Below, piece after piece: positions 1 to 64,000 of a DNA stretch of 64,000 nucleotides. The notes beneath the pieces were generated by a model. The model was given only the letters and a program-made list of their open reading frames with translations, searched no databases and was not told where the DNA came from. How positions within the stretch are numbered: position 1 is the stretch's first letter; every line of letters starts with the position of its first letter. Source of the DNA: Utricularia gibba (lineage: Eukaryota; Plantae; Magnoliophyta); NCBI GenBank assembly GCA_002189035.1, contig NEEC01000014.1, positions 372,001 to 436,000 of the forward strand, written 5' to 3'. A program made the position numbers and the translations under genes.

Positions 1-365
1 TTCTCCAGAGGCATGGCGCGGGTATCAGGACACGTCCATTTCTCCTTCAAAACCTCGTAGATTCCCATTCGTGTGGTGGAGTACAAGGCTTGACGAAGAA
101 TAGTGGCAGAGACGCCAGAAAACAGAGCAGCCGCCCCATCCTGCTGAACGATTCGTAGACCCATGGAAACAAAACCCACACGAGGCGCAGAAAAGTGGAC
201 ATGAAGAACCGACGAATTCGGGAAAGCAAGAGCAGGACGGAGTGTCTGAACCGCCGGTGCCTCCCCCTGTAATTGCATCCTAACTTTGACCAAATCAAGA
301 GGGTGCGTTGAACACCCGGCGACAATCGAAGCAATGCCCCCTTCGACAAATCCCTTGAACCCCAT
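1..365 (-). CDS. DIC: Mitochondrial dicarboxylate carrier (DIC/UCP4-5 type), 5' part; runs off the window
   Basis: Manual translation from ATG 365: MGFKGFVEGGIASIVAGCSTHPLDLVKVRMQLQGE...SATILRQALYSTTRMGIYEVLK. Contains the carrier signature P-x-D-x-x-K-x-R. Missing from the ORF track because there is no stop in the window. Confidence 0.92.
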   Translation of the reverse strand, partial: MGFKGFVEGGIASIVAGCSTHPLDLVKVRMQLQGEAPAVQTLRPALAFPNSSVLHVHFSAPRVGFVSMGLRIVQQDGAAALFSGVSATILRQALYSTTRMGIYEVLKEKWTCPDTRAMPLE

Positions 366-1429
366 CTCCCGCGAAACAGGAATGAATCAAAACTGTCACG
401 AATCCTCCGGAGAAGACGCGATCACTCAAGTGGAATCCAAGAAATCTGTTAGTGAATTGGAGAAGACCGAGGGGGATGGCCATTTATAGTTGCCCTGCGT
501 CGGTAACCAAGAAGGAGACGAGAAAGCGCTGGGGCGGGCGTGGACGTGGACTACCTCCCCCCTTCGTCATCTTCCTCGTTTGAATGGTCACACTATTGGG
601 CTCGGTCGACTCCATGTCACAATTTGCCGCGTCATGTTCATACCCCTCACCCTTGACCAACCACCTGAACCCAACACAAAAAAATCTCACAACCAATTCA
701 TGCATTGACTTTCCTTTAATTTTTTCAAGGCCGTTTTCCGTGTCCTAATTACGGTAAACGAAATGCTATTCCGCCAATATGTTGAAAAATGATAATTATT
801 ATGTATATTTTTAATAAATAAAAATGAGAATTAAGCACCTCATAATAGAACGTAAACGTACACTAGTTGCTGTGGGTTATCAGTAACCTTTTTTTTTTTT
901 TTTTCTTGTATCAAGGAGTTGGATTGATGGCTTCAACATCAAGAATGGAGACCGGGATGGCGGTGTGAGTAATTGAGGGGAGAGAGCATGGCGAAAAATA
1001 GGCTTGAATTTTCTGGAAGAATTATTGATCGGAGATTCTAGTGGGAGGCAGAGATTTGGCCGGAGGATCTGGTTTCTGGATTTTGCGCAGGGGAGGTGGT
1101 CGGAGAATCTGGTCGCCTGCGACAGAGTGAAGAAAAAAAGCCCTAATTCTGTATGTAAAATGGGCGCTTATTGATCGCTTCCTCCAGATTCGCGCTTCCG
1201 ACCGTATCGGAGCGGGAGCGATGCCTCCTCACGCTTGCTGGCATCATAAACTGGGGGGTGCTTTCGTCATCCGCTGTCCGGTTTCTCACTCCTGAACTTT
1301 TGCCCCAAATTGGAAATCCTGCCTGCTCAATGTTCTCACGGCGGTTGGTGTGGTTTGACTATTCACTGCGGCTGATCAATTTCCTTGGATAGGAGAAGGG
1401 TTTTGGAGTAGAACAGACAGTAGTTGGAA

Positions 1430-3376
1430 ATGGGATCGAATTCTCCGATCAGATTTCAGGACCTAAACCTGTTTCCGCAACATCCCACGGCGTTGAGAAC
1501 CGTGATTCAGCCAAAGGTCGAACCCTTAGATGAGCTTCCTCCTCCTCTTCCGCCACCGCCTGGGTTCGATGTTGTGGAACCCCCCTCTGCGGAATTGATC
1601 CCGAGACTTCCTTCATCAGACGCCGAGGTATACTCTGATTTTTGTCGCATTTCAGAGCTCTTCCACGCCGCTTTCTCTCAGAGGCTTCAGATGTCCGGTG
1701 ACGTTGGCGCGTTTTCTGATCCCGACCCTAATTCACGTGCAATAGTCCCGGTTCCCAATTCGGTTGCATCCGTTTCCCGCGAAGTCTGTTCGTCTCGAGT
1801 CTACAAGAAATATCAAGCACGCTCATCGGAGCTGGTTCGAGTAACAGATCTGAATCCTGATGACCAACTCTACTTCCGGGATTCAATCCGAAAGACACGA
1901 ATGCTTTTTGACTCGTTGCGCGTGTTTTCCTCGGCAGAAGACGAAAAGATTAAGGATGATAGCATGCACCATCGTAGAAGCAGGGGCGATTTGAAGGCTG
2001 CTGCTTTGATGAGACATTGTGGGTTGTGGTTGAATAGAGATAAGAGAATCGTCGGAGATATTCCTGGAATTCTAATTGGAGATGTGTTTTTATCTCGAAT
2101 GGAATTATGTGTAGTTGGATTGCATGGTCAGCCACAGGCCGGAATAGATTATGTTCCGGCTAGCCAGAGCTCAAATGGAGAGCCTATTGCTACTAGTGTT
2201 ATTGTCTCCGGAGGTTATGAAGATGATGAAGACGGAGGAGATGTCATTTTGTACACTGGGCATGGTGGACAGGATACAAAGGGCAAGCAGGTGATGCATC
2301 AGAAGCTGGAATGCGGAAATTTAGCATTGGAGAGGAGTATGAGCTATGGGGTTGAGGTAAGAGTGATTCGTGGATTCAGGTATGGTAATGGCAAAGTCTA
2401 TGTGTATGATGGTTTGTACAGGATAATTGATACGTGGTTCGATATTGGTAAATCGGGGTTTGGAGTTTTCAAGTTTAAGCTTGTTAGGATTGAGAGTCAA
2501 GGAGAAATGGGAAGTGTAATCTTGAAACTTGCTGAGCGTTTAAAGTGTGCTCCATTGGAAATTCGGCCAAAGGGTTATATTTCCCTCGATTTGTCTGGAC
2601 GAAAGGAGAGTCTCCCTATTTTATTCTACAATGATATTGATGAAGACCATGACCCTGTTTCCTATGATTATGCTGTTTCAACTATTTTCCCTCCCTTCGT
2701 TACTCACGGTGGAAGTGGAACAGGGTGTGAATGTCTAGCAACTTGTTCCGATAATTGCTTTTGTGCTATGAAAAACGGAGGTGAATTTGCATATGACATG
2801 AATGGAGTTCTTGTGAGGGGAAAACCATTGATTTTTGAATGTGGACCTCGTTGCCGTTGCCCGCCAACTTGTCGGAATCGTGTGACGCAGAGGGGAGTTA
2901 GACATCATTTCGAAGTTTTCAGATCAAGGGAAACTGGTTGGGGAGTGAGGTCACTGGACTTGATTACAGCAGGCTCCTTTCTGTGTGAATACTCAGGAGT
3001 AGCTCTCACTCGTGAGCAAGCTCTAGTTTTCTCTATGAACGGAGACAGCTTGATTCATCCTGGCCGGTTTGCTCAACGATGGAAAGAATGGGGCGAGATA
3101 TCACCAATCTTTTCTGACTACGTTTCTCCAACCCATCCATCAGTTCCTCCATTGGATTTCGCGATTGATGTGTCCAAAATGAGGAATGTCGCTTGCTACA
3201 TCGGCCATAGTTCAATTCCAAACGTACTGGTGCAGTTTGTATTGAACGACCACAGCAATGTATCTTTCCCGCGTCTAATGCTGTTTGCCATGGAAAACAT
3301 TCCGCCCATGAGGGAACTCTGTCTGGACTACGGTGTGGCCGATGAACTGACCGAAAAACTTGCCATATGCAACTAA
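1430..3376 (+). CDS. SUVH9: SUVH2/SUVH9-type SRA(YDG)-preSET-SET protein, intronless, no post-SET
   Basis: SRA (VGLHGQPQAGIDY, SGGYEDDED, YVYDGLY), Cys-rich pre-SET and SET domains. Ends LDYGVADELTEKLAICN without post-SET cysteines. First ATG is 1430 (the track starts at TTG 1424). Confidence 0.92.
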   Translation: MGSNSPIRFQDLNLFPQHPTALRTVIQPKVEPLDELPPPLPPPPGFDVVEPPSAELIPRLPSSDAEVYSDFCRISELFHAAFSQRLQMSGDVGAFSDPDPNSRAIVPVPNSVASVSREVCSSRVYKKYQARSSELVRVTDLNPDDQLYFRDSIRKTRMLFDSLRVFSSAEDEKIKDDSMHHRRSRGDLKAAALMRHCGLWLNRDKRIVGDIPGILIGDVFLSRMELCVVGLHGQPQAGIDYVPASQSSNGEPIATSVIVSGGYEDDEDGGDVILYTGHGGQDTKGKQVMHQKLECGNLALERSMSYGVEVRVIRGFRYGNGKVYVYDGLYRIIDTWFDIGKSGFGVFKFKLVRIESQGEMGSVILKLAERLKCAPLEIRPKGYISLDLSGRKESLPILFYNDIDEDHDPVSYDYAVSTIFPPFVTHGGSGTGCECLATCSDNCFCAMKNGGEFAYDMNGVLVRGKPLIFECGPRCRCPPTCRNRVTQRGVRHHFEVFRSRETGWGVRSLDLITAGSFLCEYSGVALTREQALVFSMNGDSLIHPGRFAQRWKEWGEISPIFSDYVSPTHPSVPPLDFAIDVSKMRNVACYIGHSSIPNVLVQFVLNDHSNVSFPRLMLFAMENIPPMRELCLDYGVADELTEKLAICN

Positions 3377-3992
3377 ACCACTTTGTTCAGCTGCTGCTCT
3401 CAACATGATCCATGTTGCATTGTGATCCTCGTATACGCAGGTACTTTCACAACTCTCTCCATTCATCATCATTTCTTTCACTGGTGCAAATGAAGCTCAA
3501 GCAGCCTGTTAATGTGCCCATTTTTGAATGGAAGCCCCCCTTGTTTCATTCTCCTTACCACAGTAACTTCTTTCCCAGAAATGAGAAAGTTTATCCGCTT
3601 TGCAGATCTGCATTGCTGCTCACTAACTGCGGTGCCTGCCTGATCATTCAAGGCCAGGATTGAACTCATCTTTGTAGTTGCTCATTATGTACATAGCGTA
3701 TACAGAAACATCTGAACAGTTGAAATCCGTTTAGCCGATGATGATGCTGCTGCAGTGAGCTATTATGCTTTTTGCCGAGATTTTATGGCTTCTTTTGGGG
3801 ATGATGTTTTATTACAGTTCCTTGTTGATGTTGAAGTTATTTGTCCGAATAGCTGTGAACTGAAAAGAATGTTCAGGGTGGGCCAGCGTAGGTGGGTGCC
3901 CAACAAATAAAAGCCCATCCATTGTTCTGGTGAGCAGGAAAGCGGATTGAGTGATTCGATTATCGGTGAATCGAAGGGCAGACTTTGCTGGG

Positions 3993-4178
3993 ATGGACTA
4001 CTTTGGAGACGGGGAGGAGCACAGCGGGGGCGGGGTGACGGTGGCGATGGATGTGGACGACGGCGATTCGTCGCTAGATCTCTTTGGCGAAGGCCCTGTG
4101 ATCGACTTCAATCGTCTTTCTGATTCCGATTTCTTCAACTCCTTCCCAGATGATTTCGATGACGAAGACATCAACTGA
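3993..4178 (+). CDS. SMAP1: Small acidic protein 1-like (61 aa)
   Basis: ATG 3993: MDYFGDG...VAMDVDD...LSDSDFFNSFPDDFDDEDIN, with the F/D-rich C-terminus of the SMAP family. Confidence 0.88.
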   Translation: MDYFGDGEEHSGGGVTVAMDVDDGDSSLDLFGEGPVIDFNRLSDSDFFNSFPDDFDDEDIN

Positions 4179-4682
4179 TGATGGAGGTAGGCAATCCATC
4201 GCCTTACCGGAAAATAGATTTGAATTTTAGTTCGTTTTGTATCCGCTGGATGTGTAACTCTGGTTTTCGGTTTCAAATGGTTTCTTACGTCTTCCGTTAG
4301 TTCACACATTCGAAGCCCTAGGTAGGGAAAAACACCTGTTATGGCGGTGCGATTAGGAATCCCGAAAATCCGTTCCTTTGTTCTTCTCCGCCCACCACGA
4401 AACGGGAACACAGACCAAAGCGATGCCCCGGTAAAACCTTCCTCGAATTCCGGCGACTCGATGCAGGTGGATCTCCAACTTATTCAAAGTCGGTGACGTC
4501 CCCCCGCCAGCAGGTACGTTGCAACGATGCGCTTGTTGCTGATGTCGAGGGAACAAAAGTTCTTCACCTCTTCCAAAACCAGAAAATAACACAGATCGAA
4601 GTTCTTCTGGAGGCAAGTTATAGGGCCCATCAACTTACAACAGGGTGGCCCATAGGAGCTGCCTCGACGTCGTTCTTGGAGA

Positions 4683-6934
4683 ATGGAGATGGAGATGAGA
4701 GCGCTGGAAGACGTAGCCATCGGCGAAGGCCTCACTCCATCTCTGCATCCGTTGGCCTTCGTCCTCCGTGACTCCGCCCTGGACTCTCACTGCTCCGCCT
4801 GCTTTTGCTCACTTGCGAAGGCGCAATACTCGCCAGAGGAAACGACTACTCCAATCGCGCGTTACTGTTCATCTCGATGCTCTTCCCTTGATTCTCGAAT
4901 TCATTCCTCCTCCGGTGAGAGCCACCTTCTCTCCCTCTTTCACAATTCTCATTTGTCAACATGGGAGGAGTCCGGTGAACTTCGACTAGCTCTTCGTCTT
5001 CTTTCAATAATATCAGATTTTCGGAGGAGTGGGCATAATGGGGATGGAGCCCTCGAATGTCAATTACCTGAGCAGCTAAAGGAATCTTTGGAGAACGGCC
5101 AACGTAGCCATGGGGGTTTTGAGAGAATTGGTGGATTAATGACTAACCGTGAGAATTTGTTGGTTGACCTTGAGGACTCCGCGGTAGTTGATCGAGTAAG
5201 AGACGGGGTGAGTTTGATGGCGAAAGCGAGGAGAATGGAAATGAATAAAGTTGAGGGGTTTGAGAGTTCTCAAGAGTTCAGATGGGAGGAAGCTATCTTG
5301 TGTCTGGTTCTGACAAATGCAGTTGAAGTTGATGACAAATTTGGCTGCAGCATTGGAATTGCTATTTACGATCCCACTTTTTCTTGGATCAATCATAGTT
5401 GCTCTCCAAACTCGTGCTACCAGTTTTATTGGGGGCATGAATATGATCAAGAGACGCCATTAAAGATTACTTCAGCTAATGCCGGCCATACTTCGAACAG
5501 TGATCATGCTTCAAGATCATCATTTTCAGGTGTATATGCTCATACTTTGTGGAAGGAGTGCTGCTTGATTGAATATTGATTCTGCTTTTCTTAGGATTCA
5601 GGAATTGTTACGGGCCCAGAGTTGTAGTTCGTAGTATAGAAGCTATCAGCAAAGGAGATGAAGTGACAATTACATACACAGACTTGTTACAGCCCAAGGT
5701 TCCTCCTTTTTTTCTGTATCCTTTAGATGTCTTCATCGTCCTTTGTTTCTTATGCTTTAACCGCTTTACTGGCCTATGGTTCAGAACATGCGAAGACATG
5801 AACTGTGGCTGAAGTATCGGTTTCTTTGTAGATGTAAGCGCTGCATTGCAGTTCCTAATACTTATGTGGATTATGCATTGGAGGTGAGTACTGTGGATTC
5901 TAGTTACATTGTTTAGGTCAACTGTGAAGCAGTAGATAACAGTTGCACATCTCCCATATCACTTGCTTATAATCCAGCTTGTTTTGCACTTGGCTATGTA
6001 GGCACTGGTTCCTTTAAATTCTATCCAGTCAAAGTCTTGCAACTATACACTGGAGACACTAAGGGAAAGCTTTGATGGCACAATAGCTGATTATCTTTCC
6101 TTCGGTAATGCAAGCAAGTTAATTAAAGATCTTGAGAATTTGCTCATTCGGGGCTGCATGATTGGTGATCCTGCACAACCCAATACAAGTCAATTGAAGC
6201 TGAAGCTCCATCCATTAAATTATCTTTCTCTAAATGCTTGCATTTCTCTGGCTTCTGCTTATAAAGTCCTCGCTAGTGACGTCTTGACACTCAAGCCCGA
6301 AAGCAGGAGTAGTAAGCTGGAAGCCATCGGTTCTCTCAAAACAGGCAGCGCTTTCTCTCTGTTGCATGCAGGGGGAGTTCATCATCTCTTCACACATGAA
6401 CCCTGCCTCATTGCAACTTCAGCGAACTTCTTCATAGATGCAGGAGAATCACTGCTGTGTCTTGCCATGAGCTCCGTGTGGGACATCATGGAGGATACCA
6501 GGCCAACAAGTATGGAGTTATGCCACATTTTCACTTACAGGTGCACAGTTTGTTCACTTGGAGACAACACTCTTGAAGCCAAACATGATCATGATAGAAC
6601 CGCCGGAGAAGCGAGAAGTCAGATTTATGGCTGCATTACTCAGATAACTCCTGGAATATGGCGCAAGCTCTCTTCTGAAAGTAGATTCCTGGAATCCATT
6701 CCAAACCCGATTGATTTCAGCTGGCTCGAGACTGAGGGCTGTGTCGATGATACTCCTGCTGAATATCGAGTTCGAGGGAAGGAGGACTCTTGTGAGGGCG
6801 ATTTCAGGATGAAGCTTGTTTTGCTAAGCATCCACTGTTTATGGTATGGTTCGCTCTTGTCGACCATATGCAGTCGCTCGTCTGTTTGGAGCAAATACTA
6901 CAGCTTACTGAAAGGCATATCTGAAAAACTATGA
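4683..6934 (+). CDS. SDG41: SET-domain protein, SDG41-like (SMYD-type); exons 4683-5529, 5595-5698, 5785-5883, 6029-6934
   Basis: MEMRALEDV...HCSACF...YCSSRC, WINHSCSPN, GPRVVVRSI...ITYTDLLQP, LWLKYRFLCRCKRC. All introns are GT-AG and the frame is preserved. Confidence 0.82.
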
Positions 6935-7192
6935 AGAAAAATGTCAAGAGGAGCTCAGCTCAATTAGGGAATATTGGAGTACAAGTTCGCGCTGCAAATG
7001 CTAGTATTCAAGCCTGAAAGAGAACTAGAAACTACAGATCGCATAGCAATTGTTGTAGTTTCTTTTCCTTCTAAAAGCAGGCAGCTACGATCTCATGCTC
7101 TGGAGAGCTGTATTCTAAAATAATCAGATAAGCAATATCAAACACCTCGTAATGTACACATTTCAAAAGTTGAAGTTGAATAGACTTGGCAG

Positions 7193-8082
7193 CTACATCG
7201 ACAGGGGAAGAAGCATCCTTCGTTTCTTCTTCCTAGCCAGTCTCACTTGCTTTGTAACTTTCATGCACGCAAGTAGCAGGAGTGCAGTGCACAATAAAAA
7301 CAAGGAGAGCCTCAGATGTCTCATGTATAATGAAACCGCAGCAAAAACAACCAGTGCAAGGATGACAAGCTCCCATATAACGAAAATTGCAACATCAACC
7401 CTGTGAAAGCCAGAAAAAGGAAGCATATTTAACTGATCAATAGCTAGCTCAGACAGCACGGAACAGAAAGATACATAGGAAGAGTAAACATGTTCAAAAG
7501 GATAACACACCCAATTGTCGAGGATACACCCTGCTTTCACTTAGTCTATCCAGATGTATCAAAAACATGAGATGTAACACGAAGGCCATATTCCACTCAC
7601 AGAGTTTGCTTGCGTCCAGTAACAAGAATAATGATAATTCCTTTCACCAGGTCACGCATAAAAAAACTACTACCTAGATCCATGCAACACAAGGCACTAA
7701 AGGGCTATGCTAGTATCCGTACATCACATACCAAGTAGTGTTGTCATTTATAACATAAGACAATCTGAATCCCTAGCCCTTGATAGATAATCAACGACTC
7801 CTCATATTTTTCAAGAATTTCATGTTGATCCCATCATTAAAGATTTCGAATTCCGAACATCCGTTCCCATAACAATCGCAGGAGGGTGAAATCTTGAACC
7901 ATTGGCATCAGATGATCACGGTATCTATTTCATAATCGGATGGAATCTTAAACAGGGAAATCGAAATACCTAGAAGAGGATGAACTGGAGGTGGAGCTGA
8001 AAAATGAAACGGAGGCCCAATCATGCTTGGATCGAATCTGATACTCCCTCAGCTGCTCCGCCAAATTGGATCGTGTTATCAT
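7193..8082 (-). CDS. Conserved small plant transmembrane protein (106 aa); exons 8082-7970, 7400-7193
   Basis: Spliced product MITRSNLAEQLREYQIRSKHDWASVSFFSST...RVDVAIFVIWELVIL...RLARKKKRRMLLPLSM, with two hydrophobic helices and a basic tail. GT-AG intron, in frame. Confidence 0.85.
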
Positions 8083-8528
8083 CCTCGTCGTTTAACCCGT
8101 GGCTACGCTCCCTCCCCTCCGAACAAATCGCTGCAATATAAACCTTCTTCACATATATGTATGTCAACGCTAGAATTCCAATTTTTCCGGTAGTAATGAA
8201 CGGGGTTGGGTCGGATGCCGCGGATGCTTCCAACAACGACGGCGGTTTCTGACTGAACAGAAAACAAAAGGGGAAAACAGAAAAGAAAAGAGAAGAAACC
8301 CCCGCAGTCCACCCGTCCAATTCAATTTTCGGATTTCTCCATTAAGAAAATACTATTATAATATTATACCTGAAAAAAATGATATTAACATCATTATAGA
8401 ATATAAATAAGTTAAAGAAGAAGATATTCTGATATTAATTCTTCAAATCGAAATTTATAATTCATTAAATTAGGTCAAAAAATTGGGTTGACAAAAATAA
8501 GAATTTTCAATTTTCTTAATACTGGAAG

Positions 8529-8875
8529 TAGAGCTGGGCATGGTTACGGGTTGACCCGTGTATCCGGCGGGTCGGTTGTACATGGGTACGAATCGACCCG
8601 GTGGGTCAATGTAAATGGGCCTAGCGTGTAGTGTAATAATAAGTATTGGGTTAATTCATAAAAATATAAATACATGGTGAGTCCATAATCTAATTATCAA
8701 TGAATATATCTAATATTATTAAAATTAAAAAAAATTAATGACATGTGTCAACCCGTGACCCGGAACGGGTCAGCTCATCCAACCCGTCAACTCGTACCCG
8801 CCGAGTCAGCCATTTCATTTTTCACCCGACGGGTTCGACCTGTGACCCGCCGAGTGGGACCCGTGCCCACCTCTA
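8529..8875. mobile_element. Non-autonomous hAT-superfamily element (MITE), 347 bp
   Basis: TIRs TAGAGCTGGGCATGG / CCGTGCCCACCTCTA (13/15 match). Perfect 8-bp TSD ACTGGAAG at 8521-8528 and 8876-8883. Many subterminal ACCCG/CGGGT motifs and an AT-rich core. Confidence 0.9.
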
Positions 8876-8989
8876 ACTGGAAGCTCCCAGATGTGATTTC
8901 AGGTTATTACAACTTGTGTAAAAAATGTCTGAATCATTCGAACTTTTGTGTTTCTTTTTTTTTCGTGGGAGTGTTGTGGGTGCAATACA

Positions 8990-9741
8990 TGTCACTAGCG
9001 GGTGAATGATTTGAACTTGTTCCAAGAGATGAAGTGCTGCGCTGAGTCGAGCTTCAGCCTGAATCCAGTCCAAGATATGAACTTCAACTTCTTCGCCAAC
9101 AATGGCCTCCTCTTTGATTAAGGTGCAGTTGCCTTGATTGAATAGCGTGGTCAATGTAAATCAGGGCTCCACAGACGATGCTTCTGTGGAGAAAATTGTC
9201 CACGATCAGTGAAAAAGCTTATCATGGACCAACAGTTCCTTATGCTCAGAAGCAATGAAGTAGACAGCACAGCCATAAACGTGGCTACAATCAATCCTTC
9301 GTGCAGCTGTGCGGTCCTCCATTCTCATCATCTCAACCGGGTAAGTGCCTGAATTTCCCTCTATCTTCGTCTGCAATCAAGTCTCGCGGAAGCTCAAGGC
9401 GAAATCTGGTCCTTCCTCATCGTCCACACGTCTGGACACAACAACGAGACCATTCCAAAGTTTGCTCATAACTAACGTGCGCAAGATTTATGCTTGTCGT
9501 CTGCAACCCCACGTACAGTTGGCTGGTAAAGCATAGTACGGCAGGCCCGAAGACAGAGAGAGTGCTTCTGCTTGATCCCTGCAACTGTGTGACCCAAATC
9601 TTCTCCATGTGGATCGATCGCTCGGTTAAACGCTGCGGCGATCTCCCCCTCCGGCGCAAGGTTTTTACACGGCAGGCTTTCGAATTGACTCCGGAAACAA
9701 AATCCCCGTCAAAAACTCCGTTCAGTGATATGAAAGCATGA
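8990..9741 (+). pseudogene. Degenerate coding-like segment, possibly an F-box pseudogene
   Basis: Interrupted frames with weak F-box-like pieces (Q*/KKLIMDQQFL; LVVCNPTYSW), several stops and frame changes. Family assignment is weak. Confidence 0.25.
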
Positions 9742-10260
9742 ACTATTGAAGCGCACCACATCCGGAAAACTACAAATGCAAAAGCCTTCGCGGGGTGCAG
9801 CGATTGGAACAAAGCCTGAATTCTTTTTCCTGATGAAGCATCTTTTCATGTGGAGTCAGTATGGGAACCGTACGGCTTGAACCATCAAAAGATTTATCAT
9901 CGATTTTCCAACCATCGGTACGTACGGCACCAACTGTGCTTATTGCTATTATTTTTTAGAAAAAAAAATTATTATTATCATTACTCAGAATTAGGTTCTT
10001 TGAAATAAAAGGGTTTAAGCACTTCATAAATATGATTAAAATGGGAAAATAAATTAAAAATTAAATATTTATTTGAGTTTTGAATAATGAAAATAATATT
10101 ATGAAAAACCTAAAGGACAAGATTTTAAGCATTTTTTGCATGAGATGGCGACAAGAGATAAAAAGGTGGAAATGTTATTCAGATGGTAGCTGTGGGCTTC
10201 GCTGTTTAGGGTTTTAAAAGCCATCCCAAGTTCCAAAGAAGCTCACCGTCCTCCAAGTCA

Positions 10261-10925
10261 ATGGAAGACGTCTGGTCGGAGCTAAGCCTCTCCTCTCACG
10301 TCCGCCGATCTGCCGACGGGTCGACCGCCACCTCCTCTTCTCAGGGGGCGCCGTTGTCCGCCGTCAGGCTCCAGGAGTTCCTGCATCGCCCTTTGCACCC
10401 AGCTCCCGAATCCTGCAAAACTGGAAGGACGGGTCAACAGACGATGACCGGAACGCAAGTGTTGTGCTTCGGTAACCCTAACGGGGGAACAAGCGGCGAT
10501 GACTTGGACGCCGTTAGTAGAAAAAAGATTCGGTTGATGAAGAACCGGGAGTCGGCTGTCCGGTCCAGAGCACGTAAACAGGTACACATCATATCACTCT
10601 CAGACAATCAGTTGTCAATTGAAGCCTGATCCCATTGCTTTTTTCTTTTTTTTTTTTTTTTTTTGGGTAAGGCGTATACTTCTGAGCTGGAGCTTGAAGT
10701 CGAACGTTTAGCCAAAGAGAACGACAAGCTGAGGAAGCAGTTGGAAGACATCAGAGAGGAAAAGAACAAAGCTAATGTGCGGTGCAGTACAATGCGGTTA
10801 TGTTTCTTTACTCCACTCGCTTTGTGTTGCGGGTTTGTAAGGACTCCCGGGTTTGGGTGTAGGTTTATGAAGCGCTGCAGCAGAGGAAGACCCAGCTCCA
10901 AAGAAGCATGACAGCACCCTTCTAG
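10261..10925 (+). CDS. FD: FD-like group A bZIP transcription factor; exons 10261-10581, 10672-10776, 10863-10925
   Basis: MEDVWSEL N-terminus and basic region KNRESAVRSRARKQ|AYTSELELEV. The spliced third exon VYEALQQRKTQLQRSMTAPF* supplies the C-terminal TAP (14-3-3 binding) motif. Confidence 0.85.
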
Positions 10926-11717
10926 TTCTTAGAAGGCCGCGGTCTGCATCTCCGACCAGTCTCTAGTTTCATTGCCATCGTAATGACTCCACCTTTTTAG
11001 GGACCTGTTTAGTGTTTTCTTTTACATGTGTTCCTTTGCTTGTCGGTGGGCACCCCGTAAACGACAACCCCACCCCGCTGCCTGAACGACAGCTACAAAG
11101 GGTTTATCAGCTTGAGATTCGTGAAGAATCTAACGCCATTAATGCATGATTTGGTAAAAACCGCAGTACGCAGACATTCCCTTTCTTTGCTAGGGTTTAG
11201 GGATGATTCGTTGACACCAATTCTAGACTCCCATCAAATTGAAATTTCAGATAGCAGGCCTGGAGACCACGTACAGAGAGCTTTTGCATTTAGGTATATT
11301 TCCAAGTGTTTTTTTCACGTCAAATAAAGCAACAAAGACAGGGGAATCCCAGTTCTTCTGGTAGGCTTGAACCGATACCTCCAACTTTAGGTTTAATCAC
11401 TGGAATTGGGTCAAAGAAGCTCGAAAAATAGCCTTACACCTCAAACGCAGTCGCATAGATCCGTAGAATACACAGTAAATGGGAAGAAGAGGGGATACAT
11501 CACTCCATGCTTCTGATCTTGAAACCTGCTGACCGACACTAAAATTAGAAGGCTAGGACACGCTTGTATTACAATTAATGCGCGAGCCGCCTTCTATTTT
11601 TATCAGGTGCTGTCTTTTTTTTTTCCAATTTTTTTTTTTGTAATTTTGCTAAAAATACATTTTATCAATACAAGTAAAATACAGTAAACGTCTGTGGCGG
11701 TGTTGAGGGGGTAGGCC

Positions 11718-12841
11718 ATGGCGAAAGGAGAAGGGAGTTCTCTGAATGCTTTGATCGCGGTGGTTGCGCCTCTTCCTTCCATTATCGTCTATCTGTTGTT
11801 CCTCCGCCGTATCGCGGGAGAGAGGGATTCCCTTTCCCCTCTCTGGTTATGGTGCTACAATCACCCCCTTCTCTTGGCTCATTTTCTGTTCTTCCTCAAC
11901 ATTGATGTTCTTTTCTGGATTGTGGGTCTTGCTCAATCCATTCATTGGGTTCGTAAATTCGCTCATCTCTTATCTCAGTAACTGCATTTCTTGGAAATGA
12001 TAGATTTGTACTGGACTGTGATTCCCGTTTTGCTGGTTCATTACTTTGCCACTCACCCATTATTAGGCAGCGCTGGCGGCTTATGGAGATCGAAAATTGT
12101 GATCTTGCTAACTTGGGCTTGGAGTGCTAGGCTCACCCATAGTTACTTCCGCCGCGAGAACTGGCAATGGGGTGCTCGAGAAGACTGGCGATTTGCCGAT
12201 ATGCGGCGCCGGTACAGGGAAAACTGGTGGTGGATATCTTTTTTCGCCGTCTACGTTTCTCAGCAGGTAATCTGAGATAACAACAATGGCTCGATTTTTC
12301 TTTGATTTTGTGCGCCTCAAGTGTTTGATGAAATGCTTGAAAGAAGAACCGCTTTGATTAATGGCAGGTTTTTTTAATGGGAATATGCATGCCCCTCTAC
12401 GCTGTCCACACGAAGGACCAACAGCTGAACATTTGGGATGCGGTGGCTTCTCTGGCGTGCTTGAGTGGTGTTGTGATTGCATATTTTGCGGATACACAGC
12501 TTCACTTTTTCGTCACTAGGAATCAGAAATTGAAAAGGCTTGGCCGAGAACTTGTTCCTACACTGGATGAAGGATTATGGAGGTATTCTCGGCATCCAAA
12601 TTACTTCGGCGAGCAGTTGTGGTGGTGGGGATTGGTGATCTTTGCTTGGAATTTGGATCAAGGATGGGCATTTATCGGGGCTTTGATAAACAGCTTGTGC
12701 TTGGCCTATGTCACTGTTCTGGTCGAGGAACGTATGCTGAAGCAAGAGTACAGAGCAGATGCTTACAAGAAATACATGCGGGAAACCTCTGTCTGGATCC
12801 CATGGTTCAAAAGATCTCCTCCAAAACAAAAAGAAACATGA
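11718..12841 (+). CDS. DUF1295 / steroid 5-alpha-reductase-like membrane protein, 3 exons
   Basis: MIDLYWTVIP, GAREDWRF, LWRYSRHPNYFGEQLWWWG motifs. Intron 2 (12267-12367) is clean; the intron 1 acceptor is problematic (see findings). Confidence 0.85.
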
Positions 12842-13054
12842 TGATTCGCTGCCGGTTTGAATCCTTGCTTTTCATGGTTCTTACATTACCTTTTAATTGG
12901 TTGCCTTGTTGATTGTTCTTCCTGCTTATTCAGATTGCTTAAGTGAAAAACTTAGACCAATGGAGTGAATAGAAAAGTCGCTAAAAGCAATCCACAAGCC
13001 AGCCACCAGATCTCAGGGATCATTACATTTCTGAATGTCTGAAACTGCAAGTTA

Positions 13055-14469
13055 TCAGACGAATCTGTTGATATAGCTTTGAAGAACTTGACGAACAATA
13101 ATCTTGTAAGTTCTTTCACTTGGATGGTAACTGTCCCAGAAGACGTACTTAGAAGTATCTGCACAGGTTCCTGCATTCCTGCACAGCCCAACCACTTCAA
13201 TGACTCCGGTTCCACAGCAGCCCCTGTCACTCACTTCAAAACCTGCAGCAGTCACAGAAAGAAGAAGCCGGTGAGAGCAGAAATATAGAGAGGTCCCCGG
13301 GTTGTTTAAGAAGTTTCAATGACCGAATTTCTGTGGGTTTTGGATGATTTGAAGCAGAGGGTCGTAGATGTCGATGAAGACAACTCTGGATTGAGGCAAG
13401 GTTTGTGTCAATGAGTCCAGAAGATGTGAGAGCTTAGAATTCAGCAACTCTGCCGCTTCATTGTACAGGTTGTTGCAATTTCTTGTCAGCCCGCCCGCTA
13501 TGGTTCTCTGAGACGGCAAACAACCGATAGATGGGATGCCTAAGAAGGCTACTCTTCGTGCTCCTAGACCGTACAGTTCCTGCGCAGAACGTAGCCGTGT
13601 TGTCAATTTCCATGAATGACCAGTACCAGAACAAAAGAAGGCCGGGGTAGCAGCCTAACCCTGATGAAAGCTGAAGCGGAGGAGGTGACAAAATCAGTGT
13701 AGGAGGCAATGTCGTAACGCAATCTCCGGTCGCTGAAACCAAAGTACGTGTTCATGAGGTCGTCGCTTCCGGCGGCCACAACATGCAAGCCATCGCTCAC
13801 AATTTGTGCAGCCCTCTGAGGGCCAACCGCACCCGCCAGCTTCTCCTTGTATGCTCTCAAATACTCCAGCTGAGCCACCAGGGGTATTGCCGCCTGCATT
13901 CATTCACAAGCATTTCTCCAGTGATGGTGTCTGTGCGTAGTCGAAAGAAGTAAAATTACGCACCGCTAGCTGAGAAGTTCGCGGGTCGAAGCCGGCTGCG
14001 CCGGAAGCAAAGCTGACTCCGGTGATGAAATCCTGCATGCTCAAATTGGGGTCCAGGTACGCCGGAACCATCTTCGTGATCCCTAGTTCTTCAGCTGCAA
14101 CACAATGCAATGCACGTCTTTCACAATAACATGCCCATCGCATACATATGTTCAGGTTTGCAGCATGCATCGAAAAGAAAGTCGGAGTGGCTCGTTACCG
14201 ATGAGGTCCGGGGGCGTTCTGCCGTTGCAAAACCTCCCCGTCGGAACCCCGCCTGGAAGATCCTTGCCATACGGCGGGAAATTCGCTTTCGCGGTGGTTT
14301 GTAGCTGATTGTTATTCCCCTGATCGACGATGGAATCGCCGTAAGCGAAAACGGCCGACGGCGGCGTCACCCCGGCCGGAAACCTTACCCTCCCATCACA
14401 AGAATCCAGCTTCATGCACACCAAAACGATGACCAAAAACCATCCCCCGCTCGGGAATCGGAATCCCAT
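13055..14469 (-). CDS. GDSL esterase/lipase (EXL/APG-like), 5 exons
   Basis: Signal peptide, YGDSIVDQGNN, TGRFCNG, GVSFASGAAG, GARRV, CCGTG and catalytic FWDSYHP. Confidence 0.93.
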
Positions 14470-14636
14470 CTTCCGATGAGCTGATGAATATCTGTTTCCT
14501 CAGCAGTTGAGGCAGGATTTAAGTTGCATTTAAAGCCAACTCCCATGGTGACACCAGAGAGACCGGCCGGTTCATGGCGACGGGCTGCTCTTCCCCGTGA
14601 GAGGCGACCACTTTTCCAATAACTTTTGTGCTTATT

Positions 14637-14653
14637 CCCCCCCCCCCCCCCCC
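14637..14653. repeat. C17 homopolymer (G17 on the GDSL sense strand), about 170 bp upstream of the GDSL ATG
   Basis: Direct count across lines 14581-14641. Confidence 0.85.
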
Positions 14654-15082
14654 TCTCATTATACATCCATTATTCCACTGTACCGGTCCCCAACGGCAAC
14701 GAAGAAGAAGGTGAATACCGTCTTGTTATTCTTCTTTTATCCAGAAACACAAGCAACGGCAACATACTCCATGTCTTGATGCCTTTCTTTTTCTTTTTTT
14801 ACAGCAGCTGAGGCATGGAAATGAAAATTATTAAAATTAATATCCACATAATTTCATAATTCTGAGAGTTTATCGTGCAGCTTTTACTATAAATACCAAG
14901 GCATACGTATCGACACAATTATAGAAAGGAGGCAGCCGCCGGCTGCGCTTTAAGGCAAAGGACCAGGTTTTAGTGTGGTTTCCTAAATTATTATTACTAT
15001 TATTTGGTGTTAGAAACGTAATTAAAATTAATAAATATATTCATTATTTTGGCCACGGTTATTCTGCACCATGCCGTGAAAT

Positions 15083-15878
15083 TTATTTCCTCTTCATTTT
15101 CATTTTCATTTTCATTTTCATTTTCCTATGTCTCCTGGCCTCAGCGGCCACCGCCTTGCTTTCATCGGCGATGCCTATTCTAACATCAAACAGCTCCGAT
15201 TTGAACCCCGCCATCTCCGGAGCAGGGGCATTGGGGTCTAAACCGAGAGGGAAGCGCGAGCGGACCGGTGGGTGACAGGGTGAACCGGCAGGAGACCGTT
15301 TGTGAGTGGGGCTGATGATATCCAATCCACGTTTGTGCGAGAGTTCCGGTGTGAGCAAGATGGCTTGGCTGCGCTTTTCCGGGCATCCCTCCAAGGGATT
15401 CTTCTGGGAAAAGGAAGATCAAGAAAACAAGAAGGGTGAATGATTGGTCCCGGAAACAACGGTAATTTAACCAATCAAGACGTGATTTCAGCGAATATAC
15501 GTATCAAGAAATCCCGAGGAAATCGCGATCAGCTAACGATTCGCCGGTAGATACCTTGGGATTTACATTGGAATCGCCTGGGGGAAACGAGAAGGGCGAA
15601 TTAGGGCTGCCAGCGGAACTGCATTTGTTCTCTGTTGGGGCGGCGACGACCTTCGGTACTGTTTCTTGGATTAGCGGCGGGGAAGGAAGTGGCGGCGGAT
15701 CAAATTTGAGGCAACAACTCCTCAACCTCTTCGCTCCCCAGACCGATTTCTCTTTCCGTCGAATAGATAAAATCAAGCGAGGAAGATCAGCAAGAATTGC
15801 GGCGGCTTCGAGTTCATCCGCCGAAAACTGGCTCAAACAGCATTTACCGTCACCGCCGGTGTGGACCCCCTCCTCCAT
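15083..15878 (-). CDS. Uncharacterised plant protein; exons 15878-15555, 15403-15083
   Basis: ELEAAAILADLP...WGAKRLRS...SPNSPFSF, then an in-frame GT-AG junction to an exon ending KAVAAEARRHRKMKMK. These motifs resemble a family of uncharacterised plant nuclear proteins. Confidence 0.7.
15095..15124. repeat. (CATTTT)5 hexanucleotide microsatellite inside the CDS, encoding (MK)n
   Basis: Direct reading of the sequence. Confidence 0.9.
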
Positions 15879-16149
15879 CGGCGTAGACTCCTACGCAGTC
15901 TGGTTTCTTTTCCTCCTTGGGCTGAGAGGAGTATTGGTTAGGGAGGCAGATTAGATTCAGAGAGTTAAATATTATATATAGTTAACTGACAGAACGACAT
16001 ACTTTTCAAGACCCTTTAGAAACTATCATTTAAAATATTTATTAATGGTTTTGCTCATGGTTATTAACTCATTTCAAATATTAAACCCGAACGTTATCCC
16101 GACAATATTTTCCTTTTGAAATAAAAAAAAATTATACTTTTTGTATTCA

Positions 16150-16278
16150 GGGATCAGATTGGCAAAAATTGGAGTGCCCAATTGTCGTAACACAGGCTTG
16201 GGGCGGACACCCTTCTCGCATGTTTACAATGCGAGCACTGACCGCACATCATATCCCCTTTAAACTTGCCTGAAGGAT
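16150..16278 (-). ncRNA. U13/SNORD13-type box C/D snoRNA (plant snoR105/108-like), guide for ac4C in 18S rRNA helix 45
   Basis: 5' AUCCUUC is complementary to 18S GAAGGAU. AAGCCUgUGUUACGAC (16199-16184) is complementary to 18S GUCGUAACAAGGUUU with one bulge. Box C AUGAUGU 16252-16246, box D CUGA 16157-16154, terminal stem GGGA/UCCC, GGGCAC motif as in vertebrate U13, internal hairpin CUCGCAU/AUGCGAG. Confidence 0.88.
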
Positions 16279-16304
16279 CATGCGTTTGCAGTATAAAAAA
16301 TAGA

Positions 16305-16356
16305 TATTTATAGTCGCTAGTAGATGCAACTTGAGTGTTCGCTTCCGATGTGGGAT
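16305..16356 (-). promoter_or_regulatory. Plant snRNA-type promoter: USE + TATA
   Basis: Perfect USE ATCCCACATCG (16356-16346), 33-bp spacer (Pol II-type spacing), TATAAATA (16312-16305), 26 nt upstream of the snoRNA 5' end. Confidence 0.9.
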
Positions 16357-18245
16357 TTCATTTCCCACATCAGATTCGCGTTGGGTCTTTAGTCCATTCA
16401 GCTGAAGAATTGGAATTTTCATCGCGTCAGTTGGTATAATACCACAAAACAAGGGCAAAATCGCTGTTGAATTGATTACAACCAGCACCTCCGTATCGGA
16501 ATCTAAAATGGAGTGGCACTCGTAGCAGCCCGTGAGCTTCCGGGGCTGCACGCTCCTGTGAGAAGTGACAGCGGATGATCAGGAATGTGTAAAGGAGGTA
16601 TATTTAGGTTACGTGGTCAATTGGTGGGATTGGGAACTGGAATCTTCCATTTGGTTTCAGGTGAGCAAATTGATGACGTTGTCCCGCGAAGATGGTGATG
16701 CCTTTTTGAGTTTGTTGCAAGGCGTCGAAGATTTGTTTGGTTTGAGTAAAACAGCAAAGACATAAAAGTCTTGTGTTTCACACCAGGGGCTTCCTTGGTG
16801 AACATATCATTTATCCTATCGCCATATGAATCAATAAAGCTTGGGTTTTTCAATATGAGACTTGACAGTGTTGACTGGTGGAAGAACCAACAGGGGAGAC
16901 AGTGAACTCGGGAAACAAATAGTACAAACCATGTATCATGTTGGAGTTTTGGCTGTCTGAAAAATGTATTGAATTGCTAATGTGATGTTTGCCTGTTTTT
17001 GCGGTGCAGAAGAAGGGAAGGCAGCTGGAGATTCTCCTTAGCGCCGAAAACCACATACCCTTTGCAGCCTACAGAACTTTAATGTTAAATCACGGAGTAT
17101 CTTCTGTCTTGTGTTGCTGGGCATGGTGAAGCCATGTTGGGTTTCAACGAACACTAAACGCAGCAGAGTCTGATGGCGATCAGTTGGATATTGAAGTGGA
17201 AGCCGAAGGAACGCATGCTTCTTAGTCTAAGTCATTTTCGAGATATGATTTAGCTTCTGCTAAGCCAAAGGAGCAGAAGACATGTTGAATAACATTAGCA
17301 GTCTCCATTGCAGCTGCAATCCCAACATTTTTGTGAGAAAGCCTCACGAACCAGCTACTGCAACGTATGCTTCACCGCCATAGCCCAGACTCTCAGAAAT
17401 GGAAGGCCCTGCAGTCATTTCACCCTGAGGCGTGGCGAGACCTGGATCATCTGCTGCCATCTTGTCTGCTCCCCCTAGGTGAGTTTTCACATTGGATGTG
17501 ATGGGGCCAACCGGGACCGGTTTGGATTTTACGGGTTGAATTGACCCGGATATGCCTCCATCAAACTTCAAAGTCCACTGGACCACCCAATTCGTGTTTT
17601 AATGAACACCAAGTAGCCTGCGTACTACACTTAGCTAACCGTCCACTCGGCTCATGATCCCAATTTTCAATACCTTTGCGTGCCACCATCTACCAACACT
17701 ACAACCATCCTTGTCCATAAATGTAAATACACATTGCATCCAGGACTCGTCACTCTATCGTATGCCGTCTGTAATAAATTTGTTTATATTTCTAAACAAA
17801 CGTATTTTTTGATATACATATGATTTATAAAATATTCCTACAATTTTATCATATAATATTTTTGAAAATATATTTTTAATTATATATATGACAACAACTT
17901 AAATATATCATTAATTAACCATGATTTATCATTCTATCATAAGATAGTTTTGGTTTCAAGAAGGTCCAAGATCACATCTTCCTTTTCACCTTCACATAGG
18001 GTAATATGTAGTAAATCATTTTGGGAATCTTAAAAATGCTTCGTGGCACATGAACAAAAGGTCTTGCATTGGGAGACAGATACCCCAAAACTTGAAAGCA
18101 AGTGGAATGATGATGACATTTCTTTTACATGTACAAGGGCTGCATTTGGCGCTACCAAAAATTCCACTTGTTGCAAAAAAGCACCCACCAAGCAAGCGGA
18201 TAATGAACAGGATATCGAGCCGAAATCTGATGCTCAGGTAGAGCG

Positions 18246-19059
18246 TCAGCAAAAAGCTCCCCTGGAGCTGGGTGGAAGAATCTCAGGAACAGTAAACAAG
18301 TTTTCTTCACTCTCCATCCATTTTTGGTCCAACCCCGTCATCTCTGGGATCTGGATCTGGATCTGGTTCTGGTTCTCGGTTGGTATGAGATCAAAACCCC
18401 AGAAGGGTTCTTTGTCTCCTTCCTCTGCAACCTGAAAGAAGTTTCAGACTTTCACTCTTTTCTCTACTGGAAAAATCGAGTTCGAAATATCTGGCAAAGA
18501 AAAAGGCAACAACCTTGGAGGACTGATATGAAGAAGATTCGAGAAAATCGTCAACTCGCCACCCAGGAAGCGTATTGATGAAGTACTCTGAAATGCTACT
18601 CGTTGACACAGTTGCCGGGGGCGGAGATCTTTTGCGTTTTTGGGTGGCTACTAATTCAGGGGAGGTTTCGATTCCAACTCCGGTCAACAGGAACCTCGCG
18701 TGTTTCCTCGTCAATTCGTTCACTTGATGCATCTGCGAATCGCAACCCCTGCATAGAATCGTTCGATCTTCTTGGCAAAACAGCAAGGCCCTTTTCTCCT
18801 GCCAGAAACAGTTCAACAAACCTCAAGGCACTCCAAAGAACCCAACTCTGATTTCAGGGGAGGAGTACTTTACCTTGCAGATATCGCAGATAGGAGATTT
18901 TCCCGAGGGGGGACGGCGGAGGGCGAGGCGGCTGTGCTTCCCCGCGAGTTTATTGGCGCAGTGGACTGTGCTGTCGCAGGAGGCGCAGAGGACGGCCTCG
19001 TCGGCGATGCAGAGCACCGCGGCTTCCTCTCGCGTACAAACATCGCAGAGAATTTTCAT
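18246..19059 (-). CDS. Double B-box zinc finger protein (BBX20/21 group); exons 19059-18874, 18798-18514, 18431-18246
   Basis: MKILCDVC...CDSTVHCANKLAGKHSR, second B-box EKRALLFCQEDRTILCRGCD, SSISEYFINTLPGWRVDDFL. The spliced last exon carries the VP motif FTVPEI. Confidence 0.9.
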
Positions 19060-19989
19060 TGTGCAACATTCAGAGCGGAAAGCCGACAGATGTGCAGACA
19101 GAGATGCGCATCTATGCAAAGAAGCAGCCAAGGACACCGCTTTATCCAATTTAATATATATGCCCCCAGCCCACTCCGCTTTAACGACGGAGTGCCTATT
19201 GTTGTACAAGTTGCATAAAGATGTGTACTTCCTTGTTTTCAATTATGTCATTATCATTATTATTTTTGTATTTTTATTCTGTCGTATTAAATGATAAAAA
19301 GCAATGCATATTGTATTGATAAATCATTTTCAAAATGAAATTAGAATTTTTATTGAACACGTAATTATTCTAATGATTTGGATTTTTTCAAACGAAATAA
19401 ATAATTTAAATAAGTATTTTGATCCATTGATGACAAGTGGCATAGTTTTATATGGGTGATAGAAAAATATTTAAAATGTTTTTTATTTTATATTTTATTA
19501 GAAGTATTTATCGAAAATTATTTTAAAAAATAGAAAAAGAGTTTTAATAGTTAATTGAGCTTTTTGACGCATGAGTTTGGGCCACCGACAAAATGGCCCA
19601 GAATGAATAAAAGGATAGCCCATTTGCTTAGGAAATTTAAAAAAATGAAAAAGAAAAAAAAGCAAGGGAGAGTTGACGCAACAATGAGTTCACTCGACGA
19701 ATAAGAATTAAGAAGAGAGTCCTTACAGCCGTATCCCAATTCCAAATCTGAGACTTGAAGAATGGAGGATGCGCAATCCCCGTTAACGCCGACTGCGGGT
19801 TGATTTTATGGATCGGAAGCGGAGAAGTAGCTCAGCCTCACTCGCCTGAACTACTCGCCGCCTTGAGATCACAGTTTTTACGCCGATCGAGTGATTCGGA
19901 AGTCGCTTCCTCTGATTGCGTATCTGGGTGCTTGTATTTTTCTTGGATTTTTTTTATCAGTTCCGGCAGGCCTGTGAGGGGTTTGCGAG

Positions 19990-22900
19990 ATGTTGACCAA
20001 ATTTGAGACGAAGAGCAACAGAGTGAAGGGACTGAGTTTCCATCCTAAGAGGCCATGGATCCTGGCGAGTCTTCACAGCGGGGTGATTCAGCTCTGGGAT
20101 TATCGCATGGGCACGCTCATTGATCGGTTTGAAGAGCATGAGGGACCGGTTCGAGGCATTCACTTCCATAAATCGCAGCCGCTTTTCGTTTCCGGAGGTA
20201 AGAATCATTTTCGATAAACTTCTTTACAAAAGATGTTTGGATTTTTTTTTTCGGTTGATTTTTTGTCGATCTGCTTAGATTTGCTTGTATTGTTCATTGA
20301 TTTAGTAATGCTGATACCGGCTTATGTTTTCCTCTTTGTTAGTGTTGATTCAATATTGTATCGGTAGGCTGATTTTACTTCCTTGGTGAATCAGAATGCA
20401 GTTTCATGGGTTGTATATTAGTTTGACTTAATGAACATGTTTTTGATTCTGTAGGTGATGATTACAAAATCAAGGTGTGGAATTACAAGTTGCACCGTTG
20501 TCTATTTACTCTTCTGGGCCATCTTGATTATATAAGGACAACACAGTTTCATCACGAGTATCCTTGGATAGTTAGTGCTAGTGATGATCAAACGATAAGG
20601 TTATGGAACTGGCAGTCACGAACTTGCCTTTCTGTACTAACTGGACATAATCATTATGTCATGTGTGCCTCATTCCATCCCAAAGAAGATTTGGTTGTTT
20701 CAGCGTCTCTGGATCAGACAATTCGTGTTTGGGACATTGGTGCCTTGAAAAAGAAGTCTGTATCGCCAACTGATGATGGCCTGCGGCTGCCTCAAATGAG
20801 CACTGATTTATTTGGTGGGATTGATGCTGTCGTGAAATATGTTCTAGAAGGCCACGATCGAGGGGTGAACTGGGCTTCTTTCCATCCTACTCTTCCTCTG
20901 ATTGTCTCTGGGGCAGATGACCGCCAAGTTAAGATCTGGCGCATGAATGGTATGAAAATTTTATGCTTTTCCATGCGCTATACATGTGATTGATTGACTA
21001 CTCTTCTCAGTTAAATTGCTTAATATATTCTTGTGAATTGAAACTTCTAGCACTAATTATGCATTAACTATGTTTCAGATACTAAGGCTTGGGAGGTTGA
21101 TACTTTGAGAGGACACATGAACAATGTTTCTTGTGCATTGTTTCATTCTAGACAGGATATTATTGTATCAAATTCAGAAGACAAGAGCATTAGAGTCTGG
21201 GATGCTACCAAAAGAACCCTTTTGCAGACCTTCCGCAGGGAGCATGACAGGTTTTGGATCTTAGCAGCCCATCCTGAAATGAGTCTCCTGGCTGCAGGTC
21301 ATGACAGTGGCATGATAGTTTTTAAGTTGGAAAGAGAACGCCCTGCCTTTTCTGTAAGTGTTGATTCAGTGCTCTATGTAAAGGAAAGGTTTTTGCGCAG
21401 CTTTGACTATTCAACCCAGAAAGATTCTCAGTTGATGCCAATTCGCCATCCTGGTTCCAACAGTTTAAATCAGGGCCCTCGGACTCTTTCTTACAGTCCA
21501 ACAGAAAATGCTGTATTGGTTTGCTCGGACACGGATGGTGGTTCTTATGAACTCTATGTGGTGCCCAAAGATGGTAGTAGTAGAGGTGACAGTGTGCAAG
21601 ATGCCAAAAAGGGTAGTGGGGCGTCGGCGGTTTTTATAGCCAGAAATAGGTTTGCTGTGCTTGAGAAATCCACCAGTCAAGTTGTGGTTAAGAATCTCCG
21701 AAATGAAATCGTAAAGAAGTGTGCTCTACCCATGGCTACTGATGCTATTTTTTATGCTGGAACTGGAAATATACTGTGTAAAACAGACGATAGGGTAACA
21801 CTTTTTGATCTTCAGCAGAGGATTGTTCTTGGGGATCTTCAGTCATCTTCTGTTAGGTTTGTGGTTTGGTCTCAAGATATGGAAAATGTTGCTTTACTTA
21901 GTAAGCACTCTATTGTTATAGCAGATAAAAAGCTTGCACATCGCTCCACTTTACATGAAACTATTCGTGTCAAGAGTGGAGCCTGGGATGATAATGGTGT
22001 TTTCCTATATGCCACCCTGACTCATATAAAATATTGCCTTCCTAATGGTGATAATGGGATTATCAAGACACTAGATGCCCCAGTGTATATTACTAAAATA
22101 TATGGAAACACTATCTTTTGTTTGGACAGAGATGGTAAAAACCGCCCTATTATTATTGATTCGACAGAGTACATATTCAAGCTGTCTCTTCTGAGGAAGA
22201 GATATGATCAGGTAATGAACATGATAAAAAATTCGGATTTGTGTGGACAAGCCATGATTGCTTATCTTCAGCAGAAGGGCTTCCCTCAAGTAGCCCTCTA
22301 TTTTGTGAAGGATGAGAAACTTCGATTTGACTTGGCAATTGAAAGTGGTAACATTGAGAAAGCTCTTGAATCTGCTAAAAAAATTGACAATAAAGATCAC
22401 TGGTATAAATTGGGGGTGGAGGCTCTTCGACAGGGAAATGCAGGAATTGTTGAGTATGCTTACCAAAAAACAAAGAACTTGGAGAGACTCTCTTTTCATT
22501 ATCTGATAACTGGTAATCTAGAAAAGTTGTCAAAAATGATGAAAATTGCTGAGGTGAAGAATGATGTCATGGCTCAGTTTCATGATGCACTCTACCTTGG
22601 TGATATACAAGAGCGAGTTAAGCTTCTGGAGACTGCCGGGCATTTGCCCCTTGCTTATATAACAGCTTCACTGCATGGGCTTCGAGATGTAGCCGATCGA
22701 TTAGCTGCTGAATTGGGAGAAAATACTCCTACCCTGCCTGAAAGGAGGAAAGCTTCTCTTTTACTACCCCCTAGTCCAGTAGCTTGTGCTGCAGATTGGC
22801 CTTTGCTAATGGTTACTAAAGGCATATTTGAGGGTGGCCTTGACAATACAGTCAAAGATGCAGATGAAGATTTTGAAGACGTTGCTGCAGATGCTAACTG

Positions 22901-24022
22901 GGGAGAGGCATTGGATGTTGGAGAAGTCGATCACATCCCTGATGGTGAGTTTACCGTGGTTGAAGAGGATGTGAACAAAGAGAATGATGAAGAGGGCGGA
23001 TGGGAGCTTGAGGATCTGAATTTGCCTCCTGCAGAGACTCCAAGGACTGCTCCAAATGGAAGGTCATCACTGTTTATTGCACCCACCCCTGGCATGCCAG
23101 TCAGCCAGATTTGGGTCCAGAAATCATCCCTGGCTGCTGAACATGCAGCTGCAGGGAACTTTGAAACGGCAATGCGCTTGTTGAATCGTCAGCTTGGAAT
23201 TCTCAATTTTGCTCCACTGAAGTCACTGTTTGTTGATCTTCAGTTGGGAAGCCACAGCTACTTGCGTGCTTTTTCTTCAGCACCAGTGATCTCCACTGCA
23301 GTCGAGAGGTGGAATGAATCGGCAAGTCCCAATGTGAGAGGCCCTCCTGCTCTTGTGTTCAGTTTCTCTCAGTTAGATGATAAGCTCAAGGCTGGTTACA
23401 AGGCTACAACCGCGGGGAAGTTTTCTGAAGCTCTTAAACATTTCTTGTCTATTCTTCACACAATTCCACTGATCGTTGTTGAAACACGGAGGGAGGTTGA
23501 AGAAGTCCGGCAACTGATTACCATAGCGAAGGAATATGTTCTTGGTCTACAGATGGAGCTCAAGAGGAGGGAGTTGAAGGGGATCCTGTTCGGCAGCAAG
23601 AACTTGCAGCTTATTTCACTCATTGCAACCTGCAGCTGCCGCACCTGAGGCTCGCTCTTCTCAACGCCATGACAGTTTGCTTCAAGGCAAAGAATCTCAG
23701 CACTGCTGCCCACTTTGCTCAGCGCCTTCGTGATACAAATCCAACAAATGAGAATCATGAAAAAACAGCTCGTCAGGTTCTACAGGCTGCGGAGAAGAAC
23801 ATGACGGATGCCACACAGCTCAACTACGACTTCAGAAATCCTTTTGTGGTTTGCGGAGCCACATATGTGCCGATTTACCGCGGGCAGAAAGATGTAGCTT
23901 GCCCTTACTGCACCACCCATTTTGTTCCTTCTCAGCAAGGACAATTGTGTGCCGTATGTGATCTCGCGACCGTGGGAGCCGATGCAGCTGGCCTGTATTG
24001 TTCTACATCACAGAGAAGATGA
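19990..24022 (+). CDS. COPA: Coatomer subunit alpha; exons 19990-20197, 20455-20949, 21079-24022; apparent 1-nt deletion at 23579-23582
   Basis: [33 protein letters not shown]40 repeats, C-terminal [14 protein letters not shown]. Restoring one base gives the expected [18 protein letters not shown]. Confidence 0.96.
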
Positions 24023-25095
24023 TGGATCACACCTTGCAATTCTTTTAGTTCATGCGACCCTTTAAGCCCTACAGAGGGTGTGCAGGTGAGACAAAGTGCA
24101 TAGTTTTGTGCCATCAGGCGCAGCTCATATATCTGTTGAGTGTGTACTCTACTTTTTTTCACCTCTTGTGGCCCGTTCTCGCTCTGCACTCTTTTATTTG
24201 GTTAAAACTTGAAAGTAACTACAGTCTTGGTTGTCATTGAGTTATGTAAGGCTTAGTGAAGTTACATTCTCCACATTTGTGTTGTTCGTTCTGTCATGGC
24301 TACAGATTAGTGGGCTTCAGGTTCATGGCTGAACCCTGAACACAACAAAACACACAAGGCAGAAAACAGAGAGCTAAGTCGCATGCCACTTTGTTATTTC
24401 GATGCATGCTGATAGAAGTATATAATAACCCTTATCCCTGCACTGCTCTCATCCCATCCTTTTTGCAAACAAACGTGTAGCGGGAGAAGATACAATTTAT
24501 ATAAGGAGGGAGCTGGGCCTATCCCAGTACAACAGAGTTTAAGGTTGAACTTCACCGGAGTCCTAGTTGGGAGGCAACAGGGGAGCCAAGTGGTGCCACG
24601 AGCAGGGTTCTCAAGGTACAGGCAAAGGCATTCTGGATCAAAAAGTTCAATGCATTTCAGTTTTAGATCAGTCTACTAAAGAACAAACGCGAATATCAAT
24701 TGAGTTCAAAGTCAAGGTCAGCACCACAGACCAACATAACTAAAGAAACACTCCAACTCTAGCCTCTAAGAAAAGCCTGCTGTTTGCTACTTTATCATGT
24801 CGTATCTAAGCTTAACAAGTAACCCATGGCAGATCAATCCATACTGTAAATAAACCAACACATCAACCAAAATTCAACCCATAAGTGTCCTAATATAAGC
24901 GACCGTGAACTGAATTTTACAGCCAGTGAACCAAGAAATATTCTTCCATCAATCCATAATCACAGCCTTTTACTGTAATTTAAACCAACGTAAAGTAAAG
25001 AGTAAACAACATTAGGAGCTTCGACAAACCTCAGATGAAATCCTTGTAACTCCATCGGGCAGCAAAGTTGGTATCTTTCCAACAAACCGAACAAG

Positions 25096-25895
25096 TTACG
25101 AAGATCGAAACACGTCCTTGACAGCAGATGCAGCCGTCAAGTAATTCAATGTGTTTCTCAAAATCTCCTTCTCCCTTTCCAATCTTGTTGCAGTGTCTTC
25201 AAGCTCCAACAGTGCTTGCTGCTCCCACGGTGCACCCTCAAATGTACTCCCAACAAAGAAGGAGAATGGGGTTGGGAATTGATTCTTTCTTAAATCTTGA
25301 GCCTGTTTTTCAGGCTTCCCATTCAGCCGATTCGATAACCTGATCACATCCTTCATATTCATTTCCACTTCGTTAGCTAATGCATCTAGGCTCTGCGCCG
25401 CGCCGGAGGGCCGATCCTCAAGCCATACAACTTCCGCAACCAAATAAGGCTTCGTGCGGACCAATTTAGTGACCCTGAAACGCTCTTGCCCCTTACATAT
25501 CAGGAAGAATCGATCATCGAAAAGACGCTCGTGTTTGATTACCTCTCCAACGCAGCCGACATCGGTGGTTCCCATGGTGGGGTCCGTGTAGATTACGCCA
25601 AATCGGAGATCGGTGTGAAGGAGGGTGTGCATCATCATTCGATACCGAAATTCGAAAACCTGAAGAGGCAAAATTGCGCCAGGGAAGAGGACTAGCGGTA
25701 ACGGGAAAAGGGGTAACTCCACCAAATCGTCGGGATTGCGCGAATTTGCGCGGTGCTGACACCGAAGTGACGGTGGCCTCAGCTGGCGCCGCCGCCGCTG
25801 CTCGGAAAAGGAATATCTGGGTTTGGAGCAATGAAACTGTGGAATTATGTGAGGCGAACGAGAGGGAGAAGAATGCAGAATATGGGTAGCGCCAT
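25096..25895 (-). CDS. Lon N-terminal (LON_substr_bdg) domain protein, probably plastid-targeted; intronless; apparent 1-nt deletion at 25884-25886
   Basis: ELPLFPLPLVLFPGAILPLQVFEFRYRMMMHTLL. The upstream S/R-rich transit-like frame connects to ATG 25895 if one C is restored (MALPHILHSS...). Confidence 0.88.
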
Positions 25896-26145
25896 TGCCA
25901 GTCTTTCTTTCACCTCCTGGAGTAGAGGAGTGTGCAGAGTTTCTGAATTCTCAAACGGCGCTTATCTGGAGGAGGAAGGAACACGTGTAGGCAACTGCTG
26001 CGGGATTGAGATCCGCTGCTGACTTTTCAAAAGATCCAATTTTGATTCCTTTATTCACCTTTAAATAAAATTTATACAAACACCATAAATTGCAAATCGT
26101 TTCAACTGGACTGGAGCACGGGGCAGCGAACGGCGGCACTGGACA

Positions 26146-28142
26146 ATGTTTGCCCCTACGCTTCAAGGATTCAAGGTAGCTTCTTTGGCGCCATACTAGG
26201 GTTTAATTTCTTGTCTGGGCTGTAATGTTTCGTGTATTGGGTTGCAGCTGATACTGGGATCATCTTCCATTTCCCGCAAAAAGATACTAGCCGACGCGGG
26301 CTATCAGTTCACAACGATGGTGAGTTTTTTCTTTCTTTAATCTGAGTTGCTTGTCTCCGTGTGCAATGTGAAGGGATGACGATGAAAAGTTTACAACTTT
26401 TTTAGTTTTTTTGAATCTGTCTTGAAAACGCAGTTTTCTCCACGTAATTCGACCTGTGTATGTTTCAGGCTGCAGATATAGATGAGAAGGGCATCCGGAA
26501 GGAAAAGCCTGAAGACTTGGTGATGGCACTTGCTGAAGCGAAGGTATCATCTTTTTGATGGGTACCTGCTACATGGTTCAAGATAGCATCATTTTTCAGA
26601 AAATATCTTTCTTTTAACTTATGTCTTTATTTGTGCTTTAGGCGGACGCCATAGTCAGGAAAGTGAAGGCTATTGAGAAGGAGCCTACTGTCGTCATAAC
26701 ATCAGACACTGTATGCAGCTTATTTTTTTTCATTGAAGTCATGGAATTTATGTGACATTCTGAAGATATGGCATTGGTGTTTACATGTCAAGCTGGGCTT
26801 GTTTCTGAAATCCAAATTAGAGACTGATGAGTTTGCTTTCCTTGAGCCAGATGGAAAGAAAAGCATATAATCAATGTTTCTTTGATGATTGATTGCCTGT
26901 CTACAGATTTACTTGCTTATATCTACTACGTTTCTCACTAGGTAGAAAACTCAAAATCAAAGCTTCATGGTGAAGAGGATGCTGAAACAACCCTACTAAT
27001 TACTTGCGACCAAGTATATGAAATATTTTTTGGTTTATTAACGATTCTGTAAACAAAATTTGGATGCATGTATTCTTCAAGAAGTATTTGCTCTGAGGAT
27101 TGAATGATTATGTTTCATTTCTAGTGGTTTCATTATATACATTCTTTCTCATCTCACTTGGAATGGTATTATTGTGGAGGTTGTGGTGTATGAAGGGGAG
27201 ATAAGGGAAAAACCATCAAGCAAAGATGAAGCTCGTGAATTTCTGAAAGGTGTCACCACATTTCTGCATTTATTTCTTGTTTATATGGTAGTCTCATTGG
27301 CTAGGTTTTGGTGTTTCAGGTTACTCTGGTGGGCATGCTGCGACTGTGAGTTCTGTCCTTGTTACAAACCTCGGCTCTGGGTTAAGAAAAGGGGATTGGG
27401 ACAGAGTTGAGGTACCACTTGTCTAGCATTTTTTGTGTACAGCAAGGGACTTTGCGTTTCAGCAATTGTGTTTCTGGAGATTTATGAAGTTGGCACCTGG
27501 ATGGTGAACCTTCACAGATTTTGTTGTGCATAGATTTGTTTGAAGTATTTTTAGCTCCATTCCTGTTCGTTTCTACGACTTCATACCCATAAAGTTGATG
27601 TAGATTGTCAAACATTTCTCTTTATGTGACCCGTTTGTACACTGTTGCTTCATTCATTTTTTTTTCTCATAATTTTTGCAGATCTATTTCCATGATATAC
27701 CCGAGGAGATAATTGAAAAACTGGTACATAGTTCTCCATGATTTCAAAGATTTCCCTGCCAAAACTCATTGATGAATGAATTGCTATACTTTCCACAGAT
27801 TGAAGAGGGGATTGTGCTAAACGTTGCTGGAGGACTACTGATAGAGCATTCTCTGGTTTTGCCTTATATCAAAAAAGTGGTTTGTGCTTCTATTTCTGTA
27901 TTCCATAAAAAAAAAAAGTGATTTGCTTCATAAAACTCATGAATCAGATAATACATTGAAAAGCATGCAAAGCTATATAGTAACCCTTTCACCTTCAAAC
28001 GACCTGAGTCATGTTTTCTGATGATGTTTTTTTGTGTGTGTATGTCATTAGTTTTATTTTGCTATGGCAGGTTGGTGAAATTGACAGCGTAATGGGACTT
28101 CCAATGGCCCTCACCAGGAAACTTGTTGAGGATGTTCTGTAG
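26146..28142 (+). CDS. Maf-family nucleotide pyrophosphatase, with two alternative paralogous exons (26642-26710, 26942-27013)
   Basis: Spliced FK|LILGSSSISRKKILADAGYQFTTM|AADIDEKGIRKEKPEDLVMALAEAK|...|VVVYEGEIREKP...|...NVAGGLLIEH...|VGEIDSVMGLP. Confidence 0.9.
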
Positions 28143-28280
28143 ATTAATCTCCATATTCTTGTTTTTACGTAGCTTTATTCAGTTGTCTGCGTTATGTCAC
28201 TTGAATCTTCAGTATCTATTAAGTGGGTGTTGCCCAAGGGTTGATTCTATATGAAAATGATTCATTCCAGCGACCCATAT

Positions 28281-28969
28281 TTAACATAGTTCCAATGTGA
28301 GGTCTTCAAGATGTTTTATTCTACACAATGCAGACACATAACTTCTGCTATTTCTTTGAGTTAGATAGCACTCATATAGCTCGTAAGTTGAAATACGAAA
28401 TAAAGACGCCTGGCAATGAAAGGTGAAACATCGTGGTGCCTTTTCTTGTGAGTTTCCATCTATTCCACGCACTTCTGTAGCTATGTCTTCATTGAAGTTT
28501 CATATATTTCATCCTGAAAGAACAGAAGAAAAAAACTGTAACACGACGCTGCTCCTTTTTATCATGAGGTTAGAATTTCTGTTGAATTGTTTTTTATCAA
28601 TATGTTTGTATGTTTATGAAATGCTGCAATCCCTGTATGTGCTGTAGCATGTGGGTGAAAAGATATGCATCTTATGCTGAGTGTGTGACTGGTCCATACG
28701 ATTTCTGCATACCTTTGCTCCTGCATCTCAGCTATCTTATTGTTTTTGCTGCTGAAGTCTTTGTAATTTGGCACCGGAACTTTCCCAGATTCAATGCGGT
28801 TGATGTCATGGACTAGTCTCTGGTAATGCAACTTCACCTCCTCCACGCTTTTCCCGCCTACAGCCCGAGCCATGTTCTGCCAACGGTCAGGTGTGTCTCT
28901 ATCATAGGTAGCCAAGGCATCCTCGAAAGCCTTGTTTTGCTTTGCCGTCCAAGTAGAGTTGGAACTCAT
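28281..28969 (-). CDS. RADIALIS-like single SANT/MYB protein; exons 28969-28713, 28320-28281
   Basis: [52 protein letters not shown]...[11 protein letters not shown]. Exon 2 is less certain. Confidence 0.9.
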
Positions 28970-30312
28970 TTTGCAACCTTGTAGACAGGATGCTTGCAGT
29001 ATTGAGTTCTCACATTGGAGACCTGCTCTTATATAGTGTTGGTGAGGGGGGGATCTGGGAGAAAGTCTGAAGGAGACATGGCTTCCCTCACCTTTTGTAA
29101 GACAAATAAAAGACAAAGCTTACCCAATACAATGATGGGATGTCCTTTTGCAGATTTTATTCAACTTTCTTTCCAGATTACATGCATTTCTTTCTTCAGA
29201 ATAATTTATGGGTCAATTGTGATTGAAAATCTGCAACTGAACAAAGCCAATGTATTAGTAGAATGGCTTTCATGGTTAGTCCTCGTGGTCTACTGGGAAT
29301 TATACCAATAAGAAAGGGGATACTTGCAGCTTGAAACACTTGAAGCCTTTAGGCTGCAGTAATAATAAACTGAACAATGGTTAGTTTCTACTGGCACCAC
29401 CAATGAGGCTTTGTTTCCACTGGAAGTTGGATGGGAATGGGATTGAGGTTCAACCTGATGCCTATTTTTGGGTCAGTTGATTCCCATGTTCATTGATATT
29501 TGTGCCTATTTCCTCTCAAGTTATCCCCTTTCCTTTTCAATATTCACATTCGTGCTCGGTGGGAGAAAAATAAGGCTGACAGATGCTCTTTTACCCCGCA
29601 GTCCGTCATCTTCCAAAGACAAAACATGAGTTGCAGCAGAGGCGCCTGTCTATCTGATCAACGAGGCTTGAGGTGAAATGAAGGGGAGATGTTGCCGATG
29701 GAAAACTATCTTGTTGATCCTCCACGTTGGCGCTGCATCAAAATCCACCCTCAGGTGGTATCACCGCTGCTGCTGCCCGGCTGTGTTGTCTTCTGATGGT
29801 CGTGGTGAATGGATTCCCCATTGACAACGGTGATGACGATGAGCGTGCGGAATCAGGAATCCGATGCCCCTGTTGAATGGAATCCCTTTTTACAGCTGGG
29901 AGCTTCCATCGATGGCGATCATCTGAATGAGACTTGGACGCACGGCTTTCACTCGGGACGATGATATTTTTGAAGATGGGCCCCACCATATTGTGATTCT
30001 AGATATTTTGTCCGTACGCCACTACAAACAAGCTTACGGTTTGTTCATGTTTACTTACATGAGACCGACGACATAGAATCAAGAAAAAAAACTAAACCCA
30101 TTTTGTTATATATTATCATTATTTTTTGTAAATGTTTTTGGGATTTAAAAGAATAAATTTTCAACAAATAATATGTCAAAAAAACTCATTATTTCCAAAT
30201 CATTTTTTTAAACTACTTAAAATTTGATTCTGAATAAATTCACCACCCTTCCATTCACTTTCTAACAGGCACTGGGCATATCGAACAACAAAGTCTACTT
30301 GTAACAAGTGCA

Positions 30313-33300
30313 CTATTCCTCATCTTCAGTTGTTGCTGGCTTTGTAATCTTGGGAGGAGAATACTTCTTTAGTAGCCTGTCTTTGTTTTCTTTCCACCAT
30401 TCTGCCGCCTGCTGCTCGGAAAAATGGCGTTTGCTGCACAAGAACTAAGGCATCAGAATTGGTGGTGGAATGATGACGAATATTGAATCCCCAGCTAAGT
30501 GGGATGAAATGAAATATGAGTATAGTTTGGAAGAAAACCTGAATTGGACTCTCTTGAAAACCTTGGATCCATTCACTAGCTGCACAAGTGTCACATAAAC
30601 ACCGGGTTCGAATTGCTCCACAGCTTCCTTGTATCCCTTGTTGGGAGCTTCAGGGGCCCCAAGGCCACTGCCTTCTATAATTGATTGACTATCTGTTCTT
30701 CTATGAAAATCTGAAGATGAATTGATTCCTGTTGGAGTTCCACTCAAGCTCTTGGGAGTCACTTGATTTCCTGAATCAACCTGCTCTTCTGTTGCTGCAC
30801 TTGATTCACCAGTCGTTATCTTGTGATCAGCATGATTCCGTTCCTCTTTTGATGATTCTTGAGGCAAATTCAAAAATATTTCAGCCTGAATAGTATCCAG
30901 CAAAGAGTCAACTTGAGCATTTACGGTCTCAAAGGATTGGTTTTCTGATGTGTCTAGTGGCATCTTTTGCTTGATTTCTTTCAACTGCAGAATATGAGGT
31001 GAGAAATTAATGTTAGTAAAAGTAATCCGCTTGAAAGGTGGGGTATTGTCTAAATCCCCTGCAAAACTTCTTGTAAATCAAATTATCTCTCAGTTTGAAT
31101 GAGCAGTTTTGGACTAGCCCAATCACTAGGAGTCTATCTCAGAGTCTACCTGATTTGTGATCGTCTTAAAAGCTTGCATAACTTTGTCACACTCGGAAGA
31201 CTTGAAAGCAACTAGTGAATTAGCTTCTTGGGCTGCTTCCTTTAGCTTCTGTATTTCTATGCATTGGCTATCGGTTTTGTGTTTCAGGCTTTTTACCTGA
31301 GTTGACACCAGCAATGATAACCATGGATGAAATAAAGCAATAGAATGAATTAAGTTAAAAGGAGAGAAGTAACCTCTCCATGAAGTTTGGAAACTTCCTG
31401 GTTTAGAAGATCATTTGTCCTCTTTAAGGTATCAACGTTCCCTCTAGAAAACACCGGAGAAGGGGATCGTGGAGGACTTGGTCTTCTCGAAAATGGGGAA
31501 GTAGATCTTGAGCTGGATTGAGACTGGGAAGTGTATGCAGATGAGGTGATGGTAGGCATCATAGCAAATTGAGATGCACTGAGGGAACTGGGAAAAGCAG
31601 CATCTCTAAGCTTCAACGCTGATGGAACTTGAGAAGCACGTTGCATTCCTGACTTCACCTCAAGATACTTGACAGGTTCGACATTGTGGGAGAACAAAAC
31701 TCTTGAAGCTCTCGCATTTCTGTTGCTGAATTCTGTGAATCTACGAGGTCCCAAACTTCTTCTGGTTAGACTTGCTACACGGCTAACCTCTGATGTTCTT
31801 TTGAGTTTCTGATAGCAAGAATCGCAAACACGGTGTGGTTTCTCTGGCGTTGGAGCAAGAGCTGCTCGCAGCGCCTTCTTTGAACTACAAGCATGGCAAT
31901 GCACCAATCCACAATGATAACAATTCCTGCGTTTTCGAGTAAAACCAAAGGCTTGACGGCAGGAAGTACACACTGATTGATCTGATCCAGCAGTCCACCT
32001 ATGCATACATATCGTTGTTGTGTAGTTTGAGCCACAAGAAATGTGCCTCACCTGTCTATCTTTGAGAGCTTCAACCAATTTGGGGACATGAACATCTTCC
32101 AAGTCCCCGTGTCCTAATCTACCATTAGCTCCTTTTCCCCAAGTAAAAAGTTCGCTCCTTGACGTGAGAACTGCAACATGGGATTGACCACAAGCTATCT
32201 GTTCAACAAATTCTCCAACCAATCCATCTTGTACAAGGCCTGGCAACTTCCCACTGGATTTTGGAGTTCCCAACTGCCCATTGTCATTCCGTCCCATCGT
32301 GAAGACATGACCAGAAGTTGTAAGTACGACTGTCATTTTACTTCCACATGAGATCTGGTGGATGTTGTAGTCAATAAGGGAAGACACACAGGTTGGAATG
32401 AGAAAAGTATTCTTGTTTCCATGACCCAATTGGTAATCATCTCCATCACCCCATGTAAACAACTTTCTTGAGGAGACATGCGCACCAGATCGACTCGCAA
32501 CTTCTACAAGTGCAGCAGTGTGCCACATTCCACAGGAAACAGCAAGAGTTCTCAAGCCATTCAAAGCTTGGACAATCTTCGGACTTCTTGCATTTTCACG
32601 ATCACCATGGCCTAAAGCTCCAAATGCCCCATCCCCAAAAGTGAGTAAGCCCCCTGTGGAAGTTATAACTGCTGTATGCCAGGAGCCACAGTCCACCGCT
32701 GTAACTTGAATTCCCTCCAAAGACCTAGAAACTCTTTTTGGTATCCAATGACTAACATCGTTATCATGACCAAGAAGTCCTGCATTATACACACCATCAC
32801 CCCATGTGTGTAAATCCCCAGATGCAGAAATTGCACATGAATGAAATTCGCCACATGAAATAAACTCAATACTTGAAACAGACAACGACTCTATAAGCTT
32901 GGGGGAGCTCAAGTCTCGCTCATTTCCATGTCCCAATCGGCCACCGTATTCTTCACCCCATGTGAAGACCTCGCCTTGCCTAGTAACAAGGCCTTTATGA
33001 CTAACCCCACACGAGATTTGGATCACATCAATAACAACATTTGACTCAAGTTGTTTAGGAAGCAGAACATCACTTTTTTGTGCAGTTCCTGGCCCAAGTC
33101 CATCTATGCAAATCTCACCCCACATGTAAACATCGCCCAGTGATTCGGTGTCATCTAGTCCAGCATACTGACCTGACGAACTGCTTGAGACACTAATTCT
33201 ACCACCATCTCCACTTGTTCTTGTTTGCATATTTGAACATTCGGACCCCAAGAAAGAGCCAGAGCGTTTCAAGCGAATATCACGAGAAATTGAATCAGTA

Positions 33301-34507
33301 GAGAATCTTCCTTGAAAAATATTAAAAGGACCTTCTAGATTTGACCCAAGAGCACGGTTTTCGTGGGAGTTGTCAGTAACGTTACCATGGAACTGCATAG
33401 AACAACAGATGAATCTTGTAAATCTCTTTAATTCATAAAATTTTAGTTTTGAATTCTTGTTCAATCAAAATATCTTTATTGTCAATTAGTTTGATAATCA
33501 TTCCAAGAAGAACATCAGGTAAGTTGAATTCTAGTGCTGGGACCGAGACATGAGTGCCATCAGCAACTGTGACAAATGACTTGAAATAACACACAGCAAG
33601 TAAAACTACTATAATAAGAGAAATGGAACTTACTTCCGGGATTTCACTTCTAGTCCGTCTATTGCATGGTTGATAAGTTGATATTAAAGCCTTCAAAGCA
33701 TTAAGCCATATTTCAGATTCAACTTTGTCCTTACATATCTGAGATATAACCAAAGGTAGTGAATATGTTATCTTTTATTGATAACAAAATTAAAATTATC
33801 ATGGAGTGTTTTACTTACCAGATCAAGAGATCTTTCATCATTACTGTGTATGAGAGAAAATGACAAGTACTCTTTATCTGGACAGTAAAATCTTTGAAAA
33901 ACAGGCTGCGCAGACAAAAAAACAACATGAATTAGACTACCGCATTTCGAAGCAGCTATACGATATTCCAAGAGAAGGTAGAAATGACTCTCTCATAAAT
34001 GCAATCACCCTTCACAAAAAAAAGAGTTCATTAACTTACTGTTCTTTGTCCAGGTATGATACGTGACACAGAAGATAATTTCAAGTATTTTTCCTCCCCT
34101 TTGGAATACCAAATCAAAGTTGTCTCATCCTGTACATGTAAATTGTAATTGAGGATTCAAGAGCATATGATACAACCATGAATAAAACAACACCCTTTGA
34201 GAGACACTTGGCGCACATAATAGCTTACCGTGGAAAGCCTAAATGTACGAAACTTCGGTTTCCCTTTCCTGCAGTACTTTAGCAACTGTGTACCTTTCTT
34301 CAAAGTAAGGATTGCCTTCAAAGATAACACAGAGAAAATAAAGGAACTCAATTTGTAAACCAAGATCTTTATGCACGATGATCACAAAATAACATAAGAA
34401 ATTCCTAGAAAAATCTAAAATAATTGAGCATCTTAATCCCTGGAAATCTTGAAACATAACAAACTGCTTACCTGATCATTGCTTCCATAACTAGCAAGAT
34501 CTGCCAT
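30313..34507 (-). CDS. PH-RCC1-FYVE-BRX domain protein (PRAF/RLD family), multi-exon
   Basis: LKKGTQLLKYCRKGKPKF (PH), RCC1 repeats (GRLGHG, ISCGEFHSC), FYVE (CRQAFGFTRKRRNCYHCGLVHC), BRX (EQFEPGVYVTL...KRHFSEQQAAEWW). Confidence 0.93.
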
Positions 34508-35014
34508 TCCATCTTTACCAAATCCAAGAAAAATTACCAACTTTTCCCATCAATCATTGCTCATCCTTTCCGTCAACACCAAATAAACGGCACAAAATAT
34601 TTGAATCCCCAGCGCATGTTCGATGATCCATTCCATAATCAACACAAGATAATCAAAAATCGAAAAAATGAAATAAAATTCCAACAGAGTTTTCGGATTC
34701 TTGGTGGTGATGATGAGAACTTCACGGCGTATTTATTGGAAATGAGACATGCAACAGATTTCTGAAGGGAGATGAAAGATAAGCGGATTTGGCGCGCTTT
34801 CTAACCGTACCTAAACGGTAAAAAAAAGAACAATAATGGGCCTACCGTACAGCTGACGGCCCCATTACATTCGAGTTAGTTGATTCCAATGAAAATATTA
34901 ATTATTATATTACTATTTTTGGAAATGACGTTCCATAAGATTCATCGTCTTCATGGCACTAAGCAGATTACAAAAAACATAAGTCTGGTCATGCTAATGG
35001 CCTTGTCTTGAACC

Positions 35015-36283
35015 CTACTGACCTGAACCGGGTTCACTGCGACTCGACTCCGGTGACGGTTCATCCGGCTGAGCACAGCCCCAAAACTTGGCAGTTCTGG
35101 CGTCATCCTGAACCATTTCCAATGAGCATTTCTCATGATCGTACTGCAGAGTAGCTTTGCCTCCAAACTCTGTAGGTAGATTGTCCACATCGAAGTATAA
35201 GTTCATGAGTTCCACACTGTCCTTTTTCTTTGGGTAAACGATCTTCACTTTCTCGAACGTTTTCGCATCGATGAAGTACTTGCAGACCTGAAATGTGCAT
35301 GAAACCACACATTATACACCGTTTATCAAAGTTGCAGCCTTGAGGGTCTGATGCAACAAACCTTCCAAAAAGCATCGAATATCCGAGGAGGGTTGTAGAG
35401 GAATGCAACTGCGAGCCTCTCGGGGTAGTGGTTTTGTAAGATGTGAGTTGTTTCTCTGGAGGATTTGATGGAGATTTTGGTGCTTAAGGACAACCCTGTG
35501 TAGTCCACCAACCAAACCATCTGCTCTTGTCCCTCTGGAAGGTTAATTATCGCATTCTCAAGGAAGTACACCAGCTGTCTTATCTGAGCCTCCACACAGG
35601 TAGAGTTCTGAAACAAGAGAGTTTTGCAACAAATGATAAACGGAACGGATAGAGCAGCAACAATCTTGATATATGACTTCATTTTTTTAAGCAAGCATGG
35701 CACATATAGACTGACTTGCTTTGCTGGCCTCATTAAAATAACAGGTCTCCCATGGCGGTCATGAAAATTGGCTCTAAATAGTTTTCCTGTCTCACTTTCA
35801 GCTGCAACTTCATGCTGCAATTTATGGACATGATGATAAATAAATCAAAGAGGGAGTGTTTTTCCGTGAAAAGTATTGCATCCTTCAAGCAAACCGAATG
35901 GTTACCCAACGGATTTCTTCGGGTTTATAAGATGCTCTCCATTTTAAGCTCTCCTCCAGCATCTTCTTTGCTTTCCCAACGTGCCAGTTTCGTGCTTCGA
36001 GGTACCGCCTCAAGCAGGCATCACTGCAGTACATCAAACTGCGGCCTGAAAGTTCTCCTAGAGAAGCTTTAAGCTCATCGATCTGCAACCAAGCAAGTTA
36101 GTTCCCAAGTAGCCAGACTAATACCAAGCCTTAAACACCCAAACTCAAATGCATCAATATACCAAGACTTAAGTAACCCCTTTAACTATTTCATTGCAAC
36201 AACCAACGCCAAATCAAGAAGAACATCACCTTCTGTCTTTGCACCATCATCTTATCCTCACTCTCTTTCTCATGGGATGCCAT
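35015..36283 (-). CDS. Sec14p/CRAL-TRIO lipid-binding protein (random slug protein 5-like)
   Basis: DACLRRYLEARNWHV.KAKKMLEESLKWR, HDRHGRPVILMRPA, LQNHYPERLAVAFLYNPP, DNLPTEFGGK. Start ATG 36283 is inferred. Confidence 0.9.
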
Positions 36284-37147
36284 GATCTAATCCAAGTGTT
36301 CTTGATTCCTTCTGATCAAATGACAAACAGCTACTCAGAAAGGTCACAATGACAGATAACCAACACCCATAAAGGAATTAAATGTGCAACCAAAAGATTA
36401 AAAAAAAGGAAGTACCCGAATGCCTATTAGATATACTCCCAGATCCAAAATCAGAAAAATTCACAAAAAGAAGGCCATTTTCAACAATGAAGAAACTAAC
36501 CGCAAAAAAAAAACTGAAGTACCCAAATGCCTGATAGATATACTATTAGATCCAATCCAACCCATTTTCTACAACGAAGAACTAAAGCATAAGTTTTTAC
36601 TTCGCAGAATGATAAGGGCAACGACATAATCGTCACCTATCCGAAAATGAGCCTGTTTTTCGTGAAAACAGCACTGCTATTTAACGGTTGAGCCAAAAAA
36701 AAAAAAAAAAAAAAACTGAGGAAGAAAAACGCAGAAACAAGAAAACGAAGAAGAGAGCAACGTACAAGAGGAATAGTATTAACTCTAACACTATGGGCGG
36801 TCAACACCACACTCAAAATGTCGAATCCAAAATCCAACAATTTAAAAGAAGGCAGACGACGACGCAGTCCACACATGAGACTACGGGAAGCCTCATATCT
36901 GAATAAATCTATTGCGTAGCCCATGCTCTCTTTACCTACATAACATCACGTGCTGCTGTCTCCCTGCATTCCATGACATGTATATTTATTACCCCGCAAC
37001 GGCTGTTGTCCGCCAGCACTAACGGGTTAATGCCACTCCAGTCCGTAGATAACTTTTAGAAACTTACCGTGGATTACTGCTACGGTAAATACTAAATGAA
37101 GAACAAGCTTTGGATCTCTGTCTGTCTGTCGGCCGTCGTCTGGTTCA

Positions 37148-37241
37148 TGGGCTGGGCTAATTCCTTTTTTATCTCCGTGGACAACTACATAAGCCCAAAC
37201 GTTGTTCTCGAGCCCATATTAACTTCGGGCCTATAAGCCCA
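37148..37241. promoter_or_regulatory. Cluster of site II (TGGGCY) elements in the divergent CRAL-TRIO/PP2C promoter
   Basis: At least five TGGGCT/AGCCCA copies in under 100 bp. Confidence 0.6.
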
Positions 37242-38302
37242 AAAGTTGAGGCCAAGCCAACTCCCTTCAATCCCATTCAGCCACGCAGCTTTTGAGGTAT
37301 TAGAAATTCTTAAAAAAAATAGCATGGAAAAATACTGTAAATTTCACAAAAATAATAGGCATTACGAATCTGATTTTTTTTCGTATTTTAAAAATTAAAT
37401 ATATAATAAATAAATGTAATAACGTATAGGGATATTTTTAAAATAAAAAATGAGGCATATATTGTTAATAAAATTTATCTAATTTCGAGTATAAGGTGGA
37501 CTGCACATATTTTTAATTGGCCATTTTTCGTTGTACTAAAATTCTGGAAGTGTGTAGGGTGGCAGCTTGTGGAGATGTGAAGATGTGAAGGCGCCACAGA
37601 GCTGTAGTGTCCTCTCTTGGCGGAAAATGGTCAAAAATCCATAGGGTTTCTCGGGCAATTCTACGTGTTCGCCTCCCAATTTATGTCGGTCACCTGGAAT
37701 ACGTAGAGACCCCATGTCCCAAAAATCTCCAATTACGGAAAAGTTCATTTCTTGATTAAGTTGTTGTCTTCCTCCCCTGTGGGGATTCGTTTGCATCTTC
37801 CCTTTTTTGAAGGTCAGTGTTTTATTGGGTTTCTGTGACGGAGCCGATCTATGTATTTCCCTGTGTTTTTCTTCTTGAAAAGGTGGTTCTTTTGCGGTCT
37901 TTCAAAAGTTTATGATGGATGAAGTGGGTTTTTAGGTTGTCTTTGATGTGCCAATGTTTGGATACTAATTTGGCGTTCATTTATCATTTTTTCCGTACGT
38001 GGGATTGTTTTATCAGAACTTCATCTTCTGTTTGATTGTTCTGGTGGCTTTTACACGTGAATACGAGTTGATTAGGTTGGGCAATTTAGTTCGATTGCAG
38101 ATTAGTTATGTAAGTCTGTAGTCATTCTTTTTGCATCCGTTACCCTGTTTAGGCCCTCTCGTGTGCTGATAGATTGTTCATTAATGGGGGTCTTCTCTGG
38201 ATATATGTACTTAAGGGTCAGATTTTATGTTTTTCTATGATATTTGTGGCTACATTATCTGATGCAGAAGTATATTAAATATAGTCATCTTGATTCAGGG
38301 AA

Positions 38303-40416
38303 ATGCCATCTGATTACTTCACGAGAGTTCGTGGTAGAATCCAGCAAGGAGTCTGGAGATTGATTTCAGGAAAGGAAGTCTGTATCCCAGATTATTTGAA
38401 TGCTCCAACTGGACTAGGGAAGTTTTCGACCAGTCATTTCAGGCATTTTATTTCTCCACGCTCTGGAACGTTTACCCACCTGCATTCACTTGTTCAGCCT
38501 GGAACGGTTGCTGCTGCTCAAGCAAGTTTACATATATCTGATAAACGGCCTAATCTTTCAGTAGTTAGAGTGTTTTCTCGTGCAATTTCGTTACCATCAA
38601 TATCAGGGCCTTCATTTGAAGCGTGTGGATATCACATAGAGTGCTTAATATCAGAGCCGAGTCATTTTTTTGATGGTAAGAAACAAAGGGCACCGATGGC
38701 AATAAGCGGATCTAGTTCCCTGATCTCTAGGTCGTTTCTACCTGGTATTCCTGCCTACAAGCCCGCCAAGTCCCACAGGAAAGTAAGTTTTCAACATGGT
38801 GGAAAAATTACCATGAGTTTGATAAGCAAGGAGCAACTCAATAACTTCTTGCTCTATGGATACTTCTTGTACGATGTTACAAGGAGAAGGATATATGGAA
38901 GGTCGTTTTGGGGGTTCTGCTTTGAGAATTTGCAACTTTCATCACCTGCTTTTTCTACTGCTAGCCATGCACATGATGTATCCCTTGGTAACAATATAAA
39001 GGAGGAAAAACAATCGACTTCTGCAGATTCCCCTGAGTTGTAAGCTTCTTCTTCTTCTTTTTCTTTTTTTTTTTTTTTGTGCATTCGGAGTCATCACCTG
39101 CCTTAAATAGCTTTGTGTGTGATTTTAGCCTTGTTTTCTGGTTATGTTTCTATTTGTCTTTGCTTCTTTTATGAATTTTGTCTTTACTGTTCTCAAAATA
39201 CAATACACTTCAAACTGTGGCAAAAAACAAGGGTTCAGTTCTCTGGCTAATTCTATTTTTCATTTCCACAGAAAAAAGTTGTAAATATAAGGTCAAGCCC
39301 AACATGTCTTTTAGTTGATGGCATGTGGTCTGGCTGCCACATGATGCCATCATCTTATACCAATAATTTAAAATTTGATCTCAGGCGCTCACCATTCAAC
39401 AGATTTTTGAGACTGAATTCAGGATCATGCTACTTACCCCATCCTGAAAAGGAAGAAACTGGTGGGGAAGATGCTCATTTCATTTGTGTGGAAGAACATG
39501 CCATTGGAGTAGCTGATGGTGTTGGAGGTTGGGCTGATTTAGGTGTTAATGCTGGGCTGTATGCCCGTGAACTTATGTGTAACTCAGTTAATGCCATTCA
39601 TGAAGAACCAAAGGGTTTGATCGACCCAGCAAGAGTTCTTGAGAAAGCCTATGTTAAAACAAGGGCAAGAGGATCATCTACTGCTTGCATAATCGCTCTC
39701 ACTGATCAGGTACCCTATCGTCACCACATGCACCTCATACATCGGCATGATATAGTTCCCCTTTCCTTGAAATGAGCTTATTTTTTTCCCCACATGCAGG
39801 GGCTTCATGCCATTAATTTAGGCGATAGTGGATTCATGGTTGTTAGAGATGGATGCACTGTTTTCAGGTCACCAGTTCAGCAGCATGATTTTAATTTTAC
39901 ATATCAGTTGGAAAGTGGGAATTCCGGTGATTTGCCTAGCTCTGGACAGGTTACCAGCATCACTGCCCTGTAACCATGTCTTGTTTCATTCTTCCGCTGT
40001 TAATCTTTCCCCTTCACATTCTTTACAGGTCTTCACCATCCCCGTTGCTGCCGGAGATGTTGTGGTCGCTGGGACCGATGGTCTTTTTGACAACTTATAC
40101 ACTAGCGACATCACTGCTGTGGTTGTCCATGCTCAGAGAGCAGGCTTCGGTCCTCAGGTGACTGCCCAGAAGATAGTAGCGCTGACCAGGCAACGAGCAC
40201 AGGATAAGGAGCGGCAAACTCCCTTCTCCACGGCAGCACAAGAAGCTGGTTTCCGTTATTATGGAGGGAAACTCGATGACATAACCGTAGTAGTATCCTA
40301 TATAACCAGCGAATATGCGGTAGGTTTTCCCTCATTGTCATCCTACAATCACCCCTCTTCTTGGCTCACCCCCCACTACATCTCTGCAGGAAAACAGTTC
40401 AGTGAAAACTTCTTAA
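38303..40416 (+). CDS. PP2C phosphatase, PPTC7/SpoIIE-like (PP2C55/80 type)
   Basis: [57 protein letters not shown]. The last micro-exon (40390-40416) is inferred. Confidence 0.9.
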
Positions 40417-41140
40417 CTCTGCTATTGGTTTTGGCACCTGACTTCGAACTGTTTGGCTGGCGTTCTCCCACGAAGATGTGGTTCGACCGACCCCATTGTG
40501 CCGGACCATCGTCCCCGTGCGAGTGCCCTGTGAATGTATATTATCGCCAGCATGTCTCTAGCGCCATCCCGTCCCTAGCGTTTTGGCGCTGGAACTTTGA
40601 CCACTGAAATGGTTTTTATCACAGAAGAAGCAAGTTTCTTTCTGCATGATGATGTGTCTCCTGTCCGCTCCCTTGAATCCGCATACGATCTTGAGCTGGA
40701 GCTGTTTTTGTTCTTGCTGCTGCATCCCTATAAAATGCATCGGCAAATCCAGATTATTTCTTGTAAATTACTTTTAATACTAATTTGATTTGTATAACAA
40801 AATTTTTCTAGTGGTGGCTCAAGTGTGGCTTTGCCTATTGTTCTAAAGATATTTTTGATTATATATTTTATTTTATTTTATTTTGAAGATGATTTCCTTG
40901 TTATGGGATCGTGTGACTTTATGCATAAAAATCATAATAATTAATTTTTATTAAAAGTGATTTTTAGTCAGGATCAGTTCCAAACAAGAGCTACATTATC
41001 ATCATCGTATCTTTTTCAAAATCAGTTTTCAAGTACACAGATTGCAGACTCAAAAATTCTCCTTTTGTAAGTGAACATGAATTTTCGTAGACTTGGAAGA
41101 CAACCAACGTTTGGCTGTACCGCAGCGTATGGGTTCAGAG

Positions 41141-42844
41141 CTAAGCAATCGTCTCTCCGGTCCGACACTCCCTGAACTTGATCTCAGCCGTGCCGCCCTG
41201 AATGCGAGCGACATCGCAGCATTCGCAACGATCATTCTAAGAGAGCACCATACATTCATCAGCATTCAGATCTACTGATCTCGTGGACGGAGACTGGAGA
41301 GGGAATTGGTTATACCTCTTCCCGGCTCGTAGGTGGGGTGATGACGTGAATGTCAAAGATTCGGTCGGCACTGTGGCTGCCGCATGGCTTCATAGGACGG
41401 GGCCATCCTCTGCGGTACGTTGTAAGAGTCTGGTTGTGTCCATTTTCAACTCTATCAAGGAAAAAAACGTGTGGAGCTTCGCAAGGATCCTTCGATGGTA
41501 GCCTCGTGTCGAATATGTAATTTGGACCTGCAAAAGGAAGCTTGTCAATTGTCTGCTACCACATTGTGCTCCTGGAATGTTCATAAAAGCTGTAACCTTG
41601 ATTGGGAGGTGAAGTCCAGTGCCGGAAGGTTTCAATCGGCTTTTGAAGGTGACTTCTAGGGAAAATTTTCTCATATACGTAAGCTGAGTAGCCCCAAGAA
41701 ACGGAGAACGACCAGTTGCTCGGACGGTGGTGGCAAACCGTCATCTGTAGCAACCGGGACTGATCGACATCCGCCGCCGTCATAAGATGGCGCAACGCTT
41801 CAGTATGATTTTTTTCAGGGAAGTACGGATCCGCACCATGCGTCCGATGGAGGGATAGCAATGGGACCTTCGGGTGTGACGAAAAAAATCCCGAGAGGTC
41901 GCCATGCAAATCCATCTACAAAAACGAAATAGTGATTTACATTGTTATTAGATCAAACAAAAACTAATATATAAGAAATAATATATTATTAACAATTTTT
42001 GAGTTTAATTTTTTAAATATAATTTATATTTATTATGTATTTGAGTTTCATATATATTACTTCGATTCATAATTACAATATAAACACAGATTATTATTAC
42101 CTGGTGCATTCCCTTATTAGGGCTAAGTGTGATGCCCATATCGGATGTGCAAACCATTGTCATATGATCATATATTTTCATATGACCGTACACTCTGGTG
42201 CAGTTCTTGATGACGGCGGCGACAGCCTTCGCCAATGGATAACTAAGAATGATCCCGGCACCACCGTACCCCATGTGGAACGTGTACCAAAAGTCCGCTA
42301 AGAACCATTCCGTCAAGCCACCGATGTAATAGTGCTTGGTGTGATCGTACTGCCGGAGAACCCTGACAATGTTGTCGACGAAAAAAATCGAATCGTCGTC
42401 ACCCATGACGAGCCACCGGAGATCCTTCCCGTCTGCCTCCCGAAAGGACTCCATTATGGCACGAAACAAACGGATCGGGGTCCGGATACCCGGCGGAGAG
42501 ACCTTGTAGGGTGGCAAGGATCTGGGCCAAGGGCGGAGAGTGTCATTCGGTGCAGCGTCTAGGAACACGAATCCCCGAGTGGCGTTCGGCCGCCACCATG
42601 ATTCAACATACACCTTCCGGTAGTGCATCGCGCGCTCGGAGGCGACGATGCCGAAGGCCAGGTGGCTGAGATCGGTGGGGGCATCCTGTTGCAGGCTTCT
42701 TCCCTGGATCGGAGATGCAAGTTGTAAAATAGGAGAGTAGGAGTTGAGGCAGGGAAGGGAGCGCCAGATCACGAACCCCCCGAGCCCTGACGAGACTAAA
42801 ATCGTGAAAACGATGAAGGACTCTCTTGAAAAACAGGAACTCAT
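41141..42844 (-). CDS. DUF604 (Fringe/GT31-related) glycosyltransferase, copy A
   Basis: N-terminal TM, HLAFGIVAS, YVESWWRPN, LRWLVMGDDDSIFF, GMHQ|MDLHGD, WSFSVSWGYS, last exon CECCDV...IKFREC. Confidence 0.9.
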
Positions 42845-43628
42845 TGCGAATTTCCAGGGTACCTTCACTTCACAAAAAAACTACATTTGCAAGCTACAAA
42901 AATCAATTATCTTTAAACCCTTCTTAATTAGTGCCTAAACCAATACTTTCATACATTACACTATGATAAACAGGTTTAGAGATCAATAAATCTCCTCGTA
43001 CCTTAAAAAAAATTGAAATAATGCCTCAAATAAAACACAAAGTCAACTAGAGTAGGAACAACTGTAGATATCTCCCTACGGCCACAGGCGTGGCAAGATT
43101 AATGCAACAATAGACGAAGCGACATTAGATGCAGCGATAGATATCTACAGAAATAAATGCACTGAGGAGATCCTTTTTTCCGTTAAACGTGAGCACTCTC
43201 CAATGTGTCTTCCTCGAAAAAATAAAAAAAGGTCCCAATGAGAGGAATTTGTGCGTTTTCACCACGTAAGAATTTGCATTCCTTGTATTACGTGACTAGT
43301 GGACGTTTATTTTATTTAATATTTGATTTATGTATAATCACAAAAAAACTAAGGCATACTTTATGTTATTATAATTGATGAGGTACACCCTAAAATCGAG
43401 TTTTTAAAAATATAAAATTTATATTAATAAATAATTTCTGAAATTAATTACGTATAATTCAATTTAATTTGTTTGCAAGGTCGGAATGAATGCAGGATGG
43501 GAGTCGCCTGTTGTTTTAAATATGAAAATTCCAAAAATTCTCATTATTTAAAAATGTTCATATGCTTGGGACTACGTATGAGGAATAGAGTAGATGGAGA
43601 AGGCGAGCAGTGTGAGTCCATGTAGCAT

Positions 43629-45352
43629 TTAGTTTATCAGCTCCCCGAACTCGCACTCTCTGTACTTGATCTCAGCCTCACTGCCTTCAACGCGGACAAC
43701 ATCACAGCATTCGGAGCGATCGATCTGAAAAGGAAGACACGAGCGTGGGCGGGATTACCGAATTGCATTCAAGATTTGAGAATATGAGTGCGATATTTGA
43801 AGTGTTGGAAAAATAACAGGAGATGTTAACCTCTTTCCGCTTGGTGGATGGTGAAAACACATGAATCTCTGAGATGGGATCCGCGGTTTTAGAGCCAGTT
43901 GGATCGCATGGCTTCAAGCCTCGGGGTTTCGATCTTCTATAGGTGGTGAGGGTCTGGTTTTCCCCAGGTTCAACTTTTTCAAGGAAGAATACGTGCGGGT
44001 CTTCGCATGAATTATTTGACAGTCGCCTTGTATCGAACATGTATAATGGACCTGTGGGTTCGACCATAGTCCAGCATATTATCAGAAAAAATGAAACTTT
44101 TAAAGCTTGTACAATGGCACCTGCATTATTGCGAATGTGAGTTCAGACTCAGGGAAGCATCGGATTCTAACCTGTTCCAGGAGGTGGAAATCTGGGGCTG
44201 AAGGTTTCAATGGGTCTCGTTAGGTGACTTCGAGGCAGAATTCTTTCATATATGTGAGCTGAGTAGCCCCAAGAGATGGAGAATGCCCAGCTCTTATTGC
44301 GGTGATAGCAAATGTTCATCTGAAGCATCCGCGTCTGATCGGTTGCCGCCGCCGTCATGAGGTGGCTCAGCGACTGTGTACGGTCTTTTCCGGGGAATAG
44401 CGGTTCCACAATGTCCAAATGGTGCAGGGACAACAGTGGGAACTTTGGGTGTGATGACAAGAATCCAGAGACATCACCACTTAAATCAATCTGCAAAATG
44501 ACATCATGGAAAACAAGTTTAGACATGTGGATTGTTTAAATTATCATAAGGATTCCGGATTACTTGGTTGATGCCCTTATGGGGAGAAAGGTTGACTCCG
44601 ATGTCCGATACACATGACATGACCATGAGATCGGAAGAGTTCAGATGGGCATATCTCTTCAAGCAGTTCTCCATGTCAGCTGCAAGAGCCTTTGCGGTCG
44701 GATAACTAAGAATGATCCCGGCGCCACGGAAGGCCTGATTGAACGAGTACAAAAAGTTCGACCAGGAGTACTCCGATTGGCCGCCAATGTAATAGTACTT
44801 TCTGTGATCGTACTGCCGAAGAACATCGACAAGATTTTCCACGAAAAAGATCGAATCATCGTCTCCAATAACGAGCCACCGAAGGTCCGGCCGGTCCACC
44901 TCCCGGAAAACCTCCATGATCCCCCTAACCAGGCGGATCGTGATCGGGGAAGCCGGGTTTACCTCCTTTATGAAATCGGTAAGGTCGCCGGAGATTTTAT
45001 ACGGCGGCGAGGACGGGGACCAGGGTAGGAGATCCTTAGTGGGGGCGGCGTCAAGCAAAACAAACCCACGAGTGGTGTCTGGCCGCCACCACGATTCGAC
45101 ATACGCTTTCCGGTGTCGCCATGTCGCCTCTGAGCTGAGGAGGCCGAAAGCCAGGTTGCTAAGATTGGTCGGAGAGCCATCTGTGCGGGAAACTCCCGAT
45201 AGGGAAGTTCCTCTCTTGAACCGGGAAGAAGGAGCGACATGTGAAGGCTTGGCACAGCGGAGGGAGCCTGAGATCATGCATGCTACCAGCCCTGCACCGA
45301 TCAAAACAATGAAAACGAAGCCCGTGCTACTCGAAAACAAGGAACAATACAT
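43629..45352 (-). CDS. DUF604 (Fringe/GT31-related) glycosyltransferase, copy B
   Basis: Same exon layout as copy A; LRWLVIGDDDSIFF, LLSLHHL, WAFSISWGYS, last exon SECCDVV...IKYREC. Confidence 0.9.
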
Positions 45353-46059
45353 GGAGAAAAACAAAATCTGGGATCCTTCAGATTTGTGAACTAAAAAGCA
45401 TGCGTATGAGGGTGAGCACAAGCCTTGGTTTTTGCCCTAATGTGAAAACACTTATGCATTTAATTTTTAGTTCAAAAAAGAATTCATTTGTCAACTGTAT
45501 GCAAATCATGAGGGGCAACATAGGATATTGTCTTTGCATTTATTAAATTAATTTCTCTATATTTTATATCTACCTTAATTTTGACCTTCATTTCCTTATA
45601 TATCCCCTAAATATTGACTTCTTCATTTTAGATCCTCCCACCTTGCCCTAATTCCTTAGTGCTACTACATTATTACATGGTTGGCAAATGCCATGCCACG
45701 TTCTTGCATTACTGAGATCACAATCCTGTTATTGTTGTGTTATTTAGGCTCCCAATTGAATTGGGGAGTGTTCATTTGAAATTCCGATGCTATAAAAGAA
45801 AAAATATTATTAATATTGAAATTAAGAATTTGATAGAATCAACAAGTATACATAAACCTACATTACTATTTTCATTTCCACATATAAAAGAATTACTTGT
45901 TGTAATAACATCTATTCATATAATAATATGCTTTTCAGAGAATCAACCCATCATGAGGCTTGAAAAAAACTAAGAACAATAAGCAGTCTTTGAAAATTTT
46001 GTTTTGTTTTGTTTTTCAATACAACATTCTCAAAACTTGTATGACAAATAGTGAACTAT

Positions 46060-47658
46060 TCAAACTAGCTTAACTCCACCCCAGTCTTCGCACTCTCTCA
46101 TATAAGGCTTTACCACACTTGTATTAGTTACACGTAGCCTCTTGCAGTCGTAGTTCAGAGGCTTGTGAAAGCAAGGCTCCATGGATAGGACCCGACGGCA
46201 CTGTTGAAGATGGCCCGTCGAGTTCCGGAGCTTGAAGATCATCCGTGGCACTAACCCTCCCACGCCCTGAGCCACATACCCAAAGGTTGAACGCTCACTC
46301 GTGAGCAATTCATCCGTTAAGCTGAGGAGATACATTTCAGCCAATGCTTTCTTGTCGTGAGTGTGATTCCCCGTCTGTTGTTGCTCTTCGAAGCTCGGTT
46401 GATGGATCGAGATCGTCTCTCCGGTGGTCGTAGGATTTTCCCAGTACAGCCTTCGAAGATGTTCGGAGTAGCCTCGTTCCAATGAAGTCAGTAGTACCGC
46501 AATCTTCTTCTTCTTATTCTCGATCATTGACTGGGTTAAATTCTGGTGATCATGAGCCTGGAAATTGAAATCGACTCGGGGGAGTATACCCTCGTCCATG
46601 ACACAAGAAACAATCTGATCAACCATGTGATGGAAAGACATTCTTTCATGAGGATATATTCGAACTTGGATCCCAACCCTCACACTCGCATCCGATAAAT
46701 AAGCGTCGTAGAATCTTCTTACAAGCGCCCAAACGGAATTTGATGGATGAAACAGATATCGACCCAAGAGGTGAAAAACCGTAGTCTTGTCCGGAAACAG
46801 GTTGCCTAGTTCTTTCTCCAAGTGTGGTATTGAGTACAACGCAGGAACAAAGTATATATTGGTCATCATTATCAACCACGGCACGTCTCGGACATATGGA
46901 AACGCTTCCTCGCATAGGAAACGCTTTTCCATATCATCGTAGTTTGTAGCCCAAAGATGCGCATACACGTAAGGCAGTGGCGATGATCTTCCAAACTGCT
47001 GGCGACCCAATAGCGATGCAAAGCTATCAGGCGAATGTTTGTGAAAGCCTTCGATTTTCTGGATTAACGGGGAATCCAAAGGAAGCAGCCAAGACCCTTC
47101 TGGAAACGGTTCACAGAAGAGATCCGAGATGATCTCTTTAGGGTAGATGAGGAAGACTCGATCTGTGAGAAGAGCATAGAGGAATGCAGCGGGAAGACTG
47201 ATGAGCCTATTCCCCAGTCCATCGGCCGAAAACCATATGAGGTATTTACATTCAGATGGCATGATTGCATCAGAAATGTTCGCTGTAAGAACATCGACTG
47301 TCTTATTGTACAAGCGTGTGTACGGGGCGCACCTCCTATGTCGAGCTTCATAGCTTCGAAGCTTGGACATGAGGTATGGAGACGGTTTTCGCAGCGTCGA
47401 TCGAGCATGCAAAAGAGGATCGTACTTACTGAAACAAGAGGAGACTTTATCCAACCCTCTTCGGATAAGATCATCGTCCATTTGCCCATAAGAACGATCA
47501 CCATGTTGATTCTTGTAGGAAAGGAGACGGTGTTTCACTGATGTAAAAACCATGAACAACAAGAATAACCCCATCCCAAGAACCAGAAAACCGCCCAAAA
47601 ACTTGCATAGTTTCAATGGATAATTCATCCTCGAACTCCTGAAAAGCTTTTTAGCCAT
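46060..47658 (-). CDS. GT37 alpha-1,2-fucosyltransferase (FUT family), copy 1, intronless
   Basis: TM anchor, GLGNRL, LFCEPFP, GRYLFHPSN, GIQVR, HQPS, ALAEMYLLSLTD, STFGYVAQG, MEPCFH. Confidence 0.93.
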   Translation of the reverse strand: MAKKLFRSSRMNYPLKLCKFLGGFLVLGMGLFLLFMVFTSVKHRLLSYKNQHGDRSYGQMDDDLIRRGLDKVSSCFSKYDPLLHARSTLRKPSPYLMSKLRSYEARHRRCAPYTRLYNKTVDVLTANISDAIMPSECKYLIWFSADGLGNRLISLPAAFLYALLTDRVFLIYPKEIISDLFCEPFPEGSWLLPLDSPLIQKIEGFHKHSPDSFASLLGRQQFGRSSPLPYVYAHLWATNYDDMEKRFLCEEAFPYVRDVPWLIMMTNIYFVPALYSIPHLEKELGNLFPDKTTVFHLLGRYLFHPSNSVWALVRRFYDAYLSDASVRVGIQVRIYPHERMSFHHMVDQIVSCVMDEGILPRVDFNFQAHDHQNLTQSMIENKKKKIAVLLTSLERGYSEHLRRLYWENPTTTGETISIHQPSFEEQQQTGNHTHDKKALAEMYLLSLTDELLTSERSTFGYVAQGVGGLVPRMIFKLRNSTGHLQQCRRVLSMEPCFHKPLNYDCKRLRVTNTSVVKPYMRECEDWGGVKLV

Positions 47659-48479
47659 GACTGAACGAGGTTTTGGTAAAATGGATGATTGTCTCCCAAG
47701 TAAGCTGATTTAGCAGCACATATTTATTTATCACAAGGGTGGAAAACTAAAACACAATGAATAGGAGCAATCACTCTAGTCATCAATATGAAGTAAAAAT
47801 TGAGGGGCTGTTTTTCTCATTAATTCCTTGGTGGGCTAGCTCAATTAGGGTTTCAGCTTTAATCGGATCCATTAATCTAAGAGTCTACTTACGAAATTGC
47901 GTCAAACAGTTGAATTAAGAAGGCAACATCACCTTCTAACAGTTGTATGAGGGACCACCTGATTTTTTTTTTCTTCAGAAGTTGATCTAGAAATTAGGGG
48001 TTTGTTTTTGAAAATTAATAATATTAGGCTTAATGTGTGAATGATAACCATTTATGTCAGACACACACTGAAAGCAATTATGAATATTTATCAAATTATG
48101 TGAATTTAAATATAGCACACGATTAATGGTAAAATTTGTATCATGATTAGGGTATTGGTCAGCCCTGTTATCCCATGGAAATCTTTCATTTCACACGCTG
48201 ATTATGTGCATTTGATGCTTAGGAAAGATAAGAAACAAACAGATCATCCAATTCCTTTGATAATATTTCAGGGAGGTGACCTAAACTTGCATCAAATAGA
48301 TCAATACTTTGATATAATATCATCTTCGCATCTATGTTTTTTTCAGAAATATTGAACCGAAGGACGTCCGAGATTGGAAAAAAATGAGTTCGATGGCTAG
48401 GGACACAAAATCTCAAGATTTATAAGGAAAAATACGTAATCTCAACCTTAAGCTCAAGGTGGCAAATGATGAAGCATCG

Positions 48480-50081
48480 TCAAGGGTGCGTGGTACGGTT
48501 GTCAACCAGCTTGACTCCTGGCCAATCCTCACACTGTTGGATGTACGGCTCCACCACGCTCGTATTAGTCCTACGTTTCGTCTTACAGTCGAAGTTCAGT
48601 GGTATATGGAAGCAAGGCTCCATCGACAGGAGCCGGCGACACGGCCGGTAATGGCCGGACTCGTTCGGTGTCTTGTACACCATCCACGGCAGCAGCCCGC
48701 CTAAGCCCTGAGCTGCATACCCGAAAGTTGAACGTTGGCTTGTGAGCAATGCGTCCGTTAAACTCAGTAGGTATATTTCTGCCAATGCTTTCTTATCGTG
48801 ATCCCGATCCCCTGTTTGTTGGTGGTCGTCGAAGCATGCTTGATGGACTCCGACGACGTCTCCGGTCACCGTCGGATTCACCCAATATAAACGTCTCAGA
48901 TGTTCGAAGTAGCCTCGGTGCAACGAAGTCATGACCACAGCGATTTTTCTCTTCTTCTTGATGATGGTGCTGTTCATGTGTCCCTGGTCATCCACTTGTG
49001 GAAGCAAACCCTCGTTCATACCGCAGGAAACAACTTGATCCACCATGCTGTGGAAAGGGATTCGTTCGTAGAAGTAGAGTCGAACTTGGATCCCGACTCT
49101 TAGATCCGCCTCAGACAGGTAGGTGTCATAGAATCTTCTTAAAAGCTCCCAAACTGAATTTTTGGGATGGAACAAATATCGACCCAGTAGATGAAAAATG
49201 GTTGCCCTATCCGGGAATAGCTTTAGCAACTCTTCTTCGAAGTGCGGTATCGAGTACAACGAAGGAACGAAGTATATGTTCGTCATCATTATCAACCACG
49301 GCACATCTTGGAGGTACGATAAGGCTTCGTCGCAGAGGAAACGTTTGTCGAGATCATCATAGTTTGTAGCCCAAAGATGCGCATATACATAGGACAGAGG
49401 TGAACTACTTGCATTGCTAAAGTGGTTGTGTTTCAGGAGCTCCCCGAAGCTGTCTGGTGAAGCTTTTTTAAAGGTTTCGAATCTGTCAGCCAATGGGAAG
49501 TCCACAGGAAGCAGCCAGGAGCCTTCTGGAAATGGCTCACAGAAGAGGTCGGAAATGATATCGCCGGGATAGATCAGGAAAGTCCTATCGGTAAGAAGAG
49601 CGTATAGAAACGCGGCGGGGAGACTTATCATTCTGTTCCCCAGTCCATCGGCCGAAAACCATATGATGTACTTGCAATCGGCCGGCATGTTGCTGGTTCT
49701 GTTGGTTCGGAGCACATCGGCCGCCATGTTGTACGACGGCGTATACGGGGCGCACCTCTTGTGCCGATCCTCGTACCGGCGTAACTTGTACACGAGATAC
49801 GACGAGGGCTCCCTCAACGTCGATCGGCGATGCAAAAGCGGGTCGTGCTTACTCCGACAGGAGCCGTCATCCACTCCTCTCCAGATAAGATCCTCATCAA
49901 GATGGTTGTAAGAATGAGGGGTTTCCTCCTGCTTCTGAGCAAAGACACGATCCCTTATTACTGCAAACACAGTGCAGAGAAAGAACAAGGCCATCCCGAG
50001 AAGCAGCACGCCACCAAGAAGCTTGAGCGTATTGAACGGAAACCTAACTCGTGAACCCCTGAGGAGCTGTTTTCTCCCCAT
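48480..50081 (-). CDS. GT37 fucosyltransferase, copy 2, intronless
   Basis: Same GT37 motifs; closest to copy 1 (shared WFSADGLGNR, HLWATNYDD, IMMTNIYF). Confidence 0.93.
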   Translation of the reverse strand: MGRKQLLRGSRVRFPFNTLKLLGGVLLLGMALFFLCTVFAVIRDRVFAQKQEETPHSYNHLDEDLIWRGVDDGSCRSKHDPLLHRRSTLREPSSYLVYKLRRYEDRHKRCAPYTPSYNMAADVLRTNRTSNMPADCKYIIWFSADGLGNRMISLPAAFLYALLTDRTFLIYPGDIISDLFCEPFPEGSWLLPVDFPLADRFETFKKASPDSFGELLKHNHFSNASSSPLSYVYAHLWATNYDDLDKRFLCDEALSYLQDVPWLIMMTNIYFVPSLYSIPHFEEELLKLFPDRATIFHLLGRYLFHPKNSVWELLRRFYDTYLSEADLRVGIQVRLYFYERIPFHSMVDQVVSCGMNEGLLPQVDDQGHMNSTIIKKKRKIAVVMTSLHRGYFEHLRRLYWVNPTVTGDVVGVHQACFDDHQQTGDRDHDKKALAEIYLLSLTDALLTSQRSTFGYAAQGLGGLLPWMVYKTPNESGHYRPCRRLLSMEPCFHIPLNFDCKTKRRTNTSVVEPYIQQCEDWPGVKLVDNRTTHP

Positions 50082-50454
50082 GATTCAACCCTGAAACCTC
50101 TTCCAAGTTCTCAAAGAAAAGTTACTGATTCCAAGCAATAAATCTGGCCATCGTTGCACCAAGCAAGATGACCACATTCGGCAACACTTGAATTCAAATC
50201 AAGTTATGAATGAAGTAAATGCTGCCGTCGGTGTCCGAACAAGACGATAGTGATGGCGCAGGAGGTATGTTGCAAGTCAATGCTGGATCATGTATTTGCT
50301 GTTGAATTTCTCTGCTAAGCTAAGAAAGTAATAAAGAGCAGCCGCCATGTTGAGTCAATAGCACAGTACTCATAAATCGGGCAGCTGCTTGTTGTTAACT
50401 AGGGCTGGCAGTTGAATTGGAAAATATTTATTCAAGATTTTATGCATTATTTCT

Positions 50455-50531
50455 TATATTATGGTATCCTGCTCATTATTATTCTGCATAATTCAGATTA
50501 ACGCTATATTACGGTATCCTGCTCATTATTA
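50455..50531. repeat. 27-bp direct repeat, 2 copies, 50-bp period
   Basis: TATATTAyGGTATCCTGCTCATTATTA at 50455-50481 and 50505-50531 (one mismatch). Confidence 0.85.
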
Positions 50532-51842
50532 CCTTCATTCTCATTCTCAAAATATTTAGATCGTGCTCGGGTAACGTGTTTACGTTTCTAAACATACATG
50601 TATTGAAAAAACCTAAATTCATCTATCACATAAATTTTATTAATAAAAAAGTTTTAATTCTTTTTTCTATTCATTTTGACCACATTTATCATTCATAATA
50701 AGATCATAAACATACATTAATAACATAATTAATATATTATTAATTAAACTATCTTACCAAACGCATCTTTAAACAGTGTTTACGAACTGTACTTATTTTT
50801 CAAAGTATTTTCTATTTTTACTTTTTGAGATTATGCATGAGGAGAAAGACCTTCTATGCGTTACTTGTCACGAAATTTTCAAACATCTCAAAGAAGCAGA
50901 AATCAACATAATACAATAGTTTCGAAAAACCGTCTTAGTTCGATCTTTTGAAACATGATTTAATTGCTAATAATTCAAACTTATGTTACATAGTAAACAT
51001 ATTTGCAAAGTCAACTAGGCACAAGATCACTAGGGAAGCTTTGGCGAAGCTAAATATCTTCAAATTAGGGCGTCTATGCATCTTGAATTCAATCATCCTA
51101 CAACGCCCACCGCGATGCCTGCATTTATGTTAATTTATGAGACCCCCCACAAAAAAAAATAGTACCAGCAGAAAGCTTATAGAAAGAATTATTAATTTAA
51201 ATTTACATTAATTACTTTAAAAAAAAGACTGCAGGCTTACTGCTACTCATAGCTTGACCCCACTGATTACCTTTTTCAGCCAATCACGTCACGTGAAATC
51301 TGGAACTCCCCAAACACACCCTTCACAAGTATTTCTAAATTCAGTTTTTAAAAGTGCATTCTCTGTATTTGTTACATAATATGTAATAATATTTGTAATA
51401 TTTTGAAGTGGGCCCAGCGCGCAAACGCACGTTTGGATAGATTTGGGCCAGGTGTAACTGGAGGCCCGCACAGAGAAACTGGGCCCGCGGTTCATTCCTT
51501 CTGCTCGCTAACGCAATAACTAGTGTTTTAATTTGATAATAAAACTACTTTCGCAATATTTTTTAAAAAATAATTCAAAAAAGAATTAGTCAATCCCCAT
51601 TAGTAAGCTATCTAGGTTCCGCGCTAATTCATGCACTGAATTCCACGAACAGAACAATGAGATGATTTTATTATTACATTGCATATTAATTATCACGAAG
51701 TCTAATTGAGTATTATATTTAATAAATTGCAATGAGGCATGGAGTCAACTATGCGGGAATCAAAACTGTAATTTTGAGTTGTGAGAAATGAACCCCCAAC
51801 CTGACGTGCTTCCTCCGTGCTCTTTGGCTAGGTGTAGTTGCA

Positions 51843-53398
51843 ATGTCGCGCCGATCTCCCGTCACGCCCAAGAGGCTTCTGTTCAAGGGTTTACTGCAGA
51901 AGTATGGGCCGGGCGGGCTACGGATGCTGATAGGCTGCTTTCTACTTGTTGTTATGGTGATGGGCGTGTTCAATATTTTGAAAAATGGTGAATCTGATGA
52001 AGGCTTTCTCTGGAGAGGATTTGATGAAGGTTCTTGCCTGAGTGGAAGACGTGACTCCCTTTTGCATCGTCGTCCCACGCTGCGAAAGCCTTCTCCGCAC
52101 CTCGTGTCCAAGCTGCGAAGCTACGAAGCACGGCACAGAGGTGTGCGCCGTACACGTTTTTGTACAACGAGACTGTGAGTGCTCTCCAGGGCGGGAAGCC
52201 CGCCGGGCAACAGGAATGTAAGTATAGCATATGGCTTCCCGTCGGCGGATTGGGTAACAGAATGATAAGCCTGGCTTCTGCATTCCTGTATGCTCTTCTC
52301 GAAGATCGAGTCCTGCTCATCGATCCGCAAGATGCAATTTCAGATCTTTTTTGTGAGCCATTTCCGCAGTCTTCTTGGCTTCTCCCGCTCGACTTCCCGT
52401 TGCTTCAGAGATTCAAGGGGCTTAACAAGAATTCTCCGGAGAGTTTCGGGGAGTTATTGAGAAACAACTTGTTGGGCGATTCGAATACCTCAAGGTTGCA
52501 TCCGTACGTGTACGTCCACCTTTATTCCGATTATGGTGATCAAGAGAAATCCTTCTACTGTGATCAGGAGCATTCTTACATACGACGCGTGCCATGGTTG
52601 ATAATGATGTCGGAACTCTACTACGCTCCTTCGTTTTTCTCCATGTCCACCTTCGAAAAAGAGCTGGGAGATCTTTTCCCCGACAAGGAAAATGTTTTCC
52701 ACTTCCTTGGGAGGTATTTGTTTCACCCAACGAATTCCGTTCTGGGACTGGTTACAAGATACTACGAAGCTTACTTGTCTGAAGGTGACATAAAATTAGG
52801 GATCCAAATTAGGGTTTTCCCGCATGAAAAAACTCCCGTCCAAAATATCCTCAATCAAATTCTTTCCTGTACTACGAACGAGGGCTTACTTCCGCGTGTC
52901 CACAAGCAAGAGCAAGAACTTTCCAGAAAGACGGAGAAGAAGAAAATTGTAGTGCTAATGACATCACTAAGCGAAGAGTACTTCAAGCAACTCAAGAAAT
53001 TGTACTGGGAAAATCCAACTGTAACAGGGGAGGCCATCGCAGTCCATCAACCAAGCTTCGAGGAGCAGCAGAACACAGGGAATCTAAATCATGACAAGAA
53101 AGCACTGGCGGAAATATACCTACTCAGCTTAACCGATAAGCTGGGTACAAGTGCATCTTCGACTTTCGGCTATGTGGCTCAGAGTCTCGGCGGACTGACG
53201 CCATGGATGATCTTCAAGTCGATCAACGAGAGCGGACATGACCGGCAATGTCGCCGGGTTCCCTCAATCGAGCCGTGTTTTCACGTTCCCACGGAATATG
53301 ACTGTAAGACGAGAGGTAAAAGCACTAGCTCAAGGCCCCATATTAGAAGATGTGAGGATTTGGGAGTTCAGTTGGTTGACAACCATGGCAATGGGTAG
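51843..53398 (+). CDS. GT37 fucosyltransferase, copy 3; apparent 1-nt deletion near 52140
   Basis: ORF 51843-52178 (TM, LRSYEARH) shifts frame into 52160-53398 (catalytic domain). Restoring one base gives H-R-x-C-A-P-Y-T as in the paralogs. Confidence 0.88.
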
Positions 53399-54588
53399 TT
53401 CCATGATCTTGGTCAGTTGGTTTTTTTTGGTTTATTGTAACTTTATTTTTATTTAGTAATATTTAAATTATTGATTCCATTATTTATGGAATTTACAAAA
53501 ATGATATCCATTGTTTTCCTGTTATGCTGTTTAAAAAGTTAGTATAATTAGTTTTCAATATTTTAAAATAATTTTAAAATTGATCTCAAATAATTTAGTA
53601 TTAACTATTTTGACATAATTGATTTCTAATTTTGAATTAATTGACATTAATAATCTCCAATTATTTAAAAATGTTAACAATCTTAGTCCCCAACTAATCA
53701 TGTCTAATTTATTGAATAATGAAAAGTAATTATAACCCGTGTTTAAATAAAGTTAGATAAAAAATATTAAAAATTGAAAACTAATTATACCCGTTTTTTA
53801 AAATGTTGGAGATAAATTTTATTAATGGAAAGAAAATACGTAATTTACATTGACTAGTTTTTGTCAAAGTGTTAAACATTGAAGCTTAACCTAAATCCTC
53901 TTGCGTGGAAATGGGGTATTCTTTTTTTTCAACCAAAGTTCACAAATGGCAGAGAATATGGACTTTCCGATCCGACGGCTCGCATTAATGCGTTGACACT
54001 GCATGCCCTAGAATGAATTTGACCGCAGCACTAGATTTTTTTTCCCATTGTAAATCTTCAAGCCCTCACCACCCTAGAAACGGGCTACATGATATTTCAT
54101 GAGTAGGACTGAGCATATGAAATGTAATACCTAACACCAATCTTGTTCAAATAATTCGATATTTTGTGATAACGATCGTCATTATCCAAATATGGAGATT
54201 ATACATTAGAAACGTATGTATGTGTCAAAAAAACTGTGATATTGAATAACCCAACTGAATAATTTATCTGATTGGTCAAAAAAAAATTGGTAGTAAAAAA
54301 TGGAATAACCGACGTGTTAAATGTTCTTCATTTTTCGTGTAAGAACAACTTTTGTCATAATTCGAACAACAACCTTGAAAACTGGATATCCTTGAGATTA
54401 TTCAGCGCTCCTATCTCGTTCGTGTAGCGATGGCGGCATTGATTGTCTACAATAATTTAGCATATAGATTTAAAATCCTATTAATAAATATGTAATTATG
54501 TGGCATTAATACCATACAGGGAGGGGCTTACGGGTTTATCACACGCCTCCCTGTGTTCGTTCATACTTGCATCTCGCGCCTAGGAATC

Positions 54589-56294
54589 ATGAAAAGAGCG
54601 CCGGTCTCCAAGGGGTTGCGAAGCCAGTATTGGCTCAACTTCTTGATACTGGTCGGGGGTTTTCTGATCGCGGCGATCAGCTTAACCTTTTTGTTTAACA
54701 TGTCCGGCGCGTTGAAGGATCGTGGCGCTGATTACAAGCCCGACCAAGGTGGTAATTTTTCTCGTAATCCCGTCGACGAAGAGGCTCCGGTCACGGATCA
54801 TCGGACCGACGAGGAGCTGCCGCCGGAGGGTGACCTGGAGAGTAAGCCGATCGATGAAGGCTTTTTACCTAGTGGATTCGATGAGAGTTCTTGCGTTAGT
54901 CGATACGACCCCTCTTGCTTCGAAAGGCAACGTTAAGAACATCTTCTCAGCACCTCAAATCGACGCTACGAAAGTATGAAACTCGACACAAGAGATGTGC
55001 TCCGTATACGGAGGCGTACAACAAAACCGTGGCGGTTCTGGGATCAAGCGATGCGACCATGGCGTCTGAATGCAAGTTCAACATATGGTTTCCGACGGGT
55101 GGGTTAGGGAACAGAATCCTCAGCCTTACTTCTTCCTTCCTCTACGCTCTCCTTACGGATCGCGTTCTCCTGATCGACACCGATGAGGGTTTCTCCGATC
55201 TCTTCTGTGAACCCTTTCCGGGCGGTTCATGGTTGCTTCCTCTGGACTTCCCGTTGCGCGAAAGATTCAAAGAGTTCAAGAAACATTCAAATGATAGCTT
55301 CGGGGAACTACTGAGAAACAATCTTATAGGAAACCCAACTAGTTCGAAACCCCAGCCTTACCTATACGCTCACGTTTACTCGGACTACGGCGATCTCGAT
55401 AAACGTTTCTACTGCGATGAGGAGCAGTCGTACGTTAAAGACGTCCCGTGGACGATAATGATGTCAAACGTGTACTTCGCTCCGGCCTTCTTCACGATGC
55501 CGATGTTCAAACAGGAACTAGATGACATGTTTCCGGACAAGGGGACGGTTTTCCACTTTCTGGGAAGGTATTTGTTCCATCCCAGCAACGAGGTCTGGGG
55601 ACTTGTAAGAAGATTTCACGAAGCTTACCTGTCCGAATTTGATGTGAAAGTAGGGCTACAGATTAGGGTTTTTCACCACGAAGAAGGCATCCCTTTTGTG
55701 AACGTTATGGATGAGATTCTTTCATGCACCATGAACGAGGGTTTGCTTCCACGTCTTCATGCTCAAGAGCAAGAACCTTCATCCAACCGTACAACGGAAA
55801 ACAGTAACAAGAAGAAAATCGCGGTGCTAATGACCTCGTTGACACGACAATTCTTCGAGCCTCTGAGAAGACTGTTCTGGCAAAACGCAACCGTCACCGG
55901 AGAGTCGGTGGCAATCCACCAACCCAGCTTCGATGAGCATCAGCAAACGGGGGACAGAGACCATGATCGGAGAGCGCTGGCGGAAATATACCTATTGAGC
56001 TTAACGGACAAGCTGGTTACCAGCGCAGCATCAACTTTCGGGTACGTAGCTCAAGGCCTTGGCGGGCTGACGCCATTGATGATCCCCAAGTCGATGAACC
56101 GGACGACCCAGCCGTGTCGCCGCCTCCTTTCCATGGAGCCGTGCTTCCATATGCCACCCTACTACGACTGTAAGACACACCAAAGGACTAATACCAGTGT
56201 TGTTGAGCCTTATCTCCTGCAATGCGAGGACTTGGCTGTCGGTGTGAAGTTGGTCGGAGATCCTACGAGCACGAGTACGCCTTCCAACCCTTAG
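54589..56294 (+). CDS. GT37 fucosyltransferase, copy 4; apparent 1-nt deletion at 54909-54912
   Basis: TM plus acidic stem, then a frameshift at GACCCCTC. One extra C gives SRYDPLLLRK, matching SKYDPLL/SKHDPLL in copies 1 and 2. Confidence 0.88.
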
Positions 56295-57260
56295 CTTTTA
56301 TCCGTCCATCCACGTCGTGAAATTCAGAAAGTCTGCGGTATCATGAAACTTATTTTTGGGGTTCTCCGATGTTGCTCGATGGGGCAAAAGCAAATTCAAA
56401 ACCACATATCCCGACATTATCTGCCTGTGTTTTATGCAGTCAGAGGGAAATCTTAACTCTGAAAACTCCTTTGTTGCTTCTACTATTATTTATTTCTTCA
56501 ACGAATTTGAGTTTTTTATCTGAAGAATTGGAGTATGGCATGGATTGTGTAAATTGGAGTATATTTCGAGTAATAAATTCAGTGCCTCGTAGGAAGTGGT
56601 CCAAGCAACTATAGAAAGAATAAGGCAATAGTGAATCAAATTCCTATTGGAGTTCAAAATTGCAGGTTTTTAGAGGGGAATAGACACGTAGGTGAGTTAA
56701 TGGGGCAACAAAGGGAATTATGAGAGATTTTGACTTTTGAGTCTAATTAATGAACAGTTAAGTGTAATAACTCTCATCCCCCGCCATTTTCTGCATTCAT
56801 TTATTACAAAATACCTTATTAATACCTAGAAAAATTATTTCAAAAATTTCAAACTTAAAAATTCATATATCTAGAAAAATTAATATCTCAATATATAACT
56901 GATGAAGTGACATTTTTTATTTAAAACATAGATAGAGAATTTATTATATCTATATCGAATTCAATATCTCAAAATTTGAAATTACATTTTTTGTATTTTG
57001 AAAATTTTTTAAAATATGACCCATAGATTTATATGAATGTAAATAAAATTTTAATATTTTTTTAAAAATAAAAAAAACAAGGTTTCCTTTTTTCAAAAAA
57101 TTTTTGAAACATTTTTCTCTAAATAGAACATATTCCAATTAACCTTTTAAGCATCTATTACAACTTAAAAGTAAAGCCGAAGTCGCAAAGCACGGAGCTG
57201 AGAATCAAGCAACATTTACTCCGGCAACACAAAATCTTCACTAGAAGAAGTCCAGCAGCA

Positions 57261-59299
57261 TCATTTTTTCGAGGAGCCGAAGCCTCCGAACCCCATCATG
57301 GCTGCGACATCGGGGTCGATCTCAGGTTCCTCCTCTGCGGCCTTCTCTCGCTGCGGGTTCCAAAAAGATAAGAGGATAAAGAAGAGCTCAAGTAGCAATG
57401 AAAAAACAAGGAGCCAACCTTCTTCTCCTTCTTCCTCTCTCGACGCTGCCGCTTCCTATCCTCCTCCTCTTCTTGTTGTTTCAAGATGCGCTCATCTAGA
57501 TCTATGAATAAGACCACAGCTATTGTCAACAGGGCCATAAAAAAAGCCATCACAAGGAATAGGATTCCACAGAAACAATCATCAAGGTGCCATGTTTTTG
57601 AATGTGAAGGAAATTAAAACGGTGAAAGCATGCAACGAAATAGCTCTCTAGACGAAGTTACCAAAAAACTCTCATTGAGGATCTAGCAGGCGTATTGGTC
57701 ATTTTCATTTGTGGGATTGCCCATTTCAGCTTAAGAAACACTCAAGCATGAAAATCATGCAAATATGCCAAAAGAAATACTAATACAGCAAAAACACACG
57801 TCAAATTGAATCCATAGTTTACCATGCACCGTAAAGCTTTCAGTAGTTTTCTGCTTTTTGACAGACTCAAACCGTTTTTGCACCTGCCAGTCAAGGAGAT
57901 GGAATATACATAAACAAATTGGAATAACAGCTTGAATTTTCTAAAACCCAAAAAGCTCCATAGCTGATTAATCAGTAGATGTTGGGAAAAGGCATTGTGA
58001 AGTCTCATTAATTAAAATAAACCGATTGGTTGACATGCAATGCACGGTTGGTCTGAGAGTGAATACCTCAACACGTATATGATTATTATGGTGTGAGAGT
58101 GAATACCTGCTCCAAGGTTGCTCGCTCAGATCGCATTGACATGCCCAAAGCTCGTTGATCTATGAAGAATACGAATGGTAAACAGTTACAGCGGGGAAGA
58201 GCTAACTAGCCAAAAGAATGAGAAAATTAGAGCATCAGAAGGCTTACGCTTCTTCCCATTGATATGGTCCAAATAGTTTGCAGAATCTTTTACGACACAT
58301 TCACATACAGAGCAGTAGTATCCTGCCTGCAGAAATTGTGGTTATGGCTTAAACTGAAAATAAGGCTGGCTATGAAACTGATTTTCCCAAGAAAACTCAA
58401 CAATGATGGGTAAGCCACCGTAATATTAATCTTGTGGTCAAGAATCGTTGAAAGATGGTTTCCAACAGAAGCATGAATTATAAAGCATCTGATGGTACTA
58501 AAAATCCTTCCAAAATCACGCACAGAATTTAGAAAAAGGTAACAGCAACGAAAATACCAACAAAGTGATGAATCACAGACTGAATCAACGTGTAAACTAT
58601 TACCTGCTGACTTAGAGGAGCAATCGGCGTCACCACCTACAAAATAGATATGAGTCAATCTTCCATCCATATGGTTCTAGAAAAAATCATTATTTTACAC
58701 AATGGCGGAAGTAGCCGGTAGCTTGGGTAAAGCTGAAAACTTTAGGTGTAAATAGGAAACAAACCTGTGTCTTCCCTAAGCGTGATTCGAGATCCACTTC
58801 ATAATCCCTGTGCTTCAAAGGTTTCCGTTGCACTGGTGGACCTCCTGCTGCATATTACCAAAACTAGAGGGCTACAACTACTGGAAGATAAAGGGCTGCG
58901 ATATTCTTTATTCAAAAACGAAAAGAAAGGGCGAAGATGATTAGGGCACTTAGATTGCAATACTCACACTTTTTTGATCGAGCCTCTGCTTCCTACACAA
59001 CAGGGCAAGAAAGACGTATTACCCAAACATTTACGAACACAAACCAGACTCTCCACCGATGATGAGAACTAAAAGAAAACACTTGAAAACGATATCACCA
59101 AGCCCTACCTTCTCCTCGCGTTCGCGGGCGCGCTGCAGATACTCCTCCCGGTCAAATTTTCTTCGAAACGTGTTGTCAACTCCAGCACCCTGAAACCCAG
59201 AACCAGATTCTGCCTAGTTAGTTCAAAACGCCGACACTAGTCCTCCGTAAATGAAAACCCGAAACAATATGTAACCACCGAGTTGCCGGATTGAGCCAT
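57261..59299 (-). CDS. ZMAT2: Zinc finger matrin-type protein 2 (Snu23 homolog, spliceosomal B complex), about 9 small exons
   Basis: Manual splicing: MAQSGNS|..[15 protein letters not shown]..|..[26 protein letters not shown]|[11 protein letters not shown]|[26 protein letters not shown]|[10 protein letters not shown]..|..|[14 protein letters not shown]..|..[18 protein letters not shown]. Confidence 0.93.
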
Positions 59300-59461
59300 G
59301 GAGCCAATTTCACGCAGAACTCCTACTCCTGGGATGAATTGCTGCTAATTGCAAAATAAAGAAGGGAAATTTCTCAGAAAATCTCCGTCTGCTGCTGACT
59401 CGATTGTGAGTGAAACTCCAATCGGATGAGTCTCTGTTTGCCAAGAAAAAAAGAGCACATG

Positions 59462-59572
59462 AGCCCAACCTTTGCGCCAACGTAAATATCGGCCCAAAAA
59501 TCAACTGAAACCCAGCCCAACTCTTTTAAGTATAAAGAATAAAAAACAAATAAAGTGCAAAGAGTTAGCCCA
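59462..59572. promoter_or_regulatory. Site II element cluster upstream of ZMAT2
   Basis: Four RGCCCA motifs 160-270 bp upstream of the ATG. Confidence 0.6.
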
Positions 59573-60295
59573 TTTTCAATGGCAGTACCACATAAATATA
59601 AATATTAAATTAATCAAGTAAATTGATTCCGTACGCTTACATTCAAATTTCTTTCCTATTTTAGATTTTTTAAATCAATATTTAAATTAAAATGCAGAGG
59701 ACCAAGCCACCCCTTCCAATCAAGAAACAAGCATCCCAAGCCCCCACCTCCAAGCACGTGGTTACATGTGCATAGGGCCCACAAGTTTCCTTTACGATTA
59801 ATTGGACAATAACCGTCACCATTTAATATAATTTTCATAATAATAGTGAATAAATACTCACCAAATAATAAATTCAAAAAATGACACCATAGAAATGAAG
59901 GGGGCACTCTCAACATTGGTTCACTGGTGTATTTCATATTCTTCATATAGCAATTCTGCATATATATCGAATTTGTATATAAAGTAAAACAATCAAATAC
60001 GCAGGAATGTTTATGGGCGTACCAACATGTAGTAACATGAATGTGTATGTTGGATGTTTTGTGACGAAGAACAAGAAACCTGATTTAGGGGATATGTAAA
60101 GGGAAAGGAGCTCATTGATACAGATTTCCACAGGTTTATTGATTACAAGCAACACACATGTTACATAAGAAAGAAGAGATGGAAAGTGAGATGATGTTTA
60201 TGAGGCAGTTACCACAAGTACACACTCTATGTGTCTATAGGAACAAGTGCACAATTTCTTGATGTTGTACAGGTTTTTCTTTTTATTATTACCTG

Positions 60296-61033
60296 TTAGA
60301 AAGGTGGCCTTGGGTGCATCCAACTTCCAAAAAAATCAGGGTTTTGAGGACCGTTGGGGGTAAAATTGTAGACTGGGAAGGACGAGGGATCCATCAGGTT
60401 ATGATGGAGCATCGCTTGGGGAGATCCAGGGAGCTGTCCGGGGACCTGAGAGGAGCTTCCGGCGCCGGCGCTGCCGTCGTCGTCGTCAGCAAGCGGAAGC
60501 CTCTCATAAGTTGCATTTGAAAAAGTAGCTGCAATGACCAAAACAGGGCCGGAGGCGATCAAGGGCCCCACCACACTGCCACCCAATACCTGTCCTTGGC
60601 CCCCGGATAGATAAACCGTTAAACCGGTGGCGCCTGGCGGAACCGGACCGGGGAGAAAAGCTCCGGTGAGTGAAAGAATCTCAAGCCGGCCTTGTAAAAC
60701 CACAGCGGCGCTCGAAGCCGCCGGTTGACGAAGGGTGGCGTTTATGACGAACCCGGTTCCGCTCAAGACACAAACTCCACGCTGGCGGCGGCGCGCGAAT
60801 TGGGCTATGCTCTCGGCCACGTCCAGGCCGGCGGCGACTTCCATCACCTGGCTGCGTAGCGCGTTGGGGGAATCGCGGGCGACGAAAATCGGAGGCTTCG
60901 GTTTGTTTCTCGATCCCGGAGGCCGGCCCCGCGGACGGCGGTGCCCCACTTCCACCGCGCCGCCATCGCTCCTGCCCTCTTTGTCGTCGTCGTCGTCGCC
61001 CCTTCCCACCCGATCGTTGATCGACAACTCCAT
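60296..61033 (-). CDS. AT-hook motif nuclear-localized protein (clade A AHL), intronless
   Basis: [19 protein letters not shown]-hook followed by a PPC/DUF296 domain ([33 protein letters not shown]). Confidence 0.94.
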
Positions 61034-64000
61034 TCTTCTCCTAGAACAAGAAAAAGGGACTTGAAATTCACTAAGAAATCTTCACGAACCCTAATCTGAG
61101 CTCCCCTAGAAACCTTGAACACATTCCACAAGCTTGAAAATAATGAACCACCATCTAATAGCTCTAGTGCTACGAACCCTAGTGAAATAAAATACAGAAT
61201 CAGAAGCAGAAACCATGAAACCGAAAGGAGAATAGAGAAACAAAGCAGGATCCCGAGAGGAGTACACTGAACAAATAAAAAAAACTAAAAAAAATCTCAG
61301 GGAATAAGAAAGCTTTTATGAGAACCCACGTTTGATGTTCTTCTCTTGTCTAGTGGCGATGCAGGCTGCGGTTTTTCCTACTCTTTTTTTTTTTTTTCTC
61401 GCCGAAGGAACAAAGCTTTTTTCCAATCGAACCCGCGCCGCTACTTCTCCTCCTCCTCCTCCCCCTTCTTCTTCTTTTCTGGTGTTTGTATAAAGCTTGA
61501 GGTTAGGGTACGCAGACGCCAGCAATGATCCACGTCAGACAAAACAGGCGCCTCGTAATCAAAACGATGTTAACTAATCGCTGGTTGTGTAAACGAATCA
61601 GAACCAACAATCTGATAGCAAGTTGACATTCGTTAATCGTGCTTACTCCTTAATACCTTTTGTCTTGATGCTCTTACGGGTTTTACTGTTCAAGCACAAA
61701 CTTACCCGTTTTATTCTCAATCCAAAACATACTTTTCTAAAGGCGTCTTTGTTCAAGCGGTTAATTTTATGGAAATGCTCCAAACCTAACATATCATGTT
61801 GAAATTAAGGATATGATCATACAAATATACGTAAAGTCTAAGTGTATAAAAATGTAAATTACTGTATAAAAAATTAAATACAGTCAATTACTAATTCGTA
61901 CTTTATTATATACTTGACCTTTTAAGTTTCATATTGTTTGTTCTAATATTCTACCCTTAAGTCCAACTTATCTTTTATCTGGTTAATATTTATGTTTTTT
62001 TCCTGCACATTATGTGGTAGCAAGAATATAAATAGATGAACTTGATCCAAACTGCAAGATTGGTTTGATCTCAACCGCTAGGGAGGAGTTTCACATGTTG
62101 TAAAAACAATTTATTCTTCTAAAAACAGTTTTGTTATTAAATATGAGTAAATTATATTAAAAACATAAATTTACGAGTATTTTTAATAAAAAAACAGTTA
62201 TTCACCGTTTTCATATGCTAAAACAAAAAATTAATACTAAAAATGATCAGCTTTATCATACACGACACCCACCTTTCTATATACTCTTCATGGTAATGAA
62301 AAACCCAGTATGGCAATTCAAAAGGATGAAAATAGAAAAATGACTATCCGTAGAGATGATTACATTAATCTTTGAAGTCTAAAACGCGGAGTCTTTTTAA
62401 GAAGGTGCCCATCTTCTTAATTGCCTACCGAAGGGGCTGGTACGTGGCACACTTTTTTAATATGAAAAGATGAATTATTGCGCTGCTAGGGCTTATAATA
62501 TGAATTTTATTAACACAAAAAGGGTCTTTTGATGCTTAATCCCATGTGATTATAAAGGTAACTCCTGATCTAAAGCATATATTTTTTTTGCAGAAGCGTC
62601 ATGTGGTTTCACTTTGGGGCATCCAATAGTCGTCTTCTTGGTGCATCTGTAAGAACGAATCCGCTGCACCCACGAAGAAAATCCGATCCACTGTTCATTT
62701 CCGGGTCGGATCTTGGCATCCCCAAGTAACAGACTGCAAGTTAATGGTGTTTGACGAATGTATTAAAAAAAAAGGATTGGAGTATGGAGTTTGGAAGTGG
62801 GGCCCGGAGAACCGGCGGGCCACATGGCAGCCTCAGGCTTTTTTTAAAAAAATATTTTCTTCGAATATGCCGTTTATTTAAAATAATAAATGGAAAATAG
62901 AAATTATTAATGAACAGTGGAGGTCACTATTGATGTGGTTTATTGTGCATTTGTGCCTCGTAAACAGTGTGAAACAGAGGAAGAAGTGTACGACACCCTT
63001 CCCTTTTGTCATTCCCATTTTACACGCAACAGTTCTTTGAATCAAAACACACAACACACGTATTAAATGGGTGGGTGGTCGGTTTAGTAATTTAATTAAA
63101 GATGGATACATTTTTATTTTTTAAAAATGCGTTTGGTTAATAGGTTAATATTTAGATAAACATATGCTATTTCATTATAATGTTTAAAATACTATTACGT
63201 TTAATAAATTTATTTACTTGATTTAAAAAATATGGTTGAATAATTCATGTAAATGTTTTACAAATAATGCGTGTATTCGATTGGAAGTGTTAGGTGTGGC
63301 AATCGGAGGAGTTTGCAGTCTGCTTGCATGCATCTTCCTTCTGAGAATAAACCCTAACTCGATGGCTACAGGGTTGATTTTCTTTGCCCTATAAGTGGCG
63401 GCTGTTTAAGCTCTTTTTACAAAGTACCATTCAAATATGAATTGGTGTTGTGTGTTTGAACTCCAGTGAAATCGAAAATTACGGTGAAAGCGGGGAGAAG
63501 ATCTCAAGAAAGAGAAAGCAAAGGACGAGATCTCCACTTTTGTGAATAGAAAAATGGCTATGGGGTGGGGGGGCCAGGCCACTGTGCAGGTCATTATGGA
63601 GGTTGCTTTGTCGAATACCGTAGTCTGCATCATGTTTCATGTTTGTTGAGTTATGTGGGGAATCCAAGAAGACACACAGCGTTCAGACATTCATTAGAGT
63701 CGTCCCCATGCTTGTCACTACAAGCCAAGATTGACTGCATAATGCAGGTTTGTGAGAAAATTTAAGAGAACCGCAGACCAGAACACACAATTGAATGACA
63801 CTTTTGTTTGATTTGCGCTGAATAAAGTGGCTCTGTTTCTTCTTCACTTTCTTGTTCTCTCCTCACGACCCTATTTCCCAGAAAGACTGAATATGAAAAA
63901 CCAGCTGAAATGCACGTAAGTAGTCTGCATGCGCATGTTCTACCATCCAGCTCCATGTGGAGGACAATGCAGATCAAGTGTCTTGTAGCTATTCGCCTCT

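Follow-up and report, generated by a model that had tools for sequence, protein, structure and literature searches.

Introduction

Two types of Maf nucleoside-triphosphate pyrophosphatases are the closest described systems to the gene analysed here. YceF-type enzymes, such as YceF from E. coli and Tb-Maf1 from T. brucei, are m7GTP pyrophosphatases. YhdE-type enzymes, such as YhdE from E. coli, Maf from B. subtilis, and the Maf domain of human ASMTL, act on dTTP and UTP as well as modified pyrimidine nucleoside triphosphates. The two types are distinguished by three signature residues, which are R-T-Q in YhdE and W-Q-E in YceF, with Thr71 versus Gln70 at the second position and Gln153 versus Glu154 at the third (PMC3899018). 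Gln70 of YceF shapes the guanine pocket, and the Q70A mutation strongly reduces the affinity for the substrate (PMC3899018). The E154A mutant of YceF retains wild-type activity (PMC3899018); therefore, caution is required when function is read off single signature residues.

In plants, rice NAL22 is a protein with two Maf domains that controls leaf width, and according to its authors, neither of the bacterial signatures is matched by plant Mafs (PMC9962836). NAL22 resembles the present case as a plant member of the Maf family, and one with a genetic phenotype; however, it contains two Maf domains, comes from a monocot, and lacks the exon pair described below.

To our knowledge, many animal examples of functional diversification by tandem exon duplication are well documented, and hardly any from plants. 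Isoforms from tandem exon duplications, as collected in Kassiopeia, involve adjacent homologous exons of similar length and the same phase that are long conserved and alternatively used; mutually exclusive splicing was reported there to be essentially undescribed in Arabidopsis (PMC3923563).

A 64,000-nucleotide stretch of the Utricularia gibba genome (the window) contains a Maf-like gene with two such neighbouring exons, A and B. A sequence-only reading of the window had proposed that A and B are mutually exclusive and exchange the residue after the catalytic Asp, so that one gene could make two pyrophosphatases with different preferences for modified nucleotides. Here the locus is compared with its orthologues, transcripts, and predicted structures.

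Gene structure

The gene consists of ten exons on the + strand, and all of its introns are GT..AG (Table 1). Exons A and B are both phase 0/0 and are located between exon 3 (E3) and exon 5 (E5); the coordinates, peptides, and canonical AG/GT sites originally given for them were all correct. The predicted open frames are 200 aa for the form with A only, 201 aa for the form with B only, and 224 aa for the form with both (A+B), each with one terminal stop. A and B are neighbouring and homologous, have the same phase, similar lengths, and canonical splice sites, and in these respects look like mutually exclusive exons.

Table 1. Exons of the Maf-like gene and the intron between exons A and B (positions in the window).
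Feature	Position	Strand	Description
Exon 1	26146..26175	+	start codon, MFAPTLQGFK; joint 26173->26246 GT..AG in X1 and X2 contigs
Exon 2	26248..26319	+	LILGSSSISRKK; contains Ser and Arg of the Maf motif, both conserved; Ser as signature residue 1
Exon 3 (E3)	26469..26543	+	ends LAEAK; conserved Glu and Lys; contig joints, tblastn to homologues
Exon A	26642..26710	+	69 nt, ends SDT (VVITSDT); preceded by ctttag, followed by gtatgc
A-B intron	26711..26941	+	231 nt, GT..AG; joint 26710->26942 in X2 and X6
Exon B	26942..27013	+	72 nt, ends CDQ (LLITCDQ); preceded by cactag, followed by gtatat
Exon 5 (E5)	27180..27249	+	VVVYEGEIREKP, starts VVVYEG; continues the core strand; conserved Lys
Exon 6	27320..27411	+	predicted exon, contig joints
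Exon 7	27682..27723	+	predicted exon, contig joints
Exon 8	27799..27879	+	AGGLLIEH; Glu is signature residue 3, YceF-like
Exon 9	28071..28142	+	stop codon; poly(A) at ~28237 in X6

The best local match between A and B in the window, EKEPTVVITSD with DAETTLLITCD, is modest, being reached by 11 of 2000 shuffles. Their paralogy is clear from the orthologues, since both exons there share the pattern A(D/E)AI...EPT(I/L)L(I/V)xxD. The view that A and B are paralogous, in frame, and each able to supply a strand ending in the catalytic Asp is supported.

The protein belongs to PF02545. At the level of single exons the Pfam matches are weak (E=0.0027 for exon 2, which also has a tblastn match to homologues, and E=0.081 for exon 9) since the exons are short. 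Searches of PDB sequences with the A or B peptide alone gave chance matches only, the peptides being too short.

Transcripts and splicing mode

Transcript data were Logan contig sets from three studies of the one organism, aligned to positions 26000-28600 of the window. The runs are presumably RNA, which their spliced joints and a poly(A) tail support, and the best-matching contig sets contain about the exonic share of the words sampled from the stretch. The contigs match the locus at >=99%, including the UTRs, with clean GT..AG joints at every predicted intron. Joints E3-A, A-B, B-E5, and A-E5 were found along with those of the other exons; since all of them are GT..AG, A and B are both real exons.

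All transcript contigs spanning this part of the gene include exon A, with the E3->A joint in contig sets X1, X2, and X6, and as far as the contigs can tell this exon is constitutive. In X1, one contig of 802 nt reads E1-E2-E3-A-E5-E6-E7-E8-E9 and skips B; its pieces, including E5 (68 nt) and E7 (43 nt), total exactly 802 and leave no room for B. The depth across the B bins of X1 is zero, and A-only is the sole assembled form. In X6, a polyadenylated contig with a length of 762 nt reads E2-E3-A-B-E5...E9. Both branches are found in X2, where a contig A(28)-B(72)-E5(30) has a depth of 26.8 and the A-E5 joint a depth of 15; the A->E5 joint is listed with the label of 72 letters between, and inserted letters are excluded by arithmetic for X1 and not for X2. 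No E3->B joint was found among the assembled contigs of four runs, which show presence rather than absence or proportion, so that a rare B-only mRNA may still occur.

A-only and A+B mRNAs are present without an E3->B joint, so that the behaviour of B is that of a cassette exon: X6 and X2 contain mRNAs with B, and X1 and X2 contain mRNAs that lack it. The proposal of mutually exclusive exons is contradicted at this locus by the A-B joints in X2 and X6 and by the full A+B contig with its poly(A) end, and mature mRNAs of this gene are not confined to one of the two exons. Among the three isoforms whose junctions were looked for, A-only (X1, X2) and A+B (X2, X6) were recovered, and B-only was not. 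A search for a mechanism preventing double inclusion in the intron length, splice sites, frame, and folding gave none: nothing appears to enforce exclusivity, since the exons of 69 and 72 nt are multiples of 3, the intron between them has 231 nt, the sites are GT-AG, and no significant RNA structure is present. Control of splicing by RNA structure was considered and rejected, as region 26711-27179 folds no better than its shuffles (z=+1.32). An inverted repeat flanking B (26849-26874 / 27129-27154, 26 nt, 73% complementary) is absent from the MFE structure.

Distribution of the exon pair

Exon 6 (31 aa) was used as the query of an exhaustive representative search, which returned full-length plant Mafs. 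Word searches starting from an A+B protein of Salix and a single-exon protein of Cocos, followed by a search directed at the A-to-E5 junction, brought the collection to 375 proteins altogether. All exons of the U. gibba gene are 65-80% identical to full-length plant proteins with PF02545, and its shared exons are ~78% identical to those of many eudicots. Many of the orthologues are named '7-methyl-GTP pyrophosphatase' by NCBI.

Orthologues had been suggested as a place to look for both exons, and the pair is found there across the eudicots. Between AEAK and VVVYE, eudicot proteins carry in tandem a segment A of ~28 aa ending in (A/S/T)DT, to which exon A of U. gibba is orthologous, and a segment B of ~27 aa ending in xDQ. 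Both segments are present in ~110 eudicot proteins, with DT and DQ invariant, from Ranunculales (Papaver, Ranunculus, Aquilegia, and Macleaya) through Proteales (Macadamia), rosids, and Caryophyllales (Beta and Silene) to asterids. Arabidopsis At5g42770 presumably carries both segments as well. Monocots, Amborella, Nymphaea, and magnoliids have one segment and fall into two old paralogue clades, one with DQ versus one with DI or DT; eudicots additionally retain a separate single-exon DT paralogue. In the genomic loci of Amborella, Tasmannia, and Spirodela, one exon lies between E3 and E5, and no second copy of it was found in the flanking introns. By this phylogenetic and genomic distribution, the exon duplication dates to the eudicot stem. 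Given the age of eudicots, the duplication would be more than 100 million years old.

Individual loci vary. A and B lie ~1.4 kb apart in Vitis riparia. Exon A has been lost in Cucurbita pepo, where only B is present, 127 nt after E3, and in Telopea, where a remnant with an in-frame stop is left. In Corchorus, exon A is intact in the genome despite a protein annotated as B-only.

Isoforms in other plants

That alternative isoforms may already exist in plant annotations was a correct expectation, since A+B, A-only, and B-only forms are all present in public annotations. For Populus trichocarpa LOC7455717, isoform X2 is A-only (206 aa, P0061) and isoform X3 is B-only (202 aa, P0070); Populus A+B proteins of 233 aa (P0056) and a cDNA-derived B-only protein (A9P8F0, P0155) are also listed. 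In Vitis riparia, isoform X1 is A+B and X2 is A-only, and in Vitis vinifera, X4 is A-only and X5 is B-only. Alternative forms are also found in Carica, Abrus, and Ranunculus. Before the junction-directed search, A+B was the commonest annotated eudicot form (86 of 163 clean proteins), and it is present on transcript-sized Logan or JGI contigs of other species (P0092, P0143, P0153, and P0287).

Among the results of the junction-directed search are 63 A-only proteins, whose sources include Rosaceae, Fagales, Solanaceae, Lamiales, Asteraceae, Ericales, and further groups, and A-only is also found on one Logan transcript contig of 988 nt (P0336). The annotations found for Lamiales, which come from this search aimed at A-only forms, are A+B (X1) and A-only (X2 or X3) in three Salvia species and Sesamum, for example P0310 (A+B) and P0330 (A-only) in Salvia divinorum. 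This annotated pair equals the pair of forms in the RNA contigs of U. gibba.

Conservation and origin of A and B

In 85 A+B proteins, D85-T86 at the end of A and T110 and D112-Q113 at the end of B are invariant. The mean column identity is 0.86 for the A strand, 0.89 for the B strand, and 0.86-0.88 for the remaining protein, and key columns of the A(D/E)AI start reach at least 95% conservation in both exons. Compared with the single exons of the outgroups, A is closer to the ancestor in the first half (identity of 0.60 versus 0.43 for B) and B is closer in the second half (0.67 versus 0.47 for A). The possibility that exon A arose through conversion by the separate Asp-Thr paralogue is not supported, as its identity to that paralogue (0.51) barely exceeds its identity to the ancestral DQ exon (0.48).

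Over its last 14 residues, exon B of U. gibba shares 69% identity with the B exons of eudicots. It starts with VENSKSKLHG, like the B exons of Lamiales, such as VEN(V/A)QPKLHG in Perilla and Salvia, so that by sequence the gene probably comes from Lamiales or a close relative of that order. Most eudicot B exons start with AEAIL, and the AEAI start has been lost from B in the lineage of the U. gibba gene, as well as in Asteraceae and Linum. Loss of this start, which would continue the helix, fits a lineage in which B may never be joined directly to E3.

Active-site signature

The S-R-E-K-D-K motif of the Maf family is present. Its residues were mapped by a phmmer alignment of P0094, the A+B protein of Vitis, with YceF and with Maf of B. 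subtilis; in the U. gibba exons, LGSSSISRKK contains the Ser and the Arg, DIDEK the Glu, LAEAK the first Lys, SDT or CDQ the Asp, and IREKP the second Lys. The distinction of YhdE-type and YceF-type enzymes by Thr or Gln after the Asp, on which the sequence-only reading relied, agrees with the published signatures (PMC3899018). Its assignment of the Glu in GLLIEH as YceF-like was likewise confirmed, since this residue corresponds to Glu154 of YceF and is invariant in both alignments, A1 and A2.

Compared with YceF-type enzymes, the plant protein has the same Maf fold and the S-R-E-K-D-K residues, and signature residues 2 and 3 of YceF are matched by Asp-Gln of exon B and by the Glu in IEH. However, position 1 (Trp12 in YceF) is Ala in Vitis and Ser in U. 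gibba rather than an aromatic residue, Gln after the Asp (CDQ) together with Glu at position 3 (LLIEH) occurs only where B abuts exon 5, and one of the plant isoforms has Thr in place of Gln. Compared with YhdE-type enzymes, the A-only form has the same fold and shares Asp-Thr; however, it lacks Arg at position 1 and Gln at position 3, and is therefore x-T-E rather than R-T-Q. Thr of exon A is the only YhdE signature residue present, since Ser occupies position 1 and Glu position 3.

With Ser or Ala as residue 1 and, in either isoform, Glu as residue 3, A-only has a hybrid motif (x-T-E) and not a YhdE motif. Judged by their residues, the isoforms are x-Q-E (YceF-like) and x-T-E (hybrid) and not YceF versus YhdE. 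The proposed choice of DT or DQ by splicing therefore stands in part: the swap is possible through inclusion or skipping of B, whereas a switch between dTTP/UTP and m7GTP goes too far. It is plausible that substrate handling differs between the isoforms, in a direction and to an extent that the residues do not predict. A separate plant paralogue combines Asp-Thr or Asp-Ile with Glu, and the x-T-E state thus exists as a stand-alone enzyme.

Predicted structure

Structures were predicted for orthologues, namely the A+B protein of Vitis (P0094), with an alignment of 85 A+B sequences only, and the A-only protein P0266. The AlphaFold2 model of P0094 has the Maf fold (pTM 0.75), with a helix (47-74) that runs through the first half of A. 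Residues 74-101, which comprise the loop and strand of A and the first half of B, have pLDDT<50 and no secondary structure, and a continuous strand (106-117) is formed by TLLITSDQ of B and VVVY. In the model of P0266, the strand 79-90 is formed by the A strand and VVVY, with pLDDT of ~92. A Foldseek search with the P0094 model gave 2amh, 4heb, 4p0e, and 4jhc at a probability of 1.00 and TMt of 0.85-0.91; the best match in fold is Tb-Maf1 (2amh, TMt 0.88), and B. subtilis Maf, YhdE, and YceF are also matched. The phmmer alignments with solved Mafs cover residues 10-66 and 103-228 of the A+B protein, leaving out residues 67-102.

Asp-Thr or Asp-Gln lies in the middle of a strand that runs into exon 5, which suggests that the exon abutting exon 5 supplies the strand of the active site. 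As judged by AlphaFold2 and the alignment to solved Mafs, the strand used in A+B would be that of B, and with B added, the dipeptide of the active site is probably DQ instead of DT. The strand of A in the A+B model lies in a low-confidence loop, and the displaced segment may be disordered.

Proposed mechanism and alternatives

A proposed history of the gene can be described as follows. As a eudicot orthologue, it would encode a YceF-like Maf nucleoside-triphosphate pyrophosphatase. Its exon for a helix end and the catalytic strand was probably duplicated in tandem early in eudicot history, with copy B retaining the ancestral Asp-Gln and copy A having Asp-Thr. In U. gibba, A is part of all observed mRNAs and B is a cassette, giving in-frame A-only and A+B mRNAs. 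When B is skipped, A (DT) would supply the active-site strand; when B is included, B (DQ) would do so, and the strand of A together with the first half of B may be displaced as a loop of ~28 residues. A tandemly duplicated exon with B as the cassette, in which the copy abutting exon 5 sets DT or DQ in a YceF-like Maf, is the explanation that we favour, with a probability of about 0.65. The exon structure, both mRNAs, the conservation, the phylogenetic distribution, and the isoforms annotated elsewhere were directly observed; the strand used in A+B is a prediction, and the Thr/Gln difference may alter affinity or preference for (modified) nucleotides.

Strict mutually exclusive splicing, with A or B in each mRNA and never both, would yield DT and DQ enzymes from one gene. 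Its appeal lies in the formal resemblance of A and B (adjacent, homologous, same phase, similar length), in the A-only and B-only forms annotated for one gene in Populus and Vitis together with the B-only cDNA of Populus, and in the AEAI start of B, fit to extend the helix after LAEAK and at least 95% conserved in most eudicots. However, A+B mRNAs are found in two studies, one of them polyadenylated, as well as in transcript-sized contigs elsewhere, no E3->B joint was found in the four runs, no enforcing mechanism is visible, and B lacks the AEAI start in the lineage of the U. gibba gene; strict exclusivity is thus very improbable. The alternative that A+B, with DQ and an extra loop, is the sole functional product, skipping of B being noise and the A strand serving for example as a dimer contact or regulatory loop, draws on its being the commonest annotated form (86/163), on its presence in transcript contigs, and on an AlphaFold2 model that keeps the Maf fold. 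We regard it as unlikely, since X1 assembles A-only alone with zero B depth, 63 A-only proteins come from many eudicot families in addition to Logan contig P0336, and A-only is predicted to fold with high confidence; with its invariant Asp-Thr and a sequence pattern typical of a strand, A also resembles a working active-site strand.

Both isoforms could also be active and biochemically equivalent, with the duplication kept by near-neutral drift or as a variant in dosage or stability. Drift would not maintain the Thr after Asp in A and the Gln after Asp in B, which are invariant in 85 species; Gln70 matters for the substrate affinity of YceF (PMC3899018), and the separate Asp-Thr/Ile paralogue kept in plants suggests functionally distinct states. 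Against these points, the two isoforms share Ser and Glu as signature residues 1 and 3, A was lost without obvious harm in Cucurbita and decayed in Telopea, and the E154A mutant of YceF shows that signature residues can be dispensable (PMC3899018). On balance, equivalence is improbable to about the same degree as a sole A+B product.

The favoured explanation, a B cassette that sets DT or DQ, can be tentatively extended to a eudicot-wide switch with a probable age of over 100 million years. Whether B is spliced in or left out would exchange the active-site strand, the copy adjoining exon 5 prevailing, and would thereby toggle Thr and Gln and give enzymes with different preferences for modified nucleotides. 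Under this extension, which we hold to be somewhat doubtful as a whole, one gene might provide two enzymes, or three in some lineages, and the use of the exons might be tuned by lineage: A+B and A-only in Lamiales, all three forms in Populus and Vitis, and B only in Cucurbita.

Relation to known systems

Like the isoforms from tandem exon duplications collected in Kassiopeia (PMC3923563), the plant Maf pair consists of adjacent homologous exons of similar length and the same phase that are long conserved and alternatively used. Unlike classical mutually exclusive exons, exclusivity is not enforced, A+B is a major product, only B is optional in U. gibba, and the copy adjoining the following exon appears, from the models, to override the other copy. 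From this case it can also be seen how a protein accommodates both copies of a duplicated core strand. The exon pair has been kept across eudicots with the active-site dipeptide of each copy invariant, and since this dipeptide is a published determinant of specificity in the Maf family, the case is easy to test. If the isoforms differ, plants may use splicing to retune the sanitation of their nucleotide pools. In the annotation of many eudicot genomes, A+B models given as 'constitutive' and isoforms X2/X3 can be regarded as one conserved system.

The isoforms are already in databases. A literature search gave no published description of the exon pair or of the function of the isoforms, as the sequence-only reading had supposed, and no assay of a plant enzyme from this Maf clade was found in the searchable literature. 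In a rapeseed table, the other paralogue, AT5G66550, is listed without detail among the differentially spliced genes.

Exon A and exon B in other species

Exon A, the first of the tandem duplicates between E3 and E5, has been lost independently in Cucurbita pepo and Telopea, as judged from their genomic loci (L005 and L007, respectively). In isoforms of several species (Rubus, Rosa, Prunus, and Vitis piasezkii), 6-7 additional residues (LMETSQ or LMETSSQ) lie between A and B, and apparently arise where B is spliced at an alternative 3' splice site. A tblastn comparison showed that the window exons match the 351-residue protein P0058 from Cinnamomum micranthum twice, the annotated protein containing two Maf copies in tandem. 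In its two copies P0058 resembles rice NAL22, a two-Maf-domain protein; it may represent either a fused annotation of adjoining genes or a true fusion.

Features of neighbouring genes and of loci lacking a functional exon A
Feature	Location	Strand	Remark
LON protease N-terminal (substrate-binding) domain-like protein, by resemblance	window 25096-25725	minus	209-codon open frame
RADIALIS-like MYB gene, ORF	window 28562-29116	minus	convergent with the Maf gene
Cucurbita pepo	L005 2334-2462		E3-to-B intron of 127 nt, without A
Telopea	L007 8437-8508		A-like remnant still present, with in-frame stop

Transcribed regions and flanking genes

The LON-domain-like open frame and the Maf gene lie head-to-head, the frame being situated upstream at a distance of about 420 nt from the Maf start codon, and this layout suggests a promoter region possibly common to both. 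Within the gene, an uninterrupted contig of low depth (9.5) at 27382-27709 from X5, one of the Logan contig sets, crosses the E6-E7 intron. It differs from the window at 9 bases; either it comes from a different allele or accession, with the intron retained, or the X5 run includes genomic DNA.

In the contigs of X1 and X5, the Maf 3' region is covered up to 28515 (span 28268-28515), after which the aligned sequence is that of the window from about 28717 onward (TTGCTCCTGCATCTCAGC...), and therefore about 200 nt of the window are skipped. This gap could be an intron inside a long Maf 3' UTR or, alternatively, one in the 3' UTR of the RADIALIS-like MYB gene. Unlike X1 and X5, X6 has a poly(A) at about 28237 in the Maf 3' region.
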